A stretch of 64,000 nt of DNA from Selaginella moellendorffii (Eukaryota > Plantae > Lycopodiophyta): contig NW_003314281.1 in NCBI RefSeq assembly GCF_000143415.4, positions 608,833 through 672,832 of the forward strand, in the 5' to 3' direction. The notes below the pieces were generated by a model. That model made no database searches and was not told the DNA's origin. It was given only the letters and a program-made list of their open reading frames with translations. How positions within the stretch are numbered: the first letter of the stretch is position 1; each line of letters begins with the position of its first letter. This document shows, in pieces, positions 1 through 64,000 of the stretch. The position numbers and the translations under genes are program-made.

Positions 1-536
1 TCCCGTTGCTGCTGTGCTCGGCCTGCGCGCCATCGGATTTGGCAAGAACAAGAAAACCCTAACGTCACCGAGAGCCTCCAAGCAAGCCGCCATACCTGTG
101 GATTACGCTGCGAAGCCGCCGCCCTAGCCGCTGGGATCTTCCTCACCGTGCCCTGTTTCCTCCCGCCACTCCGGACACCGCTGCTACTGCGATGCATGGA
201 TTGATCCAGCGTAGCATCTGTAGCGGTAGAATCCCGGCAGTGCCTTGCCCTCCTCCTCCACTCTCCCCTGTGTGACAGTGTTCTTCCCACCTTGCCCTAA
301 ACCCGCTTAACCACGTCAGTTTAATTAGCTTAACTGTCCAGCCTTTAAACTTTTAAGCCGCAGTTTTTAACCTGCGCTGGAAAGGGTTCGAAACGGCGAC
401 CATTTGCTGGTCTCGAATTTGCGAGGCAATTAGGGTTTATGGCAGCGCCAAGGATCTACGCGCTTGCAAGGCGCTCCACGCGCGGCTGGAGCGCCTCCTC
501 GGGGATAGCTACCGCGGCAATCGCGTTCTCCACACG

Positions 537-2480
537 ATGCTCGTCCAGATGTATGGCAAATGCGGCAGCATCGCCGACGCTAGGGCCGTGTTCGATGGGA
601 TCCAGCAGCAGGCGCTTACGCCGTCGTGGAATGTGATGATCGCAGCATACGCCCAGAATGGGGATTTTCTCGAGGCGCGCCGGCTCTTCGATCGCGCGCC
701 GCGCAGGGATGTCTTCACCTGGACGACGCTGATGCACGGCGCCGCGCAGCACGAAGGGATCGCTAGCGCCAGGGGGATCTTTCGCCTCATGCCCGGGAGA
801 ACGGCCGTGTCATGGAATTCCATGATTGCTGCAAATGCCGTGAATGGGGATCTTTCCGAGGCGGCTGCGTGCTTCAAGAACTCGCCCGAGCGATCGCTCT
901 CGTCCTGGAATTCCATCTTCCAGGCCTATCTCCACAGCGGCGAGCTGGATCGAGCAAAGCCCACATTCGATCGATCGCCCGGGCACGATTGCCTCTCGTG
1001 GAACGCGCTCCTGGCAGGGCTTATACGGCAAGGCCACACTGCCGAGGCGCGGAACGTGTACGGCGCCATGCCCGAGACGAACGTGGTGTCCTGTGCGGCG
1101 ATCATCCAAGGCTACTCCCAAGACGGAGCTCCCGAGCTCGCGAAGAGAGTGTTCGATGAGTTCTCTGGGCGAGACGTGGTGCTGTGGACTTCGATGTTCT
1201 TGGCGTATGCCGAGAATGGGTATTTGGAAGTGGCCAGAGCGATGTATGACCGGATTCCTCTCTGGGACGTGATCTCTTCGACTGCCATGGTTGGGATCTT
1301 TGCTCACGGTGGCCAGCTCGAGGAGGCAAAGCTTGTCTTTGATCAGATGCCTCGGCATAGCGTGGTATCGTGGAACTCGATGATGGCCGCATATGCCCAG
1401 AAGGGTCATACTGAAAAGGCAGTGGAGATCTTCCATGCCATGCCCGTGCGTGATGTTTCGTCTTACAATGGGCTCATTGCGGCGTATGCGCAGAACAGAG
1501 ACGTCGAGAACGTCCAGGCGGTGTTTGACAAGATGGTGACACGGGATATTGTTTCGTGGGATGCGCTTCTGGGAGCTTTTATGCAGGACAAGGAGCTGGA
1601 GAAAGCAAGCTCTACGTTCAAGCTCTTGCCGAAACGAAGTGTTTCCTCGTGGAACGCTGTTTTCATGGCTTTCGCGCAGAATGGGACGCTGGAAGAGGCT
1701 AGAAGTCTCTTCATTTTGATGCCGCAGAAGGATGTAGTGACTTGGAACGCGATGATCACTGCGAGCTCGCATCACGGGGAGCTCTCGGAGGCGGAGCTCT
1801 TGTTCCGGAGGTGTCCCGAGAGAGATTCGGTCACTTGGAGCTCGATGATAGCGGCATTTTCACAGAACAAGTTTCTCGACAAGGCGGTCGAGGCTTACGA
1901 AGCCATGCCAGAGAAGACGGTCCACGCTTGCAACTCGATGCTGGGGGCCTTCATGCAGCACGGGAAGCTGCAAGAAACCAAGGACGCATTCGACCGCTTG
2001 CCAGTGCGAGACGTTATCTCGTGGAACTCCGTGATCGCAATGCACGTCCAAAAGGGCGATTGCGCTCAGCAGGCTTTCGAGCTCTTCCACACCATGCACT
2101 TGGATGGATGCTTGCCGGACGCCATCACTTTCGTCATAGTTCTCAGCCTGTGCAACCATTACGGCCTGCTCGACCAGGCTTGCTGCTACTTCGTGTCACG
2201 AAGTAGTGATTTTGGCGTCGTGGCGGTTCGAGAGCACTACTGCTGCCTGGCCGATACGCTCGGGCGAGCCGGGCGGCTTGGCGACGCCGAGGAGCTCGTC
2301 AAAATCATGCCTTTCGTGCCAAACTCGGTGGCTTGGGGGACTTTGCTGGGAGCTTGCAGGCTTCACCTTGATCCAAGTCGAGGCACACGGATGGCGGAGA
2401 ATGCGTTTGAGTTTACTGACCGGAGCAAAACCTCGTCGCCGTTTATGGTGCTGGCCAACATGTACTTTGCAGCTCCGTGA
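537..2480 (+). CDS. PLS-class pentatricopeptide repeat protein with E domain (long run of S-type motifs, no DYW); probable organellar RNA-editing factor
   Basis: Intronless 647-aa ORF of ~31-aa repeats (..VVSWNSM..AYAQ.G....A..F..MP.R); C-terminal HYCCLADTLGRAGRL..AEE....MPF.P..VAWGTLLGAC..H is a typical E domain. The frame stays open and PPR-like upstream to 357. Confidence 0.93.
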   Translation: MLVQMYGKCGSIADARAVFDGIQQQALTPSWNVMIAAYAQNGDFLEARRLFDRAPRRDVFTWTTLMHGAAQHEGIASARGIFRLMPGRTAVSWNSMIAANAVNGDLSEAAACFKNSPERSLSSWNSIFQAYLHSGELDRAKPTFDRSPGHDCLSWNALLAGLIRQGHTAEARNVYGAMPETNVVSCAAIIQGYSQDGAPELAKRVFDEFSGRDVVLWTSMFLAYAENGYLEVARAMYDRIPLWDVISSTAMVGIFAHGGQLEEAKLVFDQMPRHSVVSWNSMMAAYAQKGHTEKAVEIFHAMPVRDVSSYNGLIAAYAQNRDVENVQAVFDKMVTRDIVSWDALLGAFMQDKELEKASSTFKLLPKRSVSSWNAVFMAFAQNGTLEEARSLFILMPQKDVVTWNAMITASSHHGELSEAELLFRRCPERDSVTWSSMIAAFSQNKFLDKAVEAYEAMPEKTVHACNSMLGAFMQHGKLQETKDAFDRLPVRDVISWNSVIAMHVQKGDCAQQAFELFHTMHLDGCLPDAITFVIVLSLCNHYGLLDQACCYFVSRSSDFGVVAVREHYCCLADTLGRAGRLGDAEELVKIMPFVPNSVAWGTLLGACRLHLDPSRGTRMAENAFEFTDRSKTSSPFMVLANMYFAAP

Positions 2481-5400
2481 GATCTTTTTGCTCTCGCTGA
2501 TACGTTTTTGTTTTTCTTCTTCGTTACTGCCAGGTGGATGGGCTTGGACATACCAAAACAGGTTGATACACTTTTAAAGATTTTTTTGTTTTTTTGTTTT
2601 TGGCAATTTTCTGACTTCCATGGTTTCTTCCAGGTCCGTTCAATCCAAACGCATGGGTCCGTCTCTCCGTCGGTGAGGTATGTTTGTCCGGTTAAAACTC
2701 AGGCTGGTTAAACTTGACTTTAGTGGCAGTCTGTTTTGTTTTGGACAGCTTCTCTGCAACTTGGAGGGATTGACGAACTCGGCCTCTTAATGCAAAGTGA
2801 GCTTCTGTCTAGAACCTTCTCGACACCTCGCGGATCACAAGCATGGCTTTTTTGGCAGGAGGGGAGGATAAAACCTCTGGGATCTTTGCTTCCAGGCCTG
2901 GGACACGGTCCAAGCCGCGGCTCTTGGCTAAAAGGGTGAGCCATCCAGCTCTAAATTGCTGGAGCTGCGTTGGGACAAGAGACCAGCGTTTAAGAGCACC
3001 ATGACTGTGAGCGGCATGCGAGAAGGATCTTCTTCCTGCGTTTTTAGAGCACTGGCGGTACAGGACAATGGAGCATGCGAATTTGCGGTGGCAGCCGCAT
3101 ATTCCAGCTCTTTTGTGTGGCCTACACTGCGCCAACCACGCCTTCCATCGTCACGTAAGTATAGAACTCGAGAGAGAGGGAGAGGTTTTTATGTTTTTTC
3201 TCGTCTTCTTCTTCTTCTTCTTCTTCTTCCATTTGCTGTGTCAGCTCTTTTCCTTGCCTGACGTGCGCGGACTTTGATATTGTGTTCTCGCAGATACCAC
3301 CACTCGAGCAATCGCCGGAAATTTTCTAGTTTTCTCCTCTCAGCGGCGGTGAAAGAGGTATTGTTTAGTTCTTCTCGGATGATAGCCTTTGTTTGCACTT
3401 CTTTCGTTCTATCGACTGTAGCAATCTCAGGTCCTTTGGAAGATCGTGGGAATCTCCCCTTCGTCCCCGGCCGAGTGAGAAGCGAAAAAAAGTACAGGGG
3501 AATGAAGTATAGACGTGCGCACGCACACGTTTGCGAGCACACGCCGATGAGACGTCCACGTGGCGGGCTCGGCCGGCATTCCCGCTCAGTGTCTCGCGGC
3601 CACCAAACATGCCGTGTCCGTACGTAGGTCGTGACGTCAGCGTTGCGCAAACTCGTGAAGCTTACCTTTCCGTGCATGTGTGCACGTATTTGCTTCGTGG
3701 GGATTGGAAATTTTTTGTAGAGCTCATGAACGCAATCTTCTATAAAAATTTGATCTTCCAGTTCCTTCCAAGAACGATATTTTGGGCAAAAAATAGTTGG
3801 AGATTGGCTCTATCTGATCCGAGCAACTTGTTGTTCTGTGGCTTACATGGCAGATTCATTGCGCCCGGAATCGAAAGTACACGTACAAACAACACTTTGA
3901 AAACCCAAATCCCCCATGCGGGCATTGTTTGTTTTCCAGGAGATCCATCTTGCAACATGTGCCATCTGCTAAATCCTCGCTAAGCTCCCCCAAATGGACA
4001 TGATTATCATGCGATCAATCTCAGTGTGATACCAGGGATCAATTTGCAACTTGCCAAAGCCTGCTTTGTAGAAAAATGTAGCTTCTCACCTCTGCTGTGC
4101 AGATTCTAGGCAAGGATGCAATTACGCACCACATGCAACATTGCAACAAGCTCGCCACCTTTCACCCATGCCTTATCCATGGCTTTGACATTGGGGCATC
4201 TCCTTCCACCGAGCTGTTTAGTAAAGTGAATTTCGCGGAGTCGATGATGTTGATGCTAAGTGGCAAACAGCTTGAATGGTTTCATATTCTATGCCATTTG
4301 CATTGATGGCCATGAAGAAATTACGAAGGGGTGGACTTGTTAGCAGCGAGACAACATTGTCTGTACTGTAAACACGTAGAGCTCCGAGTAAACAAGACAT
4401 TGCAATTAATGAGCAGTGACCTTCTTGCGCGAAACAAGCAGCGGGCACACAAGTTTTCATCTTATAATCTTCCCTCTCGTTGAATCGGAAGACCCTTCGG
4501 CATCCATAAACAAGAAGACAGCAACGTTGTTTGCTTTCGAAGAGAGATCTGATCATAACAAGGCTCTAAGCAACTCATGAATGATCGCTCTTCTTGGGGG
4601 ATGTTTCTTCGAGGTCTCGAATTCAAACACTCTCGAAAACCGGAGAGCTGCTTCTGTGTGTAAGTGTGTATGATTTACCAATCACTCCAAGTTCACCATT
4701 GTCTCCCATTGGGTTTAGTGCTGTAATTACTACTACTGCAGCAAGTTTGGATTTATAAAATGCATGGTAAGTTGACTGGCACAGTCTTGCCGGTTTGGAC
4801 AAATGTTGGGTAAAAATCAGAGAAGCTGATTAGTATTTGTTTTGATATCATATCTGGATTAAAATTAGAAGAAGAATGCTTCATGGTGCACACTCAAAGA
4901 GACCACGAAGAAAATTCGCGCGTGATCTCCCTGCCTAGCTGTCCATCTGGATCTCTTGCGCTTCCACCGCAGTGATCCTTGCTCCAAAATTCCCTCTTTT
5001 CTAGTTTAGAGGGACTTTGTGTCACCACGATGGAAATGGAATGTCGATGAATTCAAAGAGTAAACAATTCAAAGTTTGGAGCTGCTAACATGTTGAGCAT
5101 GTCTTTACATAGTCTTAAACATCTTTAACCATGAGTGCATGCACTTTGCTCTTAATTCACTAAGCAAATGTCGGTTGTCCACATGATCCCACATTTACAA
5201 AAGAATATACATAAGATGGAAGTTATTTGGTGGGTAGGAGACATCACACAATGGATTCAACTCCCAGAGATTTATAACACGAGAATTCTTCTCGTCAAAC
5301 ATATGGATCTCAAAAACAATGACACCCAAGAAGCAGTTTTGAGGGTAAATTTACCATAAGAAAAACTTAAAAGGGTGAGAGAAGAAAAAAAACAGGGTGG

Positions 5401-5934
5401 GCATTTTGTCAAAGTGTGTCCAGATTTAAGGGCGCGTTAGGGCTGCAGACTGCAACTCCTTGCACGCGTTTCACTTGTGTGCCCCCACAAAGCAGGAGAA
5501 TTTATTTTCCCAGCCAGCGAGTTTAAGTGTTCTTGCTTGTCATCGCGAAGGCAATGCCGGCTTCCTTCCTGTGTGCTTTGATTGAGTGATTTCTGGAACA
5601 GCACTGACATTGGCTCCTTTTCTCTCTTCGCTCTGGATTCACTGCGCTGTGCGCTACGTATGTTATAAGCTGCTGATCTTGCTCCAGAGTAGTGGTGTGT
5701 CTAAACTCTAGGACCAGCAATTTGCCACTTGGGCTGCTTTGAGATTCTTCTCCTTTCTCCAGCAAGAACTTGATAGATTGCGTGATCTTTACCAGTGCAT
5801 GCAAGAAACTTTGCTGCCGTTCGAGATTTGATTTATCTCAATTGCTCTTGCTTGGGATTTCTGGTATTTGCAGGCTAAAGTATTGGAAGTTCTTCTTTTT
5901 TTTGGGTTCTTTTCTTTGTCTCTGATCGATCATC

Positions 5935-7427
5935 ATGGCCACGGCCGCAGCATCGTGGGTGGTCGAGCATTGCACCCAAGCAGCATTTGAGGACGAGCAC
6001 AAGACGAGAATTTGCAAAGTTCCTGATCCGAGCTGCAGCTGCTCCACCAGCCGAGAGGGCAGCCTTGACTCGGAGATTTGCTTCTCTTCACCACCGCCAC
6101 AACACCAGGATGTGGTCGGAGGGTCAAGCAACCATTTCCTGGATTTCGGGATCGATCATCACCAGCAGCATCATCCACACCTCATCAACCTTCTCTCGGA
6201 CCACGAGTGGATCAACTTCTTGAGATGGAGGTCGTGGCAAATCGAGAGCAGCAGCAGCAACAGCGCCGCCGCCATGCCAGTTGAATTTCCTCCCAGTGCC
6301 ACCGACTTTTCCCAGCTCGAGCTCTTCCCTTCGAATCTGGAACCAGGCCTCTCGCTCCCTCTCACGAGCTTCTCATCTCATCATAGTCACCAGTCGAGCA
6401 CGGTGCTCGAACAGTTCCCTCAATGCTTGGAGATTCCAAGTGCGGCTACACCACTCTCGTCGTGTCCCACTCTCTACGACGAGGCTGGTTACCAGGACCC
6501 TTTCCTCGCAGCCTTCTCCAGCTCCACACTACACCACGCCGTCGATCCGAACAGGAGAATCGACAATGTGGATACCAATCACGCGCTCGTGGCAAGCAAT
6601 CATCCCGGAATCATGACTCCTTGTTCCACGGATCAAGGAGACAAAGGAATAATCAGTGGCAAGAAAGCCAAGCCCAGCTCCAGCAGCACAAGTGTTTCCA
6701 ACGAGAGCGTCAACAGATCTTCCGTGGTGGACGGCCCCCGGAATCCGAGAAAGAGGAGAGCTCTGGAGGATCGTCAAGACGCGGCATCCAGCAAGCAGCA
6801 AAAGAAGATTGGATCGTCGTCTTCGTCGCCAGCGTGGGCGATTGATGCAGCGGTGGCGTTGGGCTCACAAGAGCCTATCATTCACATCAGCCACGGAGGA
6901 AGAACTACTCCCCACGATCATGAGCTCATCTTGCAGCAAATCGCCGCGGCGTCGAGTAGCAGCGGGAAAGCACCACGGGTTCCAGCGCTCAACACCAATT
7001 TCAAGCCTCGAGCCAGGCAGGGAAGCGCCAATGATCCCCAGAGCATCGCTGCTAGAGTAAGTTCACACACACACGCTCACACAAGCTTGATATCCAAGGC
7101 TTTTGCTGCGCAGCATCGCCGGGAGAGGATCAGTGACAGGCTCAAGATCTTGCAAGAGCTCGTTCCAAACAGCACAAAGGTGTGGATCTTCAAAAGATTT
7201 TTTAAGATTCTAAGAGTATCTTTTCGTTCTTCTCAGGTTGATCTAGTGACGATGCTGGAGAAGGCCATCAATTACGTCAAGTTCCTCCAGCTGCAAGTTA
7301 AGGTCGGTGCTAGTTGACTTTTTCTGGTCTACAATGCTTGACTCTTTTCCAGGTGCTTACGTCGGACGACTACTGGCCAAGTGGCGCCACGTGGCAGAAC
7401 AGCAGTAAGGCTGACACAGCCCTATAA
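5935..7427 (+). CDS. RSL1: Class I RSL (RHD6/RSL1-like) bHLH transcription factor; exons 5935-7056, 7114-7179, 7237-7302, 7353-7427
   Basis: Spliced product [77 protein letters not shown] matches the class I RSL bHLH plus RSL domain; three GT-AG introns. Confidence 0.9.
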
Positions 7428-7754
7428 CAACGTCTTTGGATGGTCCTCCTTCAAACGAAATAGTTTGTGGGGCATACCATTATCTTTCTTAGTTGAAATC
7501 CGAAGGATAAGAGAATTTTTCTCCATTAATCGATCCATGACTCACACTCTTTTTCATATTGTAAATCCTTAATGTTGTGCTTTGAAGAACGCAACATGGT
7601 ACCTAGTGGTAAATTTTACCATGTAATGATCCTCTGAATCAAAGGTTTTCCATCCTCCAGGACGAGCTCAATGGCATCCATGAAACATCATCTCGAGCAA
7701 TGTTCCGGCCGTCACGTGTCCTCTACCGGGAGAAAACAAAAAAAGAAACCTGTG

Positions 7755-9867
7755 CTACCGCATCGACTGCTGGAGCTGGATCACCTGCTGTAACTGGACA
7801 ACCTGTTGGCGTTGATCCGGCGGGAGAGAGTTGATCTGCTCCGGTGTTAGATTCATAACCTGTTGAAGGAGGTGCTGTTGCTCCACCTCCAGTGGAAGAG
7901 GCTGTGAGAAAAGAGAGATTTTGGTAAGTTTTTCTTGTAGGAGAAGAGAAAACATCGATCTTACCTGCGGTGGCCCTTGCATTTGCATCTGTCCGTAAAC
8001 TGGACCTCCTTCCATGCCAAACGGAGGCTGCTGGAAGTTCATGCCAGGGCCCCGTCCTTGCGCGGACCCCATGCCAATGTTCATGCTTGGATGCTGGAAA
8101 AACACAACACAAAAAACGTTTTTTCTTTCTGTTTTTGCCAGATTACGAAGAGAAACAAGTACCTGAAAAGAATGTTGTGGAGGGGGTTGAAGTGGTAAAG
8201 GCGGCTGGCCTTGAGACTGGAAAGGCATGCCCATGCTAAATTGAGGCTGATGCTGGAAACAGCAGACGAACGATCAATATTCCACCAAAAAAAAGAACAC
8301 GACTTTCTGGAGGAAGAACATTTACCCCGAATGGTGGACCTTGGAAGTTCATAGATTGAGCTGGAGCAATTGGTGGCATTGGAGGAGGTCTGGGCTGCTG
8401 CGGCAAAGGTGGCTGCTGAGGAATCCCACCCGGTTGCTGCGAGTACGCCGGAGGAATAAATGTGGACGGCGGAGCAGAGGCCGGAGGAAGCGGCGGCTGC
8501 CTCGACTGCGGCAGTCGGACCATTCCCAGCATTATTTGGGCCTGCAACACACAGCTGAATGTCAGCTCACGACTCGAAAGGTCTCAAAAAGGAAAGAAGG
8601 AAAGGGCCTCTTTAAACAAAACCTGGAAGAGAGCTTTTGTCAATGAAGGATGAGTTATTAGTAGCTGGCGAGCCTGCTGCTGGTCATGTTGAATGAGTTG
8701 CTATAACACAAAAGCCGCCAGGATTTTCACTTCGTCAAGCAATACTACGCGGAAACAGCGTACCTTTAATTGAACCATGGTCTCGTAAAGTTGCTGCTTG
8801 GACATGGTTGCGAGATGGCTGGTGAGAGCATCGTTCCCAGGGAGGTTACCACCGTTTTGACCACCTTGAGTGGCCATCAATGGGATCTGGGAGCCCAGTG
8901 CTCCAGCCATAACACCGGCAGCAGCAGCAGCGGCCGAGAATCCTATAGCATCACCTGCGCGAAACGAATCAGAACAAAAAAAAGACGCGTTTTTATTATC
9001 ATAAGATCTTTTACCAGGATTGTTTGCCGAGCCACCCCTTCCCTGTAAGCAAAAACATGGTTTTTAACTCAGAGAGACGAAGGGAAAAGTTCCTTACTTG
9101 GTCCCTGTTTCTATCGCCGCCGCCGCCGCCACCACCACCGCCACCGCCGCTGCCTTTCTCGTTCTCGGCGAAATCGACGCGGAGCTGGCGGCCGTTTAGA
9201 TCATAGCCGGAGAGGTTGCGTCGAGCGCTTAGCGCGGTCTCCTCGTCCCTAAACTCACAAAAGCCATAGCCCTTTGGCTTGCCAGTTTCCCTGTCGGTTA
9301 CCAATCTGGAGAGAAAAAAGAACTTCCAATCAGTTCCCAGCTCAAAGACGCGCAAAGTCATAGATCCTAAGCTTCACTAGAGAGCTGCAAGCTTTCTTCT
9401 TGGGCTCAATCAAAGAGAAGAAAGAAAAACACAAGTGTGGTCTTTGAATCCATAGGCAACACTGTACACACGCTCTAGATAAGACACTAGAGACACAAGG
9501 AACCAAGAGCGAAGGAAGAACGCGAAGGATGCGAAGAACAAGACACCGCAAGAATAGACCAATAAGTCATATTGAAACGAAGTAGTGTCGCGTATACAGC
9601 GGTAGGATCTCCAACAAAAAAGAGGATGAAAAACCACTGTGTGTAGTTCTGACGCACCGAAAGGAAACCACTGGGCCGACCTCCTCGCAGATTTGAATGA
9701 GCTGCTCCTCTGTCGCGTCGTAAGGGATATTGCCGACTGCCACACCACAAAAACCCCCAATCAGGGCGCTGCTCGCGGCGAAATGGGAGAATGGAGGAGT
9801 GAAAGAATCGACGGCCGCCGCGGGCGCACTACTCACCAAAGACGCACCGATGCTGCGAGCTACCCAT
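7755..9867 (-). CDS. CSTF64: Cleavage stimulation factor 64 kDa subunit (RRM, hinge, C-terminal domain), multi-exon
   Basis: [56 protein letters not shown]; hinge [17 protein letters not shown]; C-terminal [24 protein letters not shown]. Confidence 0.93.
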
Positions 9868-9977
9868 TGCTACGCAGGCAATCCAAGAGCATCGCTCCTC
9901 CCGCGATGGCGCTGCCGCTGCCGCTGGGCCGCCACAAACCCTAGAATCCCTGCCCTAGAAAATGGTTCTTCGTCAAA

Positions 9978-11603
9978 CTAACCGAGGTGGGTTTTAACTA
10001 ACGGAGCCGCCGGCGGTGGCGGTTGGTACGGTAAAGTCCGGGCGCCGGGGAAGTACGGAAGGTCGTCCAAGAACGCGTTGGAGACGAGGACGTAGGGCGA
10101 CGACTTGGCGGTGTTGAGCTCCAGCGCTGTTCTGGCGACAGTCCCGGATTTTTCTATGGTTCCTGGATTGCGGCTGCTCTTGCAAGCGCTCAGCAGTGCC
10201 ATCCATGGCACGGGCAATCGGGCAAAGGAGCTGCTGAGAACGATCCTCTCGGCCTGCTCGATCAGCCCAGCTCGCCCAAACAGATCCACGGTGCAAACGA
10301 GATGGTCTATGCCCCACACCAATCCGTAATCGTGGTGCATTGAGATGAAGAAACTCCAGCCTCGTTTCACATCGCCCGAGTGGCCGAGAGCGCTTAGAAG
10401 GGCCAGGAAGGTCACCTCGTTTGGAAGGACTCCATCCATGGCCATCTTGTGGAAGCTTGTCACAGCGGACGAGAGATCTCCGGCCTGGACGTGAGCTGCG
10501 ACGAGAGAGCTCCACGAGACAACGGTCCGGGATTGCATCCGATGGAGAGTTTTTTCCGCCTCAGCAGAGCAGCCGCAGCTCCCATACATGTGGATGATCG
10601 AGTTTCCAACTTCGAGGTGGTGTTGCGAGTGATCTTCCGCTCCGGGGGCCTCGAGCAAGAAAGAGTGAACGAGTCGGCCTTGCCTAAGAGCGGAGATTCG
10701 AGCGCAAGCATCGAAAACACTGATGAAAGTGCACGCGTTTGGATGGATTCCTTGTTGGTCCATCATGGCAAGCATGATCAAAGCACCAGCTCCGGCGGAT
10801 TCGCTCTGTGCGTAGCCACCGATCATCGTGTTCCAAGTCACGGTGTTTCGATCGAGATCCATGGCGTCAAACGTATTCTTGGCTTCCTGGAGACGACCGT
10901 TTCGAGCGTACGCTGAAATCATGCTGTTCCACGAGATCACATCCCGGTGGCTCTTGCAAATGGAGGCAAAAGTCTTCCTCGCCTCGGAAACTCTCGAGTG
11001 TTTCCCGTACATGTTGATGAGCGCGTTCATCACTCCAACGCTTGCCTCCCCCTCGCAGCTTAGAACAACAGCGTGGACGAACCGGCCGTGAGAAATCTCC
11101 TCCATTGAAGTGCAAGCCTCGATCGCTGCCATGAAAGTCACACTGTTGGGCCTTACACCTTCCAGATTCATCGTCCAAAACAGTACCAACGATTCTATCG
11201 GTCGTCCAGACCGAGAAAACGCTCCAATGAGCGAATTCCACGACACTGTGCTCTTCTGAGGCATTTCCTCAAAGACCATCCTCGCTTCCCGCAGATGCCC
11301 TGCACGGGCATACCCCGCAATCATCAAGTTTCCCGAGAAAACATTCTTCCTGGCAATCGCATCAAACACGGAGCATGCATCGCGGATCCTTCCGCACTCG
11401 GTATACATATGGAGGAGAAGATTTGCAAGAAAGGTGTCGCTTTCAAGCCCCGCTCGCTGGAGTGACGAATGGATGAGCTTACCCAGGCGGAGAGATCGCG
11501 AGGAGCAGCATTGGCGGAGGAGAGATGAGTATAGCGGCGATGCGTCTTGTATACCGCACCTCTCAGCCCATCGCAGCGCGATCATAGCCTCCTTTTCATC
11601 CAT
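9978..11603 (-). CDS. PLS-class PPR protein with E domain
   Basis: Intronless; ATG at 11603 (MDEKEAM..); P/L/S repeats and an E-like tail (HLVCTVDLFGRAGLIEQAE..W.ALLSAC..SSPYVLVSN). Confidence 0.9.
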   Translation of the reverse strand: MDEKEAMIALRWAERCGIQDASPLYSSLLRQCCSSRSLRLGKLIHSSLQRAGLESDTFLANLLLHMYTECGRIRDACSVFDAIARKNVFSGNLMIAGYARAGHLREARMVFEEMPQKSTVSWNSLIGAFSRSGRPIESLVLFWTMNLEGVRPNSVTFMAAIEACTSMEEISHGRFVHAVVLSCEGEASVGVMNALINMYGKHSRVSEARKTFASICKSHRDVISWNSMISAYARNGRLQEAKNTFDAMDLDRNTVTWNTMIGGYAQSESAGAGALIMLAMMDQQGIHPNACTFISVFDACARISALRQGRLVHSFLLEAPGAEDHSQHHLEVGNSIIHMYGSCGCSAEAEKTLHRMQSRTVVSWSSLVAAHVQAGDLSSAVTSFHKMAMDGVLPNEVTFLALLSALGHSGDVKRGWSFFISMHHDYGLVWGIDHLVCTVDLFGRAGLIEQAERIVLSSSFARLPVPWMALLSACKSSRNPGTIEKSGTVARTALELNTAKSSPYVLVSNAFLDDLPYFPGARTLPYQPPPPAAPLVKTHLG

Positions 11604-11635
11604 ATTGGACAGATCAAAAAGATAAAAAAAGCGTA

Positions 11636-11702
11636 TGGGGATGCCAGGAATTGAACCCGGGATTCTTTTTGTCACACTAGAGAAGATTACCACTACATCC
11701 CC
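11636..11702 (-). pseudogene. tRNA-like element (degenerate tRNA or tRNA-derived SINE head) lacking a normal D and anticodon arm
   Basis: Minus strand GGGGATG...CATCCCCA perfect 7-bp acceptor stem, T-arm CCGGG-TTCAATT-CCTGG (B box), TAGTGGTA A-box remnant, T6 terminator 5 nt downstream, CAA and AT-rich tract upstream. Confidence 0.65.
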
Positions 11703-13131
11703 TTTGAACAACGATAATTAAATGTTAATAATATTGTGTAATATAATAAATATCCTTCCCTGAGAGTTACTGGATAAAACCTCACATGGGTGGTGAAAGT
11801 CCATGATAGTAGCACACACAACAACATGCTAATCGTTTTCAATAAAATGTAAGAGGTATTTACAAAGTCATAAGTGTTGCTATTGTTAAAAGCATGTAGC
11901 TCTTCAGTGGAGTATTTGCTACCATCTCTATATCCCCCTTCATCACCGCCACCTTGCCATCTGCATGTCCCTCAAAATGCCCTTTGTGGTCCATGTGACT
12001 TCAAATAGTTGTTGTTGTTGCATTGAATGAGGGTTTGCAAGTTGCAAAATTTATTATTTATTATAATATATAATCTGTAATCAAGCTAGTCATAGAGAAA
12101 ACCTGAAAAAAAATTGGAATAAACAATCACAAAGGGAAATATTGTTTAGCAATTCACCTTGAATCACCCTTGTATCCTCCTCACAGCTTGTTCAACGTCT
12201 CCAGCAAGCTCTCGTTAGCTCAGAGGGCAGCGGCATGCCAGAACCTCTTCCCTCCCCATCTGACACATGCTCTTGAGCTTGACTTCCATGTAACGAAATA
12301 TGTCCAAAACACCATCACCCCTTGCAATGTCCTCGATCTGCCCATTCCAATCCAGAGGTGTAAGCGCCTGGATCACACCATCCTTCCATCCCTATTACCT
12401 TTCTAATAATGACGGTGCGATGGCTCAGATGGATCAGACAACCGACGGTGACGATTAACTACTCACCGTTTCAAACATGCATGAATCGGTCCTGGCCAGG
12501 AAAGAAAAACTCTGGAGAAAGTACAACATTTGTTGTAGCCGTGCACCATTAATCGTGGTACACCGGGCATAAGTGTAGTTGCAAGTGTAGACGAGGATCG
12601 GCCTTGAAGCCATTCTAGGAGTGGTACAAGTCAACATCTGTCAAAGACGATCTTAGTGTTTTGTTGTTGCACCTCTGCATTGTGACACTGGTGAATGAGC
12701 TCTTTCCCCAAGAACTTTGACCAGTTTCCCTGGTTTTTTCAGGGACATGGAATAAACACAACCCCTAAATGAGAACTTCTCTTTGAAAGATTGCCGCACA
12801 AATAGCCCACTAATTACTCTCTTGCCATTGTCATAATCTATGTTGATATCTTGTCATCACATATTTGTTTTGTGATCTTAAAGCAGCTCTGACAGCCAAA
12901 CCTGGGAGAAATTTAGTACTACCAGAAGACACCATTCATGATTCTTCACAAAGAGAGTTTAAATCTTTTTTTTATATACTCAATTTACTAAAACATTAAT
13001 AATAAAGAATTGAAAGAGAATGTTTAGTCAACGATTAAAGAATATCCTAGAATATATATAGAATTTTTAAGAATTTTCATTTGGCGTAGAAAAAGATCTC
13101 TTTAAGCTTTGTTTTTCCGTTGCGAAAGAAA

Positions 13132-14380
13132 ATGCCGGTGGAGAGGAGGACGAGCATCGGGTCTTGTTCATCCACGGGATCGAATGCCCTGGCTGTTCGG
13201 CGAGATCGGCGCAGGAGGCAGCCAAGCTGGATGAAGTTCTTTGGGCCGGAGCACCTCCAAGAACGCGATTGCTGGTTCGCTGTGCACAAGATCAACAGCG
13301 GCGGGCTGGATTCGCTGGCTGTTCACAACGCCGTTTCCAAGGCCTGCTTCAAGATACCCCTGTGTGGCTCTTTAGGTCGTCTCGGTGGAAGTGGAAGCGA
13401 TCACACCTTCACCAGTGCCAACAGTGGCCTTGTTTGTACCTTCAGAGGACAGAGGTACTTGAACAATTGTCTTTCTGTGATATTATTGTGTAGTTCTCGT
13501 CCACTCTGTTCCTTCTCACGGATGATTTCTTCAGGTTTAGTCTGATGCACGTCTTCAATCCTTTCAAATCGGAGGAGTTCCAAGTGACTATCCCACCCAA
13601 GACCGTCATCTACACCGCAGCTATTGTTCCCAAGGCAAGCAGCTCAAAAGAGTTCAGGGTGGTAGCAATGGCCGAATTCGGTGAAGTCACAGGTGTTTAT
13701 ATATACGAAAGCGGGACAAAGGTGTGGAGGAGGTCCTGGGAGTTGGAGTCGCTGCAGTACCTTGAGTTTTATCCGTGCAATGTCACGGTTGGCAACAGGT
13801 TCTGCTTCTTGGTGAAGAGTGGCAGAGACGGGTATCTGAGGGTCATGTTCTACGACATGGAAGGTGAAGCCTTGACAGATTCACAGCCTGGGTTTCCTGC
13901 GTCGTTTGGTCAGGTTGGTGTGGAAGAGTACGCGGAAAGCATTCGCATTGTGGAGCCCAATCTGTTCCTGTGCAAAGGCAAGCTGACTGTGGTGGATACC
14001 GTTGTGACTGGCTCACCGTCTTCTGGTCGCGACGAGGATGAAGATGAAGAATACTACCCGATTACTCGGAAGTGACTATATGGCAAATGGATGAACAGAC
14101 TCACAAGTGGGAGACAGTTGCAAAGATGCCAGATGATTTATGGCGCAAGCTTCACGTCGGCTGTGACATGTATTCCAAGCTCAAAGTTTGTGGAGCCGGC
14201 AAGTTTGTCTTCATGCAGTTTGTGCACTGGACTCCGTGGGAACATCGTGCGGCCGATGAAGACGCTGTAATTTGCAACTTGGACACTTGGGAAGAACTCC
14301 CTCCAAAACCACCCACAATCATGTTCAGCCGGTGCCTGGATGTTCTTGTTCTGGATCCAGACCAGTCCTTTGCTCTTTGA
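13132..14380 (+). pseudogene. F-box/kelch-associated beta-propeller-like gene with a 1-nt frameshift
   Basis: SANSGLVC..HVFNPF..VYIYESGTKVW..IWQMDE...WETVAKMP pattern; intron ~13454-13534; frame break at ~14072 (CGG AAG TGA; one added G restores R-K-V-T-I-W). No clear F-box seen. Confidence 0.6.
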
Positions 14381-15460
14381 GTTACGTTAACGCTATAGTT
14401 TCCTTTTTATGGGGTATGCACAGTAGGAGAAGTGGGAGGCAAAATCTGAATTCGATGAGGTTTAATCCATCGATCTGCTAGGCACAATCACTGTACACAT
14501 GCGACTCCGAGATTCATGCACAGTGACAGGTGCTTGCGGTTGCTGAATCGGCCTACTAGAAAGCCATGCACAGGCAATCGTGATTGAAATCGCATACGTA
14601 TGTAGACAGGAAAAGGCAGTGGTATCATATAAGATTTAGTTGGGGTTTTTCTGTTTTTCTCGGTTATAGTGGGGGATATTCGGCTTGGAGGGGGTGCGCC
14701 TTGGTTCTAGGAGAGAGGGGACCGTTTTCTAAGCTGTGGGAGTGAAGGGAGCGGAATAAAGAGTGTAGATGCTTCGACTAACAGCCTTGGAGCGCGTGGA
14801 GCAGAGGTTGGCGGTGCAGCTGTGTTTACAAACATTCAAAGAGTGCATTCGACAAGGATCTCTCGAGACCAGCAGATTTGTGTTCATTGTCAACTTGTGG
14901 ACAGCCTTGGGTGAGGTTTCTGGCAGAAGGCTACGGACGAGCAGTACCTCTTGCTGCAAGGAGCAACATCTTTTGGTGTACTGCCCAGGCCTCCCTTGCA
15001 TGGTATCACACTATTGCCGAGTTTCTAGCTGCGGGTGGTGAGGAAATGGCTCCTCTACCAATCTTGAGATTGCGGAAAGACTGTATAAGGAAGGGCGTGA
15101 TGGGGTGGAACAAATATTGGTGGCCAACTCTTCAACAGGATGAAGTTTATACAGAGCTCTGATCCATGCTAGTGTATTAGGTGTCCTACTTAGTGAGATG
15201 CAATGCCCTTGCATCCTATAATTCCAACTCTACCTTTTGAGATGTGGGGAATTGATTTTATATGGGACTATTTCAACCAACATGACATAGGAGGAACCAC
15301 TATATCCTGGTATACATGGATTATGTGACTGGAATCTTCCAGTCATATTAGATTTGTCTAACATCAATGCAAGGAGTGGTATAATTGTCATTTATGGGCT
15401 AAGAGTTTTCAGACAAAAGATTTCATACTGCTATATAAAGTAAATATTAGAAGTTGGCCA

Positions 15461-15890
15461 GCAAACTCAAAATTTGTTGGATTGGCCCATACCATGTGAA
15501 GACCAAGACCATGAACACCAATGGTTTGGTGGAGCTTGAGGGTTTCAGTGGTAATCCTCTTTGAACACCAGTGAATGGAGTTTAACTTTAGTATTATCAC
15601 ATTAGATTTGGAGAGGAGTGCTTTAAGGACATTGCACAGTCGTCGCCAGGGTGATGTCAAGGGCCAAGGTCAGCTCAAAAATAAGACTTAGTCCAAGTTG
15701 GGGGCTTTCCTTGAGCTGGCTCTAGCCCCACTTGGCAACGAATGTGTGATGCCTTTAGAGCACTCCTTTCCAAATCAAATGTAAGTTTCCATTCACAAAG
15801 AGGATTACTATTAAAATCCTTAAGCTCCACTGAACCACTAGTGTTCAAAATCTTAAAATAATATGGGCTAATTTAATGAATTTTTGTTGC
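15461..15890. mobile_element. MITE-like long inverted repeat / foldback
   Basis: Left arm (TGAACACCAATGGTTTGGTGGAGCTT..GTAATCCTCTTTG..GATTTGGAGAGGAGTGC) is the reverse complement of the right arm (GCACTCCTTTCCAAATC..CAAAGAGGATTAC..AAGCTCCAC..GTGTTCA); mismatches are mostly transitions; no coding capacity. Confidence 0.75.
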
Positions 15891-16267
15891 AAATGGTATG
15901 TTGGTAAATCCTCTTGAATATTCTTTCTTTATTATCATAATGGCAAGAGCTTGGTATTGTTAAACCGAGCTTAGAAAGTTTCAAAACAGCGTGGAGTGGT
16001 GACCACAATTTCAGAAAGGAGATCTTCTATGAAAGGAAGCTTTATTTTTCATGTTGATTAATGTTTTTTTTTCCTATTTAGAGTTCTGTTAGTGAATTAC
16101 AATTGTGTAAGTGAAGTTGCTGCGAGTTCAGATCTCCTATGAAGTAAGCTTCTTCTTTTTTGGTTCTTTTTTAGAGTTTACGTGAGCAAGTTGCTGAAAC
16201 TGAATTTGTATTTTATTCTTGACAGCATGACACATTCGAGGTTCTTTTTTTTTTGGAAAAGGTGAAG

Positions 16268-17755
16268 CTACAGCCTGTGTAAGTTCAATAGGGCGCTGTT
16301 GACGAGCTCCTCGAGGCTGTTGGAATGCTTGGTAAGTCCCACAAAACCCGAAAACGTTAGGAAGTTTTCTTCGTCTGAGGCAGTCGCTAACATTGCTTCC
16401 AGGGACGCCTCCATTTCACCGTCTTCTCTAAAACGTCGCCAGAACCTGGCGTCCTTTTCCATCAAGCTGTTCAGAAGCTCTACGCTATATCGCCGGATAC
16501 GATTCAAGCTCCTAGAAGGTGCTGTCTGGGATAGAAGCTCTGTGATTTTTTCGCAAAGCCGTGATTGTTGCGATAGCACGCCTTGTGCAAAGTCACGTGT
16601 GTCGAGCCAGGGGATTATGGCTGCTACCAAACCGATGGCTGCCTGCTGTTCCTTGTCCATGGATTCCAGCACCATCTGGATGATGCGAGATATGGCTACT
16701 CCAAGCTCCAACTTTTCTGATCAACTGGAAGGATCTTAGTGAGGCCGAAATCAGGAAAGCTGCAACCATAGTAATCAAGCACCTGGTTCGTCACAGCCAT
16801 AACTGCTTCAGGATTTCCGCTATCCCTGGATCCGTGGAGGCCCTCACTGCTCTTTTAGCCGCAAGAGAGGAGGAAGTGTTAGAAGTCCTCAACAGGCTAG
16901 TCGTGGATTACAGGACATGCGTGCGAATCGGTCACACCAGCGGACTTATCTCCATCCTGGTTGAATTTATCCAAGACGAAGAAACGTCGAAAGAAGTATT
17001 CCGTCAATCACTCCAGCTTTTGAAGACATTGGCTAACGTGCGAGGAGATTCTGGACGGTCACTGCGAAAGAAGATAGTGTCGGTAGTGCCAGCAGTAAGA
17101 AGTCTTCAAAGGATATGCAATCTCGAAGATTTGGAGCTGGCAGTCGACGTGATCAAGCTGCTAGCAGCCGAGGACGAGCTTAGAGATTGCATTGGTGCGA
17201 CTGGAGGAGTTATCCAAAGCTTGATGGCCATATTTGCGAGAGAAACCGCACCGAACAGCGATCAGTTGACCATCGCCATGAGAGCCGGGGAAGCCATAAT
17301 TGTGCTCGTTCTCCAGTGTCCCAACAATTGCTCGAGGCTCCTCATGCACAAAAGCTACAGACAAGGTGGTGTTAGCAAGACCCTCAAGAACTTGATCAAC
17401 ATGCTCACCAAGCCAGTTGGAGTCCATGCAGCCACAATTTTGCGAAGCTTGTGCGGTAAGCTCTGAAAGTGAGCTGCTCTGGTGATCGGGAATTATTCCT
17501 TTTCACTGGAGCTGAAGACTTTGAAAAAGTGGAAAGCTGCTGCAGCTCTGGAGCTGAAGGCTTGGGAGTGGAAGGCTGCTGCTCGGCGTCCGGATGTGGA
17601 GAAAAAACCGACCACAACTCACTGGTATTCAGGGTTCTAGTGCTTGAAGGTGGAGAAGGTGGAGAAGCGAGAGCAGAGCCGGAAGAAGGAACTTGAATGG
17701 TTACCTCGTCCGCAAAGTGAACGGTGGCAGACTGTCTGCTGTTCCTCGAATCCAT
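16268..17755 (-). pseudogene. ARM-repeat (BLE2-like family) gene broken by internal inversion and deletion
   Basis: N-terminus on minus 17755-~17462 (..SPEQLTF), middle ARM part on PLUS ~16712-17456 (INWKD..IGHTSGL..IGATGGV..AGEAI..AATILRSLC), C-terminus on minus 16711-16268 (IRRYSVEL..ENFLTFSGFVGLTKH..LVNSAL). Confidence 0.75.
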
Positions 17756-18539
17756 GTTTAGTGTTCAAGGAGTTCTGGGCATTTGAGGAGGCGGCTCTTG
17801 CGTGGGTCCAGCTAAGCCTGGTGACCGTGGGTCCAGCTAAGGCTGGTGACCTAATCAATGTTTTCCGCTCTGGAAACTGGAGCACTAGTGCTGCGATTCC
17901 AGATCGATCAATGTTGTTTGACAACAATGATCTGACACACACAAAACTCTTTTCTTCGTCTCGGTAGGGCCCTTTCTACTGTTGCACAAGAAACTATCGC
18001 ACAGCCGTGGAAGGGAATAATAGTATATAGAAACCTGTTGTATCTCGTACTCATAAACTTAAAGCTTGTTCTTCCAGGCCTAGAGAAAAGTCAGCTTCAA
18101 ACACGAGGCATGGCCATCTTTTAGTGTGTACTGTGCAGAACTCTCCCTTTCAACCAGGTCTTATAGTTTGCCACTTACTAGGCTTAGGTGGTGGGAAAGA
18201 AAAAACTGGAGTATTCCTTCTCACATAGTCATGTTTCTATCTTATACTTAAGAACCTTGTGCTGGCTCAAGGAGTAGTACTACGAAGTGGTGTAATGAAG
18301 GCAAAGCTTGGACAGGACAGACTGCTACTGAACACTATTGCCACTGCCACAAGCCTCAAATTTGCAGAGCAATTTAGTTTAGCATTTTGTAGGGCAAACT
18401 TTCTTTTCCTTCTTGTGAATATTATAATTTTCTTTCATTGTGCAAGATAAAAATTAATTTATACATCCTAATATATAGATATTTATATATAAACAACTTT
18501 TTAATACAACTAATCACACAAAATCCTTTTTTCCTTTTT

Positions 18540-20330
18540 TTGATGCCATGCATCATAAATATGCCCCTAATTGATCTTGTTGTAGTCATTATCACCATTT
18601 AAATAGATAAACATCAAATCATCTAAATTTTCAATCTTTAGAGAGCATCTTGAAGTAGTTTTCAATTAATTTTGATAAGAAAATCCACCTTCAACATAAA
18701 TAGTGCTCACAGGTATTAAAGAGATAATTTTCCATAGTTCCATCAAATTAGAATATATATTTATCATGGAAATATCATCTTTGCATATTTACTAAGCCAC
18801 TAGCCCATTTTTTGTTAACAAATTACTTTACATGATAGTTACAAACTTTGTGAGTTCTTCTTTACATTTTTCCCCATCAATAAGAGCACCATATTGGTTC
18901 AGTAAGATATTTAGCCATTTATAAGAGTTGTTATCTAATTTTTCCTTATCATTTGAGTAATTCTTTGGGATGAACAATTTTGTAGCATTGAACATGCCTA
19001 TATCCTTTCCCATTCTAGCCAGCATATTAATGTATAATTTTTGAACACATTCCTTGTTTAAATCTAAGCAAGAGCTCAAGCTCCCATCTCTTTTGCTATC
19101 TAGAATAAGAGTATAATCTAAGACATGCTTATGTTATTCCCCTTTAACATTTATAAACTTGATAAATTTATTTTTAGTAGCCTCCACAAAATTACTCAAT
19201 TGTTTCACACTAAGAGTCTTTTTCAGAAATTTTCTTTTGATACTTTTCAAAGTACCATTTAAATACCCAGCAATGCTAGCAATATCCACAGTTTTAGCTT
19301 TGAAAGATTTTGTTCAGACTATTCAATTCCAAAAGTATATCAGGTAGCATATGAATATTGGATCATTCTCTTTAAGACTTCCCCATGAGATAACCAATGT
19401 AAATTGTGGATTTGAAGCATACCTAATATAAGTATATTCATAGCATCTTCTAGAGGCCTAAAAGCCATGACTTTTTTTCTAGAAGTATGCAACCATTTAT
19501 AAATTTGATTGTATAGCTTTTGAACAACCACAAGCTTAGGAAATGCATACACAACTTCAATAGCCACTAAACTCTATTTATGCACTAAGCAATACACTCC
19601 AAGAAAGTGTGGAATGTTATGTTTCAATCTTGTCACTAGACCAAATTATTCTCAAACCATAATAAAAGTTTCATTAGTTCCAATAGCAACACATTTTCCC
19701 TTTTTAAGGTTCATTTCTTTTAAAACCTTTTTGATAGCTTCATATTTACTTACAGCCTTTAGTTACCATCAATTTCAAAAAGTAAGTTTTATTCAGACTT
19801 TTTTCTTTCTTCTTGCATATGGAAAGAGATGTATATGATAAAATGAGCTTCCAAACTTCTATCAGTATTGTTATCCACCATAATAGAAAAAGTAAGGACT
19901 AGCTTGAATATTTTGGCAAACATCTTTCTATCATATCTTTTATACATTTTACAAACTCTTTTCCACTCATAACATTTACATAAGTCCCATACTCTATGGT
20001 GATTGGCATATAGGGCATTCCCATAAACCTGTTAAATTCCACAAAGATTTATAGCTTTCTAAAGGTAATCCCTTCCTCATAATGAAGTACATGTGCTGCA
20101 TTAAGGAAATCAATTTATTCTTATGTTGATCTTCTTGAGCAGTAATATATTTAAGGATAGATAACCCTTTCTTCTTCTTTGCTTCCCAAATAGCCATAAT
20201 TAGTTAATGTTGTTTGGAATTGTTATGCTAAGCTCTTGCCATCATGGTAATAAAGAAAGAATATTCAAGAGGATTTGCCAACATATAACTTTTGATACGT
20301 ATTATTAAACCCTTTATTACTTTTCACCCA
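18540..20330 (-). mobile_element. Degenerate hAT (ZNF862-like) transposase remnant
   Basis: AT-rich; stop-riddled fragments MYFIMRKGLPLESYKSL, GLVTRLK..PHFLGVYCLVHK, HWLSHGEVLKR and the dimerisation-like motif IPVSTIYVEGGFSYQN.LKTTSRCSL. Ends not defined. Confidence 0.7.
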
Positions 20331-21559
20331 AGCTAGTTGAGAAATTAATTATCATATATGTGCACTTAAATCAAAAGGGCATTAAAGAAGAAATGTGGTT
20401 CCAAATGTATAATAAGGATAGGTATATTAGACATGGCTATCCAACTTGAGGCATAATCTAGCTTTTGCTTGCATGCCTATTTTTGTTCTATATTTATCTT
20501 GGGTCTAAACTTAAACTTTATATTGGTGGAGTATTTATATCCTCATGTTAGTATGTTAAAATAGTGTTAAACTTTATTTGGCTCTATTTTGTGTGTTAGT
20601 CCTAGCATTGGGATGCTCAATACTCTAAGATTATTCTAAGTCATTCCATGCCTTTATCACTTTGCTCTATAGACATGAGTTATTCCATGCTTTGTTTGTT
20701 TCACTTCCAAGTTCTATACTTCGGAATTTAACTCATCCTTTCATTTAATGGCTCAAGGCCTTGAAACTTAAATTTCATTTTGTTGCCTTTTGACACATGG
20801 CATGTGACATATGGCATATGGCACATAGAGGGTTAAAATTATGTTCCATGGTTATCTTATAATAAAGCACCACAAGATAAAAGGTAAAAATCACATATAT
20901 TACAATTTTGAGTTTGCCAATTTGCTCTCATATATTAGCAGAAGATCTCTTATATGAAAACTTAAGCTTGTGGCTGGATCACAAGGAAGAGGCCATGGAA
21001 GAGGCATTCCACGCAGAGGACCACTGCAATGATGGAATTGGGACAAGTCTAGTGCTACACCCATTTAGTGGTAAATATTTTACTTCTTTTGTTTTTGCTT
21101 GAGATTTCATCACCTTGCCAATGCAGCCACTGGTGAACAGCATGGTGATGGTTGGGTATGCTCCAAAAATGCACTATCACACTCCAAACTCCAAGTCTCC
21201 AGAAAGTTGGGCAGCTTGTGCACCCAGGTTCACTAGGATAATTCTGGATTGATTCATGAGTGAATAAGATTATCACTCATAGGCTTTTGAATCAAGAGGT
21301 CTCTGGTCAACCTTTGTCAATGCTTGACCAGAAAACTCTCTACATCATGTATTGTGTACATATGGTTTTCTTTTACCTTGAGCTACTTTACAGTGTAGTT
21401 TTTCTGTGCTCGATAAGCTTGACATTACAATCTATACTCTGTTCTTGAAGTATTCTAGCATTTATCAATGGAAGAATTTGAATTGATAAGTGCAAACATT
21501 TCTGAATGCTAGTAGTCATTATATTCCCACTTCAACATAATATGCCATGAATAAGGCCT

Positions 21560-22030
21560 GAAGACCAAACTTCCACACCTTGGAAATCTATCCAGTTACA
21601 GAGCCTCGACTCAGCTTGCAAGTGGACATCCATAGCAGCTTCCTCCACGTCAGTCCCCTCCTCTTTAGCTGCAAGAGAAATACGCTTTGAGCGCTCCCAC
21701 AAATGCCAAAGAGTTTGGACCGCAGACCTTTGCTGCTTGTATTTCCGCTACTAATTCCAAAGCCGGATCACCCTCGCTGTTTCCTGCATCATACTGTGAG
21801 CACTGCGAGTGAATATTGGCCATTCCCTTCTCTATCCGTGGATTTCCTTCTTTTCTTCGTCGGCTGAAGGTGGTGCGAGCTTTCAGAGCAGGAGCAAAGT
21901 CGAGGCATTTCACTGATCCATTCGAACATCTCCAAAGCCAGCTCTGCTTTGAAACGTGTTCTCGACATATCGCAGCTCCAGGACACAAGGCTGTCAAAGC
22001 ACATCCTGTCGAAAGTCCACTTTGCTAGGT
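21560..22030 (-). pseudogene. PPR pseudogene fragment
   Basis: Frameshifted PPR words: AKWTFDRM..SLVSW..AELALEMFE; GDPALEL..PNSLAFVGALKA. Confidence 0.6.
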
Positions 22031-22130
22031 ATGTAAGTGTGGAAGTTCCGAAGGATGATTATCTCCAAATCGTTTTTAACTAAACAGGAAGTCTAGATTC
22101 TACATACCGCGGAAGACCAAGTGGATCTCG

Positions 22131-22979
22131 TCAAGCTCGTTTCTTAATGCTCCTCCGAGCTCTCAGGACCTTGTCTCGCATTTTCTTGAGCTCCTTTGCG
22201 CTTGGAGAGTAGAGATCCAAGGTTGTAGAATCTGCAAAGTACGAGATAAAGCCAAGAAGAAAAAGAAAAGCAACAAAGAGTTCGCGTTTTACCGTCGGAT
22301 CGTTGCTCCTCCTCTCTTGCTGCTTTCCTCCTGCTGATCTCCACACTCCATGCGCTCTTATCTCTCGGATCCTTGCATTGGCTAACAGTTTCTTCGTCCG
22401 ACTCCAAGAGCGCTTGCTTGAGTTCCTCTCGGAGTGCCGTTTTAACATCCCCGGACAGCTTTGCGGGCACAGCTTGGATCTGATCGAGCACTCGTTTGAT
22501 GGTGCCTTCCTCCTCCTTCAGCTTCCATTCACAAGAAAAGCAAAAAAACATTAGAACTGGAATAGAAAGAAAGAACTCACCATGAATGAAACCTTGCGAT
22601 TTTGGTCGTCCAGAGAGTTCCGCATGGAACTGATGCTCTCCGCAACCCCGGCCACGAGATTTTCCAGAGCAGCCAACCGCTGCTCGATCGCATCGTCCGA
22701 TCGAATTGGGACTGGCAAAGGGACCAAATCCGTGGCCGTGACCTGCGATTCTCGCCTGGATTGCGAGAAGCCCTGGGAAGAGAAGGACTCCTGCTGGCTC
22801 TGCGACGGCTGCGATGCGTAGCAATGCGGCGGCGGCGGCGGCAGCGGCCGGGAGCGCGAGAAATCCAGCCGCCTGTGATCGCCGCCGCGAGGGATCTGGC
22901 GCTCAAACCTGTCGTATGATGCGCAGAGGGACGCGAGCTCGCCGGCGCTCGGCTTGTTCATCCCAAACCTCCTCATCAC
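22131..22979 (-). CDS. PRD3/PAIR1-like meiotic coiled-coil protein (candidate); 3 exons
   Basis: N-terminal MNK..ELASL, ASQPSQSQQESFSSQG (SQ-rich), central coiled coil, basic C-terminal VLRARRSIKKR. This order matches recalled PAIR1/PRD3 layout; splicing keeps the frame. Confidence 0.55.
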
Positions 22980-23037
22980 AGGACTAGCTAGGGTTTTGTG
23001 CCACGGCGGGAAATTTAAATTTCCAACGAGCTCTATC

Positions 23038-24779
23038 TCAGTGCATTAGAACTTCCTCGTAAAACTTTGTCAATTCCTTTCCTTGCAAGCCATTCCAAAA
23101 ATCGCGAGCCTTCATCACTTTCCTTCCTGGTGGCTGGACCTCCAAAATCTGGAAGAACGAAGAATCACACAAGCGAAACAAAGAGAGGAAAGATCGAGCG
23201 CTACCTCCAGCCAAGAGTGGTCACCGCATTCCACAAGCATCGATCCAGCCTTGAGTAGAATGGAGCGAGTCGATGGAAATCCTGACTGGCAAACTCTGGT
23301 TGTCACGATCTTCATCTCCAGGATCTCGCGATCGTTGCTGCTCGAGAGATGGAACTTTGCCTTTGTCCCAGGCCATTCGGAAAAAGCTCGCACCTGGAAA
23401 AATCAATGCAGTGTCTGGATATATTTCTTCCTAAGGCTTTTGGGTACCTTGTTGTGGATTATAGCCGCAGGCTCCTCAAATGAAAGCCACGCTTCCTCTA
23501 CACCAATCTAAAGAAAAAGGAAGAGTTGATGGAATAGCAAAAGAATTTGACAAACCAACCTTGGGAGCGTGAGTAGCGCGAGAGTGATCTTGCTCCGTAG
23601 CCCGACTTCGTCCCGTTCCATCCAGTAGATGTGGCATCTCTCTCAGCAGCAAACACGTCCCTAGCGCAGAGCAAAAGAAGAAATAAGAACTCTTGTCCTT
23701 GTGCAAAGAAACTCAAGAAAACTTCGTACATTTTCACAAAGCTCTACCTTTAGAGAAGAGAAGATCTTGTAGCTCAGGTGCCTGCGAGAAAGAAAGAGAG
23801 AAGCAATCTAGAAAAAGAATATGAAAACCTTGCGTGCAAACTTTACCTTAATGTTTTCGTCCACTTCAACGCTTTCAGAGGCTACAACAGGGCCAGAGTC
23901 GAGAGCTCGGACTGTGTAAGCGACACTCACGCCAGTAACCTTCACTCCATCCTACGAAAAGAAGAAAATACTTAGTACTCAAGAGACAGCTTAATCCACG
24001 AAGAGCTCCTCACCTGAATGGCTCGCTGCACTGGAGCGGCACCTCGATACAGCGGCAGCAAGCTCGGATGAACATTAACAGTACCTTGGAAAGGAGAAAA
24101 ACAAAAGAAAGAAGAACTAAGTTGGACACAGATGAAAAGTTTAAGAGATATCATGCAAACCATGCTTTGGAATGTCAAGGAACTTCTGAGAGAGAATGTT
24201 GCCGTAAGCCGCAGTCACGCAGAGGTCCGGCTCCAAACTCTTAAGTTCTTCCAGAAAACATCGCTACAAAAGCCCAGAAGTCATTCGTTTTCATGCCATT
24301 TTCAAGCTCTCACCTCACTGGCTTTCTCTGGCGAAAAGATCAAGTGTGGAGGGAATTGCCGGTCGAGAGCTCTTTGGGCGACTAGAGATGGCATTTGCTT
24401 CTTGCCTCGACCTCTAGCTGCTGGCGGCTGCGTGACGATCCCAGCAATCTGGATCGATCATCTATAAGTAACACAAACTTTTCTCTAGAGTTTTCTCTAG
24501 CAATGCATGCAAATTCTAAGCTACGCACCTCGAATTTGGAGTCTTTAGCCGCTGCGGCGTCTAGCAAAGAATCGAGAACCTTTGCAGCGGGCTGGAAAGG
24601 GCAATATTAATTTGAAAGAGGAAAGAAACGAACAAAGAATCGCTACACACCTCCGGTGTTCCAAGAAAAACAAGGCGAGATTTGCGCCCACATTCCTGGT
24701 GAAGAGATCGCACGACCAGATCGTGGCGCTTGAGAGCTTGAGGAGATTGCGCTAGAAGCCATGGCCGCAAGCCAAGCAT
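23038..24779 (-). CDS. FMT: Methionyl-tRNA formyltransferase, organellar, multi-exon
   Basis: LVFLGTPE, VTQPPAARGRG, PDLCVTAAYGNIL, GTVNVHPSLLPLYRGAAPVQRAI, GVSVAYTVRALDSGP, last exon ILEVQPPGRKVMKARDFWNG; transit-peptide-like N-terminus. Confidence 0.93.
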
Positions 24780-24973
24780 GCTTCCCAAAAACCTAAATTT
24801 CTCTTTTGTGACCTAGTCTCCTTTGATTGACCAATTGACCGTTGAAACTTTGGTACCGACGTGGCTTAGTCTGGATCGCACACGTGGAAATGACCAGTAA
24901 CTGAAAGACTCGATGCCACACGTTCTTCGTCTTCTCTCTTGGGTTTCTTTTTCTTTCCTTCTTCGCAGAAGAA

Positions 24974-25815
24974 ATGCCCACTGCACGATCTTCCTCCCAT
25001 GGCGCCGTCCAATTGGCAATGCCCAATGTGGTGGACATCTCGCCCTTCCGGAGCTTCCACTCGGCGGCGCAGCAATCCATTCCCTCCATCCCCGGGGGAA
25101 ATTCGCGATCGCTGGGCCACAATCCAGGGCCCAATTGCTTCGCCCCACAGGTGCTCCAGGCTGGAGATCCACTGCTGAGCAAGCGCGCCGTGGAGGTCGC
25201 CCTGGATGCCATTGGGAGCTGCGCGATCGAGAAAGTGATCAATGATTTGGTCGCGGCGATGAGGAATTTGGGAGCGTCGGCCCTGTCAGCTCCTCAAATC
25301 GGTCAAGCCCTCCAGGTAACGAAAATTCCGCGTTTTGGGGCAAATTGGGATCACTACTATCGTGTTCGTCTAGATCATTGTTCTTGAGGATCCAACCATC
25401 CAACAGCCTTCCAAGCTCATGGTTCGTGAAAAACTCCTCTCTCCTTCTCTCGCTCGCATTAAAGTCCCATCTTCTTGAGTCCTCGCAGGTGATTATAAAT
25501 CCAAAGCTCGTAGTGATCCATCCGGAAGAAACCGAGACGTCGCTGGAAGAGTGTCCAAGGTGAGTGAAACAACAAACTCAGAGAAGAAGAAAAAAAAACT
25601 ATTTTTCTTGTCCTCTTTGCAGCGTCTGTGGCTACTGTGCTCTCGTCGAAAGATTCTCGAGAGTGAAAGCTACCGGATTGAACAGGAGGGGCGAGAAGAT
25701 CCAGATTGACGCCAAAGGCTGGCTGGCTCGAGCACTTCAGCACGAAAGCGATCACTTGGAAGGCATTCTCTTCGTCGATAAGATGGTACCAAAATCCTTC
25801 CGGAGTATCTCGTAA
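24974..25815 (+). CDS. PDF1A: Peptide deformylase, PDF1A-like, with divergent motifs 1 and 2; exons 24974-25315, 25374-25421, 25489-25559, 25623-25815
   Basis: VLQAGDPLL..A.EV..IGS..IEKVI.DL..MR; APQIG..LQIIVLED; VIINPKL; GWLARALQHESDHLEG..VDKMVP.SFR. Start codon uncertain. Confidence 0.88.
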
Positions 25816-25945
25816 AGAGAGCGCATGACACATTCCTGTAAATTGATTTGTAAATACTGTGTGATATGATTGTGTGAAATAAAGCAAAGCTCGTCAATAC
25901 CTGACCATTGCGAAGGTCTTATTTTTCGGGGATCTTCTTCGTTCC

Positions 25946-27462
25946 TCAAGCGACGTTCTCTTCTCTGACTGGAGCGTCGAGGCCACAGATCTGACGGACT
26001 TTGGAGATGATTTTGGCGGCCAGCTGGGGTTTGTAGCCAGTTCCACACGCAGCCAGGTGCTTGGGAGCTAGTGCACGATCGAAGTAGAATTCGCCCGACT
26101 TTAGTTTGCTGTTTGGCTGGAGCGACAGCCACACTATTGTGTCAGCGCCTTGGTCGATAGTCCTGAGCTTGCCTTGGAATCTGCGGGATGGAGTCAGCTA
26201 AAGTTCGTCTCTTGATCGAGGAGCTTACTTCTCTCTAAATGACGAGAGGCTCTTTGCAACCCCTTCTGTGTCGACCCAGCCAGGATGCATCGTATAAAAG
26301 CCGACACCTTTGGATCCATACAACTTTGCCCAGTTTTCGGTCATTGCAATCTGAAAATCACGAAAGTAGTTTAGGCTTCCCAGAAAAACTCATGACTACC
26401 TGGAGTCTCTTGTTACGCGAATACTGGACAAGACCATTGAACTTGTCGTCTGAATACTGGGAAAGAACAACACACAAAGCCGATCAAGGGTCATAAAAAA
26501 GCGATAGGCTGAGCTGAATACCTGTAAATCTTCGGTGAGTGAACTTCCATACATGCCTCCAGACGATACAGTGACTACTCGCGACTCCGGAGCTGCTTTC
26601 TCAAGCGCAGGCATGAGAAGTTCCGTGAGAGTATACGAAGCAGCTATATTCACTGCAAAGTTCAACTCCAACCTGTAACAACAGTAGCAAGAATCGTCAT
26701 CTACTCCAGCAACTAAAAGACCGAAGAAGAATCACTCACCCGTCTACTGTAGTCTTGCGTTCGTGTTCCATCAGCCCCGCATTGTTCACCTGTAAAGCCA
26801 AAGTCACAACATTGTTTCTCACACAAAAAAATCGCGTGTACCAAAACATAGAGCGGCCTGTCCATGCTGAGAAATCTCGTGGCCAGCTCCTTGACTTCTT
26901 TCAGAGAAGATAAATCACAAAGCTGGAGAGACAAGGAAATTGTTCTCCTTCATCGTAAAACAAAGAAAGAAACAACTCACCTCCAGCTCAACTTTGTCAT
27001 TCCCAGTCTTTGACTTGATCTCCGAGACAGCTTTCTCGCCTTTCTCTTTGTTGCGACACACTAGAAAGACGTTCGCACCCCTGAAACACAAAAGAGAAAG
27101 AGTTCCTCGTTTCCTTGCTAGTAAGAGATCCAACGAATGCTTCAAACCTGGCAGCTAGAGCTTCCGCTGATGCAAATCCAATTCCTGTATTGGCCCCGGT
27201 GACCACACAGTTCTTCCCAGCCATATCCACATCCAAGTCCTCTTTCTTAAAACCGGCAGCATGCTTCCTGCAAGAAATCACGATCAATCACGGTGGAACA
27301 CACCGAAGTATCACACAGGGAACTCACAGGAAGGCCGACCGAGTGAAGTGGAGCGTGCCATAGAGCGAGAATGCGAGCGTTCTGTAGGCCTGGAATCACA
27401 GATACATCAGAAAAATCGATTGCGCAGCGCCGGTGGAGCTAGCTTACCTCGACGATCCACAT
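25946..27462 (-). CDS. Short-chain dehydrogenase/reductase, DHRS12-like, multi-exon
   Basis: GKNCVVTGANTGIG, LCDLSSL, VNNAG, RVVTVSSGGMY, YSRNKR, MHPGWVDT, SGEFYFDRA motifs. Confidence 0.88.
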
Positions 27463-28454
27463 GATGATCTAGCGCCTGCGAGGAAGGAGTGGCTGCACTG
27501 ATTTGTGGCAAGAGCCTCTTGACACGCCATTGCCACGCCATTCCTTTCCCTCTCATTAGATTAGGGCAAAGTGGTCAAACTGACGTTTACTTTATGGCCA
27601 TGCATGGAAAAATTCAATGCTAGCTTTGTTCTAAGATGCTATGCCCATGGCTTTCAAGAGCCCTCTGAAATGGTCGCACAAGCTCTCCAAAGCTATGGTG
27701 GCCAATTCTGACGCTTAAGCCTTCGCGAATTCCTCGACCAAGCGATCATTCTCGCGTCCGTCCGTCCGCTATGACCACCCGATCTATAGCTATGATCTCA
27801 CAACCAGAACTGGGCGGATTGGGTCATCAAGTTTTGCAAAGTATTTGGTGACGGTGCTCAGTGCAAGAAAGGGACGCTCTTGAGTTTCTCGTCACACACA
27901 AGCGTTTCACTATAGACTGAACTTCATCTCCACTTTGTTGGAAGTCTGGGGCTGCGTTCTTGCATTCAGCAAGTATGTTCTCTTGAAAACAGGAAGTTCA
28001 AAGTCTTGGCTTTGTAGCCACAAGACTTGGGAGGAGAATTCCATGCATCGCCACCTTGTTGGGCTCTTATCACACTAGTGTTACTATAGAAAAACTTTGT
28101 GTAGAGAACTTGGGCTTCTTGAGTACACTTCAGTCGGCACCAAGAACGAGCCAATTGGCAAACTTGAGAAGTCACCTTAGAGTTTATCTTATGTGTTAAT
28201 ATGAAATTAAGACCATAATTAATAAATTTCAAGCTTATTCCAAAGATTAACTCTTGGTATTAAAGGTGAAAGGGCCGATATATACAGTCATGCCCAGTTT
28301 TCACATTCCAACCCAAGATCTAACGTTGTATTGAAAAAAAGAAAAGAAAAGCCAAACTCGTGTCTCGTTAGAAGCCAGCTAAAACTCGCAAAATGAGAAA
28401 TCTCGGAAGTAAAGGAAGAGAGAGAGAGAAACTGCAAACCCGGAAGAAGCTCTC

Positions 28455-31400
28455 TCAGCAGTAGTACATGTAGTCCCGGACTTCAGGAAGTACCTCAGGC
28501 AGCCTATACTCCGCGGCCGCAGCGCGAGCAGAAGAAGATCCAGCTCCAGCGGCAACACTGTCGACGTGGAGCCGAGACCGGTAGGCCACCAGGTGAGCGT
28601 AGTACGCCGGAGGTATCACCGAGACCGCCTTGGTACACCGGGCATAAGTGTAGCATAAGCTGTTGACGAGCGTCTGGAGCTGGTCGGCCGTGAAGCCATT
28701 CTGGTCGAGCAGGACGTGGTAGTGCGTCGGCCGGCTGGTTCCCTGGAGACCCCTGTGGCTGCAAAGGTAAAAGTCGAACTCTCGAGGATGGGTGATCTCC
28801 GTGTCCACAACGGTCCCCGGTCTCACGTTGTTGCTCACCACGTTACTGTCCGCCGGGAAGAACCTCGTGTGGTGACGCTTCTGGACGACCACGAAAGTTA
28901 TCTGGGGACAGTAGTCGCCATTCGGCTGGAGGGTAAGGAACGCCCTCCGGATTGCCTGCACTTCGTTGTTCAGGACGTCGGAGAACTGGCCCTCGCTCAC
29001 ACCATCCCGGAAGAAGAGAAGCCTCTCCGGTTTGAGTCTGGTGTGAGTGAAAAACGCCCTCATGAGGTCGACCACCATGTCATGCAGGTGCTCGATCATC
29101 TCCACCCTGCCCCTCTGAGATCTCGCGCGAGCGAGATACTTGACCGCCGATGGCCAGTCCATGCTCGCCACCACCGCGGAGATGGAGGGACTCGTGTCGT
29201 CGCGAGCCATGGGATGAGAGACATCAGCTCCAAAGATGATTGTTGGATTGCCGAGAATCGATGGAACCATGAGTCGCAGATCCTGCGCCAGATCCATGTT
29301 CTGGCCTCCAACTTTGACGTTGATCTTCATCGCGAGGTTGGCCAGGTACTGTGACAAACTGTTGTACTCCTTCATCACATTTTTCTTAAGGCACACTTGC
29401 GTCACGAGCCCGAGCTCCGTCTCGCACAGCTTCTTCAGGTCCCCGTAAATCTGGTGCTTGGCGTCCATGAGACAAACTACCAGCTGAAGACCTTCCCCGG
29501 GCTTGCTTTTGCTGGCGTGATTCCTGACGGCATTCCGGAGTAGCGTATCATACTGCTCCAGCCGACCGCTGGAAGGAGGGATCACGGGAGGATCCATCTG
29601 AACTCCAACCGCCGCGCACCGCGTGATCAACTCACTGATGAAAGCATCCACGTCCTGTCTTGCTAATCTCGCGAAGTTGACGAGAGTCCAGCGGCGGATT
29701 ACTCCCCCTCGAAGAAACCTAGACCGCATCATGTTCCAGCCGCCATCAGATGGCGTGATCCGGTTGCTGCTATACCTCAGACTCGGAGTTGGAAGAACCC
29801 TTGCGTGCAGAGACGTCATCGACTTAGCCACCTGAATTCCAAACTCCGCAGCATAATCATTCCTGGAAGCAAAAAAGACAAGCGTGTCAAGAACAAGAGC
29901 GCAGAACTTCATATGAAAGAAAACTTACCGCTGAAAGTCTTGAACATTGCTCATAAGAGTCTTTATGTTCTGCTCTCGAACAGCAGGAATCTGACACGTG
30001 AACCTCAGCATGTTTGTTGTCTGCCTCTCGTTGAGCTTTCCCTGATATTTCTGACCGGCAGCCAGCTTGCACACTTCCATAGGCAGATAAGTAGTTTTCC
30101 TTCCTTGCAACTCGAGGCAAGGCAACTCGGGATACTGGATCTTATGCTTGTACGTCGTCCAAAAGTAGTCCACAACCTTCACCTCCTGTCCAGAATCAGT
30201 TGTGAACGTCAACGCCTTTGTTGGCCGCAAAGACAGTCCCGAAATCCTGTATCTCCGAGGGATGTTCCTGTGCGTGACTTCGACCTTGAGCCGGTTCAAG
30301 AGATTTTTGGCCTTGGCTCGATCACCGTCCGACAAGCCTCGGCTTGGGTCGAAGTACGGGAGTGACTTCTTGAGGAACTCGAGAACTGGCAATGCCTCGT
30401 AAAATGCTGCTGCAGACAAATCGACGTTCAGCACGAGGCCTTGCATGGTTGGACGAACACTCTGGTAAAATCCTTTCCAGGCCTCAAAACCACCTTCTAG
30501 TGCCAGCCTCCCGAATGACGGATCGAAGAAGTTACGTCCACTGGGAACGTACGACTTCATGGGCCACTCTCTCAAAGCCACGTCCAAAGCTTGCAAGAAC
30601 TCATACGGGGCTTGTAGGACCGCACCTCTGCCTTCGAGGAAGAGGTCCATTTGATACTGGTCCAGCTTCGCGGCAAACTTGATCGTGACTTTGAACTCGC
30701 GGGTCCTGCGCCCTTCTTCCTCTGCCGGCAACGTAACTTTGAAGTCCTTCTGCTCAAACGGAAGTGGCCCCGCCGTGTACAAGCTCTTGCTTCCATCGTA
30801 GACGGGAAGAAGGTTGTTTAGCTCTGAAGCCCGATACTGTGACACGAGCTGCCGCTCCAGAGCACGAGCAATCCCTTTCGAGCCAACAGCCGGATGAATG
30901 GATACGTCGTAGTGAAAGATGGGTCCATCTTTCACCTTCATCTTGAAGTGGTTCACTCTGATGGTAACCTTCTGTCCAACAGTTCCTCGATCAGGCCTTT
31001 TAGGAGGTGCAAGTGCTTTCGAGGAGGTAGGAACATCACCAGTGCTGCTGCTAGGAACGGGAGCACTCGGGCCAGCAGGAGTTTCCTTCACGTCCAAATC
31101 TTTTACTCGAGGAACCAGCGAGTCGGCACTAGCGCTCTGGCCTACAACAAAAGCAAACAAAAGATCACAACTTTGGCATGCCCGAGGGATGAAAATTTAC
31201 GTACCAGATCCTCCAGGGACAGAGCTCTCGATGGTTTGAGGCCTAGGACCAGTCGAAGAAGATGCTCCTCCTACAGCAAGAAATTCAAGGAGTAAAGCTC
31301 CAGAAGAACAAAGAAAGAGATGCGTACCATGTCCTGCCTGGGATCCAGCAGCGCTCTGGTTGTAAGCCACTCCTACAACAAAAGCAAACAAAAGATCACA

Positions 31401-31893
31401 ACTTTGGTATGCCCGAGGTACAAAAACGATACCAGATCCTCCAGGGACACGCTGAGACCCAGAACTATCGATGGTTTGAGGCCTAGGAACGTACGGAGCA
31501 GCCCCAGAAGATCCTCCTCCTACACAGCAAGTAGTAAAGCTCCAGAAGAACAAAGAAAAAGAGCGTACCGTATCCTCGGTGGGATCCAGCAGCGCTTTCG
31601 ATGGTACGCGGCCGCTGCGAGGTCTCTGGAGGAATTTGTTGCTGCCGACGGCCGCCTAGTGGAGGGAAGGCCTCAATCGGAGCTTGAGAAGGACCACCTC
31701 CTCCAGCTCCAGCTCCACGCCCGCCGCCGCCCTCTCTTCCTCCTTGCCCGCGACCGTCGGGATTTCTCCCGCCTCTACCTCTACCTCTTCCCTGCTGAAA
31801 TTCCTCTCCTTGACCACGCCATTCCTGCGATGGCGCCCGTCCATCGCCTCCTCCTCGTCCGCCGCCTCGCCCGCCTCCCCGCCGCGGTGGCAT
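28455..31893 (-). CDS. AGO: Argonaute (G/R-rich N-terminus, N, PAZ, MID, PIWI; DEDH tetrad); exons 31893-31569, 31519-31433, 31372-31328, 31270-31205, 31141-29929, 29862-28455
   Basis: RPDRGTVG..VNHF, GFYQSVRPT.QGL.LNVD, YLPMEVC, NLAMKINVKVGG, GADVSH, FRDGVSEGQF, QKRHHTR, GTSRPTHY, PAYYAHL, MYYC stop. Confidence 0.95.
31130..31600 (-). repeat. Tandem duplication (~240 bp) of two exon-intron units in the AGO N-terminal region
   Basis: Introns 2 and 4 share CCAAAGTTGTGATCTTTTGTTTGCTTTTGTTGTAG; introns 1 and 3 share TTTGTTCTTCTGGAGCTTTACT; exons 2 and 4 share PRPQTI.SS..VPGGSG. Confidence 0.9.
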
Positions 31894-32425
31894 TGCTCCT
31901 CCTGTGACAGCAAAACCCCCGTTAGAACCTACAGCTCCAGTGGCATCGCCACGATCCTCACACCGCCGCCAAAGAATCGATCGCCTCGATCAAACCCGAG
32001 CGCGCGCCCTCTTCGATTCTCCAAGAACCCAAGCCTCTTTTAAGGGTAGAAAAAAGATGGTACATTTCGAATTCCAAGGTGTCAAAATCCCAAGCGTCAG
32101 TTCCTTGCTGATGTGGCGAAATCAGAAGCGTCCGCCGTGGCCCGCCAGATTTAAATACGAATCGTGATAAAGCTCGCGCTTTGAGATCGAATAAAGTGGC
32201 TCCGGACTAGCACTAACTAAGGAAGCTTGATTCTTAAGACAGAAGATCTGGAACGTCCATTGGCGTGCTCATCGCAGCCCTCGCATTTAAATGTTTGAAA
32301 AGTTACAAGAAATCGCGCGAAGCGATATCATCGATCTATTGGAAATGGCGGCAGCATTAAATCGATTCCACTGCGATTCGATCTCTTCGGATCCGATTCT
32401 TCCCTTCCTCTGCCACTCGATTCAA

Positions 32426-35400
32426 TCATTTCTTCTCGCTGGCTAGAGCAGCCGCCACAGTCGCGGACGCGTCCTCGAGAGTTCGCTTCTTCTCCACTTT
32501 GTCGAATGCCTGTATGGTGTCGCCATCTTGCCACTCGTTGAAGCCATCCACGCCAACACCACACTCCAAACCAGCATCAACCTGGAAATCGAAGAAGGAC
32601 CATGATCGAATTGGAAGTAGCGAGCAAAGAGAAACTTCGATACCTCCTTGGCGACGTCTTTTACTCGTCGAAGCGAGCTCAAACTCCCAGTGTGCACGGT
32701 TTTCTTCCCTCGCTTGACGTGAACACCGCAGCCTTTGGTCAGCTTTCCTTCCGTCACCATGCATCCCGCCACTCGTCCACTTCCACTCGTGAAAACCGCT
32801 CGAACCTCCGCTTTTCCAATCGGAACTTCCTCCTGCGATACAAGTGTGAGTGATGGGAGAATTCACGAGAGAGGAAATGGAAAGAACCATGTACCTGGAT
32901 GGGCTTCAAGAGACCCTCCATTGCTTGCCTCATGTCATCTACTAATTCGTATATGACTTTGTACAAACGAATCTCAACGCCTTCGCTGTCAGCCTTGTCC
33001 CTCACCGTCGGCTGCGTGCGTACGTTGAAACCAATCACGATTGCTCCGCTCGCAATCGCCAAATCTATGTCACTGGCTGTTATATCGCCTGTGCCTTGCA
33101 TCAAAAACCGAAGCTGGACAGTGTCCTGCGGCAAAACTTGGAGCGCCTCCCTGATGGCCTCCACAGTTCCCTGAGATCAAACAACACAAGCGTATGAAAC
33201 GAGTGAACGAGCAAGGAAAACAATGCCGGTACCTGAACGTCAACTTTGAGAACAATGTTTAGCTGGTGTGACTCAACACCGGAGTCCTTTCCAGACGCTA
33301 CAGCACTCGCAAGGTTCGCAAGGGTCACCTTTCCTTCGCTAGCTTGAGAGGCTAGACGAGAATCACGCATGCGTTCTGCGTATTCGGCAGCAGCGTCTCT
33401 AGCATCATCAATCGTGTCGCGGATTTCAAATTCGTATCCAGCAACTGGTACACTGCTCAGTCCAATCACCTGAGATAATCGCAGTCAGATGTCGATGCTA
33501 AAAGATCTTAAGCAAGAATCGAAGAAAACCTGCACTGCGGTTGATGGACCAGCCTCATTGACCGACTTCCCTTTTTCGTCAAACAATGCTCGCACCTGAA
33601 AACGAAAAAAATAAGAACGTTGTTCCGGTAGCTATGCTTGATTAGAAGTTTACCTTTCCATAGCTTTCACCACAGAGAACCACGTCTCCTTTGCTTAGTG
33701 TACCATTTTGCACGAGCAACGTAGCAACCGGTCCCCTTGCCTTGTCTAAGCTTGCTTCAATGATTGTGCCACTGGCCTCACGGTGAGGATTGGATCTTAA
33801 GTCTTGCAACTAGCGGGAAAGCAAGAAAACATGAGCTCCAAGCTACAAGTTTTACTGCACAGTACCTCGGCAACAAGCATGACCGTCTCCAGTAACGAAT
33901 CAATGTTCTCTCCTGTAAGAGCACTAACCGAAACCATCTGCTCTTCTCCACCCCACTCTGGTGGAACTACACCCGCTTTTGCAAGCTCTTCCTTGACACG
34001 ATCAACGTTTGCTCCCGGCTTGTCAATCTGCAACGAAAGGAAGAGTTTAGTCACAAGAACGATGATCTCATATACAAACAATACCTTGTTGATAGCTACG
34101 ACAATTGGAACCCTGGCAGCTTTGGCGTGAGCGATTGCTTCCAAAGTCTGTGGACGGGTTCCATCATCTGCTGCTACCACGATAATTGCAATGTCTGTGA
34201 TTCGTGCACCACGAGCTCGCATAGCACTGAAAGCCTGTTGACGAGAACAAGAAAGCCTTTAGCATTTCCAAAGAAGACGTAAAACACAATATGTACCTGA
34301 TGCCCCGGTGTGTCAAGGAAAACACACGTTTGCTCCTCCCCATCGACTGTCACAGGCACTTGATATGCACCAATTGCTTGTGTGATTCCTCCAGCTTCTC
34401 CGGCAGCCACCTGAATCATGAATGCAGAGAACTTCTAACATGAGAAACCAAAAAGGAAAGAAAAGAAAGAAAAAAGAAATACCTTTGTCTTCCTGATGTA
34501 ATCCAGCAACGAAGTCTGTAGCACAAAATAAAATCAAAGTGTCAAAAACAAAAAAGAAGATCGAAATCAAAGTTCTCGTAATTACCTTTCCATGATCAAC
34601 ATGTCCCATGACTGTTACCACTGGTGGACGTCTCTCCAGTGACTCCAAGTCTTCTTCGTCCAGGAACTCTTTCTGCTTCTTGGCCATGTCCTCGACTTTG
34701 ACAGAGCCAGCTTCGATAACTTCCACTTCGTATTCATTGCACACAATTTTCACAGATTCTTCATCCAGCATCTGGTTGATCGTCACTGCTATTCCCTTCA
34801 TGAACAAGACCTTGACAACAGCCGCTTCGTTGATAGCCAGCTTACTCGCCAAGTCTCCCACGGTCATTCCCTGCTTCCCCACCTCCAAAATCTCCACTTT
34901 CACCGGAGCCGAGGCCTTTGCAGCCTCTGCTCGCTCGGCTTTCCTTCTAGCTTTCGAGTACTTCCTGCCTTTGCGTGCCGGACTCACACCTGAAATGCTG
35001 ATACCAATCTCTTCCGCGTCGTCCATGGCATTCTCGTCACGAGCAACGGTTCTGCGCTTAGCTCCATCCATCACTTCCGATCTTTTCCGCTTGTCATCCC
35101 TGGCCTTGTTCGCTAAACCCGGCTTCGATGATGGCGGACCTCCAGCTCCAGTGTCTTTGTCTTTGAGACCTGTCTGCTTCTTCGTTGCCTCGTCACTCTT
35201 TGTCGAAGAAGAGCGACCCGAAGGAGGAGGGGGAGGTGTAGCGCTCGGTTCCACCACCTTCCTGAAAGTATCCACTAATCTCGGTCCCTTGGGCGCCACC
35301 GGCGGTGCCGCTGGCTTTGGAGCAATCATCGGCTTCGTTGACATGAGAGGCTCTTTTCTCAAAACGGGCGGAGGTCGCATCAAAGGTGGCGAGCTGAGAA

Positions 35401-36529
35401 TCGGAGTTCTTGGTGGTGCTGAAAGTCCAGGAGCTCTAGCCAGCGCTGGAGTTTGTGATGACGGAGAAACTCCTGGAGATGGAGCCGGAGCCGGAGCCGG
35501 AGCTTGTGACGACGGAGAAACTCCTGGAGATGGAGCCGGAGCTGGAGTTTGTGGCGACGAAGAAACTCCTGGAGGTGGAGCAGGAGCTGGAGTTTGGGAC
35601 GACGAAGAAACTCTTGGAAATGGAGCCGCAGGAGGAGCTTGCTTCGACGCTGATACATCTGTCTGTGGAGGAGCCTTTGGTAAGTCTTGGCTTACCTTCA
35701 CAGCGGTCGAGCTCTCTGGGGGCTTTGGAAAATTCGTTTGTGGGGGAGTCTTTGGAGCAACGGGCTTGCTCTTCACAGCGCTGCTGTTAGCACCATTTAC
35801 CGGCGTCACGGGATCTCCTTTCTTCCACCTCGTCTGGAATCCACCTTGTTGTTGGAACGACGAAGAAGCACCCATCGTTCCTGGCTGCTGGAAGGATTGC
35901 TGCCTTCCCATCACCGGCCTAGAACTTGGCGAATTCGTGGGAGGAGAATTCGCCAGCCTCTCCGCGCTCTGTAACACTTTGTCCAAGTTTTGCATAGCTC
36001 CACCGCCATGGCCCTGCTGCGATGGCGCGGCAGAAGGAGCATTCTCCCTGGGCCGATAAACTTGCGCAAAGCTACCACTACTTCCACTTCCTGGCCTTCT
36101 CATCTGGTTGCTCGCAGCGCCTCCATTCGCAGGAGGAGGAGGTGGAGGAGGCATCATCACTGGCTTGGGCCGCGAGAGTGGGATCATCGGCTTTGGCGAT
36201 GGCTTGAGCAGCGGCATACTCTCACCATCGCTCGCAGCTCCTGCGCTGGGCTTGGCCGATTTGCCACCGCCATCGTCGTCGGCGGCACTGGCGCCATCGG
36301 CATCCAACACCCGGACGCGCTCCTCGGCAAATGCCATGCATTTGGAATGCCTCCTGGAGCCGCCGCCTTGCCGGAGCCGCGATCTGAGCTGCGCGCCGGG
36401 GCTGGAGAGCCCGAAAATCGCCGAGGTGGATGCAGCCGCGCAGTCGGCATCGCCCCTGGGCCATCTCCAGCAAGAATTGTGAGGGCAGACGACGAGCTGC
36501 CCTCCCAGGGCACCCAATGCGGCGCTCAT
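32426..36529 (-). CDS. FUG1: Plastid translation initiation factor IF-2, multi-exon
   Basis: Transit-like start [10 protein letters not shown], long Pro-rich N-terminus, [66 protein letters not shown]. Confidence 0.93.
35448..35626 (-). repeat. Coding minisatellite in the IF2 N-terminus (4 x ~42-48 nt; [14 protein letters not shown])
   Basis: GAAACTCCTGGAGATGGAGC-type unit repeated four times. Confidence 0.85.
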
Positions 36530-36718
36530 TCTTCCCGCAAATTCATCACAGCTGGAGGAGAGCCTCGCACCTTTGCCGCGTAGGGGTCGCCCCGGAGCAT
36601 CCGGAAGAACCCTAAAACCCGGAGAGAGGATGTCTGTCGCGACGACGCCATAGCGCAATGTGGATACGCATACGTGGCACTAATGGAAGCCACAAACCCT
36701 ATATACCCGATTCGAATA

Positions 36719-36793
36719 TGGTCCAGCGGTCACAATAGAATATTCGCTAGAATGGAATTTGGTCAACGGTCACAATAAAATATTCGCTAGATT
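36719..36793. repeat. Short ~40-bp tandem duplication in the divergent IF2/PPR intergenic region
   Basis: TGGTCCAGCGGTCACAATAGAATATTCGCTAGA and TGGTCAACGGTCACAATAAAATATTCGCTAGA. Confidence 0.75.
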
Positions 36794-36832
36794 CGACTAG
36801 GGCTTTGATGCTCCAGAAATCGCATTCTAGAA

Positions 36833-38170
36833 ATGGGCAGGAGCGTCCGAGAGGATGCGATCCACTGCGGCGCAGTGGAATCGGACAGCTATATCGCGAA
36901 TGCGGTGCTGGGGATGTACGCCAAGTGCGGGAGCATGGGCGAGGCATCCAGGTGCGCCGGCGCGATCTGGTGTCGTGGAATTCTCTCATCGCGGGATTGC
37001 CGAGAATGGGCAATCGTCTCTCGCGTTGGATCTCTTCCAGCGGTGCCTCTGGCTTTCTTCCAGATCGCTTCACTTCCTCGCGGCATTGAAGGCGTGCTGT
37101 GCCTTGGGATCAAAGGAGGAATCCACCGCCGCGATGGGCAAAGCAAGATCTCTGGAGATCGTCATGGCGCTACACCGAGAAGCCTCGCGATTTGGCTGCG
37201 CGGACGACGTCCTCGTCGCCACCAGCCTGATTGACGCCTACGAAAAATCTGGCAGCATGGAAGATGCGCAGAGAGCTTTCGATCGAGTGCCTCACCGCAA
37301 CGTCGTCTCGTGGACTGCTCTCATCGCCGGCCACGCTCCCAATCGAGATGGCGCTGCTGGGCTGCAAATCTTTCAGCGAATGGATCCTTGCTGCACTCCA
37401 AACTCTCACACTTTTGTGGCGGCCTTGGAGCTCTTGCTTGAGCATCGCCGAGAAGGAAGAAGAAGATCATGGGAAGATTATGATCAAGGTGGTGGCTCTA
37501 GAGACTGCTATGGCGATCCATTCTCGAGCAGCTAAACACCACCAAGCGTGCTTGTTCGTGGCCAATGCTATGATCGAAGTCTACTCCAAGTGTGGAAGCA
37601 TGGACGATGCTCGTGGATGCCTTGCCGCGACGCGATCTAATCTCGTGGACGTCTCTCATGTCTGGATACGTCCACAACGGTGAGCCCGAGCTCGCCATAG
37701 CTCTCTTCGAGGACATGAAACAGGCCGGGAAGAAACTCCATGGCGAGATTTGCCGGAGAGGTGGAATCCAATCATCCTTGGCTCTGCTCGTAGCTCTCGT
37801 GGATTTCTACGGTCGATGCGGGAGCATAGGCGATGCCGAGCTCGTACTCTTGCAAGACTCCATCGCCAGTAGAGACATCGCCGTGTAGAACTCTCTCATG
37901 GCTGGATACAGTCGCCATGGAAACGGTTTCTAGAACTTTTCACCGATTGCAAGACGAGGGCCACAAGCCCGATGCTGCGACGTTTGTGGGAATTCTCGCG
38001 GCTTACAGCGGTGCCGGGCTGGTCGAAAGTGCGAAGACGTGTTTCCATGCCATGAAAATCTCGCTCGCCATCGTTGCGGTCCTGCATGACTTCATGAGCT
38101 CCAAGTGTTCTCTGCAATCCATTCCTAAAACCTCCGATCAAACAATTCCATTTCATCAGAACGGTTGAGC
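36833..38170 (+). pseudogene. PLS PPR pseudogene with multiple frameshifts
   Basis: PPR motifs scattered over three frames (LGMYAKCGSM, RDLVSWNSLI, RNVVSWTALI, VYSKCGSMDDAR, DLISWTSLMSGY, DFYGRCGSIGDA, KPDAATFVGIL) with internal stops. Confidence 0.85.
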
Positions 38171-38510
38171 GTGCTGAGCTCAACCGTTATATTTGGGCAT
38201 TTCAAATATAATGTCTTATAATCGATTTGAGCAGATGCCACTCATGGGCATATGCAATCCAAGCAACTGCCATCTCGAAGAACTGAAGCATGTCCTAGCA
38301 TAGTTATGTAAATTCCAAATGAAGACATTCATTTTAAATAAACTGCTGCTTAAAACAATAGCAAAATAAATTTATATAGTTGATTAAAATAAGGCGAATC
38401 AATCATCCCGTCTTTTATCTTATCTACGATGCAAAAAAATGACAATTAAAAAAAAAAGGACATACCTTGTTCAGCCTATAAATTAACTAAAACCTAGCAT
38501 AGCACGTTTT

Positions 38511-38520
38511 CTATAAAAAG
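38511..38520 (+). promoter_or_regulatory. TATA box of the trypsin-like protease gene
   Basis: CTATAAAAAG upstream of a pyrimidine-rich leader and a probable 5'UTR intron (~38667-38875) ending just before ATG 38882. Confidence 0.5.
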
Positions 38521-38706
38521 GGCCTATTTTAGGGCGACGATTTTATAGATTGAAGATTGGCAGCGCTTAGGGTTCAACACCAGCACCGGGGGGGTGTTCT
38601 TTCTTGGATTCTAGTCGATCTCGGTTTCTTGATCTTGCTCCTTGCCTGATTCCTTAGTTGCTTCAGGTACCGCGAGATTTTCTTTGGTCATCTTTGGTAC
38701 ACCTTT

Positions 38707-38850
38707 GGTTGGCAACAAGTGCAGGCCCCAAGGCATCCAAGTGGGTTCTGCAAACCGCGCAGAAACTATTCAAGCCAGCATATTGGTCGGCAACAAGTGG
38801 AAGCGCCAAGGCATCCAAGTGCAAACTGCGCGGAAACTATTCAAGCCAGG
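38707..38850. repeat. Tandem duplication (~75 bp x2) in the putative 5'UTR intron
   Basis: GGCAACAAGTG...CCAAGGCATCCAAGTG...GCAAAC.GCGC.GAAACTATTCAAGCCAG occurs twice. Confidence 0.85.
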
Positions 38851-38881
38851 ATAGCCTTCTCTCATCGATTGTCAGGCAGAA

Positions 38882-40588
38882 ATGAACCTCTGGAGAACAG
38901 CCCGTTGTGGTGGACTCACACTGGACAATGCGGATGTGGATGTGGGCACAGGAAATGATGCTGGGGATGTTGAGGATCTGGATGATGGAGTTTCACAGAC
39001 TAATGATCCAGAAGGCAACACAGTAGCAGCTGCTGTTACTAGCCGTGACTGTCGTGAGTGGTCAATTTCTGATCTTTATCCAGAAAGGCTTATAATCAGC
39101 AAGGATTCTCAATATCCAGGCAAGTTCTCCCGTTTTTATGCATGTGATTGGAAGACAGGTCATATGTACCCTTTTTCTCCTGCTCAAGGAGAGCTCCCAA
39201 AACAAATTCCTTTGAGTCCTGATTGCAGTCCCACTACAAGGATGAAGCAACAAGTATACGTTGGGATTGAAAACATGAAAAGTACACACAGAGTTCTTTC
39301 AATCTTTCAAAATCACATTGGTGAGTGGTTTCATTTTTTATTTTTCTCTATTCTAAATTTGAGGTTCAGGGGATGAGGAAACCACAAACGGCACTGCTTT
39401 TGCAGTTTCACAGCATATGCTTCTAACAGCTGGCCATTTGGTCACTTTTAAAGATGGGAAGAACATGAAGTGGCAATTGAAGGAGGTGCTAGTTTATGCA
39501 GGTAAGTACACCACCACCAGATTGGATACCATAACTTGGACTAAAGTTTTTGAACAGGGGAATTTGTGCCCATTCAAAAAGTTCGTGAATTTGGTTTTCG
39601 CTGCACAGTTCAAGGAAATGCCACCTCTGTTTACAGTACCAGGAAGGAGTGCCCTGAATTTGGATCTGACATAGCATTTCTCAAAGTAAGGTGTGCTTCT
39701 TTTGATTTCAATTTACTAAAACATTTGTTTTGTAGGTGGAGGGAACGACTCTACCATGCTTTCTTTTACCTTCTTCGCCACAAAAGGACTTGCCTCTCAC
39801 GGTATTTGGGTACCCTGATGCGGTTGGCTACTTAAGACGAGCAACACGAGAGTTAAAACAGAATGCTAATCCAGAAAATGGTGGGCTTTGGAGTGTCTAT
39901 TGGCGAGTCCTGTGGGACAATATTCAGGAATGGACGGCACAATACGAGGTACTTAAATCTCATTAATGAAATTTGGTTTTTAACCTGGATTTTATTGGAT
40001 TTATAGGGTGATTTAAAGCGTGCTGAAGAAACAGCTAAGAAATGGCTTCTTGAACAGTTTCAAACCGTTCTGCGAGGAATACCGGATGGGGCTCAATGTG
40101 TTTCTGCTGGATTTGTTGAAGCACTTACATCATGCTTTGTCGGTCATACTTGTCCCACCGTACCAGGTTGGTAGTTCTAGCTACATTACTTTTCTGAAAT
40201 CTCAAATTTATGTTGTTTACAAACAGGTGTTTCCGGGGGTGCCGTTTCACCCATGGAAAGTCCAGGTTATTTCGTAGCAGCTCACGCTGGGGCCTTAGAC
40301 ATCAACCAAAACTGTGGAACGTCCACAGATAATCCAGCTTTCGTGGATCAGTATCTAAAATTTGTGTTGCAAGATCTTCCGACTCCAGAGTGGGCATTGT
40401 ACACAAGGGCAGATTTCAGCATAAGGCCATTTCTCGCTTGGTTACACACTCATAAGGCGATGCTCCCTCCATCTTCTCCCTGGGTGAAGCATCTGCAGCA
40501 GCAGCTGATGGTTGTCCATGCTAGCGAGCAGCAGGTCGAGCGACCATCAAAAAGAAGAAAGTTAGAAGACACTCTGTTCAATAGATAG
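38882..40588 (+). CDS. Trypsin-like (PA clan) serine protease, 477 aa, with C-terminal NLS-like motif; exons 38882-39320, 39370-39501, 39558-39685, 39736-39948, 40007-40166, 40227-40588
   Basis: Five GT-AG introns give a continuous frame (1434 nt); GTAFAV..LLTAGH, SDIAFLK, VFGYP, HTCPTVPGVSGGAV, FVAAHAG; ends RPSKRRK. Confidence 0.8.
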
Positions 40589-42050
40589 GAGGTCTCTCTC
40601 TTATGGAAGTAATGTAAGTCTGCGGGCCAGAGGAGTTGCACAGGTGTGCTTGCCTTGTCTACTGGCTGACGAGACTAGTGGAGAAGGTCAGGAAACCAAG
40701 CGGCATTGCGTGTGGCTGTCAGCCTGCGCTGAAGCGGCTGTGACAGTCTTGGGAATGAGGATTTTACGGCTGAGCAGATTCAGCTAGCTGCGATCCCGAA
40801 AGTTATGATTGTTGCATTATCAGTCCACCAGGATGTTCTTGCATGCCAGAACCACATTGGAGACGGCATTGGATTGCATGTCATTGTTCTTATGATGTCA
40901 TTGGGTCTGTATTGGTTCCGGGGAGAATCCAGCTGCTGCGAAATCTTCCGCCCAGCAGGATGAGTCTGCGAAATTATCAAGGTTAGAAATTGGGAAACGA
41001 AAGCACAATATTTCGCTCAAAGAATCTACAATGATAATTGCTAAAATTTATTAAATATATGAATCATGGAAATTAGATGTTAGGAGATAAACTTTCATAG
41101 ACATGAATATTAGCATCAGCCTCAGTGAGAATGAGAGGTTTATTTGATATTCACTTGGGAATCATCTTTTTTCTGATTTCTTTTGATGGAAAAGTTTCTT
41201 TTTGCTCAATTTCATATAGTAAGAAGATGAATAATCAAGTATCAATGCTACTTCTTTGCTCCAGTTTGGTATTTTTTAATTTTATTTTCTTTATTTATTA
41301 TTGATAGAATAAATATCTCTTATATAATTTTTCATATTTTATATTTGTAGGTATCTTGATTCTTTGTTCATGACACACTTGCACACAATCAATGAATTTT
41401 AGAGCATGCTATTAAAACATATGTTTGAATACCAATCCTTTGATTTGTACTTTCTTTTTTATAATTCAATTGTTTAGTAATTTAACTTGGGTTTTAACAA
41501 CTCTCTACAATCATTTTTTTTCTGGAATTATTATAATTGCAGTGTTATACTCTTTTGATCAATCTACACTACTTGGTTAAGGATTTCAAATATACACTGA
41601 TTGGCAAACAATATCAAATGGTTTTTAGAGTTAACAATACATGAACATTAAATAACCAATTTGAAACATTTAATAAACTTTATAAATTTACTTTCAACAC
41701 ATTTATTTTCAGCACAAGTTTAGGTGAGCAAAACATCATTATTTACTTATTTCAACATTAGGAACTCTAAAGAATGTTTCAATAAATTATTCTAGCACCT
41801 ACCTTGGGTGAGTGAGGAAAATATCCCATTTACTACATTTTTACTTTATGTCATCTTTTACCAGCTAATTAAAAAAAATTAAAACCTTTTTCAAGTATGT
41901 AAAAAATGTCAACACGTAGAATTCAAATAAAGAATATCAAAAAAGGGAAACTGAATACCCTAAAACTAATTTCACTATTTAAATTAGCTGCTTCGTTTAG
42001 GGCTCCTGGGAGGGATTTTTGCGAGGCTCCGACTTCTCCCAAGAAAGAAG

Positions 42051-43510
42051 ATGTCCTTCGCCAAGACCGTGACGAGCTCGGACATGGCTGCCATGGTACT
42101 GCCTTCGTCTTCCTCTTCGCACCCCACATTGTATGAAATCTCTGTTTTGTTTGCTGTTTGTTTTGTTTCCAGGCGATCCCCGGGCCAGTCTATGAGAGGC
42201 ACCGCAACGAAGCTTTCGGCGGCACCGTGGCTCTGGCGCATGGCGGCAGGGACTGGCAAGTCGACGCAAGCTCCGGATCCTTCACCACGGGCTGGAAGGA
42301 GTTTTGGCTCGGGAATGCGCTCAACGAGGGCGACTGCCTTGTCTTCCGTCATCAATCGGCCGGGCGCTTCGCCCTGGAGATCTTCGGCAGCGATGGATCG
42401 GCCAAGGAAGGAGGCGTGGGAGCTCCCGCCTATAAGAGCGCTTCCTCTTCCTCGGCGCTCAAGCGATCCAGAGACGATTTGCCAGCGGCGATGGAAGTGG
42501 TCGTCAAGGATTGCCTGGTTCATCTGGAGGACGGCTCCAGCTTGAAGTTCGTCGTCACCAAGATCCCGCCAGAGGATCCAGCAGGGGAGCCTTTCACTCC
42601 TCTAGTCTCTGCCGCCAAAGCTAGCGATGCTCTTCCGCGATCTTCCAGGATGACGAGGTCCTCCCAGAAGAGCGTTCCAGCAGCGAAAGCACCATCTCCA
42701 GATGCCAAAGATGACTCGCCTGCCCCAAAGAAGGCCAAGATCGATTCTCCAAAGAGGACGAGGAAGACGAGGAAGCAAGAGGAAGTCTCCAAGATGGAGT
42801 CATCCAGCGAGAAGAACAAGGAGCCCACCGCCAAGAGCAGTGGAAAGAAGAAGAAGAAGAATCAGGATGTTCCTTGTGACTCTCCGGCGCTCCTTCGAGC
42901 CGAGGCGTTCAAGGCTACCATTCCAAGCACCAATCCAAGCACCGCCATCGTGATGAAGAAGAGTTGCTTACATCCATGTTATTACTTGGTAAGAGATCTT
43001 TGGCTTGTTCTTACCATTTTGTATGTGATCCTGATCTCTCCTTTCTCTCTCTCTCTCTTCGCACAGACCATTCCAAAGGATTTTGCGGAGAAGCTCCCGC
43101 ACGAGAACAAGATGCTGACTGTGGAGAGCAACGCGGTGAAAGAGCCGTGGGATGTGAAGTGGCTCGCGGCAAACCGAGCTTTCAGTGGCGGCTGGAACAA
43201 AGTCGCGCAGTTCTACAACCTGGAGCTCGACGATGCGTGCGTCCTGGAGGTGCTCAACAAAAGTGGGGTGAGGATCAGCGTTTTCAAGGCGGATGGAAGC
43301 TCAAGCGTGGCGGCGAATCAATCGGCTCCAGCGATTGCCAATGGAGAGATTGGTGGTGAAGTAGCAGAGGCAGGATTTGCGACTGTTGATGAAGGCGATG
43401 CCATCGCTGCAATGGAGAAGCTTTGCGGGGATGGCGGTGTGAAGGCGAAAGATGGTGGCGGTGAAAACGGAGATGGTGGTGACAACGAGAATGCAGGACA
43501 GGTGATTTAG
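42051..43510 (+). CDS. B3-domain (REM/VRN1-like) DNA-binding protein with two B3 domains; introns ~42096-42172 and ~42989-43066
   Basis: FTTGWKEFWLGNALNEGDCLVF..FALEIF and IPKDFAE..W.V..FSGGWNKVAQFYNLELDDACVLE..ISVFK, with a Lys-rich linker. Confidence 0.85.
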
Positions 43511-43613
43511 ATTTAGAGAAATTGAGTTTTTGTGACCAGCTTGACTGCCAACTTTGATTATTGAAACACTGCACACAATCTTTTAGATCATGAAATAAAA
43601 GAGTGGCTCACCG

Positions 43614-46087
43614 TCATCCGAGTACTTCCTGGATCCTGGCAATGAGCTCTTCTTTCTTCCCGCTAAGTTTGGCCTTTCTAGATCGAAGGAAGTTCTTCAT
43701 CTCAGCCACGCTCAGGTCCTTGAGTTTTCCCTCTGCGTTTTTCTTCGTCACCTGTAAAGAAATCGAATCGTAAACAAGCTCAACGAAAACCAATGAGATT
43801 GCGTACCAGAGCGTCGTTGGTTTCGTTCTCAGGTTTCTTCTTCTTCTCGACGGCTGCGGCATGAACTTTCTTGGTGTTCTTCTCAAAAACAATACCAAGT
43901 AAGAGCACAATTCAGAAAGAAAGAACGAAAACACGAAAAAACGTCCTTACCTCTGCAGGCTTGATTCTTGAGACAGTAGACTCAGTTGTTCTTTTCTTCG
44001 TTGCCGCTTGCTGAGAATCTGTTTGGCTGTCTTGAACATTCGCAGGAGCCTTAAAGTCGAGAGACCTGTTTTTCATGCTTGATTCTTTCTTCGTCTCCTG
44101 TCGGCAGAGGTTGCATTGAGCGACTAACGAAATAAAAAAAGAAACTCACTGTCTGAGCCTTGCTCACTGTTGAATGACCTGAAACAACACTGGTCATCAA
44201 CCAGGTTAGCCAAGTGAGTACCTCTTTTCAAGTTTGGAACTAGAAGCGTCCTCGTCACAGGCCTAGCAGCTTCAATTTGCTCGAGAACGTTAGCATGGCA
44301 GCAAGACAAGGTGGAACATACTTTCACATGATGCCTGTGAAACTTTAGCTGCTGGCTTTCCTACTTCAGTGGTTACTCTAGCACGGAGGGTCTCTGTAAT
44401 AGAAAGGCAGATTATTCACCGGTAAAGTAGAGGAGGAGCTTACTGAGTAAATTATCCGGTTGCAAGGCAGAAATGGATGCAGTCTTCATGCCATTCAAGG
44501 AAATCCGTGGCGTATCTGGCAAACTCGCGGCTCTTGTCCATGGCAGCGAGGAGTTACTGTCGATTTCAAGCTCCTAGTAAACAGCTTAGAAACTCGAGCA
44601 TAAATACTGCAGACATACCTTAAAATCGATTCTCCCAGAACAAAAGAAATCCCACGCTGACAATAAGCACACTCTGTGAGAATCTCGCAATGGCAAACAG
44701 CCACAGAGTCTCACCTGCAGCATCACTAAAAAAGTGCTGCAAAACACGTAGCATTAGAGAGCATCTGAGCGATGGCACTACAGGAAAGAAACCAGATTTT
44801 TTCATCACCAGGGACGATGGAAACCTGCACGTTGAGTACGAGCTATCAGAGTGTACATGTTATGCCATGTACATGTACATGCTGTTAATTACCATGAAAA
44901 CTCGCCTGAGTCCAGTGAGAAGCATATTTTGACATAGTAGCAGTCTCCTGTAAATTGAAGTCCATTCTGAAGAAGCTTTTGCTATGTTGATACAGGCACA
45001 TATTTGTCCAAGTAGTAAAAAGGACCTGCTTCTTCCACAATTGCTTGCGGAGCTCCATGTCGTCGTCATCGTTTAGACCACGCATTGTTTTGCAAAGTCC
45101 TGGAGGCACAAGAGTCTTAGCCTTCAAAAGAGCGCATATTCACTCACCCACAGCATAGCCGTTCCTCATATATGGAAGAACGCAGCACTCAAACTCGTTG
45201 ATAGTTCTCTCGTCATCTTGCAGACAATACTCTTCTATCGAAAGAAACTCTTCTTGCTCGAATCGCTTCTTATAGGCCTCTGGCATGCCTTCCACTATCT
45301 GTGTTAACGCGGCACTAAAAAGATTAGAACATCCAATGAAGTTGAGAGAAACACGACTGCATGCATACCTTAGCGAAATGAATACTCGTCACGTCTGGTG
45401 ACACGAGCAAAACTATATGGCCATTAGATTCGAGATGTACATCCTGGTCCAGGAGAAAGAAAAACTTAGCAGTGCCAATTCGTAAAGGATATCTTACCAG
45501 AGACACAGTTTCCAGTGGCAATCCTTCCTGAATAGTACCAAATACAAGTGAGCCTCCTCGCAAAAACGTCCACCCTTTTCTAACCAATGAAGAGACCAGT
45601 GAGTGACGAACAGCCTCTTGCAGAAGTAAGCCACTAGAGATTTCTTCGCCATCAAGCTCGAGCATCATCTGCGAGAGTTTCCCAAGATATAAGTTCTACA
45701 AATCCCAGATTGAGCAACACAGCAATCTCAACAGGTATAGATTCTTAAAATCCATGTACCTGTTGGTGCTCTAGCTTCACGCGTTCACGCCCGAGAAGAG
45801 AAGCAAATTTCTTATGCTTACTGCCCTGGGAAAGAGCAAGAAATCGATCGATGTCACTGATATATTCATGGATTTCTTACCTCGAAAACAACCGTGATGT
45901 TCTGGTCATCGAGAGAGAATGCCGCGCATTCATTCTCTCCGAGCAGCTGAGAAATCTCCACACAGATCGCGGCAGCCAGAGAAGCGCTCGGACTCTTGCG
46001 CGCCATGGAGATCTTCCTGAAGCCGCTGTCAAGAAGAAGCTGCGATCGGCCATAGAATGCGCAAGATCGAGGGAACAAATCGGCCAT
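43614..46087 (-). CDS. DUF4708 (C18orf63-like) protein with C-terminal SAP domain, multi-exon
   Basis: Spliced ECCVLPYMRNGYAVG..LWKKQNGLQF..YYVKICF..SWFPSSLV resembles DUF4708; C-terminal LKDLSVAEMKNFLRSRKAKLSGKKEELIARI is a SAP motif. Confidence 0.65.
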
Positions 46088-46123
46088 TTGGCGACCCTAG
46101 AAATTCCGAGTGTAGATGGATCA

Positions 46124-46132
46124 AAACCCTAA
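46124..46132 (+). promoter_or_regulatory. Telo-box in the 128-bp bidirectional promoter between DUF4708-SAP and RAE1
   Basis: AAACCCTAA; related AACCCTA boxes lie near starts at ~55, ~9937, ~22990 (reverse), ~36607, ~36694, ~48656 and ~52322. Confidence 0.6.
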
Positions 46133-46215
46133 ACTTTCGAGCGGGAAAACTTTTTGCGTGCCTTTATTTACAGAGGGCTTTGATGGACGAAGAACCCTAA
46201 TAGCATCGCTTCGCT

Positions 46216-47898
46216 ATGGCGACTTTCGGCGTCACACAGAACGCTCCGTCTCACAATCCCAACAAATCTTTCGAGGTACGCGCATCAATCTCGCGCAAGA
46301 ATCTCTCTTACCTGTGTGTCAGATCGCAGAGCGGCCGACGGACGGCATCTCCAGCCTCTCGTTTAGCCCCAAAGCGAACCATCTCATCGCCACATCCTGG
46401 GACAATCAGGTTTGTGAGATTGCTTCCTCTACAAGTTTTGTGACCCGCTTTTCTACCAGGTGCGATGCTGGGAAATCCAGCCGAATGGAACCAGTGTTGC
46501 AAAGGCAGCCACGCAGCATGATCAACCAGTAAGTCTTTTACATGCTCGAAAAAAAAGGATCTAGACTTGTTCTAAGTTTTTCAAGATTGGATTTTTCCTT
46601 GACTCGAGAGCTAAGCTTTCTTTTCGCTTTTTTCTCAGGTATTGTGCTCGGCTTGGAAGGATGATGGCACGACTGTCTTCTCAGGAGGATGCGATAAACA
46701 GGTCAAGATGTGGCCTCTTTCATCCGGAAATCAGTCAGTGACGGTGGGAATGCATGATGCGCCTGTGAAAGAGATATCGTGGATTCCAGAGATGAACTTC
46801 CTTGTTACAGGGAGCTGGGATAAAACTCTCAAGTATGGTCATCTTCTCTCGTTTTTTTTTTTTTCTTTTTCTCCTCGAGGAATGTGAAGGTTCTAATGTT
46901 CTCGCAGGTATTGGGATTTACGATCTCAGTCTCCGGCTCACACCCAACAACTTCCCGACAAATGTCACTCGATGAGCGTCCGCTATCCCCTGATGGTTGT
47001 CGCAACAGCGGACAGAAATATTAGCATCTTCAATCTCACCAATCCTCGAGTAAGCTTTTTTCTCGTCAATGTTTTACACGGGTCTTTTTTTCTAACTTGT
47101 TTGTTCTTCCTGCGCAGCAAGAATTCAAGAGAATTCAATCGCCTTTAAAGTTCATGACGCGCTGTGTCTCAACCTTTCCTGACAAACAAGGTTTTCTGGT
47201 AAGCTGTCTAAGCACAGTGGTGATATAGTTTCGTAAATCTCGCTTCTAAAACAGGTGGGCTCTATCGAAGGCAGAGTAGCCATCCAGCACATTGACGACG
47301 CGCAGCAATCGAAGAACTTCACATTCAAGTGCCACAGGGAAGCGAACGACGTGTTTTCAGTGAATGCGATCAATTTTCATCCCGTGAGTCAATCTCTTCC
47401 TTTGAAGCTGTGTTAACTGGCCTTTATGCGCAGGTGTTTGGAACATTCGCTACATCAGGCTCTGATGGTGCTTTTAACTTCTGGGACAAGGACAGCAAGC
47501 AGAGGCTCAAGGTAGAATTTTCACTCTTCTTTGTTGGTGTGTTTCGGTGCGTTATCTTTCTTTTTCTCCACAGGCGTTTCAGAGGTGCAGCCTACCAATT
47601 CCTTGTAGCACTTTCAACTACGATGGCACTATCTTTGCGTATGCCGTGAGTGTTTGTTTGTTCACTTTTCCTTTCCAGTTTTATTCATCTGTCCATTCTA
47701 TGCACAGGTGAGCTATGACTGGAGCAGGGGTGCTGAGAATCACGTCCCGGGATCAAACAATTATATCCTACTGCATCCAATACTGGTAGGAGCTGTGTTT
47801 ACATCGCTTTCAAGGAATTTTTCTCACTTGAGTGATTGTTTGTGCAGGAGGCCGAAATCAAATCCAAGCCACGCGCTCCCAACAGCACTAGAAAGTAA
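46216..47898 (+). CDS. RAE1: mRNA export factor RAE1 (WD40), multi-exon
   Basis: NPNKSFE..DGISSLSFSP..ATSWDNQVRCWEI, FSGGCDKQVKMW, GSIEGRVAI, FTFKCHR, FWDKDSKQRLK, SYDWSRGAE. Confidence 0.95.
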
Positions 47899-49674
47899 AG
47901 TAATCTCCAGAAAGGTTTTGCACGGCCTTGGCAATGGCCGGAGCTTTCGTTTTGCTTTGCTTTTTTTTTTCCTGTGAAGAACAAGCTGAGTGAATCTTGA
48001 CCCAAGATGAAAGTTAACTAACCTTTAAATCGCACTGTGTTTGATTTAGATGACATGGGCTTTGCAGTGACTGGTCGGTCAGTACACACTGTAAAGGCAA
48101 TCTCCGAAAGAGAAGTGTGATACACTCTTCACTTCACATGCTTATCACATCATAGTATAGAAGAATGTGAAAAAATATTTCTCATTCTTCCAAAGCTCGC
48201 TGATAGTAGTATAAATTTTTTCGAACTTTCGGTGTTGCGGTGCTCTCGATTAAAATACTCGCTACACGTGTCGGAATTATTCCTCGTGGTCCGAATTGGA
48301 TTGGACGACCGAGATTAATAGAATTTAATCGCCCAGCCAACGAAGTTTTGACAAAAGCACTTCGCTCAAAGGATCTATCGAGGTCATGGTTTTTGTTTGA
48401 TCGGCAAATATCACTGTGATCATGGGAGATATTAACGACAAGAAGACATCCATGAGAAGGTACGGTGAAGATGCCAGGGGGAACACCTGTCACGATTAGC
48501 TGGCGCCGCGTGGCCTGCGACCCAAAACCGTCACATCCATCTGACCGCTGACATCCTGCCATGTTGGCGCCGGTTCCTCCAGCGTGGATTTTGTGGGCTC
48601 GCCCTTTTTCCCCCTTTTTTCCAGAGGTCCACGGCTATGGCGGCGTGTAGCCCAGAACCCTAATTCTTGTCTTGGAGCAAGAAGGGGGGGTATTTAAGCT
48701 GCGATCCCGCCGTGCTGCCGCCGCGATTCACATTGTCGAGCATTCCAGTCCGGCGCCGCGATGGATTAAGCAGCAAGCACAGGTTAGCTTAGCCTCTAAG
48801 AAATTCTCTCGCATTCTCTTGGATTTTGATCTAATGGGGTTTTTTTTCTTGATCCAAAGCGAGGAGGGAATTGGAATCTTCGCAGGAACTGGCAACAGGT
48901 GGTTCATTGGTTTGAAAGAGCTAGCTCGGAGCGAAGAATTTGGTAAGTCATTAAATGCGCGCCTCATCCTTATGCTTTCCATGTTTGAACTGCGAATTTG
49001 GCCGAGTGTGGTCAGTCCATCCATCCCGTCTGGCCTCTTTGCTTTGGATCCAGAGCGAAAAACTCGTGTGTTTGGTTTGATCTCTTGGTTTTCTTGGTTT
49101 GATCTGTTGCTTTTCTTTTCTCCTGTGAGTGGAAGATGGGACTGGTTTGTCTCAAAGTCGGTCCTTGCTTCCAGCTTGGGTGGTTATGGAAGCCAGGAAA
49201 GAAAGAAAAAACGCGAATTGCTATACTAGCACAGCTTTTATGGAAGCATTGAATGCTATTTGAACTGAAAGCACCACACCACTTTTGCTGGGCTTGGTCT
49301 GTCCCCCCCTTCTTGCATCAGATTCCAATCCGTCTATCTCTTTCGATGGCTGGATGCGGCTCAGAAGTTCGATCGGAGAGTGGTTACCCAGTTGCTGTGA
49401 TGCATCCGCTCCTGTTTTTCGGTCGAGCAGCCAAATCGTCCCTGGGTTCCCTTCCTTTTTGGCTTTTGAGTTTGGCTTGGCTGTAGTTCTTGTCTGGCCT
49501 TTACTGTTTGTTCGGCATTATGTTCCTCTACGTTTGTCATGTTGCAACTCGTAAGTGCATTTGCGTTGCGATTGATAGGTGCCTTGTTGGGATGTGCAGA
49601 CGCTTCTGGCAGGATAAGCAGGATTCCTTCCGACAGCAACTGAAAACACAGCCTCGCAAGACCTCCCCGAGTTG

Positions 49675-51178
49675 ATGAACCCCGTCGAGAGATCCAACTC
49701 CAACACCGCCACCACCAGCAGTAGCGGGAACTTTGTGTGGCTCCCTTCACTTCAAGTTTGGAGCTTTCGCCCCGCCGAGACGTCTATCAGCTCACAGCAC
49801 GGTGGAGCCATCATGCCTGGGCTTGCACGGGCTTGTTCACAGCAGCATCAGCAGCATGAGATAACGTTCGAGCTGAGGCAACCTTCTCGGTTGCCAATGC
49901 ATCGAGAGGACGAGGAAAAGGGGGCCGAGGCAGAGCACGTCTGTCCGATCTGTCTCGGGGCGATTGAGGAGTCGAAGAACGCGTCGCTGTGGTGGTGCAT
50001 GCACAGCTTCTGCGTCGGCTGCATCGAGGAGTGGAGCAAAGTTCGCAGGTCGTGCCCGCTTTGCAAGGCCGAGTTCACAGGTTGGTACCACACCATCAAG
50101 GGGCAGAAGCGTGTCGAGAGGATTTTGCCGCCGCTCGACTACAGGCCTTCTTTGGACTACAGGCTCTCCACAGCCGAGGATTACAGGTTGTCCCTGAGCG
50201 ACTTTCGAATTTCTACATCGGACTATCGGCTGTCCACGGATGGGAGGCCCTCCAGCGTGCTTCCCGAGAGGCGGACGAGCACGAGTAGGAACCAAGCAAG
50301 GCTGGAGAGGTAAGAAAACTTTTTTTTTCCAGAGTTTGGCGTGACTTTGGCTACACTAGACTTCTTTCTCTTGTTTCCAGAGAAGTTGTCAGGAGCACTA
50401 TGACATTTCGATCCAGATTGCGGTTGCAACAACTCATGCAGTCGAGGGTCAGCAGATCGTACCGGAGATCAATCCCTTTGCCCCGGCAAAGATGTTTCAT
50501 ATCCCCCGCTGAGAGGGAGAGGCTCACTGCCGAAGTTCTTACAGAAAGAGCTCTTTCGTGGCGTACAAGGTCTGTTTGTGTGGGTGTGTGTTTTTCTTCT
50601 TTTTTTTTGTTCTTGGTTGACACTTTCCGCGTGTTGCTTGCAGCATATACAGGAAGGGTCTTCGAGCCGTTCCGTTGAATGTGAAGAAGCGTATGGAAGT
50701 AAGTTTCGTGTGTGACTGGCTTTGAAACTTTCCCCAGTTTGTTGACTCGTTATTCACAGTTAAGGCCGTATGATCTCGACGCAAAGACGAGAGCCGAGCG
50801 TCGTTTGAGACCCTGGATCACACGAGAGCTGAAAGCCATCCTGGGAGACGCAGATCACTCCGTGTTAGAGCACCTGGTTCTCAGCCACTGGTTTTCTTAC
50901 AGAATCGACGCGATAGAAGGGTCGGATGATTCTCCTGAAGGTCCGAGGAAGAGCTCGAGCCAGAGCTCGTCCGAGGCCGTTTCGCAGCTCGAGAGGTTTC
51001 TCGGTAGCAACGCATCCACGTTTTGGCACGAGTTGAGGTAAGTTTGTGTGGTTTCGCGAGTTCTTACAAGCTGGAAGTTATTTTTATGTATCGCAGATGC
51101 TATGCCGAGTGTCCATACACGATGGAAACTTATGACAGCATCGTGGTGTACGTTAAAGGCGAGCGTCAGCTATTGTAG
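49675..51178 (+). CDS. C3HC4 RING E3 ligase, TOPORS-like, multi-exon
   Basis: CPICL..CMHSFCVGCIEEWS..CPLCK; RLRPWITREL.AIL; FWHELRCYAECPYTMETYD; internal DYRLS repeats at ~50137-50240. Start ATG uncertain. Confidence 0.85.
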
Positions 51179-51367
51179 AAGCGACTGGATAGCTAGGAGA
51201 TTGTTTAACAGGATTCACAGACAGCTCACAAGCAACCTGTAAAAAAAAAGAAGCCATTTTCCTTGTACCATGAATGACTTTGAAAAGAGATTGATTTGCT
51301 TTCCTGGAACAGCAGGAGGAAGATAAAGGAAAAAGGAGACAAAAGCTTCCCTTCTGTGGCGATGGAA

Positions 51368-52315
51368 TCAATCGTCTTCCGAGTCTGACTTGTCCTGCTC
51401 GTGTCTAGAAATAATTTTCTCGATAAAGTCTCTCCGGACCTTTTGCTGGATGGCCTCCGAGCTGCTGCCTTCTCCAAGAACAGGCCCAACTTGACACAGG
51501 GTGAAAGCAACGTCTGCAAAACTCGGTCTTAGTAACAACGAAAGATTGCTGAGAGAAAACTAAGCAAGAGGACGGAAATCTAACCTTCGGGGGTGCAACG
51601 CTTGCCACCAAAGTGATGCAATCCAACCAGCGTCGCCTTCACGTTGGTATTGTTGTAAACAAGCACCGTGGGTAAGTTGAAGTCGGGGTAGTTGTTGATA
51701 CAATCCGTGGAGATGATCTTCACGAACTTCGTGGCGGGATATTTTTTCGCGAGCTCTTCCAAGCATTGGCCCAAGAGCTGGCACTCGGGAACACTGCAGG
51801 ACAAAAAACAAGGATTTCTTGCAAGAAACCTCGAGAAACTGTCATTACCCGTCTTTGTAGAGATGCACGACGACCCACACGTCCGGAGGAGCACGAGAAA
51901 CCTCTCGGATGAAGTCCGAGCCAGTGATGTGGATCAAGGAACCGAATTTCGCGCTCTTGGAAACCTCGCTAAGCTCCAGCAATCTCTTCTTCCTGTGAGA
52001 AGAAATTTCCAAGTCCTGAGCAATGTAATAGATCAAAAAAACCATATAAATGCTCGGCTAAACAATCCCTTACCGGTATTCCTCGAGAAATCTGGAATCC
52101 TCGTCGAGATCCAGATCGTCCTGGAGCTCGTGGAGCTCCTCCTCGCTCTTGGAATCGATCCACTGCTTGCTCTTACCGGGATCCGGCACTGGCTGCCATG
52201 GCGCTGGCTTCTCCACGGGCGGCTTGGGCGGGAGATTGCCGAGCTTCCTTTGGATGTCGTCCCATTCGGTGCTAGGACCTTGCGGGTCCTTGTAGACGAA
52301 GTGATAGTCCGCCAT
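51368..52315 (-). CDS. Phosducin-like protein (PhLP2/PDCL3/VIAF type), 4 exons
   Basis: TEWDDIQRKLGNLPPK, FLEEYRKKRL.EL, WVVVHLYK, KFVKIISTDCI.NYPD.NLPT. Confidence 0.9.
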
Positions 52316-52400
52316 AGCCAGAAACCCTAGAAAGAGCCCTTGCGAAAGAGATACTCTCGGATCGAGAGAATGTAGGCTCTAGCCTGCCTCTCAAGTCTTC

Positions 52401-52472
52401 GCCTCTATAGCTCAGTGGTAGAGCGTCAGTCTTGTAAACTGAAGGCCCAGAGTTCGATACTCTGTGGAGGCA
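52401..52472 (+). tRNA. trnT-UGU: tRNA-Thr(UGU)
   Basis: GCCTCTA/TGGAGGC acceptor stem, GCTC-AGTGGTA-GAGC D-arm, TCAGT-CTTGTAA-ACTGA anticodon arm, CAGAG-TTCGATA-CTCTG T-arm, T6 terminator at ~52493. Confidence 0.95.
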
Positions 52473-52644
52473 TGCATGAAAATGGTGCCATCTTTTTTGA
52501 TAGTTGAAACTACTCAACACGAGGAGATCTTTTATTATATTTCATTGATGCTAACCTTTCGCCCTTATTTGATTCATTAACATAGTCCTTGGGAACATTG
52601 GCCGAGCGGACTCCCAATCAGAGGGGAGTACTTGACCAGCCTCG

Positions 52645-52762
52645 AGACCATCGTTGACCAAACAGCGCATGGACAAATCGCTTCTCCCCGTTTGATTGGG
52701 AGTCCAACCTCAAGACCATCGTTGACCACGAACAGCGCATGGACGAATCGCTTCTCCCCGTT
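52645..52762. repeat. Direct repeat (~47 bp x2)
   Basis: AGACCATCGTTGACCA..AACAGCGCATGGAC.AATCGCTTCTCCCCGTT twice. Confidence 0.8.
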
Positions 52763-53109
52763 CCAATCAAACGCCTGGATCAAACCATACTCATCCGATG
52801 GTAGTTCCCTATACCGCATTTTTATAATGTCTTAGTGGAGAGCACCGTTGACCACGGTAGAACGATCCTCACAGTTCACATTGTATTTCTTGGAGCAAAG
52901 TTTGCATCTTTTCTTATAGGCCGATGATCAAGGCATCGGCAGATGAAGCAGTCTCTAGTCTGCTCCAATGAGAAGCTCACAAGAAAATGAATTAGCCAAC
53001 TTGCTGTAGAACCTATGAGAGAAAATAATAAAAATTATGTGAAGGTGAACACGTCTTTGCCACCAGGGCATTTGCAAGCAAACAAATGAGGAAGAATGGA
53101 AAGTTACAT

Positions 53110-54516
53110 CTATAGCCTGTATCCCAATTCGCACTCGCATCGCTGGATGTTGTCCAGCATGAATTGCTGATCCGGGTACGTGTGGTAGCACGGCTCCATC
53201 GACTCCCTCGCCGAGCAGCCGCCCCCCGAGCACGCAAACTGGACGGGCCGCACGCCCGCCAGCCCCACCGCCGAGTATCCAAACGTTGATGGCGGGCTCG
53301 TCACCAACACGTCGCTCATTGACAACAGATAGATCTCCATCACTGCCTTTGCATCATGATCCAAGTTCCCGGTGTTTTGCACCCCTTCCACGCTTGGCTG
53401 GTGGATCGAAACCGACGAACCATCTTCCAGATCGTAGCCCAGCACCTTGTTCTTGAGCGTCTGAGAGTACTGCGCATCCAGCGACACCACAAGCACCGCC
53501 ACCTTCTTGCCCTTCCTAAGCGACGTTCTGGGAGCTCGCGCTTGGGTGATGTTTGCGAGCGCGCCTTGTTGCACCAGGCAGTCGAAGGCATCGTTGGCGA
53601 GGTCGGGTGGCGCGAACCAGACGCTAGTTCGCAGCTGGACCCCGACTAGAAGCTCGGCTTGGGCCAGGTACGCATCGTAGTATCTGGCCGTCCTGTCCCA
53701 CACCACGTCCCTAGGATGCAAGAGGTACCTCACCAGGAGATGAAAGATGGCCTCCTCCTGTGGAAACCATTCCTCGAGCTTGCTCCTGAAAACCGGGACG
53801 TTGTAGAGCGCCGGAACAAAGTACTGGTCGGACGAGAGAACAATCCACTTCGAGCTGGACTGGAGAGCTTGTTGGTGTTCTTTGCAGAAGAAGGCCTTGT
53901 CCTCGTCCCTGTAGTTGTTCACGAGATAGGCCACCACCACCTCGGGGAAATTTACACCGTGGCTGCAGTTGAGCGATCCCGCCAAGCTTCCGATCCACTT
54001 CGAGCCGTCAAACGGCGCCCCCTCGAGGTGCTTCCAGCTCGGCGGCACCAGCCAGGAGCTGGATGGAAACGGCTCGCAGAAGAGCGTGGCCAAGTTCTCC
54101 GATCCGGCGATCACCATTGTCCTGTCCGTGAGCAGCGCGTAGAGAAAAGTTGCCACCAGAGCTATCATCTTGTTGCCCATCCCCTGGCCGGCGGTGACGT
54201 AGAGGAGATAGTTGCATGTACAGTTCGAGCACTGCTCAGGGCCCGGATAGCACCTCGCGTGTAAGGCCTCGTACTCGAGGATTTTGCGGTGGAGTGACTC
54301 GGATGGCTCGAAGCTGGTCGATCGTTGGCGGCTGTAGGAAGCGTACTCGATCCTGCTTCTGCAAGTGTCGCTGATGTTGTAGTTCTTGGTGATGCGAAAA
54401 CTTGATCCCAGAGTTCGGGTCCGGGACAACTCTGCGGAGCCGGAAAAATTGTCGAAAATCCATAAGAGCACCGCCGCGGAGAAGAGGAACACGACGAACA
54501 GAAAGCTGGGGCTCAT
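53110..54516 (-). CDS. FUT: Xyloglucan/AGP alpha-1,2-fucosyltransferase (GT37), intronless type II membrane protein
   Basis: N-terminal TM helix; GMGNKM..FLYALLTDR, LFCEPFP.SSW, SDQYFVPAL, RYLLHP...W, GVQLR, AVMEIYLLS.SDVLVTS..STFGY, SMEPCYH. Confidence 0.92.
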   Translation of the reverse strand: MSPSFLFVVFLFSAAVLLWIFDNFSGSAELSRTRTLGSSFRITKNYNISDTCRSRIEYASYSRQRSTSFEPSESLHRKILEYEALHARCYPGPEQCSNCTCNYLLYVTAGQGMGNKMIALVATFLYALLTDRTMVIAGSENLATLFCEPFPSSSWLVPPSWKHLEGAPFDGSKWIGSLAGSLNCSHGVNFPEVVVAYLVNNYRDEDKAFFCKEHQQALQSSSKWIVLSSDQYFVPALYNVPVFRSKLEEWFPQEEAIFHLLVRYLLHPRDVVWDRTARYYDAYLAQAELLVGVQLRTSVWFAPPDLANDAFDCLVQQGALANITQARAPRTSLRKGKKVAVLVVSLDAQYSQTLKNKVLGYDLEDGSSVSIHQPSVEGVQNTGNLDHDAKAVMEIYLLSMSDVLVTSPPSTFGYSAVGLAGVRPVQFACSGGGCSARESMEPCYHTYPDQQFMLDNIQRCECELGYRL

Positions 54517-54594
54517 TCCTGATCCTGGAATTCTTCGAGTTCGTTGCCTACCAAACTTTAAGGCCGCGAATGAAAAGATATTTCTACTCAACTT

Positions 54595-55860
54595 GTCACC
54601 AGCAGGATGCCCTTGCAGGAAAACAAGGCCTTGACGTACTCTATGATCTGGCATCTCGAGCAAAAGGTCCGCAAGACTTTACTTCACAGTGTGCTTGGCG
54701 AGTTCTACTTCCGATCACTCAAAGAATCTCGAGGTTGCCAACGTATGAACTGTTCTCTTCCTCGCCGAATGCAGCTTGCCAACTCTTCCATCCTTCTTCT
54801 TGCCTGATGGCATAGCGAAACCTTTCTCATCATTGCGTAAACTTCGGGAAATTATTCCAGCCTTAAACGTTGAATGCCGAGTCTCCGGCTCGTGGTGGGG
54901 AAAAACATCTGTGGAAGAAATGTCCGTGAAAGGGACTTCGAACTCGAAGCCTGTGTTAACAATAGGCATTCGTCTTTAAACTTCCAAACCTGTAGATGGA
55001 GAAAACTTAGGAAAGCGTTGGAACTTTTAGAAAATCCTCACCATGGTTCTCACAGCCAGTCTTGGTGCCCCAACCATGGCACAAAAGGAGCACGACGAAC
55101 AGCAAGCTTGGGCCCTGGAAACTTGGAGCTACACAAAGTTCAAAGCGAATGAACGAAGAATTTCTCCTTGGTTGGTGATTACCAACCTGGAAAAAGAAGA
55201 GGCTCTGAGCCGAATCTAAAGGAGAAATCTTGTTGGCTCCGGATGGTAAAACACAACAAGAGATCTTCTAGATTTTGATATGAGATCTCTCCTGGGAGAC
55301 AACAAGAGATTTTCTAGCACACAAGGATTGGAGATTTTCTATTGATAATAACCGTCCAAGTAGTCTTCTGGGAGCACTCCTCTCTCGATCATCCTATCCC
55401 TCACCTTGTCGAGAGTAATCGGGTCCTGAAGAGTGTCCTTGGTAACATTGCCAACCCCATAACCTTCAATCAGATCTTTTTCGAGTGCCGCTGGACTCCA
55501 CTTCTCCACTTCAGCCCATCTTCGATCACGTACATCGCTTGATGGTATAGAGTTGTGATCTGGTACTAGCAGCTTTGCTGATGGTTCGTTTTTCTTCTTC
55601 GAGACTATAGCTGGCTCACTGTGCTTCCGCTTGTATTCCATTCGTTTGTCCAGATTTGTGACAGATCATTCGGTCTCACAGGCGATGAAAATGAGAGATA
55701 GATTTTCTTCCAGGTACCTGCAAACCTTGCGTTTCCTTCTCATCTCTCTTTGCCTCCATCTACAGTCCTAGACAATGCCAATTGTTAACAAGCACTCCAG
55801 GCTTCAGGTCCCTTTCACGGACATTTCTTCCACAGCACTAAACGTTTGCTCAATGGTAAC
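54595..55860 (-). pseudogene. Degenerate, shuffled partial duplicates of exons 3 and 4 of the lysozyme-DUF3490 gene
   Basis: Shared blocks: CTGTAGATGGAGAAA (~54990 and ~57538), GGCTCGTGGTGGG (~54887 and ~57408), AACAAGGCCTTGACGTACTCTAT (~54622 and ~56652), CCAGGTACCTGCAAACCTTGC (~55710 and ~57717). Confidence 0.8.
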
Positions 55861-55957
55861 CCAATATTTAAGTTCCAGTTTCTGCAAAAGCAACAACTAA
55901 TGGCGAAAGTCTTTCTACCTGCGGCCCAGTAGGCTGATATACCTTCTCTCGAGATCC

Positions 55958-58367
55958 TCAGAGGTAGAGGCTCACGAGCTCAGCGCTATGAGAATACCTG
56001 GCAATATTCTCTGTTAGTGTTAGTGCTCGCTCTAAGTTGATGAGCTTTTTACCTCTTTGTATCCCTCCACATAAGGTCGTAGACGATCTTTTTGAGCCGG
56101 CCTGTTGATAGCCTGCGAACCCCCCATGCCGAATAGAGCTGATGCCTCTCACTCCTGCTCGCATAGGCGCCTATGTTGATGTAAATCTTATCTCTTTGCT
56201 GCTGTATAAGCTCCTTTGCAGCCCTTCGAGACTTAGCACTCTTGTCGATGTTCTGCAACGCGTGGATCTCCCAGGCGATGCACGGTGCCTCTTTTGTAGA
56301 AAGCTGGAAGAAAAGAAGCATCAGTTCCGTAGTGCCTGGTGTATACGGGATTCACATACCTCAGATGAAGAGCTGCTCGCAGTGAGCATCTTAAACCTCA
56401 AGGAACGGGTCAGTAGATCGACGTCTTGCTCCTCCCACACTGCACAGAGCCTCTTCAAGGATGATGTCAAGCGATTGTCGCTAGAGTGACAAGTGCATGC
56501 GCCGCCAAAACTAGAGTTGCCTGTCCGGGACTCCTCGGTTCTTATGCTTGCAGCTGGAGGTGGCACTGGCATTGGTTCCGAGGAATCTAGTGACTCTTCC
56601 AGACCTCCAACTTTGTCACAAAGCTTCTCCAGCAGGATGTTCTCGCAGGAGAACAAGGCCTTGACGTACTCTATCGAAGCCGACGGGTCTGGTATCTCGA
56701 GTAGAAAGTCCGCAAGACTTAGCTTCGCAGTGTGCTTGGCGAGTTCGTCTTCTTCTTGCTCCGTCTGCCGCGGTGGAGTAGCCGCCTGTGGCAAGTCAAG
56801 CAAGTCCGCCAGCTCGGACATCAATTTCTTCTCCGCACCAGAGGAAAGAGAGGACTCCGGTCTTTCCAGCTGCTCAAGCAGCGTAAAAGTTGCATCAAAA
56901 TCAAGCGAGGCAGAGGTTTTGCGCTTTGGAGTGGAAATCGCAGTCTCAGCACCAGTCCCAGGAACGTTCTCAGCAGCGACTTGCATAGCTCGGCTGTCTG
57001 GATTCATAACCGGCGTCGCGTAGTCAGCCTGCTCTGGAACTGGAGGGAACTCAAAGCTTTCATCGTTTCTTCTGTCGACACACTCCGACAGGTCCAGTGG
57101 CAGTAGCCGAGCCAACTCCGTAAGAATTTCCTCCTCCTTTTGTTCTGATAACTCAGAAGAATAGAGAATGTCGAGGTTGCGAACGCTGGAACTACGACAT
57201 TCTACAGCTTCTTCGTGAAGATCTTGCAGCCTGTCGACTCCTCCTTCCTTCTTCTTGGCGGATGGCGTAGCGAAACCTTTCTCATCGTCGCTGGAACTTT
57301 GCTTCAAAGGTTGGTTCTCCGAGTCTAGTTCGACTGCAGACTCGGAACTCAAGAAACTGTATTCCAGTCCCAAACGTTGAATGCTCAGATCGTCTATGAG
57401 CCTCCCCGGCTCGTGGTGGGAAGAGCAAAGGTTTAAAGCTGTGGAAGAAATGTCCATGAAAGGGAGTCTTCGTACTTGAAGCCTGGCGTGCTTGTTAACA
57501 ATCGGCAATCGTCTTTCCGCAGCTAGGACTTTCAAACCTGTAGATGGAGAAACATTTAGAAAATCCTTGGCAAAGAGAGATGAAGGGGAGCCTCACCGTG
57601 CTTCAGCTTGCATTCTATTCGTTTGTCCAGATTCGTAAACTTGGAAGTTGATGGATAGATCTTACATTCGGGTCTCGCAGGCGACGGAAAGGGAGAGACG
57701 TGCTTGTGATTCTCTTCCAGGTACCTGCAAACCTTGCTCCAGTAATACGTCGTCTTCTCTCTCTGAGGACCTTGAGGACCACCTACAGTCTCAAAGAGGA
57801 AAAAGGAACCATCAGCAAAGCTGCTACGTTCCATCCATCACACAACTTCATACCATTGTGAATCTTAGCTAGAATTTCCCAGTCATGTTGTGTTAGAGCT
57901 TCCGAGCAGTACCTCATCCAATATGCCACCACTGTGTTCTCCGCGTGCTCTAAATCTCTGGACTAACTACTGTAAGAAACCAACGAAGAAAAATAGAGAA
58001 CGAAGAAAGACACATACCGGCAGCGTAGCCACGATGCTCGCTTGTTTTTCCAGGCATCGACATGGTAGTGCTCGGAGATCTGGAGAGGCCCAATGCTGGC
58101 ACCACCGTCTCCATCGGGACAATCCACCCTATTGCTCGACTCCACAAACCTGATAGCATCAAGGAGGGGACGAAGCTGTGCTCGATAAGCTCGCATCGCG
58201 TCCTCCACACTGCCCTGCCGCTTCTTCTTCCGCGACATTGTGACGCTCTTGCGGACATAGCTCGCCTGCTGCTGCTGATGCCTTGCCCGTCTCTTCTTCT
58301 TCTGCGATGACGACGGCCTGGCCGGCAGAGCGAGCCCATTCTCGGAGAATCGAGACACGCCCGGCAT
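55958..58367 (-). CDS. Invertebrate-type lysozyme (destabilase-like) domain fused to a NACK/kinesin-7 C-terminal (DUF3490-like) domain, 702 aa; exons 58367-58018, 57957-57854, 57782-57597, 57537-56360, 56303-56053, 55997-55958
   Basis: Five GT-AG introns keep one frame (2109 nt). LLDAIRFVES..DGDGGASIGPLQIS..Y..DA..SW..C..AYWMRY..IHNGGPQG..TYYWSKV, then LCAVWEEQDV.L..RS..ERHQLYSAWGV..LMWRD..HSAELV. Confidence 0.75.
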
Positions 58368-58937
58368 GGAGAGAAGCTGTGGCGTGCAAGAAATATGAAT
58401 TTTAACCTAACACGCCCAACGGTCAACATCCAGCCCTAAAATCTAGCCTAAATTTCAAGTCAAAAAGAAATAATCGCCACCGTCGGTTCTTTGACCCATC
58501 TGAGCCCTTGAATTCCTGTATAAGGAGCTTTCCGGTCTGGTGAGAAATTTGCAAGGCCTCAATGAGCTGCTCCACGCTCAATTGAAAGCGGAGGCCGACC
58601 AACTAGAGAGTGTTGCCCTGTAGAACTTAATATGCATGCAGCTCCTATAGGCTATAGCCCTCTTGGTTGGATTCGATGTAGGCTTGCTGGGCTGGGCATT
58701 TGTGGATGGATGGATTGCTCCATAGCAACAGGAGAACAGCAAAGCGGTGGAGATGCAGTGGAGATGGTGATAGCCACAGTAGCATTGAAAATCTAGCCCC
58801 CATGAGCACAATTGCCATTATAATCGCCGAACAGAATCACCAAATGGAGCTGTTCGACTGCGTTTGGTTGATTGCGTTTGGCTGACCACGTTCGGTGGTG
58901 GTCGGGATTCCTGCTGAACGCGGTCAGGACCAACAAT

Positions 58938-59215
58938 GTGCTCAACTTGGTGAAGTTGTCCACAAGATTAAGCTCCCAGAGTTCAAACCCAAGCAGGGGG
59001 TGAAGATTATTGCCAATGAGAAGGCCACCAACTCAAAGCATTCTTTCTAATTGCTGGAAATTCTTGCAAAGGATTGCTATGCCATGTTCTTGAATCTTGA
59101 TGTAATGGATTTATGCATATTATAGAGAAAGATTCTCTTGGATCTGGTTTAACAAGGTTTGGGGTGGATAAGCTGGACGATCGATTGATCAATGGGGGAC
59201 AATGTGATTCAATGT
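58938..59215 (+). pseudogene. Ubiquitin-activating enzyme E1 (UBA1)-like gene fragment, copy 1
   Basis: LGEVVHKIKLPEFKPKQGVKIIANEKAT resembles the E1 ..V..P.F.PK...KI.TDEKAT segment; isolated, no full ORF. Confidence 0.55.
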
Positions 59216-62200
59216 TTCAAAGGTGATGAGCTTTTTTTGGCGCTAGGGATGATTGGCTTGATTCTATACTTGCTGCTCAGTGCCTTTGCACATCGAAGTG
59301 CCTTGATACAACACCTCAAACATCTAGCATATCAAAACCTCAAGCATTGCAAAAAAGAGGCTCATCCTCCTCCTCGTCATTGGCCTCCTGGCCAGCAAGT
59401 GCCATGCCCAGGATCAAAGAGCTAATTGCTCTGATACTATGAAAGTAGTGGAAAGATAATGCATATAAAAAGGAAGAACATTGTATCTCAATTATATACA
59501 TATACATAAAACTATATAACATATCATCTCTACCTTTAACATTCTCTTCTCAGCCTGTTCAGAATAGTGAGACCAATGAGGATTTTAATGTTCCATGGCA
59601 AGGAGTTACAATATAAACATTCTTACAATGTTTCTTCTTTTCTCAACATGCCAAGAACAATGAGACTAGCGAGGATTTGAGCATACAAGGTGCTGGCATA
59701 GAAGTTCTAATGTAGGTGTTCCCTTGTCAATGTCTCTCAAGTGGAATGGCATTGGATGATGGGTAATTGGCAAAGCGAGGCTAAGTGTTTGGATGAAGAT
59801 TTGGGTGTTTGCAACTAGACAATATGATATTGCGAGGAGATGTGGGCTCTAAAGGGCCATGGCAGTGAAGCGTCCTTCTCAAAGAGAGAAATTGGGTACT
59901 TTGGGAAATTGTGTTCTATGATGGATATAGTATGTCGAAAGACAGCTCGATATTGGTTGTGTGGAAAATGTAGATGTGTTCCCAGATTGTTGCAAGTTCA
60001 TAGATGTTGGTATGACTTATCAATTGATTGCATATATGTATTGCTCTAGTATGATATTTTGGCACGTTGACTTCTCCAATCGGACAAACTTAAGATGCCC
60101 ATTGGGTGGGCATCGAATGGTACATGACATGGGCCATACCTCTGGGGCATGCATGTGTCATGGATGATCCATTGATGAATCTCATCAGCATGTCAAGGAT
60201 TTAGCGAGGAGTCAAGTAAGTTTTAGTATGCTCTCCTTTGAAGCCACTTTAATTTCTATAGTGTGGCAGCCAATTGTTGCAATAGTGAAATTAGTTTGGA
60301 TTTTAATGGTAACTAGAATTGTTTGAGCCTAAGATTGTATCAATTAATATATTTTTACTCCAACCCAAATCATTTCATTCCTATCATAATCAAGTGTAGT
60401 GCTGAAAGATGAACAAAGTGTGGTGACTCTATTGAGCTACAATTTCAACTCTTCTTCAATTAGTAAGAGTGAAGATGGAGAAAGCAACATTTTAGTAGTG
60501 AGTAAATAAATTTTTTAAATATGCAAAACTTTAATAATTTTTTACAATTAAGGGAATTTACTATTATGTTATCATGCAAATCATGCAGCCAACAATTTAT
60601 ATATTGGTGGTCCATTAAAATTGGGGGTGGGTGTATACTATAGGATTCAGATAGAGGAAGTCCTTCACCACATTTGGACCATGAATTGTGTTGGGACAAA
60701 TTAGGGGTCTTGTTATCAAGTAATTAGTTAGTGTTCTTTTCATTCAAATTATAGGCTATGACAATGTTCATTCCTATATAACCAATAGTAAATTCTAATT
60801 TCTCCTATGACTATATGAGCACATGTTGACTATGTGGGGTAATGGGTTGAATTTATATTGAAGATGTTGCAATTAATATAGATTGGTAGCCATAAATGGA
60901 ACTCTAATGAATCTATCACAAAATGGTGGAGTGATAGTTAGAGTTGCTTGACAAGCCACATATTCTTACCTTTGATTACCTCATAAATCCACCACTTCTA
61001 GTTGTCAGTAAATCCTAATCTAAGAACCAAGCACCTCTGGAGTTATCTCATATTGATCATCTAAAACACCTAAAGTAGTGGCAAAATTGTAAGTAGCCAC
61101 TCTCCCCATTGCACTTTGGTTGTTAAACAGAATTTTCCAAATAATTGCTACCATGCAATGGTTAACGACTTCTTCATAGTCAAACTTGATGTCCACCAGC
61201 CTTGAGGGTCCATTAATCTTGATATCCACCAGCCAGAGTGTAATCCATGGCCTTGATGAAGCAAGAGTTGCTTTTGGTGATGAGTGAAGGATGTTTTGTC
61301 GTCATTGGTGAGTAATGGCTTTTATTCAATAAATCATAGGGCAAGTCATTCAACAAGTTTGTGGAGACCACAAGCAAGTAAATACTCCAAACCTTTTATA
61401 TTAGCTGTAAATAATGAATCTTTGCTCGTGAAAAACTATTATAGGGTTTGAGTTTTATGTCAAAGATAAAAGTTAAATGGCTAATATATATAAATTGCAT
61501 TGGCAAAAGTTTTCTTTATAAGCCCAACCTTCTAGGCTACATACTTATCTTGTAGAGTCCTTTGGACTTACATGTAGTATTGTGGGTAGAGTTGTATCTT
61601 CTGAAGTGGCCAAAGACACTTATTATTGTGTTGCATGCTAGAAACTTTCTCAGTGTAATATGTTTTTATATGTTTTGAAATATATATACCAAAGGTGGTG
61701 ACATATGTACTACATTTGCACTAGCAAAAGCTAAAAGGAGATTATAACACATTTGAGTGAACACGTACAGAACATCTAGCAAATCAATAGAAAACACACA
61801 AAGAGAATGAATGTACTCAAGAGCATGTCCAGGTTTGTCTTTCTTGACCTTCTTCAGTTTGTAACACTTGTAGGCATTCATACAAGTATAGAGATGATGC
61901 AAAATATGTATCACTTGTTCAATCAAGAATCAAAATAAGTATTTATGGTGATTTTACTCTTATAATTGTGTAGATTTTACACTTTGGATCAGATTGGATA
62001 CATTGGGTGCTATGTTTCTAGGCATTAACTTTGCTTTTAATATGGTCTTTATTCAATTGACCACCTCATAATTCACACAAATCAGGTGACTAATCTATGA
62101 CTTGTGTTATGGTTAACTTCAAAAATGTTTTACAATGACATGTCATTTGGATATTCAAGAGCTTTGGCCTCTGGTTGGATCAAGCCCATTAAATTTAAGA

Positions 62201-63566
62201 GCAAGAGTATTGATTAATTGAGGGATTGGAATGCTTGAAATCTGTAGTATAGGGGGATTGTAACTTAAATACATGAGCAAGCCATGCTAGAGGGGTGGGT
62301 GTTGTGGCAGCATGTAAACAGTCAAATGCAATGGGATGTAATTGTCTCTTCACCGTACCTCATTTATATTTTTTATCATGCCACATTCAATTAATTCTAA
62401 TAATCTTGTAGTTCAATCCAATTAGTCTTTGATTTCCTTGATTTGGGATTGATAAGATGATGTTTTATTTAATTATATATATAAAGAATAACATTTTTAC
62501 TATTGAGCGAAAGTTAATTAACTTTCACAATGGAAGTAAAAAAAACATCCACTTCCTCCTTCCTTTTCACATGTTGAAGTAGTTTAAAAATGTTAAGTTT
62601 GCCCAAAGATAATAGTTTTTTTGTGAATTTAATTAAAAATTCAAAATTAGTAAACAATTTAAAACTTAGAAATTCTTAATTGTCATTTAAATTGTTCATC
62701 TTTTGAATTTAGTGTGCCTTTTATTTTTTCTTTTTATTTTCCTAGCCTCCTTAATTTTTATTTTAAATTCTAACTAACAATTTAAACCACCACTGCCTAA
62801 AAAACAATAATGTTTCTTCTTTTTCTTGAAGAGATACCAAGAATTTCGCTAGACTAATTAATTTGTTTTTTCGGCAATTCATAAATTACAGACCTTACAG
62901 AATATTTTTAAATATTTTAATTTTAATGTTAACATTGGGATTTTAGGAAAAAATGCTAGTCTAATTTAATATTTATTTTTGGTGTGAATAAATTAATATT
63001 AAATTAAAGTCTATAAAAATGGTGTGAACACTTTACTATTAAATTAATTAGTTCCAAGGATTTTATTTTGTATGTTGGCTTTTTGAATTAGTAATGAAGA
63101 ATTTTTAAAAAAAAATTTAATTTTATTAATTTTTTTATATAGTGTTTTTCGCTAAAACTTTAATATGCTGTATAGTAGATATATATTTTTTCTTAATGCT
63201 GATCATGAATTTTAAGGGAAAATAAAGAGATTGATCATTATAATTTTAAAATTCTCAAAATAAAAATAAAGTTTCTTATAGTCGGAATAAATATGGATAT
63301 ATATTGTTTTTGAAATTTTTTCTAGAGGAAATTTATTTAAAGTAACATTACTCAATTTTGGCATCAAACATTCAAAATGTGTTAAAAATAATTAATTGTG
63401 CTAAAGAAGTAATATTAAAATATAATTTTAAGATTTACATGGTTGTTATAACCTTTAATTAAGGTAAATATTTTTATTATTATTTAAGATGTTAATTTGT
63501 TTTAAAGGTTGAACATTTATAAAATTTATGTGTTTTGGGAAGTAAAAAAGAGGATTTGTGATCAAT

Positions 63567-63851
63567 CCTAAATGTGAATAAAATACATTAATGTGAATTA
63601 AGTATGAATAGGAATATATTAAACTAACTAATTGAATGGGTATATAAACCATTCATCATTAATTTAGGTGTTTTTAAAAAAATATTAAATGGTACTATTA
63701 ACTAATATCCTAAATGTGAATAAAATACATTAATGTGAATTAAGTATGAATATGAATAGATTAAACTAACTAATTGAATGGGTATATAAACCATTCATCA
63801 TTAATTTAGGTGTTTTTAAAAAAAATATTAAATGGTACTATTAACTAATAT
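63567..63851. repeat. Tandem duplication of a ~142-bp AT-rich unit
   Basis: CCTAAATGTGAATAAAATACATTAATGTGAATTAAGTATGAATA...GGTACTATTAACTAATAT starts at 63567 and again at 63709. Confidence 0.92.
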
Positions 63852-63874
63852 TGATGTGAAAACAATCTTTTGTA

Positions 63875-64000
63875 GCATTGGGCCTGAAATGCCATAGCAT
63901 CCGCAACCCCTATGTGGGTGTGCTCAACCCAAAGCAACTTGGTGAAGTTGTCAACAAAATCAAGCTCCCAAAGTTCAAACTTAAACAGGGGGTGAAGATT
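63875..64000 (+). pseudogene. UBA1-like gene fragment, copy 2 (runs off the window)
   Basis: NPKQLGEVVNKIKLPKFKLKQGVKI; DNA closely similar to 58938-59007. Confidence 0.55.

Follow-up and report, generated by a model that had tools for sequence, protein, structure and literature searches.

Head-to-head formyltransferase and peptide deformylase 1A-like genes in the nuclear genome of Selaginella moellendorffii, a pairing absent from the other plants sampled

Gene organisation of the locus

In the nuclear genome of Selaginella moellendorffii, a formyltransferase gene (FMT, minus strand) and a peptide deformylase gene (PDF, plus strand) are arranged head to head on scaffold GL377585.1, with 194 bases from ATG to ATG. 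In organellar protein synthesis, FMT places a formyl group onto the initiator Met-tRNA and PDF takes the same group off. The locus is most probably (at roughly 60%) to be read as two ordinary organellar-translation genes which came to lie head to head within the Selaginella lineage and are transcribed divergently, their adjacency being due to rearrangement and its selected upkeep not demonstrated. The coding features are located as follows in the window, i.e. the whole 64-kb stretch of DNA that was analysed.

23038-24779, minus strand: FMT coding sequence, 11 exons, 366 aa (ATG 24779, stop 23038-23040)
24779-24651, 24591-24529, 24448-24314, 24263-24161, 24084-24014, 23951-23847, minus strand: FMT exons 1-6, GT-AG
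23781-23748, 23660-23560, 23507-23448, 23393-23205, 23148-23038, minus strand: FMT exons 7-11, GT-AG
24780-24973, no strand: inter-ATG space, 194 bases, with the promoter region and the 5′ UTR of either gene
24974-25815, plus strand: PDF coding sequence, 4 exons, 217 aa (ATG 24974, stop 25813-25815)
24974-25315, 25374-25421, 25489-25559, 25623-25815, plus strand: PDF exons, GT-AG

The NCBI models on GL377585.1, which is 100% identical to the window, agree with both genes in borders and lengths, and continuous frame and residue counts were checked on the concatenated exons. RNA contigs from four runs of four studies confirmed the modelled splice borders exactly at 9 of the 13 introns, i.e. at six FMT introns and at all three PDF introns. 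Since introns are removed at the modelled borders, both genes are expressed, and their expression was seen in all four runs. The two genes are adjacent on opposite strands, and with ATGs 194 bases apart they fall within the limit of 1000 bases between start sites for bidirectional pairs. The initial annotation had placed the diverging start codons at 24779 and about 24974, in agreement with the gene models, domain profiles and RNA contigs; its description of both genes as intron-containing plant types in divergent rather than tandem orientation likewise holds, with 11 and 4 exons on opposite strands.

The formyltransferase gene

The FMT coding sequence has GT-AG at all intron borders and forms a single continuous frame, and the 366-aa NCBI model matches both PF00551 and PF02911. 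In database searches with single exons as queries, the exons were colinear with positions 72-158 of the Pfam profile Formyl_trans_N and then with positions 23-99 of Formyl_trans_C: exons 4, 5 and 6 covered positions 72-102, 105-125 and 128-158 of the former, and exons 10 and 11 the stretch of the latter, weakly per exon. For exons 4 and 5, fmt (TIGR00460) ranked first among the NCBIfam models. The catalytic Asn-x-His/Asp and SLLP elements are present in exon 5 (VNVHPSLLPLYRGAAP) and exon 6 (LDSG), and the tRNA-binding loop (TQPxxxxGRGxK) was found in exon 3. Judging from its sequence, FMT looks like an ordinary orthologue of no notable difference, predicted to formylate the initiator Met-tRNA.

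The deformylase gene and its altered motifs

The PDF protein is named in the database (P0001) as 'peptide deformylase 1A, chloroplastic-like [Selaginella moellendorffii]', and this record was the query in full-length comparisons. Against a Pfam cut-off of 22.8 bits, exon 1 matched positions 3-55 of Pep_deformylase (PF01327) with 28.7 bits and exon 4 positions 99-153 with 61 bits. Among solved structures, the best relative was Arabidopsis PDF1A (E 1e-34; 1ZXZ, 4JE6), with human mitochondrial PDF (7e-26) and Arabidopsis PDF1B (4e-13) weaker, and 1A is the nearest type as judged by similarity. A partial second copy of PDF exons 1-2, of 87% DNA identity, is found on scaffold GL377606.1, with no FMT beside it. 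A word search with the PDF ORF matched only the Selaginella protein and a partial copy, and the best 120 matches to P0001 were from bryophytes and angiosperms.

The protein departs from its family in two catalytic motifs. Motif II reads EECPS, versus EGCLS in 117 of 118 sequences (best plant PDF1A matches with readable motif), PDF being the sole exception; Glu stands in place of Gly and Pro in place of Leu, the Cys ligand being retained, and RNA contigs spanning the joint of exons 3 and 4 bear out these codons. Motif I, defined for deformylases (PMC12690207) as G-hydrophobic-G-hydrophobic-A-A-x-Q, is A-S-A-L-S-A-P-Q in PDF, with only Leu, the second Ala and Gln kept; 113 of the best plant PDF1A matches have GVGLAA in place of ASALSA. 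Motif III (HExxH) is intact as QHESDHLEG, where H194, E195 and H198 are invariant columns. Furthermore, 14 residues following IIVLED, present in other plant PDF1A sequences, are deleted, and the C-terminal tail is missing, PDF stopping some 20 residues short of other plant PDF1A. Identity to other plant PDF1A proteins is only 38-52%, and the end branch has a length of 4.16 versus a median of 0.22 (19x). As aligned here, PDF is a fast-evolving outlier in which positions of catalytic motifs I and II that are otherwise invariant have been lost.

On these grounds the deformylase activity of PDF is uncertain. There is an appreciable chance, smaller than that of the favoured reading, that PDF is no longer a working deformylase and represents a relaxed or re-purposed PDF1A copy, organellar deformylation being carried by PDF1B or another copy, in which case FMT and PDF would not form a functional add-and-remove couple. 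The substituted motifs, the deletion with the missing tail, and the long end branch all point in this direction, as does the proline after the metal-binding Cys: in E. coli PDF, the formyl oxygen accepts the backbone NH of the residue at this place, and proline is without one. The Arabidopsis pdf1a knock-out, moreover, has little phenotype. Type-3 PDFs of bacteria with substitutions in motifs I and II are weak or inactive, whereas trypanosome PDFs are active despite altered motifs (PMC12690207). Loss of activity is also opposed by the retention of the metal ligands Cys152, His194 and His198, of the catalytic Glu195 and of Gln108, by the intact, spliced and expressed frame, and by a catalytic domain that is predicted to fold confidently, most 10-residue blocks of residues 71-200 having pLDDT >90. 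The two coding variants between runs were both synonymous, a number too small to weigh much. PDF offers a natural test of which motif positions are truly required for deformylase activity, and the deformylase itself is a more concrete lead than the gene pairing.

Gene order in other plants

The head-to-head arrangement was absent at every informative locus. According to gene calls in 10 kb on each side, no FMT was present at the PDF1A loci of Marchantia, Riccia and Sphagnum, and tblastn likewise found none near PDF1A of Marchantia and Sphagnum. Correspondingly, no PDF was found within 10 kb on either side of the FMT locus of Arabidopsis halleri, nor on two further FMT-bearing plant contigs of 16 kb and 10.6 kb. 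The gene lists of two JGI contigs (29 kb and 15 kb) carrying P0126 contained no deformylase family, as far as gene lists alone can tell. Two more contigs (L006 and L011, the latter from an angiosperm) were too short for synteny at 3.2 kb each, and the comparison covered liverworts, a moss, an angiosperm and two further plants, with S. moellendorffii as its only lycophyte. Searching representatives with FMT exon 3 gave 32 matches, and the 29 examined were angiosperms, one alga, or fragments from sequencing runs and metagenomes; a word search with Prunus FMT had only eudicots among the matches listed.

In none of the other plants sampled are the orthologues linked, and the adjacency is therefore secondary. 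With the pairing absent in the other plants checked and PDF unusually altered, FMT-PDF is, as far as the sampled lineages show, a curiosity of the Selaginella lineage rather than a conserved module. No literature was found that joins peptide deformylase, formyltransferase and a bidirectional promoter, and, judged by title and abstract, publications mentioning both Selaginella and peptide deformylase do not seem to deal with this locus.

The intergenic region

The gap had been described as about 195 bp long with ACGT cores, a CACGTG and two TTGACC motifs; it measures 194 bases, and the motifs are present:

24827-24840: TTGACCAATTGACC, two W-box-like cores around a CCAAT
24858-24865: GACGTGGC, ABRE-like/ACGT-core site
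24881-24886: CACGTG (G-box)

The window as a whole contains 20 ACGTGG and 25 TTGACC, and the gap holds two of each, a local excess of P ~0.002-0.003 for either motif (Poisson estimate for motifs chosen post hoc). CACGTG is not over-represented window-wide (7 found, 8.7 expected). This pairing of ACGTGG and TTGACC above the window rate counts against chance rearrangement, as does the fact that the two enzymes act on the same formyl group.

The RNA contigs of PDF have their 5′ ends at 24894 and 24925, and one unbroken, spliced FMT contig (run X2) spans the whole gap from 24651 to 25092. Because this contig is continuous across the gap, the 5′ ends of the two genes may overlap, and the gap may hold two interleaved promoters with no single untranscribed, shared one. 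Altogether, the 5′ ends probably abut or overlap, and some joint control of the two genes by way of the G-box, ABRE-like and W-box-like sites would be plausible, as in many head-to-head pairs. Both csRNA-seq and 5′ GRO-seq data exist for S. moellendorffii (PMC11335568).

Gene neighbourhood and co-regulation

In the NCBI models, gaps between coding sequences in this neighbourhood are 62, 194 and 130 bases long, so that with neighbouring gaps of 62 and 130 bases the short FMT-PDF gap is not special, and the pairing is one of numerous head-to-head pairs with short gaps in this compact genome. Head-to-head arrangements are frequent in plants generally, with 2471 counted in Arabidopsis (PMC2648788). 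S. moellendorffii has about 22,000 genes, and on this number the odds of FMT and PDF being immediate neighbours are estimated at ~2-3 in 10,000, a value which in itself counts against chance rearrangement. A further gene of organellar translation initiation is located nearby:

32426-36658, minus strand: bacterial-type (organellar) IF2 gene (NCBI 1160-aa model: IF2_N, GTP_EFTU, IF-2)

Its ORF pieces match TIGR00487 IF-2, GTP_EFTU and PF11987, and IF2 binds fMet-tRNA. This third fMet-initiation gene, three genes from PDF and within 13.6 kb, was noticed post hoc; its closeness is suggestive and counts likewise against chance rearrangement. Between IF2 and the pair lie two genes, one for a dehydrogenase and one for an Argonaute.

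We consider it rather unlikely that selection united FMT and PDF, perhaps with IF2, into a co-regulated module in which a short bidirectional promoter or a chromatin domain balances formylation, fMet initiation and deformylation in the organelles, which would amount to re-inventing the def-fmt linkage in a eukaryote. The functional complementarity of the enzymes, their divergent orientation over 194 bases with paired cis-motifs, expression of both genes in 4 of 4 runs and IF2 within 13.6 kb are in line with such a module. There is precedent as well: in 58% of bacterial species def is co-localised with fmt, and in Exiguobacterium the two are even fused (PMC12690207), and head-to-head gene pairs of Arabidopsis, defined as opposite-strand neighbours with start sites <1 kb apart, show a tendency towards co-expression and related function (PMC2648788). 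Against a module of this kind, the pairing is absent in three bryophytes, one angiosperm and two further plants, the degenerate motifs I and II and very long branch of PDF are ill-suited to a tightly tuned pair, and two genes intervene before IF2, itself spotted after the fact. The initial annotation had proposed a re-assembled functional pair under one bidirectional promoter. Of this, the secondary nature of the adjacency stands with the unlinked orthologues elsewhere, but a functional pair under one promoter is disfavoured by the lack of conservation in the lineages tested, a gap size that is the local norm, the RNA contig across the gap and the lost motif positions of PDF.

Less likely still is a nuclear fMet-start cluster of 13.6 kb, composed of FMT, a re-modelled PDF1A-like gene and IF2, with one divergent FMT/PDF promoter and with the EECPS protein in a tuned, regulatory or binding-only role. 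If true, selection would here have rebuilt an operon-like linkage of translation-start genes, a rare event in eukaryotes.

Under the favoured reading of two ordinary genes, a rearrangement in a gene-dense stretch of the Selaginella lineage would have brought FMT and PDF head to head, a promoter region no longer than 194 bases would serve their divergent transcription, and selection for co-regulation would not, or not yet demonstrably, keep them adjacent.

Comparison with known systems

The Selaginella FMT corresponds to the plant FMT of the Arabidopsis 'pigment defective 194' type in having both formyltransferase domains, the NVH...D catalytic residues and the TQP...GRGKK loop, and plant FMT representatives are 57-74% identical to its exon 3. 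With Arabidopsis PDF1A, the Selaginella PDF has in common the fold, the metal and catalytic residues and an N-terminal targeting extension, but it differs in EECPS for EGCLS, ASALSA for GVGLAA and HESDH for HECDH, and in being without the 14-residue stretch after IIVLED and the C-terminal tail. Structurally, nothing sets the pair, with its ATGs 194 bases apart, off from plant bidirectional pairs; according to the RNA contigs, its 5′ ends may overlap.

Descent of the arrangement from an endosymbiont def-fmt operon, moved to the nucleus as a block, is extremely improbable, as its bacterial precedent is opposed by the divergent strands, by the plant-type introns of both genes, by six FMT exon pieces that form the same blocks (within a few residues) in two plant contigs, and by orthologues unlinked in all other sampled plants. 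No evidence was found for common descent of the bacterial and Selaginella arrangements, and the earlier view that this is not a transferred operon is borne out, since both are divergently oriented nuclear genes of plant type with introns. A selected linkage would mean that the def-fmt logic of balancing formyl addition and removal can be re-created in a plant nucleus by means of a divergent promoter. The bacterial def-fmt operon (E. coli type) places the identical two activities side by side, as in Selaginella; the bacterial genes, however, are in tandem on the same strand and co-transcribed, whereas the Selaginella genes are nuclear, encode proteins with N-terminal extensions, and lie on opposite strands with introns and separately spliced mRNAs.

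Gene models of the FMT-PDF locus

The methionyl-tRNA formyltransferase (FMT) and type-1A peptide deformylase (PDF) genes lie head to head with a gap of 194 bases between their start codons, and exon models, Pfam matches, NCBI gene models and spliced RNA agree on this arrangement, as the initial annotation had described it.

Coding regions and intervening gap of the gene pair (window coordinates)
24779 (ATG) to 23038 (stop), minus strand: FMT, a single open frame of 366 codons in 11 exons, all bordered by GT-AG
24974 (ATG) to 25815 (stop), plus strand: PDF, four exons, 217 codons
24780-24973: FMT-PDF gap, 194 bases

The source scaffold is GL377585.1, of which 20.8 kb in assembly GCA_000143415.2 correspond to window 14974-35815 with 100% identity, and the NCBI models on it have limits and lengths identical to ours for both genes. 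When FMT exons were searched singly against Pfam, they matched Formyl_trans_N (positions 72-102, 105-125 and 128-158) and Formyl_trans_C (positions 23-76 and 79-99), and the NCBIfam fmt equivalog ranked first for exons 4 and 5. In the translation, VNVHPSLLP supplies the catalytic Asn-x-His and LDSG the Asp, and the TQP...GRGKK loop is present. Exons 1 and 4 of PDF matched Pep_deformylase above the Pfam cut-off (positions 3-55 and 99-153, respectively), and its database entry, P0001, bears the name "peptide deformylase 1A, chloroplastic-like". Extensions of about 30 (FMT) and 57 (PDF) residues precede the conserved domains, and would fit organellar targeting of both products.

Transcript evidence

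Contigs of four public sequencing runs, from four studies, were aligned to positions 22000-27000. Precise splicing at the modelled borders was seen for six introns of FMT and for all three of PDF, which identifies the runs as RNA and both genes as expressed. The PDF contigs start at 24894 and 24925, and a 954-base contig from run X2, which includes spliced exons of FMT, extends uninterrupted over 24651-25092, covering the whole gap and 119 bases of PDF coding sequence. Such a contig is not equivalent to a single transcript and carries no start site, strand or expression level; since all gap bases are present in RNA in the X2 sample, the 5′-ends of the two genes probably abut or overlap.

At window 22603-23148, contigs of X2 and of a second run, X5, pass from the last FMT exon into the next downstream gene, which encodes a 241-aa product without a Pfam family and lies 62 bases from the FMT stop codon. 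Transcripts of these two genes seem to touch or overlap as well.

Motifs in the gap

The motifs quoted in the initial annotation were all found at their sites.

Motifs within the FMT-PDF gap
24827-24840: TTGACCAATTGACC
24858-24865: GACGTGGC
24881-24886: CACGTG

ACGTGG and TTGACC occur 20 and 25 times in the 64-kb window, with two of each inside the 194-base gap, a local excess of P ~0.002-0.003 each by a Poisson estimate on motifs picked post hoc. These are ordinary plant promoter elements. Neither of the X2 variants in the gap (24820 and 24893) touches any of the motifs.

An altered deformylase

Compared with 13 plant PDF1A sequences, PDF has ASALSAPQ for GVGLAAPQ, EECPS for EGCLS and HESDH for HECDH, and lacks 14 residues past the IIVLED strand as well as about 20 C-terminal residues. 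Among the best 120 matches EGCLS was present in 117 and GVGLAA in 113, with EECPS found solely in P0001. The EECPS codons straddle the joint of exons 3 and 4, which the RNA contigs confirm. Maximum-likelihood analysis of 20 PDF1A proteins gave PDF an end branch of 4.16 changes per site, 19 times the median (0.22).

The metal ligands Cys152, His194 and His198 are kept, as are Glu195 and Gln108. The predicted fold has pLDDT >90 in most 10-residue blocks over residues 71-200, with the N-terminal 65 residues disordered, and the closest solved structure is Arabidopsis PDF1A. Only two coding variants, both synonymous, were seen among the runs, against three in about 190 bases of introns, a weak hint of constraint.

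In E. coli PDF, the residue after the Cys provides the backbone NH to the formyl oxygen, which a proline is incapable of doing. Among bacterial type-3 PDFs, some are weak or inactive owing to changes in motifs I and II, yet trypanosome PDFs function despite altered motifs (PMC12690207). The altered motifs and the proline make the deformylase activity of the S. moellendorffii protein uncertain, and the case for a tuned pair of adding and removing enzymes is weaker for it; the protein may be a weak, inactive or re-purposed deformylase.

A second, partial copy on GL377606.1 (L005 9660-10421) covers the first two PDF exons with the intron between them and part of intron 2 at 87% identity, its counterpart of window 24984-25473 being joined directly to copies of 21396-21495 and 21830-22031. 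Absent from it are the PDF start, the gap, FMT and the FMT neighbour; its annotation is a hypothetical protein of 138 aa. The piece looks like a patchwork fragment, perhaps of a gene that was captured or rearranged, and the pair was not duplicated as a unit.

Gene order in other plants

Synteny, proposed in the initial annotation as a check on its functional pair, spoke against conservation, the pairing being missing at every locus compared. No formyltransferase was among the called genes within 10 kb on either side of PDF1A in Marchantia polymorpha, Riccia sorocarpa and Sphagnum fallax, and tblastn of the Selaginella FMT exon peptides against the Marchantia and Sphagnum loci gave nothing below E 0.1. 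In Arabidopsis halleri (L012 6212-16246), FMT is directly downstream of an arginyl-tRNA synthetase gene, with flanks without PDF. Two further plant contigs (16 kb and 10.6 kb) with whole FMT genes, on which six Selaginella FMT exon pieces align to the same blocks within a few residues, contained no PDF-like sequence. Orthologue searches yielded solely bryophytes, angiosperms, one alga (gene model only) and fragments; with the pairing absent at the sampled bryophyte and angiosperm loci, it is not ancestral to land plants.

Other gene arrangements were met as well. A Complex1_LYR gene follows PDF1A tail to tail in Marchantia (L002 12908-14308) and Riccia (L013 12771-13610), a neighbourhood common to both liverworts and missing in Selaginella. 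A. halleri has a second formyltransferase gene (297 aa, both domains) 2.5 kb downstream of FMT. In the 701-aa Spirogloea muscicola protein P0152, a complete FMT (both domains) is followed by a cold-shock domain at the C-terminus, either as a true fusion or because two neighbouring genes were merged in one model.

Local density and chance

Gaps between coding sequences are 62 bases from FMT to its downstream neighbour, 194 within the pair and 130 from PDF to a short-chain dehydrogenase gene, so that a head-to-head gap of 194 bases is the norm in this locally packed stretch. S. moellendorffii has about 22,000 genes, from which the chance of a PDF gene (two or three assumed) directly adjoining FMT was estimated at ~2-3 in 10,000; this is small, but in a genome-wide scan for any function-matched neighbours a few chance pairs of this kind are to be expected. 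Head-to-head pairs are a common arrangement in plants, with 2471 in Arabidopsis (PMC2648788).

Further genes beyond PDF
28455-31160, minus strand: Argonaute gene (ArgoN, PAZ, Mid and Piwi domains; no Pfam family by contig look-up)
~32426-36658, minus strand: bacterial-type (organellar) IF2 gene (NCBI 1160-aa model; IF2_N, GTP_EFTU and IF-2 domains)

IF2, whose role is fMet-tRNA selection, is the third gene past PDF, beyond the dehydrogenase and Argonaute genes. Three genes of fMet initiation (FMT, PDF and IF2) inside 13.6 kb are striking, but were noticed post hoc; with the class broadened to all organellar translation genes, the estimated chance of finding one within five genes rises to about one in ten. 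IF2 has no promoter in common with the pair, and none was near PDF1A or FMT at the other plant loci examined. The sole Rfam match of the window was a tRNA gene (52401-52472, plus strand, 72.7 bits).

A functional pair under one bidirectional promoter, as first put forward, is unproven; the evidence at present makes a juxtaposition specific to this lineage, in a dense genome, the likelier reading.

Comparison with bacterial def-fmt and plant bidirectional pairs

A literature search found no paper on the Selaginella FMT-PDF pair; start-site data for S. moellendorffii are public (PMC11335568). Of bacterial species, 58% have def and fmt co-localised, with an operon in E. coli and a fusion in Exiguobacterium (PMC12690207). 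The Selaginella pair resembles these in gene content only: its genes are nuclear, divergent and spliced, and were not inherited as a block. These features, with a pairing not ancestral to land plants, bear out the earlier view of re-assembly rather than operon transfer. By its arrangement, the pair falls within what is defined in plants as a bidirectional gene pair.

What the first reader, a model, noticed from the sequence alone, without database searches (positions are those of the whole stretch)
38882..40588. Hidden six-exon trypsin-like serine protease with an NLS-like tail in an AT-rich island
Seen: six exons join into 477 aa with a His-Asp-Ser triad in chymotrypsin order (LTAGH, SDIAFL, GVSGGA), an acidic N-terminus, an insert between VFGYP and the Ser motif, no signal peptide, no PDZ domain and C-terminal RPSKRRK. 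Codons look more AT-ending than in neighbouring genes and both flanks are AT-rich. Known: typical plant PA-clan proteases are Deg/HtrA or NAL1-like, and this resembles neither. Inference: an uncharacterised nuclear protease, conceptually like FAM111 or microbial effector-associated trypsins, perhaps horizontally acquired or carried by a mobile element.
Basis: partly seen in the sequence, partly recalled or inferred. Interest (0 to 1): 0.78.

Follow-up and report, generated by a model that had tools for sequence, protein, structure and literature searches.

The report
Spikemoss nuclear-tagged trypsin-fold protease gene
This is a real, expressed spikemoss (Selaginella moellendorffii) gene for an unstudied trypsin-fold serine protease with a nuclear-import-like tail; detectable relatives are only in ferns, it is already in RefSeq as an uncharacterised protein, and nothing shows it sits on a mobile element.

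Summary
Six GT..AG exons (38882-40588, +) give 477 aa with His169, Asp228 and Ser360 in chymotrypsin order and a C-terminal RPSKRRK.

- **Not hidden.** The product equals RefSeq XP_024533586.1 (LOC9637257, Selaginella moellendorffii) residue for residue.
- **Expressed.** RNA data bridge four of the five introns and show a + strand transcript of about 38578-40773.
- **Allelic and constrained.** The other haplotype carries a syntenic copy (AGO-IF2-gene-B3), 94% identical, with dN/dS 0.26.
- **Family.** Pfam Trypsin_2 scores above its cut-off (32.2 against 27.6 bits). There is no PDZ domain and no match to NAL1 chains.
- **Distribution.** Exon 6 scored against 1.84 billion representative proteins found 12 proteins, one of them spurious. 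The named ones are Selaginella and the fern Adiantum.
- **Family-wide features.** The catalytic triad, a helical insert between the two barrels and a conserved C-terminal extension are shared. A basic tail recurs in two of the four fern-side full-length relatives.
- **Transfer or mobile element.** Not supported in Selaginella: five host-type introns, no terminal repeats, and no bacterial, archaeal, viral or metagenomic relatives.
- **Unexplained.** GC3 is 0.38 against 0.52-0.73 in neighbours. Divergence between haplotypes is raised. The fern copies look intronless.

Both structure predictions failed (pLDDT 38 and 43.5), so triad geometry is untested.

The parts
38578..38881 (+). 5' UTR. It contains no upstream ATG. 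It holds two direct repeats of about 75 nt (38705-38782 and 38783-38853).
   Evidence: RNA contig X1 runs 38578-39319 without a break. No ATG lies in 38578-38881. Repeats D1 and D2.
38882..39320 (+). Exon 1 (aa 1-146). Acidic, variable N-terminus, then a segment conserved across the family (KFSR...G...P...SP...ST.R).
   Evidence: Intron 1 junction 39320/39370 seen in RNA contigs X1 and X5.
39370..39501 (+). Exon 2. His motif GTAFAVS..LLTAGH; the His169 codon is 39435-39437.
   Evidence: His is invariant in A3. It aligns to the catalytic-His motif of MarP/Rv3671c. Intron 2 junction seen in X1, X5 and one raw read.
39558..39685 (+). Exon 3. Asp motif GSDIAFLK; the Asp228 codon is 39668-39670.
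   Evidence: Intron 3 junction seen in 5 + 2 stranded raw reads and in both contig sets.
39736..39948 (+). Exon 4. Family motif FLLPxS, then VFGYP, then the start of the helical insert.
   Evidence: The downstream junction (intron 4, 39949-40006) was not bridged by RNA. It is required for the frame, because retention gives a stop after five codons.
39823..40084 (+). Helical insert (aa 263-330, spanning intron 4). It lies between the GYP strand and the first strand of the second barrel.
   Evidence: Helices at aa 262-326 in both AF2 models, and the only part with pLDDT 70-89. The segment varies in length across the family.
40007..40166 (+). Exon 5. End of the insert and the first strands of the C-terminal barrel.
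   Evidence: Intron 5 junction seen in raw reads and contigs.
40227..40588 (+). Exon 6.
- Ser motif G-V-S-G-G; the Ser360 codon is 40232-40234.
- G-x-H-x-G motif (His379).
- Conserved C-terminal extension (aa 396-445, 40340-40489).
- Basic tail RPSKRRK (40541-40561).
- Stop codon at 40586-40588.
   Evidence: The Ser region aligns to the glutamyl endopeptidase G-N-S-G-S and IGIHYGG motifs. RNA contig X1 is unbroken over 40224-40773.
40589..40773 (+). 3' UTR.
   Evidence: RNA contig X1 record 3.

Best explanation
**What it is.** This is the single-copy (one per haplotype) Selaginella moellendorffii gene LOC9637257. It encodes a soluble chymotrypsin-fold (PA clan, Pfam Trypsin_2) serine endopeptidase. 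The catalytic triad is His169-Asp228-Ser360.

**Architecture.** It belongs to a small, undescribed subfamily seen so far only in a lycophyte and in ferns. The subfamily has four distinguishing modules:
- a conserved N-terminal segment of about 80 aa behind a variable acidic head;
- a helical insert of about 65 aa in the linker between the two barrels;
- a conserved C-terminal extension of about 50 aa (LPxLPxP..W..PFLxWL..H..SPW);
- in several members, a short basic tail (KRRK here) that fits a classical monopartite nuclear import signal.

**How it most likely works (inferred).**
- The protein is imported into the nucleus and cuts a limited set of substrates.
- The N-terminal segment or the helical insert gates or oligomerises the enzyme, as extra modules do in NAL1 and HtrA.
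- The His in G-x-H-x-G(G/A) aligns with the S1-pocket His of glutamyl endopeptidases. This suggests a preference for Glu or Gln at P1.

**Shown:** gene structure, transcription, constraint, family membership, triad conservation and restricted distribution.

**Inferred:** catalytic activity, nuclear location, P1 preference and the regulatory role of the extra modules.
For: - **Model and database identity:**
- **Transcription:** four of five junctions are seen, and all stranded reads have the first mate on the - strand, so the RNA is + strand. The ATG at 38882 is the first in the transcript.
- **Allele:** the other haplotype holds a syntenic copy.
- **Constraint:** dN/dS is 0.26 overall and 0.16 in the protease core.
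- **Family membership:** Trypsin_2 scores 32.2 bits against a cut-off of 27.6 for P0013. It also passes in P0003 (32.3) and P0006 (39.8).
- **Triad:** His, Asp and Ser are invariant in six full-length family members.
- **Motif alignments:** the His and Asp motifs align with MarP. The Ser and G-x-H-x-G-G motifs align with glutamyl endopeptidase, E 0.004.
- **Fold, weakly:** all 50 top Foldseek rows for the low-confidence model are PA proteases, best E 0.013.
- **Basic tails in relatives:** KKKRPR in P0016, P0007 and P0015; SKRLKS in P0006.
- **Distribution:** only 12 hits among 1.84 billion representatives. One (P0008) is spurious. All the named ones are Selaginella or Adiantum.
Against: - There is no usable 3D model. 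Mean pLDDT was 38 and 43.5, so triad geometry is unverified.
- The basic tail is missing in P0003 and P0002, and no localisation data exist.
- P0003 has Gln in place of the S1 His.
- Expression is low: 20 and 8 reads in about 12% of two 10.8-gigabase RNA runs.
- Intron 4 has no direct RNA support.
- The distribution rests on a single-exon phmmer query (119 aa) and on representatives at 50% identity. Distant relatives elsewhere, and further fern species, could have been missed.
Confidence: 0.6

Rival explanations
1. Foreign or mobile origin. The gene entered the lycophyte and fern lineages by horizontal transfer, or on a transposon, retroelement or virus (for example a viral 3C-like or sobemo-like protease), and was later domesticated.
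For: - GC3 is 0.38 against 0.52-0.73 in ten neighbouring ORFs. It is close to the 0.40-0.44 of the homologue transcripts L001 and L003.
- The distribution is patchy: Selaginella plus Adiantum only.
- Adiantum copies are several and look intronless.
- One inverted fern pair lies among integrase (rve) genes.
- There are weak, sub-significant similarities to viral 3C-like and sobemovirus-type proteases, E 0.08-2.6. Atlas clusters carrying Peptidase_S39 also appear.
Against: - In Selaginella the gene is syntenic in both haplotypes among ordinary plant genes.
- It has five introns of typical host size.
- It has its own UTRs and no convincing terminal repeats.
- Only one locus per haplotype is known.
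- Among named hits in 1.84 billion representatives, none is non-plant.
- Pattern scans of viral contigs (twice), bacterial and archaeal genomes, and metagenomes found no relative.
- About 28% identity between the Selaginella and fern proteins fits old vertical divergence.
- Integrase genes are everywhere in fern genomes.
Confidence: 0.12
2. An active protease that is not nuclear. The basic tail is incidental, and the enzyme acts in the cytosol or elsewhere.
For: The tail is absent from P0003 and P0002. The older JGI gene model P0014 does not include it. No localisation data exist.
Against: The RNA contig is unbroken across 40224-40773, so the stop at 40586-40588 and the KRRK tail belong to the expressed form. 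Basic tails recur at the same place in three or four divergent relatives. There is no signal or transit peptide.
Confidence: 0.25
3. A decaying or non-catalytic gene: a pseudoprotease, or a transcribed relic.
For: Expression is low. Haplotype divergence is higher than in the flanks. Exon and intron nucleotide divergence are equal at 4%.
Against: The frame is intact in both haplotypes. dN/dS is 0.26 overall and 0.16 in the core. The triad and its motif contexts are invariant across about 28%-identical relatives.
Confidence: 0.05

Closest known systems
Pfam Trypsin_2 (PF13365) proteases of the PA clan, e.g. M. tuberculosis MarP (Rv3671c) and HtrA/Deg protease domains
   Same: The protein scores above the Pfam gathering cut-off. 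The G-T-x-F..S....T..H, D-V/I-A and G-x-S-G-G motifs align. The top Foldseek rows are HtrA1/3, DegS, Deg1 and Rv3671c.
   Different: It has no PDZ domain, no membrane anchor and no signal peptide. The His-Asp spacing is longer, at 59 aa. It adds a helical insert of about 65 aa before the second barrel, a conserved N-terminal segment and a C-terminal extension with a basic tail.
Glutamyl endopeptidases of family S1B (Bacillus and Staphylococcus V8 type)
   Same: This is the best solved-structure match by sequence: E 0.004 over the Ser motif, the G-x-H-x-G-G motif and the last strand and helix. That alignment is the basis of the Glu/Gln P1 guess.
   Different: The match covers only about 70 aa. 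Those enzymes are small secreted bacterial proteins with propeptides. This one is intracellular, twice as long, and from a plant.
Rice NAL1 (NARROW LEAF 1) trypsin-like protease
   Same: Both are plant intracellular trypsin-fold proteases with extra N-terminal domains. Both have a long His-Asp spacing: H234, D291, S385 in NAL1 (PMC12012508). NAL1 acts on a transcription factor, FZP (PMC12012508).
   Different: No NAL1 chain appears among PDB sequence hits up to E 10, nor in the structure searches. NAL1 is conserved in seed plants; this family is not detectable there.
Vertebrate FAM111A/B
   Same: Both are nuclear trypsin-like proteases of the Trypsin_2 type. A FAM111A cluster is the second-nearest Atlas cluster by language-model features for P0013 (0.96, 172 shared features).
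   Different: The lead is not reproduced with the fern relative P0016. No sequence-level match was seen. FAM111's N-terminal PCNA-binding and UBL modules have no counterpart by Pfam. I could not fetch a FAM111 sequence for a direct comparison.

Membership tests
PA clan / Pfam Trypsin_2 (PF13365) | Profile score above the curated gathering cut-off. | tested here: met
   P0013 scores 32.2 bits against 27.6, E 2.2e-7, in two stretches. P0003 scores 32.3 and P0006 39.8. The allele P0001 falls just below, at 25.5.
PA clan / Pfam Trypsin_2 (PF13365) | His, Asp and Ser in that order, each in its canonical motif context. | tested here: met
   His169, Asp228 and Ser360 are invariant in six family members. 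The motifs align to the catalytic motifs of MarP and of glutamyl endopeptidase.
PA clan / Pfam Trypsin_2 (PF13365) | Double beta-barrel fold with the triad in the cleft. | tested here: inconclusive
   AF2 mean pLDDT was 38 and 43.5. The Foldseek top 50 are all PA proteases, but E is at least 0.013 and TM about 0.3. VIA-align gives Z below 5. Model coordinates cannot be read, so triad distances could not be measured.
Deg/HtrA (S1C) | One or more C-terminal PDZ domains. | tested here: not met
   Pfam finds no PDZ domain at E up to 10. The C-terminus is instead a family-specific helical extension.
NAL1-like plant proteases | Detectable sequence similarity to NAL1, whose solved chains 8PME, 8PMM and 8PMG are named in PMC12012508. 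| tested here: not met
   No NAL1 chain appears among 33 and 30 PDB hits up to E 10 with the family profiles A1 and A4. None appears in the Foldseek or VIA lists either.
FAM111 | Specific similarity of the protease domain, plus N-terminal PCNA-interacting and UBL modules. | tested here: inconclusive
   The Atlas feature hit ranks second for P0013 but is absent for P0016. Pfam finds no extra domains. No FAM111 sequence was available for direct alignment.
Viral 3C-like / sobemovirus-type (S39) proteases | Significant profile similarity to those families. | tested here: not met
   Only sub-significant hits: E 0.08-2.6 in PDB, and Peptidase_C3 at E 0.25 in P0002. Viral contigs hold no relatives.
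Transposon- or Helitron-borne gene | Terminal repeats or element ends, multiple copies, and presence/absence between haplotypes. | tested here: not met
   The only inverted repeats are low-complexity AT-rich ones. There is one locus per haplotype. The gene is present and syntenic in both haplotypes. Helitron ends were not searched for specifically.

The most novel reading that the evidence does not exclude
The family is a domesticated protease of foreign origin (viral or retroelement), or at least non-canonical, shared by lycophytes and ferns. It now serves as a nuclear, Glu/Gln-directed protease in a fast-evolving role such as defence. This would be a functional analogue of vertebrate FAM111. 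It would account for the raised allelic divergence, the odd codon usage, and the intronless multi-copy state in ferns.
Probability: 0.1. Interest if true: 0.7.

Novelty: new variant of a known kind. Interest (0 to 1): 0.4.

Why it matters
Plant intracellular trypsin-fold proteases are few, and one of them, NAL1, turned out to control yield traits by cutting nuclear regulators. This gene defines another such family, undescribed in the papers I could search. It has its own add-on modules and a probable nuclear address, and it is confined, as far as can be seen, to seed-free vascular plants.

It is a tractable target. The gene is small, single-copy and expressed. Testing it would show what a nuclear protease does in lycophytes and ferns, and why seed plants lack it. 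The compositional oddity and the high allelic divergence also make it a small test case for lineage-restricted gene origin. The practical weight is modest until a substrate or a phenotype is known.

Tried and rejected
- **Exon-by-exon Pfam scan:** nothing, because the pieces are too short.
- **Exon 6 against PDB:** only chance hits.
- **Word-index protein searches** with P0001, A1 and A2: they returned almost only the queries, plus one new transcript protein, P0016. They are therefore uninformative about distribution.
- **AF2:** run twice, on the whole protein with 7 sequences and on aa 60-460 with 13 sequences. Both gave low confidence. The Foldseek and VIA results carry little weight for that reason.
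- **hhalign of the family profile against E. coli DegS:** only the Ser motif aligned, probability 1.5%.
- **NCBIfam:** nothing.
- **PADLOC:** only generic trypsin-domain similarity to RT-protease fusions.
- **The search for related loci with A3 on bacterial and archaeal genomes:** The repeat with A2 found nothing.
- **Fern genomic DNA:** could not be fetched because the files are too large. Intron positions could therefore not be compared.
- **Literature:** searches for the locus tags, accessions and run ids found nothing.
- **Rejected readings:** Deg/HtrA, NAL1-like, transposon cargo and pseudogene, for the reasons given in the membership table and the rival explanations.

Full report
**Observation.** Reading 38400-41100 and splicing in a local script gives six exons on the + strand: 38882-39320, 39370-39501, 39558-39685, 39736-39948, 40007-40166 and 40227-40588. 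Every intron is GT..AG and 49-60 nt long. The CDS is 1434 nt (477 aa) with one terminal stop. The catalytic codons are His169 at 39435-39437, Asp228 at 39668-39670 and Ser360 at 40232-40234. The N-terminus is acidic, with 12 D/E against 1 K/R in residues 12-56.

**How the spliced model was handled.** I did not send the joined protein to any search or fold tool as typed letters. The joined form was built only inside local scripts, for three purposes: counting, one local BLASTP against P0001, and an identity check. The exon-6 search returned database proteins. One of these, P0013, is identical to the model over all 477 residues. From then on it served as the full-length reference.

**Identity.**
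- Cluster look-up shows that P0013 is RefSeq XP_024533586.1, 'uncharacterized protein LOC9637257 [Selaginella moellendorffii]'.
- An older JGI model on the same scaffold (P0014, SELMODRAFT_413241, 541 aa) differs only at the 3' end.
- P0001 (SELMODRAFT_426786, 481 aa, UniProt 'Peptidase S1 domain-containing protein') is 94% identical.

So the gene is not hidden. It is annotated but unnamed. I found no paper that mentions any of its identifiers.

**Transcription.**
- Two stranded RNA-seq runs and two sets of RNA contigs from other studies were laid on 38400-41100.
- They show a transcript from about 38578 to 40773.
- All read pairs have the first mate on the - strand, so the RNA is + strand.
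- Junctions for introns 1, 2, 3 and 5 lie exactly at the modelled GT..AG sites.
- Intron 4 (39949-40006) was not bridged at this depth. Retention would give a stop after five codons and would put the Ser exon out of frame, and both database models use the junction.
- The contig over 40224-40773 is unbroken. This supports the stop at 40586-40588 and the KRRK tail, against the JGI 3' end.
- There is no ATG in the 5' UTR.
- Expression is low.

**Context.** The neighbours are ordinary plant genes:
- Argonaute, 28455-31160 (-);
- IF2, 34313-36658 (-);
- a PPR-like ORF, 36855-37535 (+);
- a B3-domain gene, 42158-43510 (+).

The P0001 locus on scaffold GL377651.1 has the same order, AGO-IF2-gene-B3. 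It is therefore the allelic copy on the second assembled haplotype. No convincing terminal inverted repeats flank the gene. AT-poor-in-GC stretches like the one at 41000-42000 make up about a tenth of the window.

**Constraint.** Between the haplotypes dN/dS is 0.26. By region it is 0.16 in the protease core, 0.30 in the N-terminal third and 0.55 in the short C-terminal part, the last resting on very few changes. The gene is therefore under purifying selection. It is nevertheless the most diverged segment of a 22-kb haplotype comparison: 94.5% identity, and 81% in the 5' UTR, against 96.5-97.6% in the flanks.

**Family.**
- P0013 passes the Pfam Trypsin_2 cut-off, at 32.2 against 27.6 bits. 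So do two relatives.
- There is no PDZ domain or any other Pfam domain.
- Family profiles against PDB sequences give only weak hits, but they are informative.
  - The N-terminal barrel aligns its G-T-x-F..S....T..H and D-V-A motifs with M. tuberculosis MarP, E 0.03.
  - The C-terminal barrel aligns G-S-S-G-G and G-x-H-x-G-G with Bacillus-type glutamyl endopeptidase, E 0.004.
- No NAL1 chain appears, although NAL1 structures are deposited (PMC12012508).

**Distribution.**
- Exon 6 (119 aa, the best-conserved part) was scored by phmmer against 1.84 billion representatives. It gave 12 hits at E <= 0.001.
- One hit (P0008) is a spurious repeat protein.
- The named hits are S. moellendorffii, Adiantum capillus-veneris and A. 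nelumboides.
- Three come from unnamed assemblies.
- No seed plant, bryophyte, alga, fungus, bacterium or virus was hit.
- Pattern scans of viral contigs, bacterial and archaeal genomes, and metagenomes found no relative.
- The word-index searches were nearly blind here.

**Conserved anatomy (alignment A3).** The following are invariant or shared across proteins only about 28% identical:
- the triad;
- an N-terminal K-F-S-R segment;
- F-L-L-P-x-S after the Asp;
- G-Y/F-P;
- a helical insert of variable length;
- G-x-S-G-G, then G-x-H-x-G;
- A-T-S-T-D-x-P-x-F-V;
- an extension, L-P-x-L-P-x-P...W...P-F-L-x-W-L..H...S-P-W.

A basic tail occurs in Selaginella (KRRK), in P0016, P0007 and P0015 (KKKRPR), and in P0006 (SKRLKS). 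It is absent from P0003 and P0002.

**Structure.** Two AF2 runs failed, with mean pLDDT 38 and 43.5. Only the insert helices and some C-terminal helices are confident. Foldseek on the second model lists PA proteases only (HtrA1/3, DegS, Deg1, Rv3671c), with E at least 0.013. VIA-align gives Z below 5, mixing PA proteases with helical noise. The fold assignment therefore rests on sequence profiles.

**Mechanism.** I take this to be an active intracellular serine endopeptidase. It is probably carried into the nucleus by the KRRK tail, which fits the K-K/R-x-K/R consensus (my own knowledge). The His aligned with the S1-pocket His of Glu-specific proteases suggests a Glu/Gln P1 preference. That is an inference from established knowledge of S1B and 3C-type enzymes. 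The extra modules probably gate or assemble the enzyme. None of this has been tested.

**Foreign or mobile origin.**
- For: GC3 is 0.38 against 0.52-0.73 in neighbours, and similar to the homologue transcripts. The distribution is patchy. The fern copies are intronless-looking and multi-copy, and one pair sits among integrase genes.
- Against: synteny in both haplotypes, five host-type introns, one locus per haplotype, and no detectable donor.

I rate it at about 0.12. The FAM111 likeness is a language-model lead for P0013 that the fern relative does not reproduce.

**Verdict.** The gene is an annotated but unstudied member of a small, lineage-restricted variant of Trypsin_2 proteases. Interest is moderate.

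Noticed in passing
window 36855-37535 (+) and 37108-37581: A PPR-repeat ORF (Pfam PPR, E 1.5e-9) lies between IF2 and the protease gene. It is not a called gene in the other haplotype, and 37108-37581 has no counterpart there. This looks like a haplotype-specific indel in a PPR gene or fragment.
   Followed up: partly
window 38472-40658 against L002:9685-11799: The protease gene is the most diverged stretch between the two haplotypes: 94.5% identity, and 81% in the 5' UTR, against 96.5-97.6% in the flanks. dS is 0.19 in exon 1.
   Followed up: partly
window 38705-38853: Two direct repeats of about 75 nt (90% identical) lie inside the 5' UTR of the protease transcript.
   Followed up: no
window 40659-41121: The end of the 3' UTR and the sequence downstream have no counterpart in the other haplotype locus L002.
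   Followed up: no
window 40540-40600 (model P0014): The old JGI model SELMODRAFT_413241 (541 aa) drops the stop codon and the KRRK tail through a 3' end that the RNA contig does not show.
   Followed up: yes
Adiantum loci of P0003, P0007 and P0015 (no DNA held): The fern homologues look intronless. The P0003 gene span equals its CDS, and the P0007 span of 1425 nt matches the 1422-nt ORF of transcript P0016. P0007 and P0015 form a tail-to-tail pair among rve integrase genes. The annotated P0007 and P0015 models lack the Asp region that transcript P0016 has.
   Followed up: partly
window 52401-52472 (+): A tRNA-Thr (TGT) gene.
   Followed up: no
other pieces of this genome (notes s1-420525, s1-341553): The scan holds untested notes on clusters of other trypsin-fold proteases and pseudoproteases elsewhere in this genome. 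Exon 6 of this gene did not hit any other Selaginella cluster, so they are probably different families.
   Followed up: no

What the first reader, a model, noticed from the sequence alone, without database searches (positions are those of the whole stretch)
55958..58367. Plant gene fusing an invertebrate-type lysozyme/destabilase domain to a motor-less NACK kinesin tail
Seen: the ORF track shows only fragments, but five canonical GT-AG introns join six exons into a stop-free 702-aa protein. Residues ~65-180 read LLDAIRFVES-x-DGDGGASIGPLQIS-x-ASWLRC-x-VVAYWMRY-x-KIHNGGPQG-x-TYYWSKV. Known: this is the i-type lysozyme/destabilase signature. Candidates for the muramidase Glu (VES) and Asp and the isopeptidase Ser (SW) and His (HNGGP) are all present. 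The C-terminal ~150 aa follow the NACK1/HINKEL kinesin-7 tail pattern (DUF3490). There is no signal peptide, but a basic N-terminus (KKKRR, RKKKR). Inference: an intracellular peptidoglycan hydrolase or isopeptidase joined to a cytokinesis-kinesin module. It could act on plastid peptidoglycan, which non-seed plants retain, or on bacteria. I know of no description of this architecture.
Basis: partly seen in the sequence, partly recalled or inferred. Interest (0 to 1): 0.92.

Follow-up and report, generated by a model that had tools for sequence, protein, structure and literature searches.

The report
Spikemoss lysozyme fused to kinesin tail
This is a real, expressed spikemoss (Selaginella) gene joining a cysteine-poor lysozyme domain to the tail domain of plant cytokinesis kinesins; the combination is old and unstudied, is shared from conjugating green algae to ferns, and has an untested function.

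Summary
Six exons on the minus strand (58367-55958), joined at five GT-AG introns, give a stop-free 702-aa protein. Assembled transcript contigs from four studies skip all five introns, including the critical exon 3/exon 4 joint. The genome is Selaginella moellendorffii or a very close relative: the product is 98% identical to "uncharacterized protein LOC9657483".

Both domain calls hold.
- **Lysozyme domain (residues 58-179):** it passes Pfam Destabilase when scanned alone, folds like leech destabilase and clam i-type lysozymes, and keeps the invariant Glu, Asp and His.
- **Tail (last 140 residues):** it is a DUF3490 domain. Pfam scores it just below threshold in Selaginella and above threshold in the moss orthologue. 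The predicted fold matches streptophyte kinesins that carry DUF3490 (TM 0.71).

- The fusion is ancient: Spirogloea, mosses and ferns share it, usually with calmodulin-binding IQ motifs, which are degenerate in Selaginella.
- The nearest relatives of the lysozyme domain are Planctomycetota and mobile-element proteins (44-53% identity), not animal ones (about 30%).
- Selaginella also carries decayed and frameshifted copies.

There is no signal peptide, no transmembrane segment and few cysteines, so the protein is probably intracellular. A role in plastid peptidoglycan fits the family's distribution but has a topology problem and is untested. I found no paper on this family. The scan had already noted related lysozyme genes in this genome.

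The parts
55958..58367 (-). Whole coding region: six exons, five GT-AG introns, 702 aa plus stop
   Evidence: Splice model and translation. 98% identical to P0001/LOC9657483. All introns are skipped in transcript contigs.
58018..58367 (-). Exon 1: basic N-terminus (KKKRR at 58287-58301, RKKKR at 58218-58232, polyQ) and the first part of the lysozyme domain, including catalytic Glu76 (VES) and invariant Asp87 (GDGG) and Asp104
   Evidence: Contigs reach 58413, so the 5' UTR is at least 46 nt.
57854..57957 (-). Exon 2: middle of the lysozyme domain, up to His150-Asn-Gly
   Evidence: Introns 1 and 2 are skipped in all four runs. The same intron positions occur in L003.
57597..57782 (-). Exon 3: end of the lysozyme domain (GPQG ... 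YYW with invariant Trp166; domain ends near 57700), then a linker
57700..58196 (-). Destabilase-like lysozyme domain, model residues 58-179, interrupted by introns 1 and 2
   Evidence: Pfam PF05497 29.5 bits (cut-off 26.2) on the excised domain. PDB sequence hits 8bbu 9e-9 and 3ab6 1e-7. AF2 pLDDT 85.9 with Foldseek top hits 8bbu, 4pj2 and 3ab6, TM by target 0.70.
57538..57596 (-). Intron 3, the junction between the lysozyme part and the tail part
   Evidence: Skipped in an X7 contig (79 nt on the shorter side). Loose ends in X1, X4 and X6 read into the partner exon.
56360..57537 (-). Exon 4: degenerate IQ-like motif (57467-57499, VNKHARLQVRR), long low-complexity acidic/Ser-rich middle with a conserved 'LLY..(D/E)(I/L)S..(E/K)E..(I/L)(L/F).E' motif, and the start of the DUF3490-like domain (from about 56491)
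   Evidence: Alignment with orthologues, regex. No Pfam family on the exon alone.
55958..56491 (-). DUF3490-like C-terminal domain, model residues 563-702, interrupted by introns 4 and 5, ending at the stop codon
   Evidence: PF11995 21.5 bits, E 2e-4, in register. All 10 orthologous tails have DUF3490 as top hit; the moss tail scores 27.1 bits, above the cut-off of 25. AF2 pLDDT 85.9, seven helices. TM 0.71 over 133 of 140 residues to an Atlas cluster of kinesins with PF11995.
54596..55900 (.). Decayed, rearranged partial copy of the same gene downstream (exon 3 and exon 4 fragments, direct and inverted)
   Evidence: the repeat finder families D1-D9 and I1-I4. tblastn of the model. Partly covered by X4 contigs.

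Best explanation
The locus is an intact, transcribed member of an old streptophyte gene family. Its product is a soluble protein without a signal peptide and therefore probably intracellular. It has three parts:
- An N-terminal, cysteine-poor lysozyme domain of the Destabilase (i-type) fold. It belongs to a green-lineage clade that nests among bacterial sequences, mostly Planctomycetota and mobile-element ones.
- A middle region that carries calmodulin-binding IQ motifs in orthologues. In Selaginella only a degenerate remnant is left.
- A C-terminal seven-helix DUF3490 domain, the same domain that ends NACK-type kinesin-7 motors.

Shown here: the gene structure, the single spliced transcript, both domain identities, conservation of the catalytic-type residues (Glu76, Asp87, His150, plus Asp104 and Trp166), and the age of the fusion (at least the common ancestor of Zygnematophyceae and land plants).

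Inferred: the lysozyme domain is an active hydrolase of a GlcNAc-containing glycan (peptidoglycan or chitin-like). The reasons are that its acid/base residues are invariant and that its sister subfamily is fused to two LysM glycan-binding modules.

Also inferred: the DUF3490 domain is a docking module that places the enzyme at whatever partner or site kinesin-7 tails bind, with Ca2+/calmodulin control in the lineages that keep IQ motifs.

The substrate's origin (plastid wall, bacteria, or another glycan or isopeptide) is not settled.
For: - **Gene and transcript:**
- **Organism and allele:**
- **Lysozyme domain:** Pfam above cut-off on the excised domain. PDB sequence hits are to destabilase and clam lysozymes. 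The AF2 model has pLDDT 85.9, and its Foldseek top six hits are all i-type lysozymes. E29, D40, D57, H103 and W119 are invariant in 46 relatives.
- **Tail:** ten of ten orthologous tails hit DUF3490 first and in register, one of them above cut-off. The fold matches a kinesin/DUF3490 cluster at TM 0.71.
- **Same architecture elsewhere:** Spirogloea (7 IQ stretches), Adiantum, Ceratopteris, Physcomitrium, Ceratodon and Sphagnum.
- **Single green-lineage clade (SH-aLRT 98) inside bacterial diversity:**
- **LysM-fused sister subfamily:**
- **No hydrophobic segment or signal peptide:**. Algal homologues start directly with the domain, which leaves no room for a transit peptide.
Against: - No enzymatic, localisation or genetic data exist for any member.
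- On the full-length protein Pfam does not report Destabilase at all, and the Selaginella tail is below the DUF3490 cut-off.
- The catalytic Asp of animal enzymes aligns one residue away from the invariant Asp.
- The moss and Cryptomeria lysozyme domains are divergent in the substrate-binding GPLQI motif and sit on long branches, so activity may be lost in some lineages.
- The Selaginella protein is much shorter than its orthologues and has lost a recognisable IQ motif. Close copies in the same genome are decaying.
- What DUF3490 binds is unknown, so 'docking module' is an analogy.
- The runs are only guessed to be RNA. Their intron-less joints are what argue that they are.
Confidence: 0.75

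Rival explanations
1. Plastid-wall enzyme. The family hydrolyses the peptidoglycan layer that non-angiosperm green plants keep around plastids. The tail and IQ region time or position it at plastid division.
For: - Named members come only from lineages that retain, or are reported to retain, plastid peptidoglycan: chlorophyte picoalgae, Mesostigma, Chlorokybus, Closterium, Spirogloea, liverworts, mosses, Selaginella, ferns and a conifer.
- No angiosperm appears among the eukaryote-type hits in the best 150 of a search of 1.84 billion proteins.
- Plastid peptidoglycan is documented in moss, ferns, Closterium and Picea (PMC9434261, PMC3398972, PMC12681378).
- The sister subfamily carries LysM domains.
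Against: - No transit peptide. Algal homologues begin directly with the catalytic domain and some end in a tail-anchor-like segment, so the domain should face the cytosol, while the wall lies between the envelope membranes.
- The Selaginella N-terminus looks like a nuclear localisation signal rather than a transit peptide.
- Absence from angiosperms rests on the names of hits I could look up, not on a targeted search.
- A trebouxiophyte (Myrmecia) also has a member.
Confidence: 0.2
2. Intracellular defence or glycan-turnover enzyme. It would be a cytosolic or nuclear hydrolase of bacterial peptidoglycan fragments or chitin oligomers, or an isopeptidase like destabilase, unrelated to plastids.
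For: - Cytosol-type features: no signal peptide, few cysteines.
- The nearest relatives are bacterial wall enzymes carrying signal peptides.
- The His equivalent to destabilase His112 is invariant and the Ser51 equivalent is present.
- LysM sister family.
Against: - The Ser is conserved in only 32 of 46 relatives.
- No expression link to infection was examined.
- This reading does not explain the kinesin-type tail or the IQ motifs.
Confidence: 0.2
3. Non-catalytic scaffold. The lysozyme fold has become a binding module (pseudoenzyme) and the protein acts only as an adaptor or competitor for partners of kinesin-7 tails.
For: - The moss and Cryptomeria domains have degenerate GPLQI motifs and long branches.
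- Over-expressed kinesin-7 tails can titrate partners in Arabidopsis (PMC10538751, for KIN7.3; I did not test whether that tail is a DUF3490 domain).
Against: Glu, two Asp, His and Trp are invariant in 46 sequences, including the Selaginella copy, and across the green clade. Such conservation is not expected for a dead site.
Confidence: 0.12
4. Artefact or recent accident. Either two adjacent genes were wrongly joined, or a Selaginella-specific chimera arose by rearrangement or transposon capture, as the repeated fragments downstream might suggest.
For: - Fragmentary direct and inverted copies of exon 3 and exon 4 lie at 54596-55900.
- Frameshifted copies are transcribed.
- The old JGI models of the family are inconsistent (P0002, P0057).
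Against: - Transcript contigs cross the junction in four studies.
- The same N-to-C architecture occurs in a zygnematophyte alga, mosses and ferns, with the tail at the extreme C-terminus each time.
Confidence: 0.02

Closest known systems
Leech destabilase and bivalve i-type lysozymes (PF05497; PDB 8bbu, 3ab6, 4pj2, 2dqa)
   Same: - Same fold (Foldseek probability 1.00, TM by target about 0.70).
- About 30% identity.
- The catalytic Glu aligns; there is an Asp in the same loop.
- The HNGGP histidine and the YW motif are conserved.
   Different: - Animal enzymes are small, secreted and locked by many disulfides. This domain has 4 non-framework cysteines and no signal peptide.
- It is split by two introns and sits at the N-terminus of a 702-aa multi-domain protein.
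- The Asp is offset by one residue.
Small destabilase-like proteins of Planctomycetota MAGs and a mobile-element-like metagenome contig (e.g. P0003, loci L004-L044)
   Same: - Closest sequence relatives: 44-53% identity.
- The same motifs (VES, PDGDGG.SIGP.QI, HNGGP, YW).
- Also cysteine-poor.
   Different: - The bacterial proteins are 120-200 aa, single-domain, with an N-terminal hydrophobic signal-like segment.
- The plant clade has a diagnostic YH.DAW motif and no signal peptide.
NACK1/HINKEL-type kinesin-7 C-terminal domain (PF11995, DUF3490)
   Same: - The last 140 residues give DUF3490 as the only Pfam hit, in register.
- The predicted seven-helix fold superposes on the tail of 959-aa streptophyte kinesins (TM 0.71, 133 residues).
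   Different: - No motor, neck or long coiled coil.
- The score is below the Pfam cut-off in Selaginella.
- The function of DUF3490 itself is unknown, and it has no solved structural relative.
LysM-LysM-lysozyme proteins of green algae, liverworts and Selaginella (P0019/LOC9662026, P0016; earlier scan note s1-410669)
   Same: - Same green-lineage clade of the lysozyme domain (SH-aLRT 98).
- The same YH.DAW motif.
- No signal peptide.
   Different: The partner domains are two N-terminal LysM modules instead of a C-terminal IQ/DUF3490 region. The two form separate subclades.
Short homologues of Mesostigma and Chlorokybus (P0011, P0012, P0014)
   Same: - They group with the tail family in the tree.
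- The lysozyme domain is at the very N-terminus.
   Different: They are about 200 aa and end in a hydrophobic, tail-anchor-like segment instead of IQ/DUF3490. They may show the state before the fusion.

Membership tests
Destabilase / i-type lysozyme (PF05497) | Profile score at or above Pfam's gathering cut-off | tested here: met
   The excised domain (P0001:50-215, identical to the window apart from one K/R in the linker after the domain) scores 29.5 bits against a cut-off of 26.2, E 9.5e-7. Nothing is reported on the full-length protein or on single exons.
Destabilase / i-type lysozyme (PF05497) | Lysozyme-like fold closest to solved i-type lysozymes | tested here: met
   The AF2 model has pLDDT 85.9. 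The Foldseek top six hits are destabilase and clam lysozymes, TM by target 0.65-0.71. Lytic transglycosylases, g-type lysozymes and GH134 follow only at E above 0.2.
Destabilase / i-type lysozyme (PF05497) | Catalytic Glu and Asp of the muramidase site (destabilase Glu34/Asp46) | tested here: inconclusive
   The Glu aligns and is invariant (46 of 46). The invariant Asp (model Asp87) aligns one residue after Asp46, and a second Asp (Asp85) lies one residue before it. The geometry was not examined.
Destabilase / i-type lysozyme (PF05497) | Secreted, disulfide-rich framework of animal members | tested here: not met
   No signal peptide. There are four cysteines in the domain, and relatives have 0-6. 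The many-disulfide framework of animal members is from established knowledge of the family.
Destabilase / i-type lysozyme (PF05497) | Muramidase and/or isopeptidase activity | not testable with these tools
   Needs an enzyme assay.
DUF3490 (PF11995) | Profile score at or above the gathering cut-off | tested here: inconclusive
   The Selaginella tail scores 21.5 bits, below 25. The orthologous moss tail scores 27.1 bits over profile positions 9-137 of 161. All ten orthologous tails have DUF3490 as best hit, in register.
DUF3490 (PF11995) | Same fold as the domain in kinesins | tested here: met
   TM 0.71 by query, 133 of 140 residues, rmsd 3.3, to an ESM-Atlas cluster in which 95% of members carry PF11995 and 100% a kinesin motor. 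The next rows have TM of 0.41 or less. Both sides are predicted models.
Kinesin-7 (NACK1/HINKEL) | N-terminal kinesin motor domain | tested here: not met
   No PF00225 hit on P0001 or on any exon. The N-terminus is the lysozyme domain.
IQ calmodulin-binding motif (PF00612) | IQxxxRGxxxR-type motif recognised by the profile | tested here: not met
   No hit in the Selaginella protein. The aligned remnant VNKHARLQVRR keeps the two Arg but has Asn in place of Gln. Orthologues do meet the feature: Spirogloea 7 stretches, ferns 1-2, moss 1.
Soluble lytic transglycosylase (SLT, PF01464) | Profile hit and closest fold | tested here: not met
   Considered because of the ES / G.LQI / NGG motif pattern. 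There is no Pfam hit. MltC, MltE and Slt appear only at Foldseek E of 0.3 or more.

The most novel reading that the evidence does not exclude
This family could be the missing cytosol-side, calmodulin-gated wall-splitting or wall-sensing enzyme of peptidoglycan-bearing plastids. In that reading the kinesin-7-type DUF3490 tail brings it to the division machinery, and the family was lost together with the plastid wall in flowering plants.
Probability: 0.12. Interest if true: 0.85.

Novelty: new variant of a known kind. Interest (0 to 1): 0.62.

Why it matters
Both domains belong to known families, but their combination is not in the searched literature. It is also not visible in routine annotation. 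The stored Pfam fields show no domain for the Selaginella protein and only IQ for the moss one. The sources name these proteins only 'uncharacterized protein' or, in UniRef, 'lysozyme'.

- It shows that the 'invertebrate' lysozyme fold has a deep, intron-bearing, apparently intracellular lineage in green plants.
- It shows that the enigmatic tail domain of NACK-type kinesins can exist without a motor. That gives a second, independent handle on what DUF3490 binds.
- Its distribution parallels plastid peptidoglycan, so it is a cheap, testable candidate for wall remodelling or sensing in moss, where knock-outs are routine.

If the enzyme proves to be cytosolic and active, its substrate would itself be a new question.

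Tried and rejected
- **Single exons against Pfam:** only a weak DUF3490 hit on exon 5 and no lysozyme hit. The domain must be scanned spliced.
- **TE or rearrangement chimera:** suggested by direct and inverted copies of exons 3 and 4 downstream. Rejected because algae, mosses and ferns share the architecture.
- **ORF 55339-55641 as an ancestral C-terminus:** no Pfam family and no Atlas lead. Left unexplained.
- **SLT or goose-type lysozyme assignment:** rejected.
- **Fetching kinesin tails for a profile-profile test:** the word-indexed search with the moss tail returned only moss orthologues (one search was a parameter slip). The Atlas feature search gave nothing. The question was settled by structure instead.
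- **Tail against the PDB:** Foldseek found nothing, and VIA-align gave only generic helical hairpins with Z under 7.
- **Prokaryote genome scan with the wide alignment:** failed for lack of a conserved block. A narrower alignment worked. Its search pattern (PDGD..G) may bias the result toward Planctomycetota.
- **PHROGs on the contig of the closest non-plant relative:** only a methyltransferase-like and a RusA-like hit, so 'phage' is no more than 'mobile-element-like'.
- **Literature searches by locus names and by concepts:** nothing relevant.
Full report
**1. The observation**

The region was read on the minus strand and translated in three frames. Six in-frame blocks are joined by five introns, each beginning GT and ending AG. 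The exons are 58367-58018, 57957-57854, 57782-57597, 57537-56360, 56303-56053 and 55997-55958. The spliced CDS is 2109 nt and encodes 702 residues plus a stop. The ATG at 58367 follows an in-frame stop.

**2. Identity of the genome and of the gene**

A search with exon 4 found P0001, a 704-aa protein of Selaginella moellendorffii named only 'uncharacterized protein LOC9657483'. It aligns end to end with the model. There are 10 substitutions and a two-residue polyQ indel. None of these falls in the lysozyme core or in the last 140 residues. A second hit, P0002 (SELMODRAFT_413249, 441 aa, named 'lysozyme' in UniRef), is a patched model of a copy with deletions and frameshifts.

**3. Is the fusion transcribed?**

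Contigs of four runs from four studies were laid on 54300-59300. Joints with CT..AC ends on the plus strand (GT..AG on the minus strand) remove introns 1, 2 and 4 in all four runs. Intron 5 is removed in three runs.

The critical intron 3 is removed in an X7 contig with 79 nt on its shorter side. In X1, X4 and X6, contigs ending at the exon borders carry loose ends of 10 and 17 nt. These are the first bases of the partner exon.

The runs are only guessed to be RNA, but intron-less joints at canonical sites are what cDNA gives. An X1 contig matches the window's exons 2-3 without a single difference.

Some contigs instead carry disabling changes:
- a 25-nt deletion at 56078
- single-base insertions at 56543 and 57052
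- a 311-nt skip at 57127-57439

These changes match P0002's altered reading. A disabled paralogue or allele is therefore transcribed as well.

**4. The N-terminal domain**

Single exons give no lysozyme hit. The full-length protein gives none either, but the excised domain passes Pfam Destabilase (29.5 bits against a cut-off of 26.2). It also hits leech destabilase (8bbu, 9e-9) and clam i-type lysozymes (3ab6, 4pj2, 2dqa) in the PDB sequence search.

An AlphaFold model built on a 46-sequence alignment has pLDDT 85.9. Foldseek then ranks exactly those structures first, with TM by target 0.65-0.71 and probability 1.00.

Five residues are invariant in the alignment: Glu76, Asp87, Asp104, His150 and Trp166 in model numbering.
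- Glu76 aligns with the catalytic Glu of the clam enzyme.
- Asp87 lies one position after destabilase Asp46.
- His150 aligns with His112, and Ser91 with Ser51. These are the residues that PMC10126035 proposes for isopeptidase activity.
- Ser91 is conserved in only 32 of 46 sequences.

The domain has four cysteines, and relatives have 0-6. By established knowledge, animal i-type lysozymes have a many-disulfide framework.

**5. Relatives of the lysozyme domain**

An exhaustive phmmer search of 1.84 billion representatives gave 1470 hits. The best hits are long streptophyte proteins with the domain near the N-terminus:
- Spirogloea, 1356 aa
- Closterium, 670 and 511 aa
- Adiantum, 935 aa
- Ceratopteris, 943 aa
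- Cryptomeria, 589 aa
- Physcomitrium, 1360-1378 aa

Other hits include:
- Short proteins of Mesostigma and Chlorokybus.
- A second Selaginella family of 343 aa that carries two LysM domains.
- Members of that LysM subfamily from Riccia, Picocystis, Chloropicon, Myrmecia and marine metagenomes.

The remaining hits are 120-200-aa proteins. A scan of prokaryote genomes assigned 41 such loci almost entirely to Planctomycetota MAGs, at 44-53% identity. The search pattern may favour that phylum. The closest single non-plant protein (P0003, 53% identity) lies on a 77-kb contig of small co-directional genes. That contig has RusA-like and methyltransferase-like hits, so it looks like a mobile element.

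In a maximum-likelihood tree of 135 domains, all green-lineage sequences form one clade (SH-aLRT 98) nested among the bacterial ones. The clade shares a YH.DAW motif. That motif is absent from the bacterial hits ranked 121-153. No angiosperm is among the named members. This is suggestive, not proof of absence.

**6. The C-terminal domain**

The Selaginella tail gives DUF3490 as its only Pfam hit (21.5 bits, cut-off 25, profile positions 62-137). Ten orthologous tails from mosses, ferns, Spirogloea and an unnamed alga all give DUF3490 as best hit in the same register. The Physcomitrium tail is above cut-off (27.1 bits, positions 9-137).

A 13-sequence tail alignment has 11 invariant columns. 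It yields a confident seven-helix model (pLDDT 85.9, pTM 0.77). In the ESM Atlas, its best structural match covers 133 of 140 residues at TM 0.71. That match is a cluster of 959-aa streptophyte proteins, all with a kinesin motor and 95% with PF11995. The next rows have TM of 0.41 or less. The PDB holds nothing similar. The tail is therefore a genuine motor-less DUF3490 domain.

**7. The middle region**

Orthologues carry IQ motifs: Spirogloea has seven matched stretches, ferns one or two, and moss one. In Selaginella the aligned segment reads VNKHARLQVRR. It keeps the two arginines but not the Gln, and it is not recognised by the profile. A second short motif further on is shared with ferns, Cryptomeria and moss.

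**8. Location in the cell**

There is no hydrophobic segment anywhere (maximum 19-residue hydropathy 0.74), so there is no signal peptide or membrane span. The first 57 residues are very basic and contain two Lys/Arg runs, which looks more like a nuclear signal than a transit peptide.

N-termini are not conserved among orthologues. In Spirogloea and Chlorokybus the catalytic domain begins within the first 10-30 residues, which leaves no room for a transit peptide. The short Mesostigma and Chlorokybus proteins end in a hydrophobic segment, like tail-anchored proteins. A cytosol-facing lysozyme domain therefore seems ancestral.

**9. Interpretation**

- **Shown:** a real gene, one transcript, two correctly named domains, and an ancient fusion.
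- **Inferred:** an active GlcNAc-glycan hydrolase (invariant acid residues; LysM-fused sister family) held at a partner or site by a kinesin-7-type tail, with calmodulin control where IQ motifs persist.

In Arabidopsis, C-terminal tails of KIN7.3-clade kinesins bind separase and SFH8, and they titrate partners when over-expressed (PMC10538751). I did not test whether those tails are DUF3490 domains, so this is only an analogy.

The plastid-peptidoglycan idea fits the distribution of the family and the literature on plastid walls (PMC9434261, PMC3398972, PMC12681378). It conflicts with the cytosolic topology.

**10. Surroundings**

Between this gene and a xyloglucan fucosyltransferase ORF (53110-54663, PF03254, 3e-84) lies a decayed, rearranged partial copy of exons 3-4 at 54596-55900. 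Earlier notes of this scan report two related items in the same genome:
- another lysozyme-like domain 4.3 kb beyond the window's end
- a LysM-lysozyme gene elsewhere

Together with the frameshifted transcribed copy, this shows a small, turning-over gene cluster in Selaginella.

**11. Novelty**

No paper in the searched library links Destabilase or i-type lysozymes to plants, or DUF3490 to anything but kinesins. None mentions these loci. Databases hold the proteins only as 'uncharacterized' or auto-named 'lysozyme'. I rate it a new variant of known kinds, of moderate to high interest because it is easily testable in moss.

Noticed in passing
window 54596-55900: Decayed, rearranged partial copy of the same gene: exon 4 pieces in direct orientation at 54596-55014, exon 3 pieces at 55615-55730, and inverted pieces at 55567-55614 and 55776-55851. 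Contigs of run X4 cover 55397-55832.
   Followed up: partly
window 56078, 56543, 57052, 57127-57439 (seen in contigs, not in the window): Transcript contigs of several runs carry a 25-nt deletion, two 1-nt insertions and a 311-nt deletion relative to the window. This matches the frameshifted database model P0002 (SELMODRAFT_413249), so a disabled paralogue or allele is transcribed.
   Followed up: partly
window 55339-55641 (-): A 100-aa ORF begins inside a diverged copy of exon 3 (…KRMEYKRKH…) and runs on into unrelated sequence. It has no Pfam family and no Atlas lead. It may be a remnant of another C-terminus or may be noise.
   Followed up: partly
window 53110-54663 (-): Long ORF encoding a xyloglucan fucosyltransferase (PF03254, E 3e-84). 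Its first ~20 codons overlap the decayed gene copy, so the true start is probably the internal Met before the hydrophobic anchor.
   Followed up: partly
window 58265 and model residues 31-34: PolyQ length polymorphism: four Gln in the window, six in P0001, and a CTGCTG insertion in contigs of X4 and X6.
   Followed up: no
L003:1018-1769 (Logan contig of ERR9963772): Orthologous lysozyme exons in another, unidentified plant, 52-68% identical, with introns at the same two positions. The contig ends before any tail could be seen.
   Followed up: partly
P0011, P0012, P0014 (Mesostigma, Chlorokybus): Short homologues start directly with the lysozyme domain and end in a hydrophobic segment (19-residue hydropathy 1.84, 1.39, 1.35). 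This is a tail-anchor-like organisation that may precede the IQ/DUF3490 fusion.
   Followed up: partly
L001:1-12411 (JGI metagenome contig of 77 kb): The closest non-plant relative of the lysozyme domain (P0003, 53% identity, lipoprotein-like signal) sits among many small co-directional genes. These include a RusA-like resolvase and a DNA-methyltransferase-like protein, so the context looks like a mobile element or phage.
   Followed up: partly
window 49672-50313 (+): ORF with a RING-finger-like Cys/His pattern (CPICL…C.H.FC..C…CPLC). Not examined.
   Followed up: no
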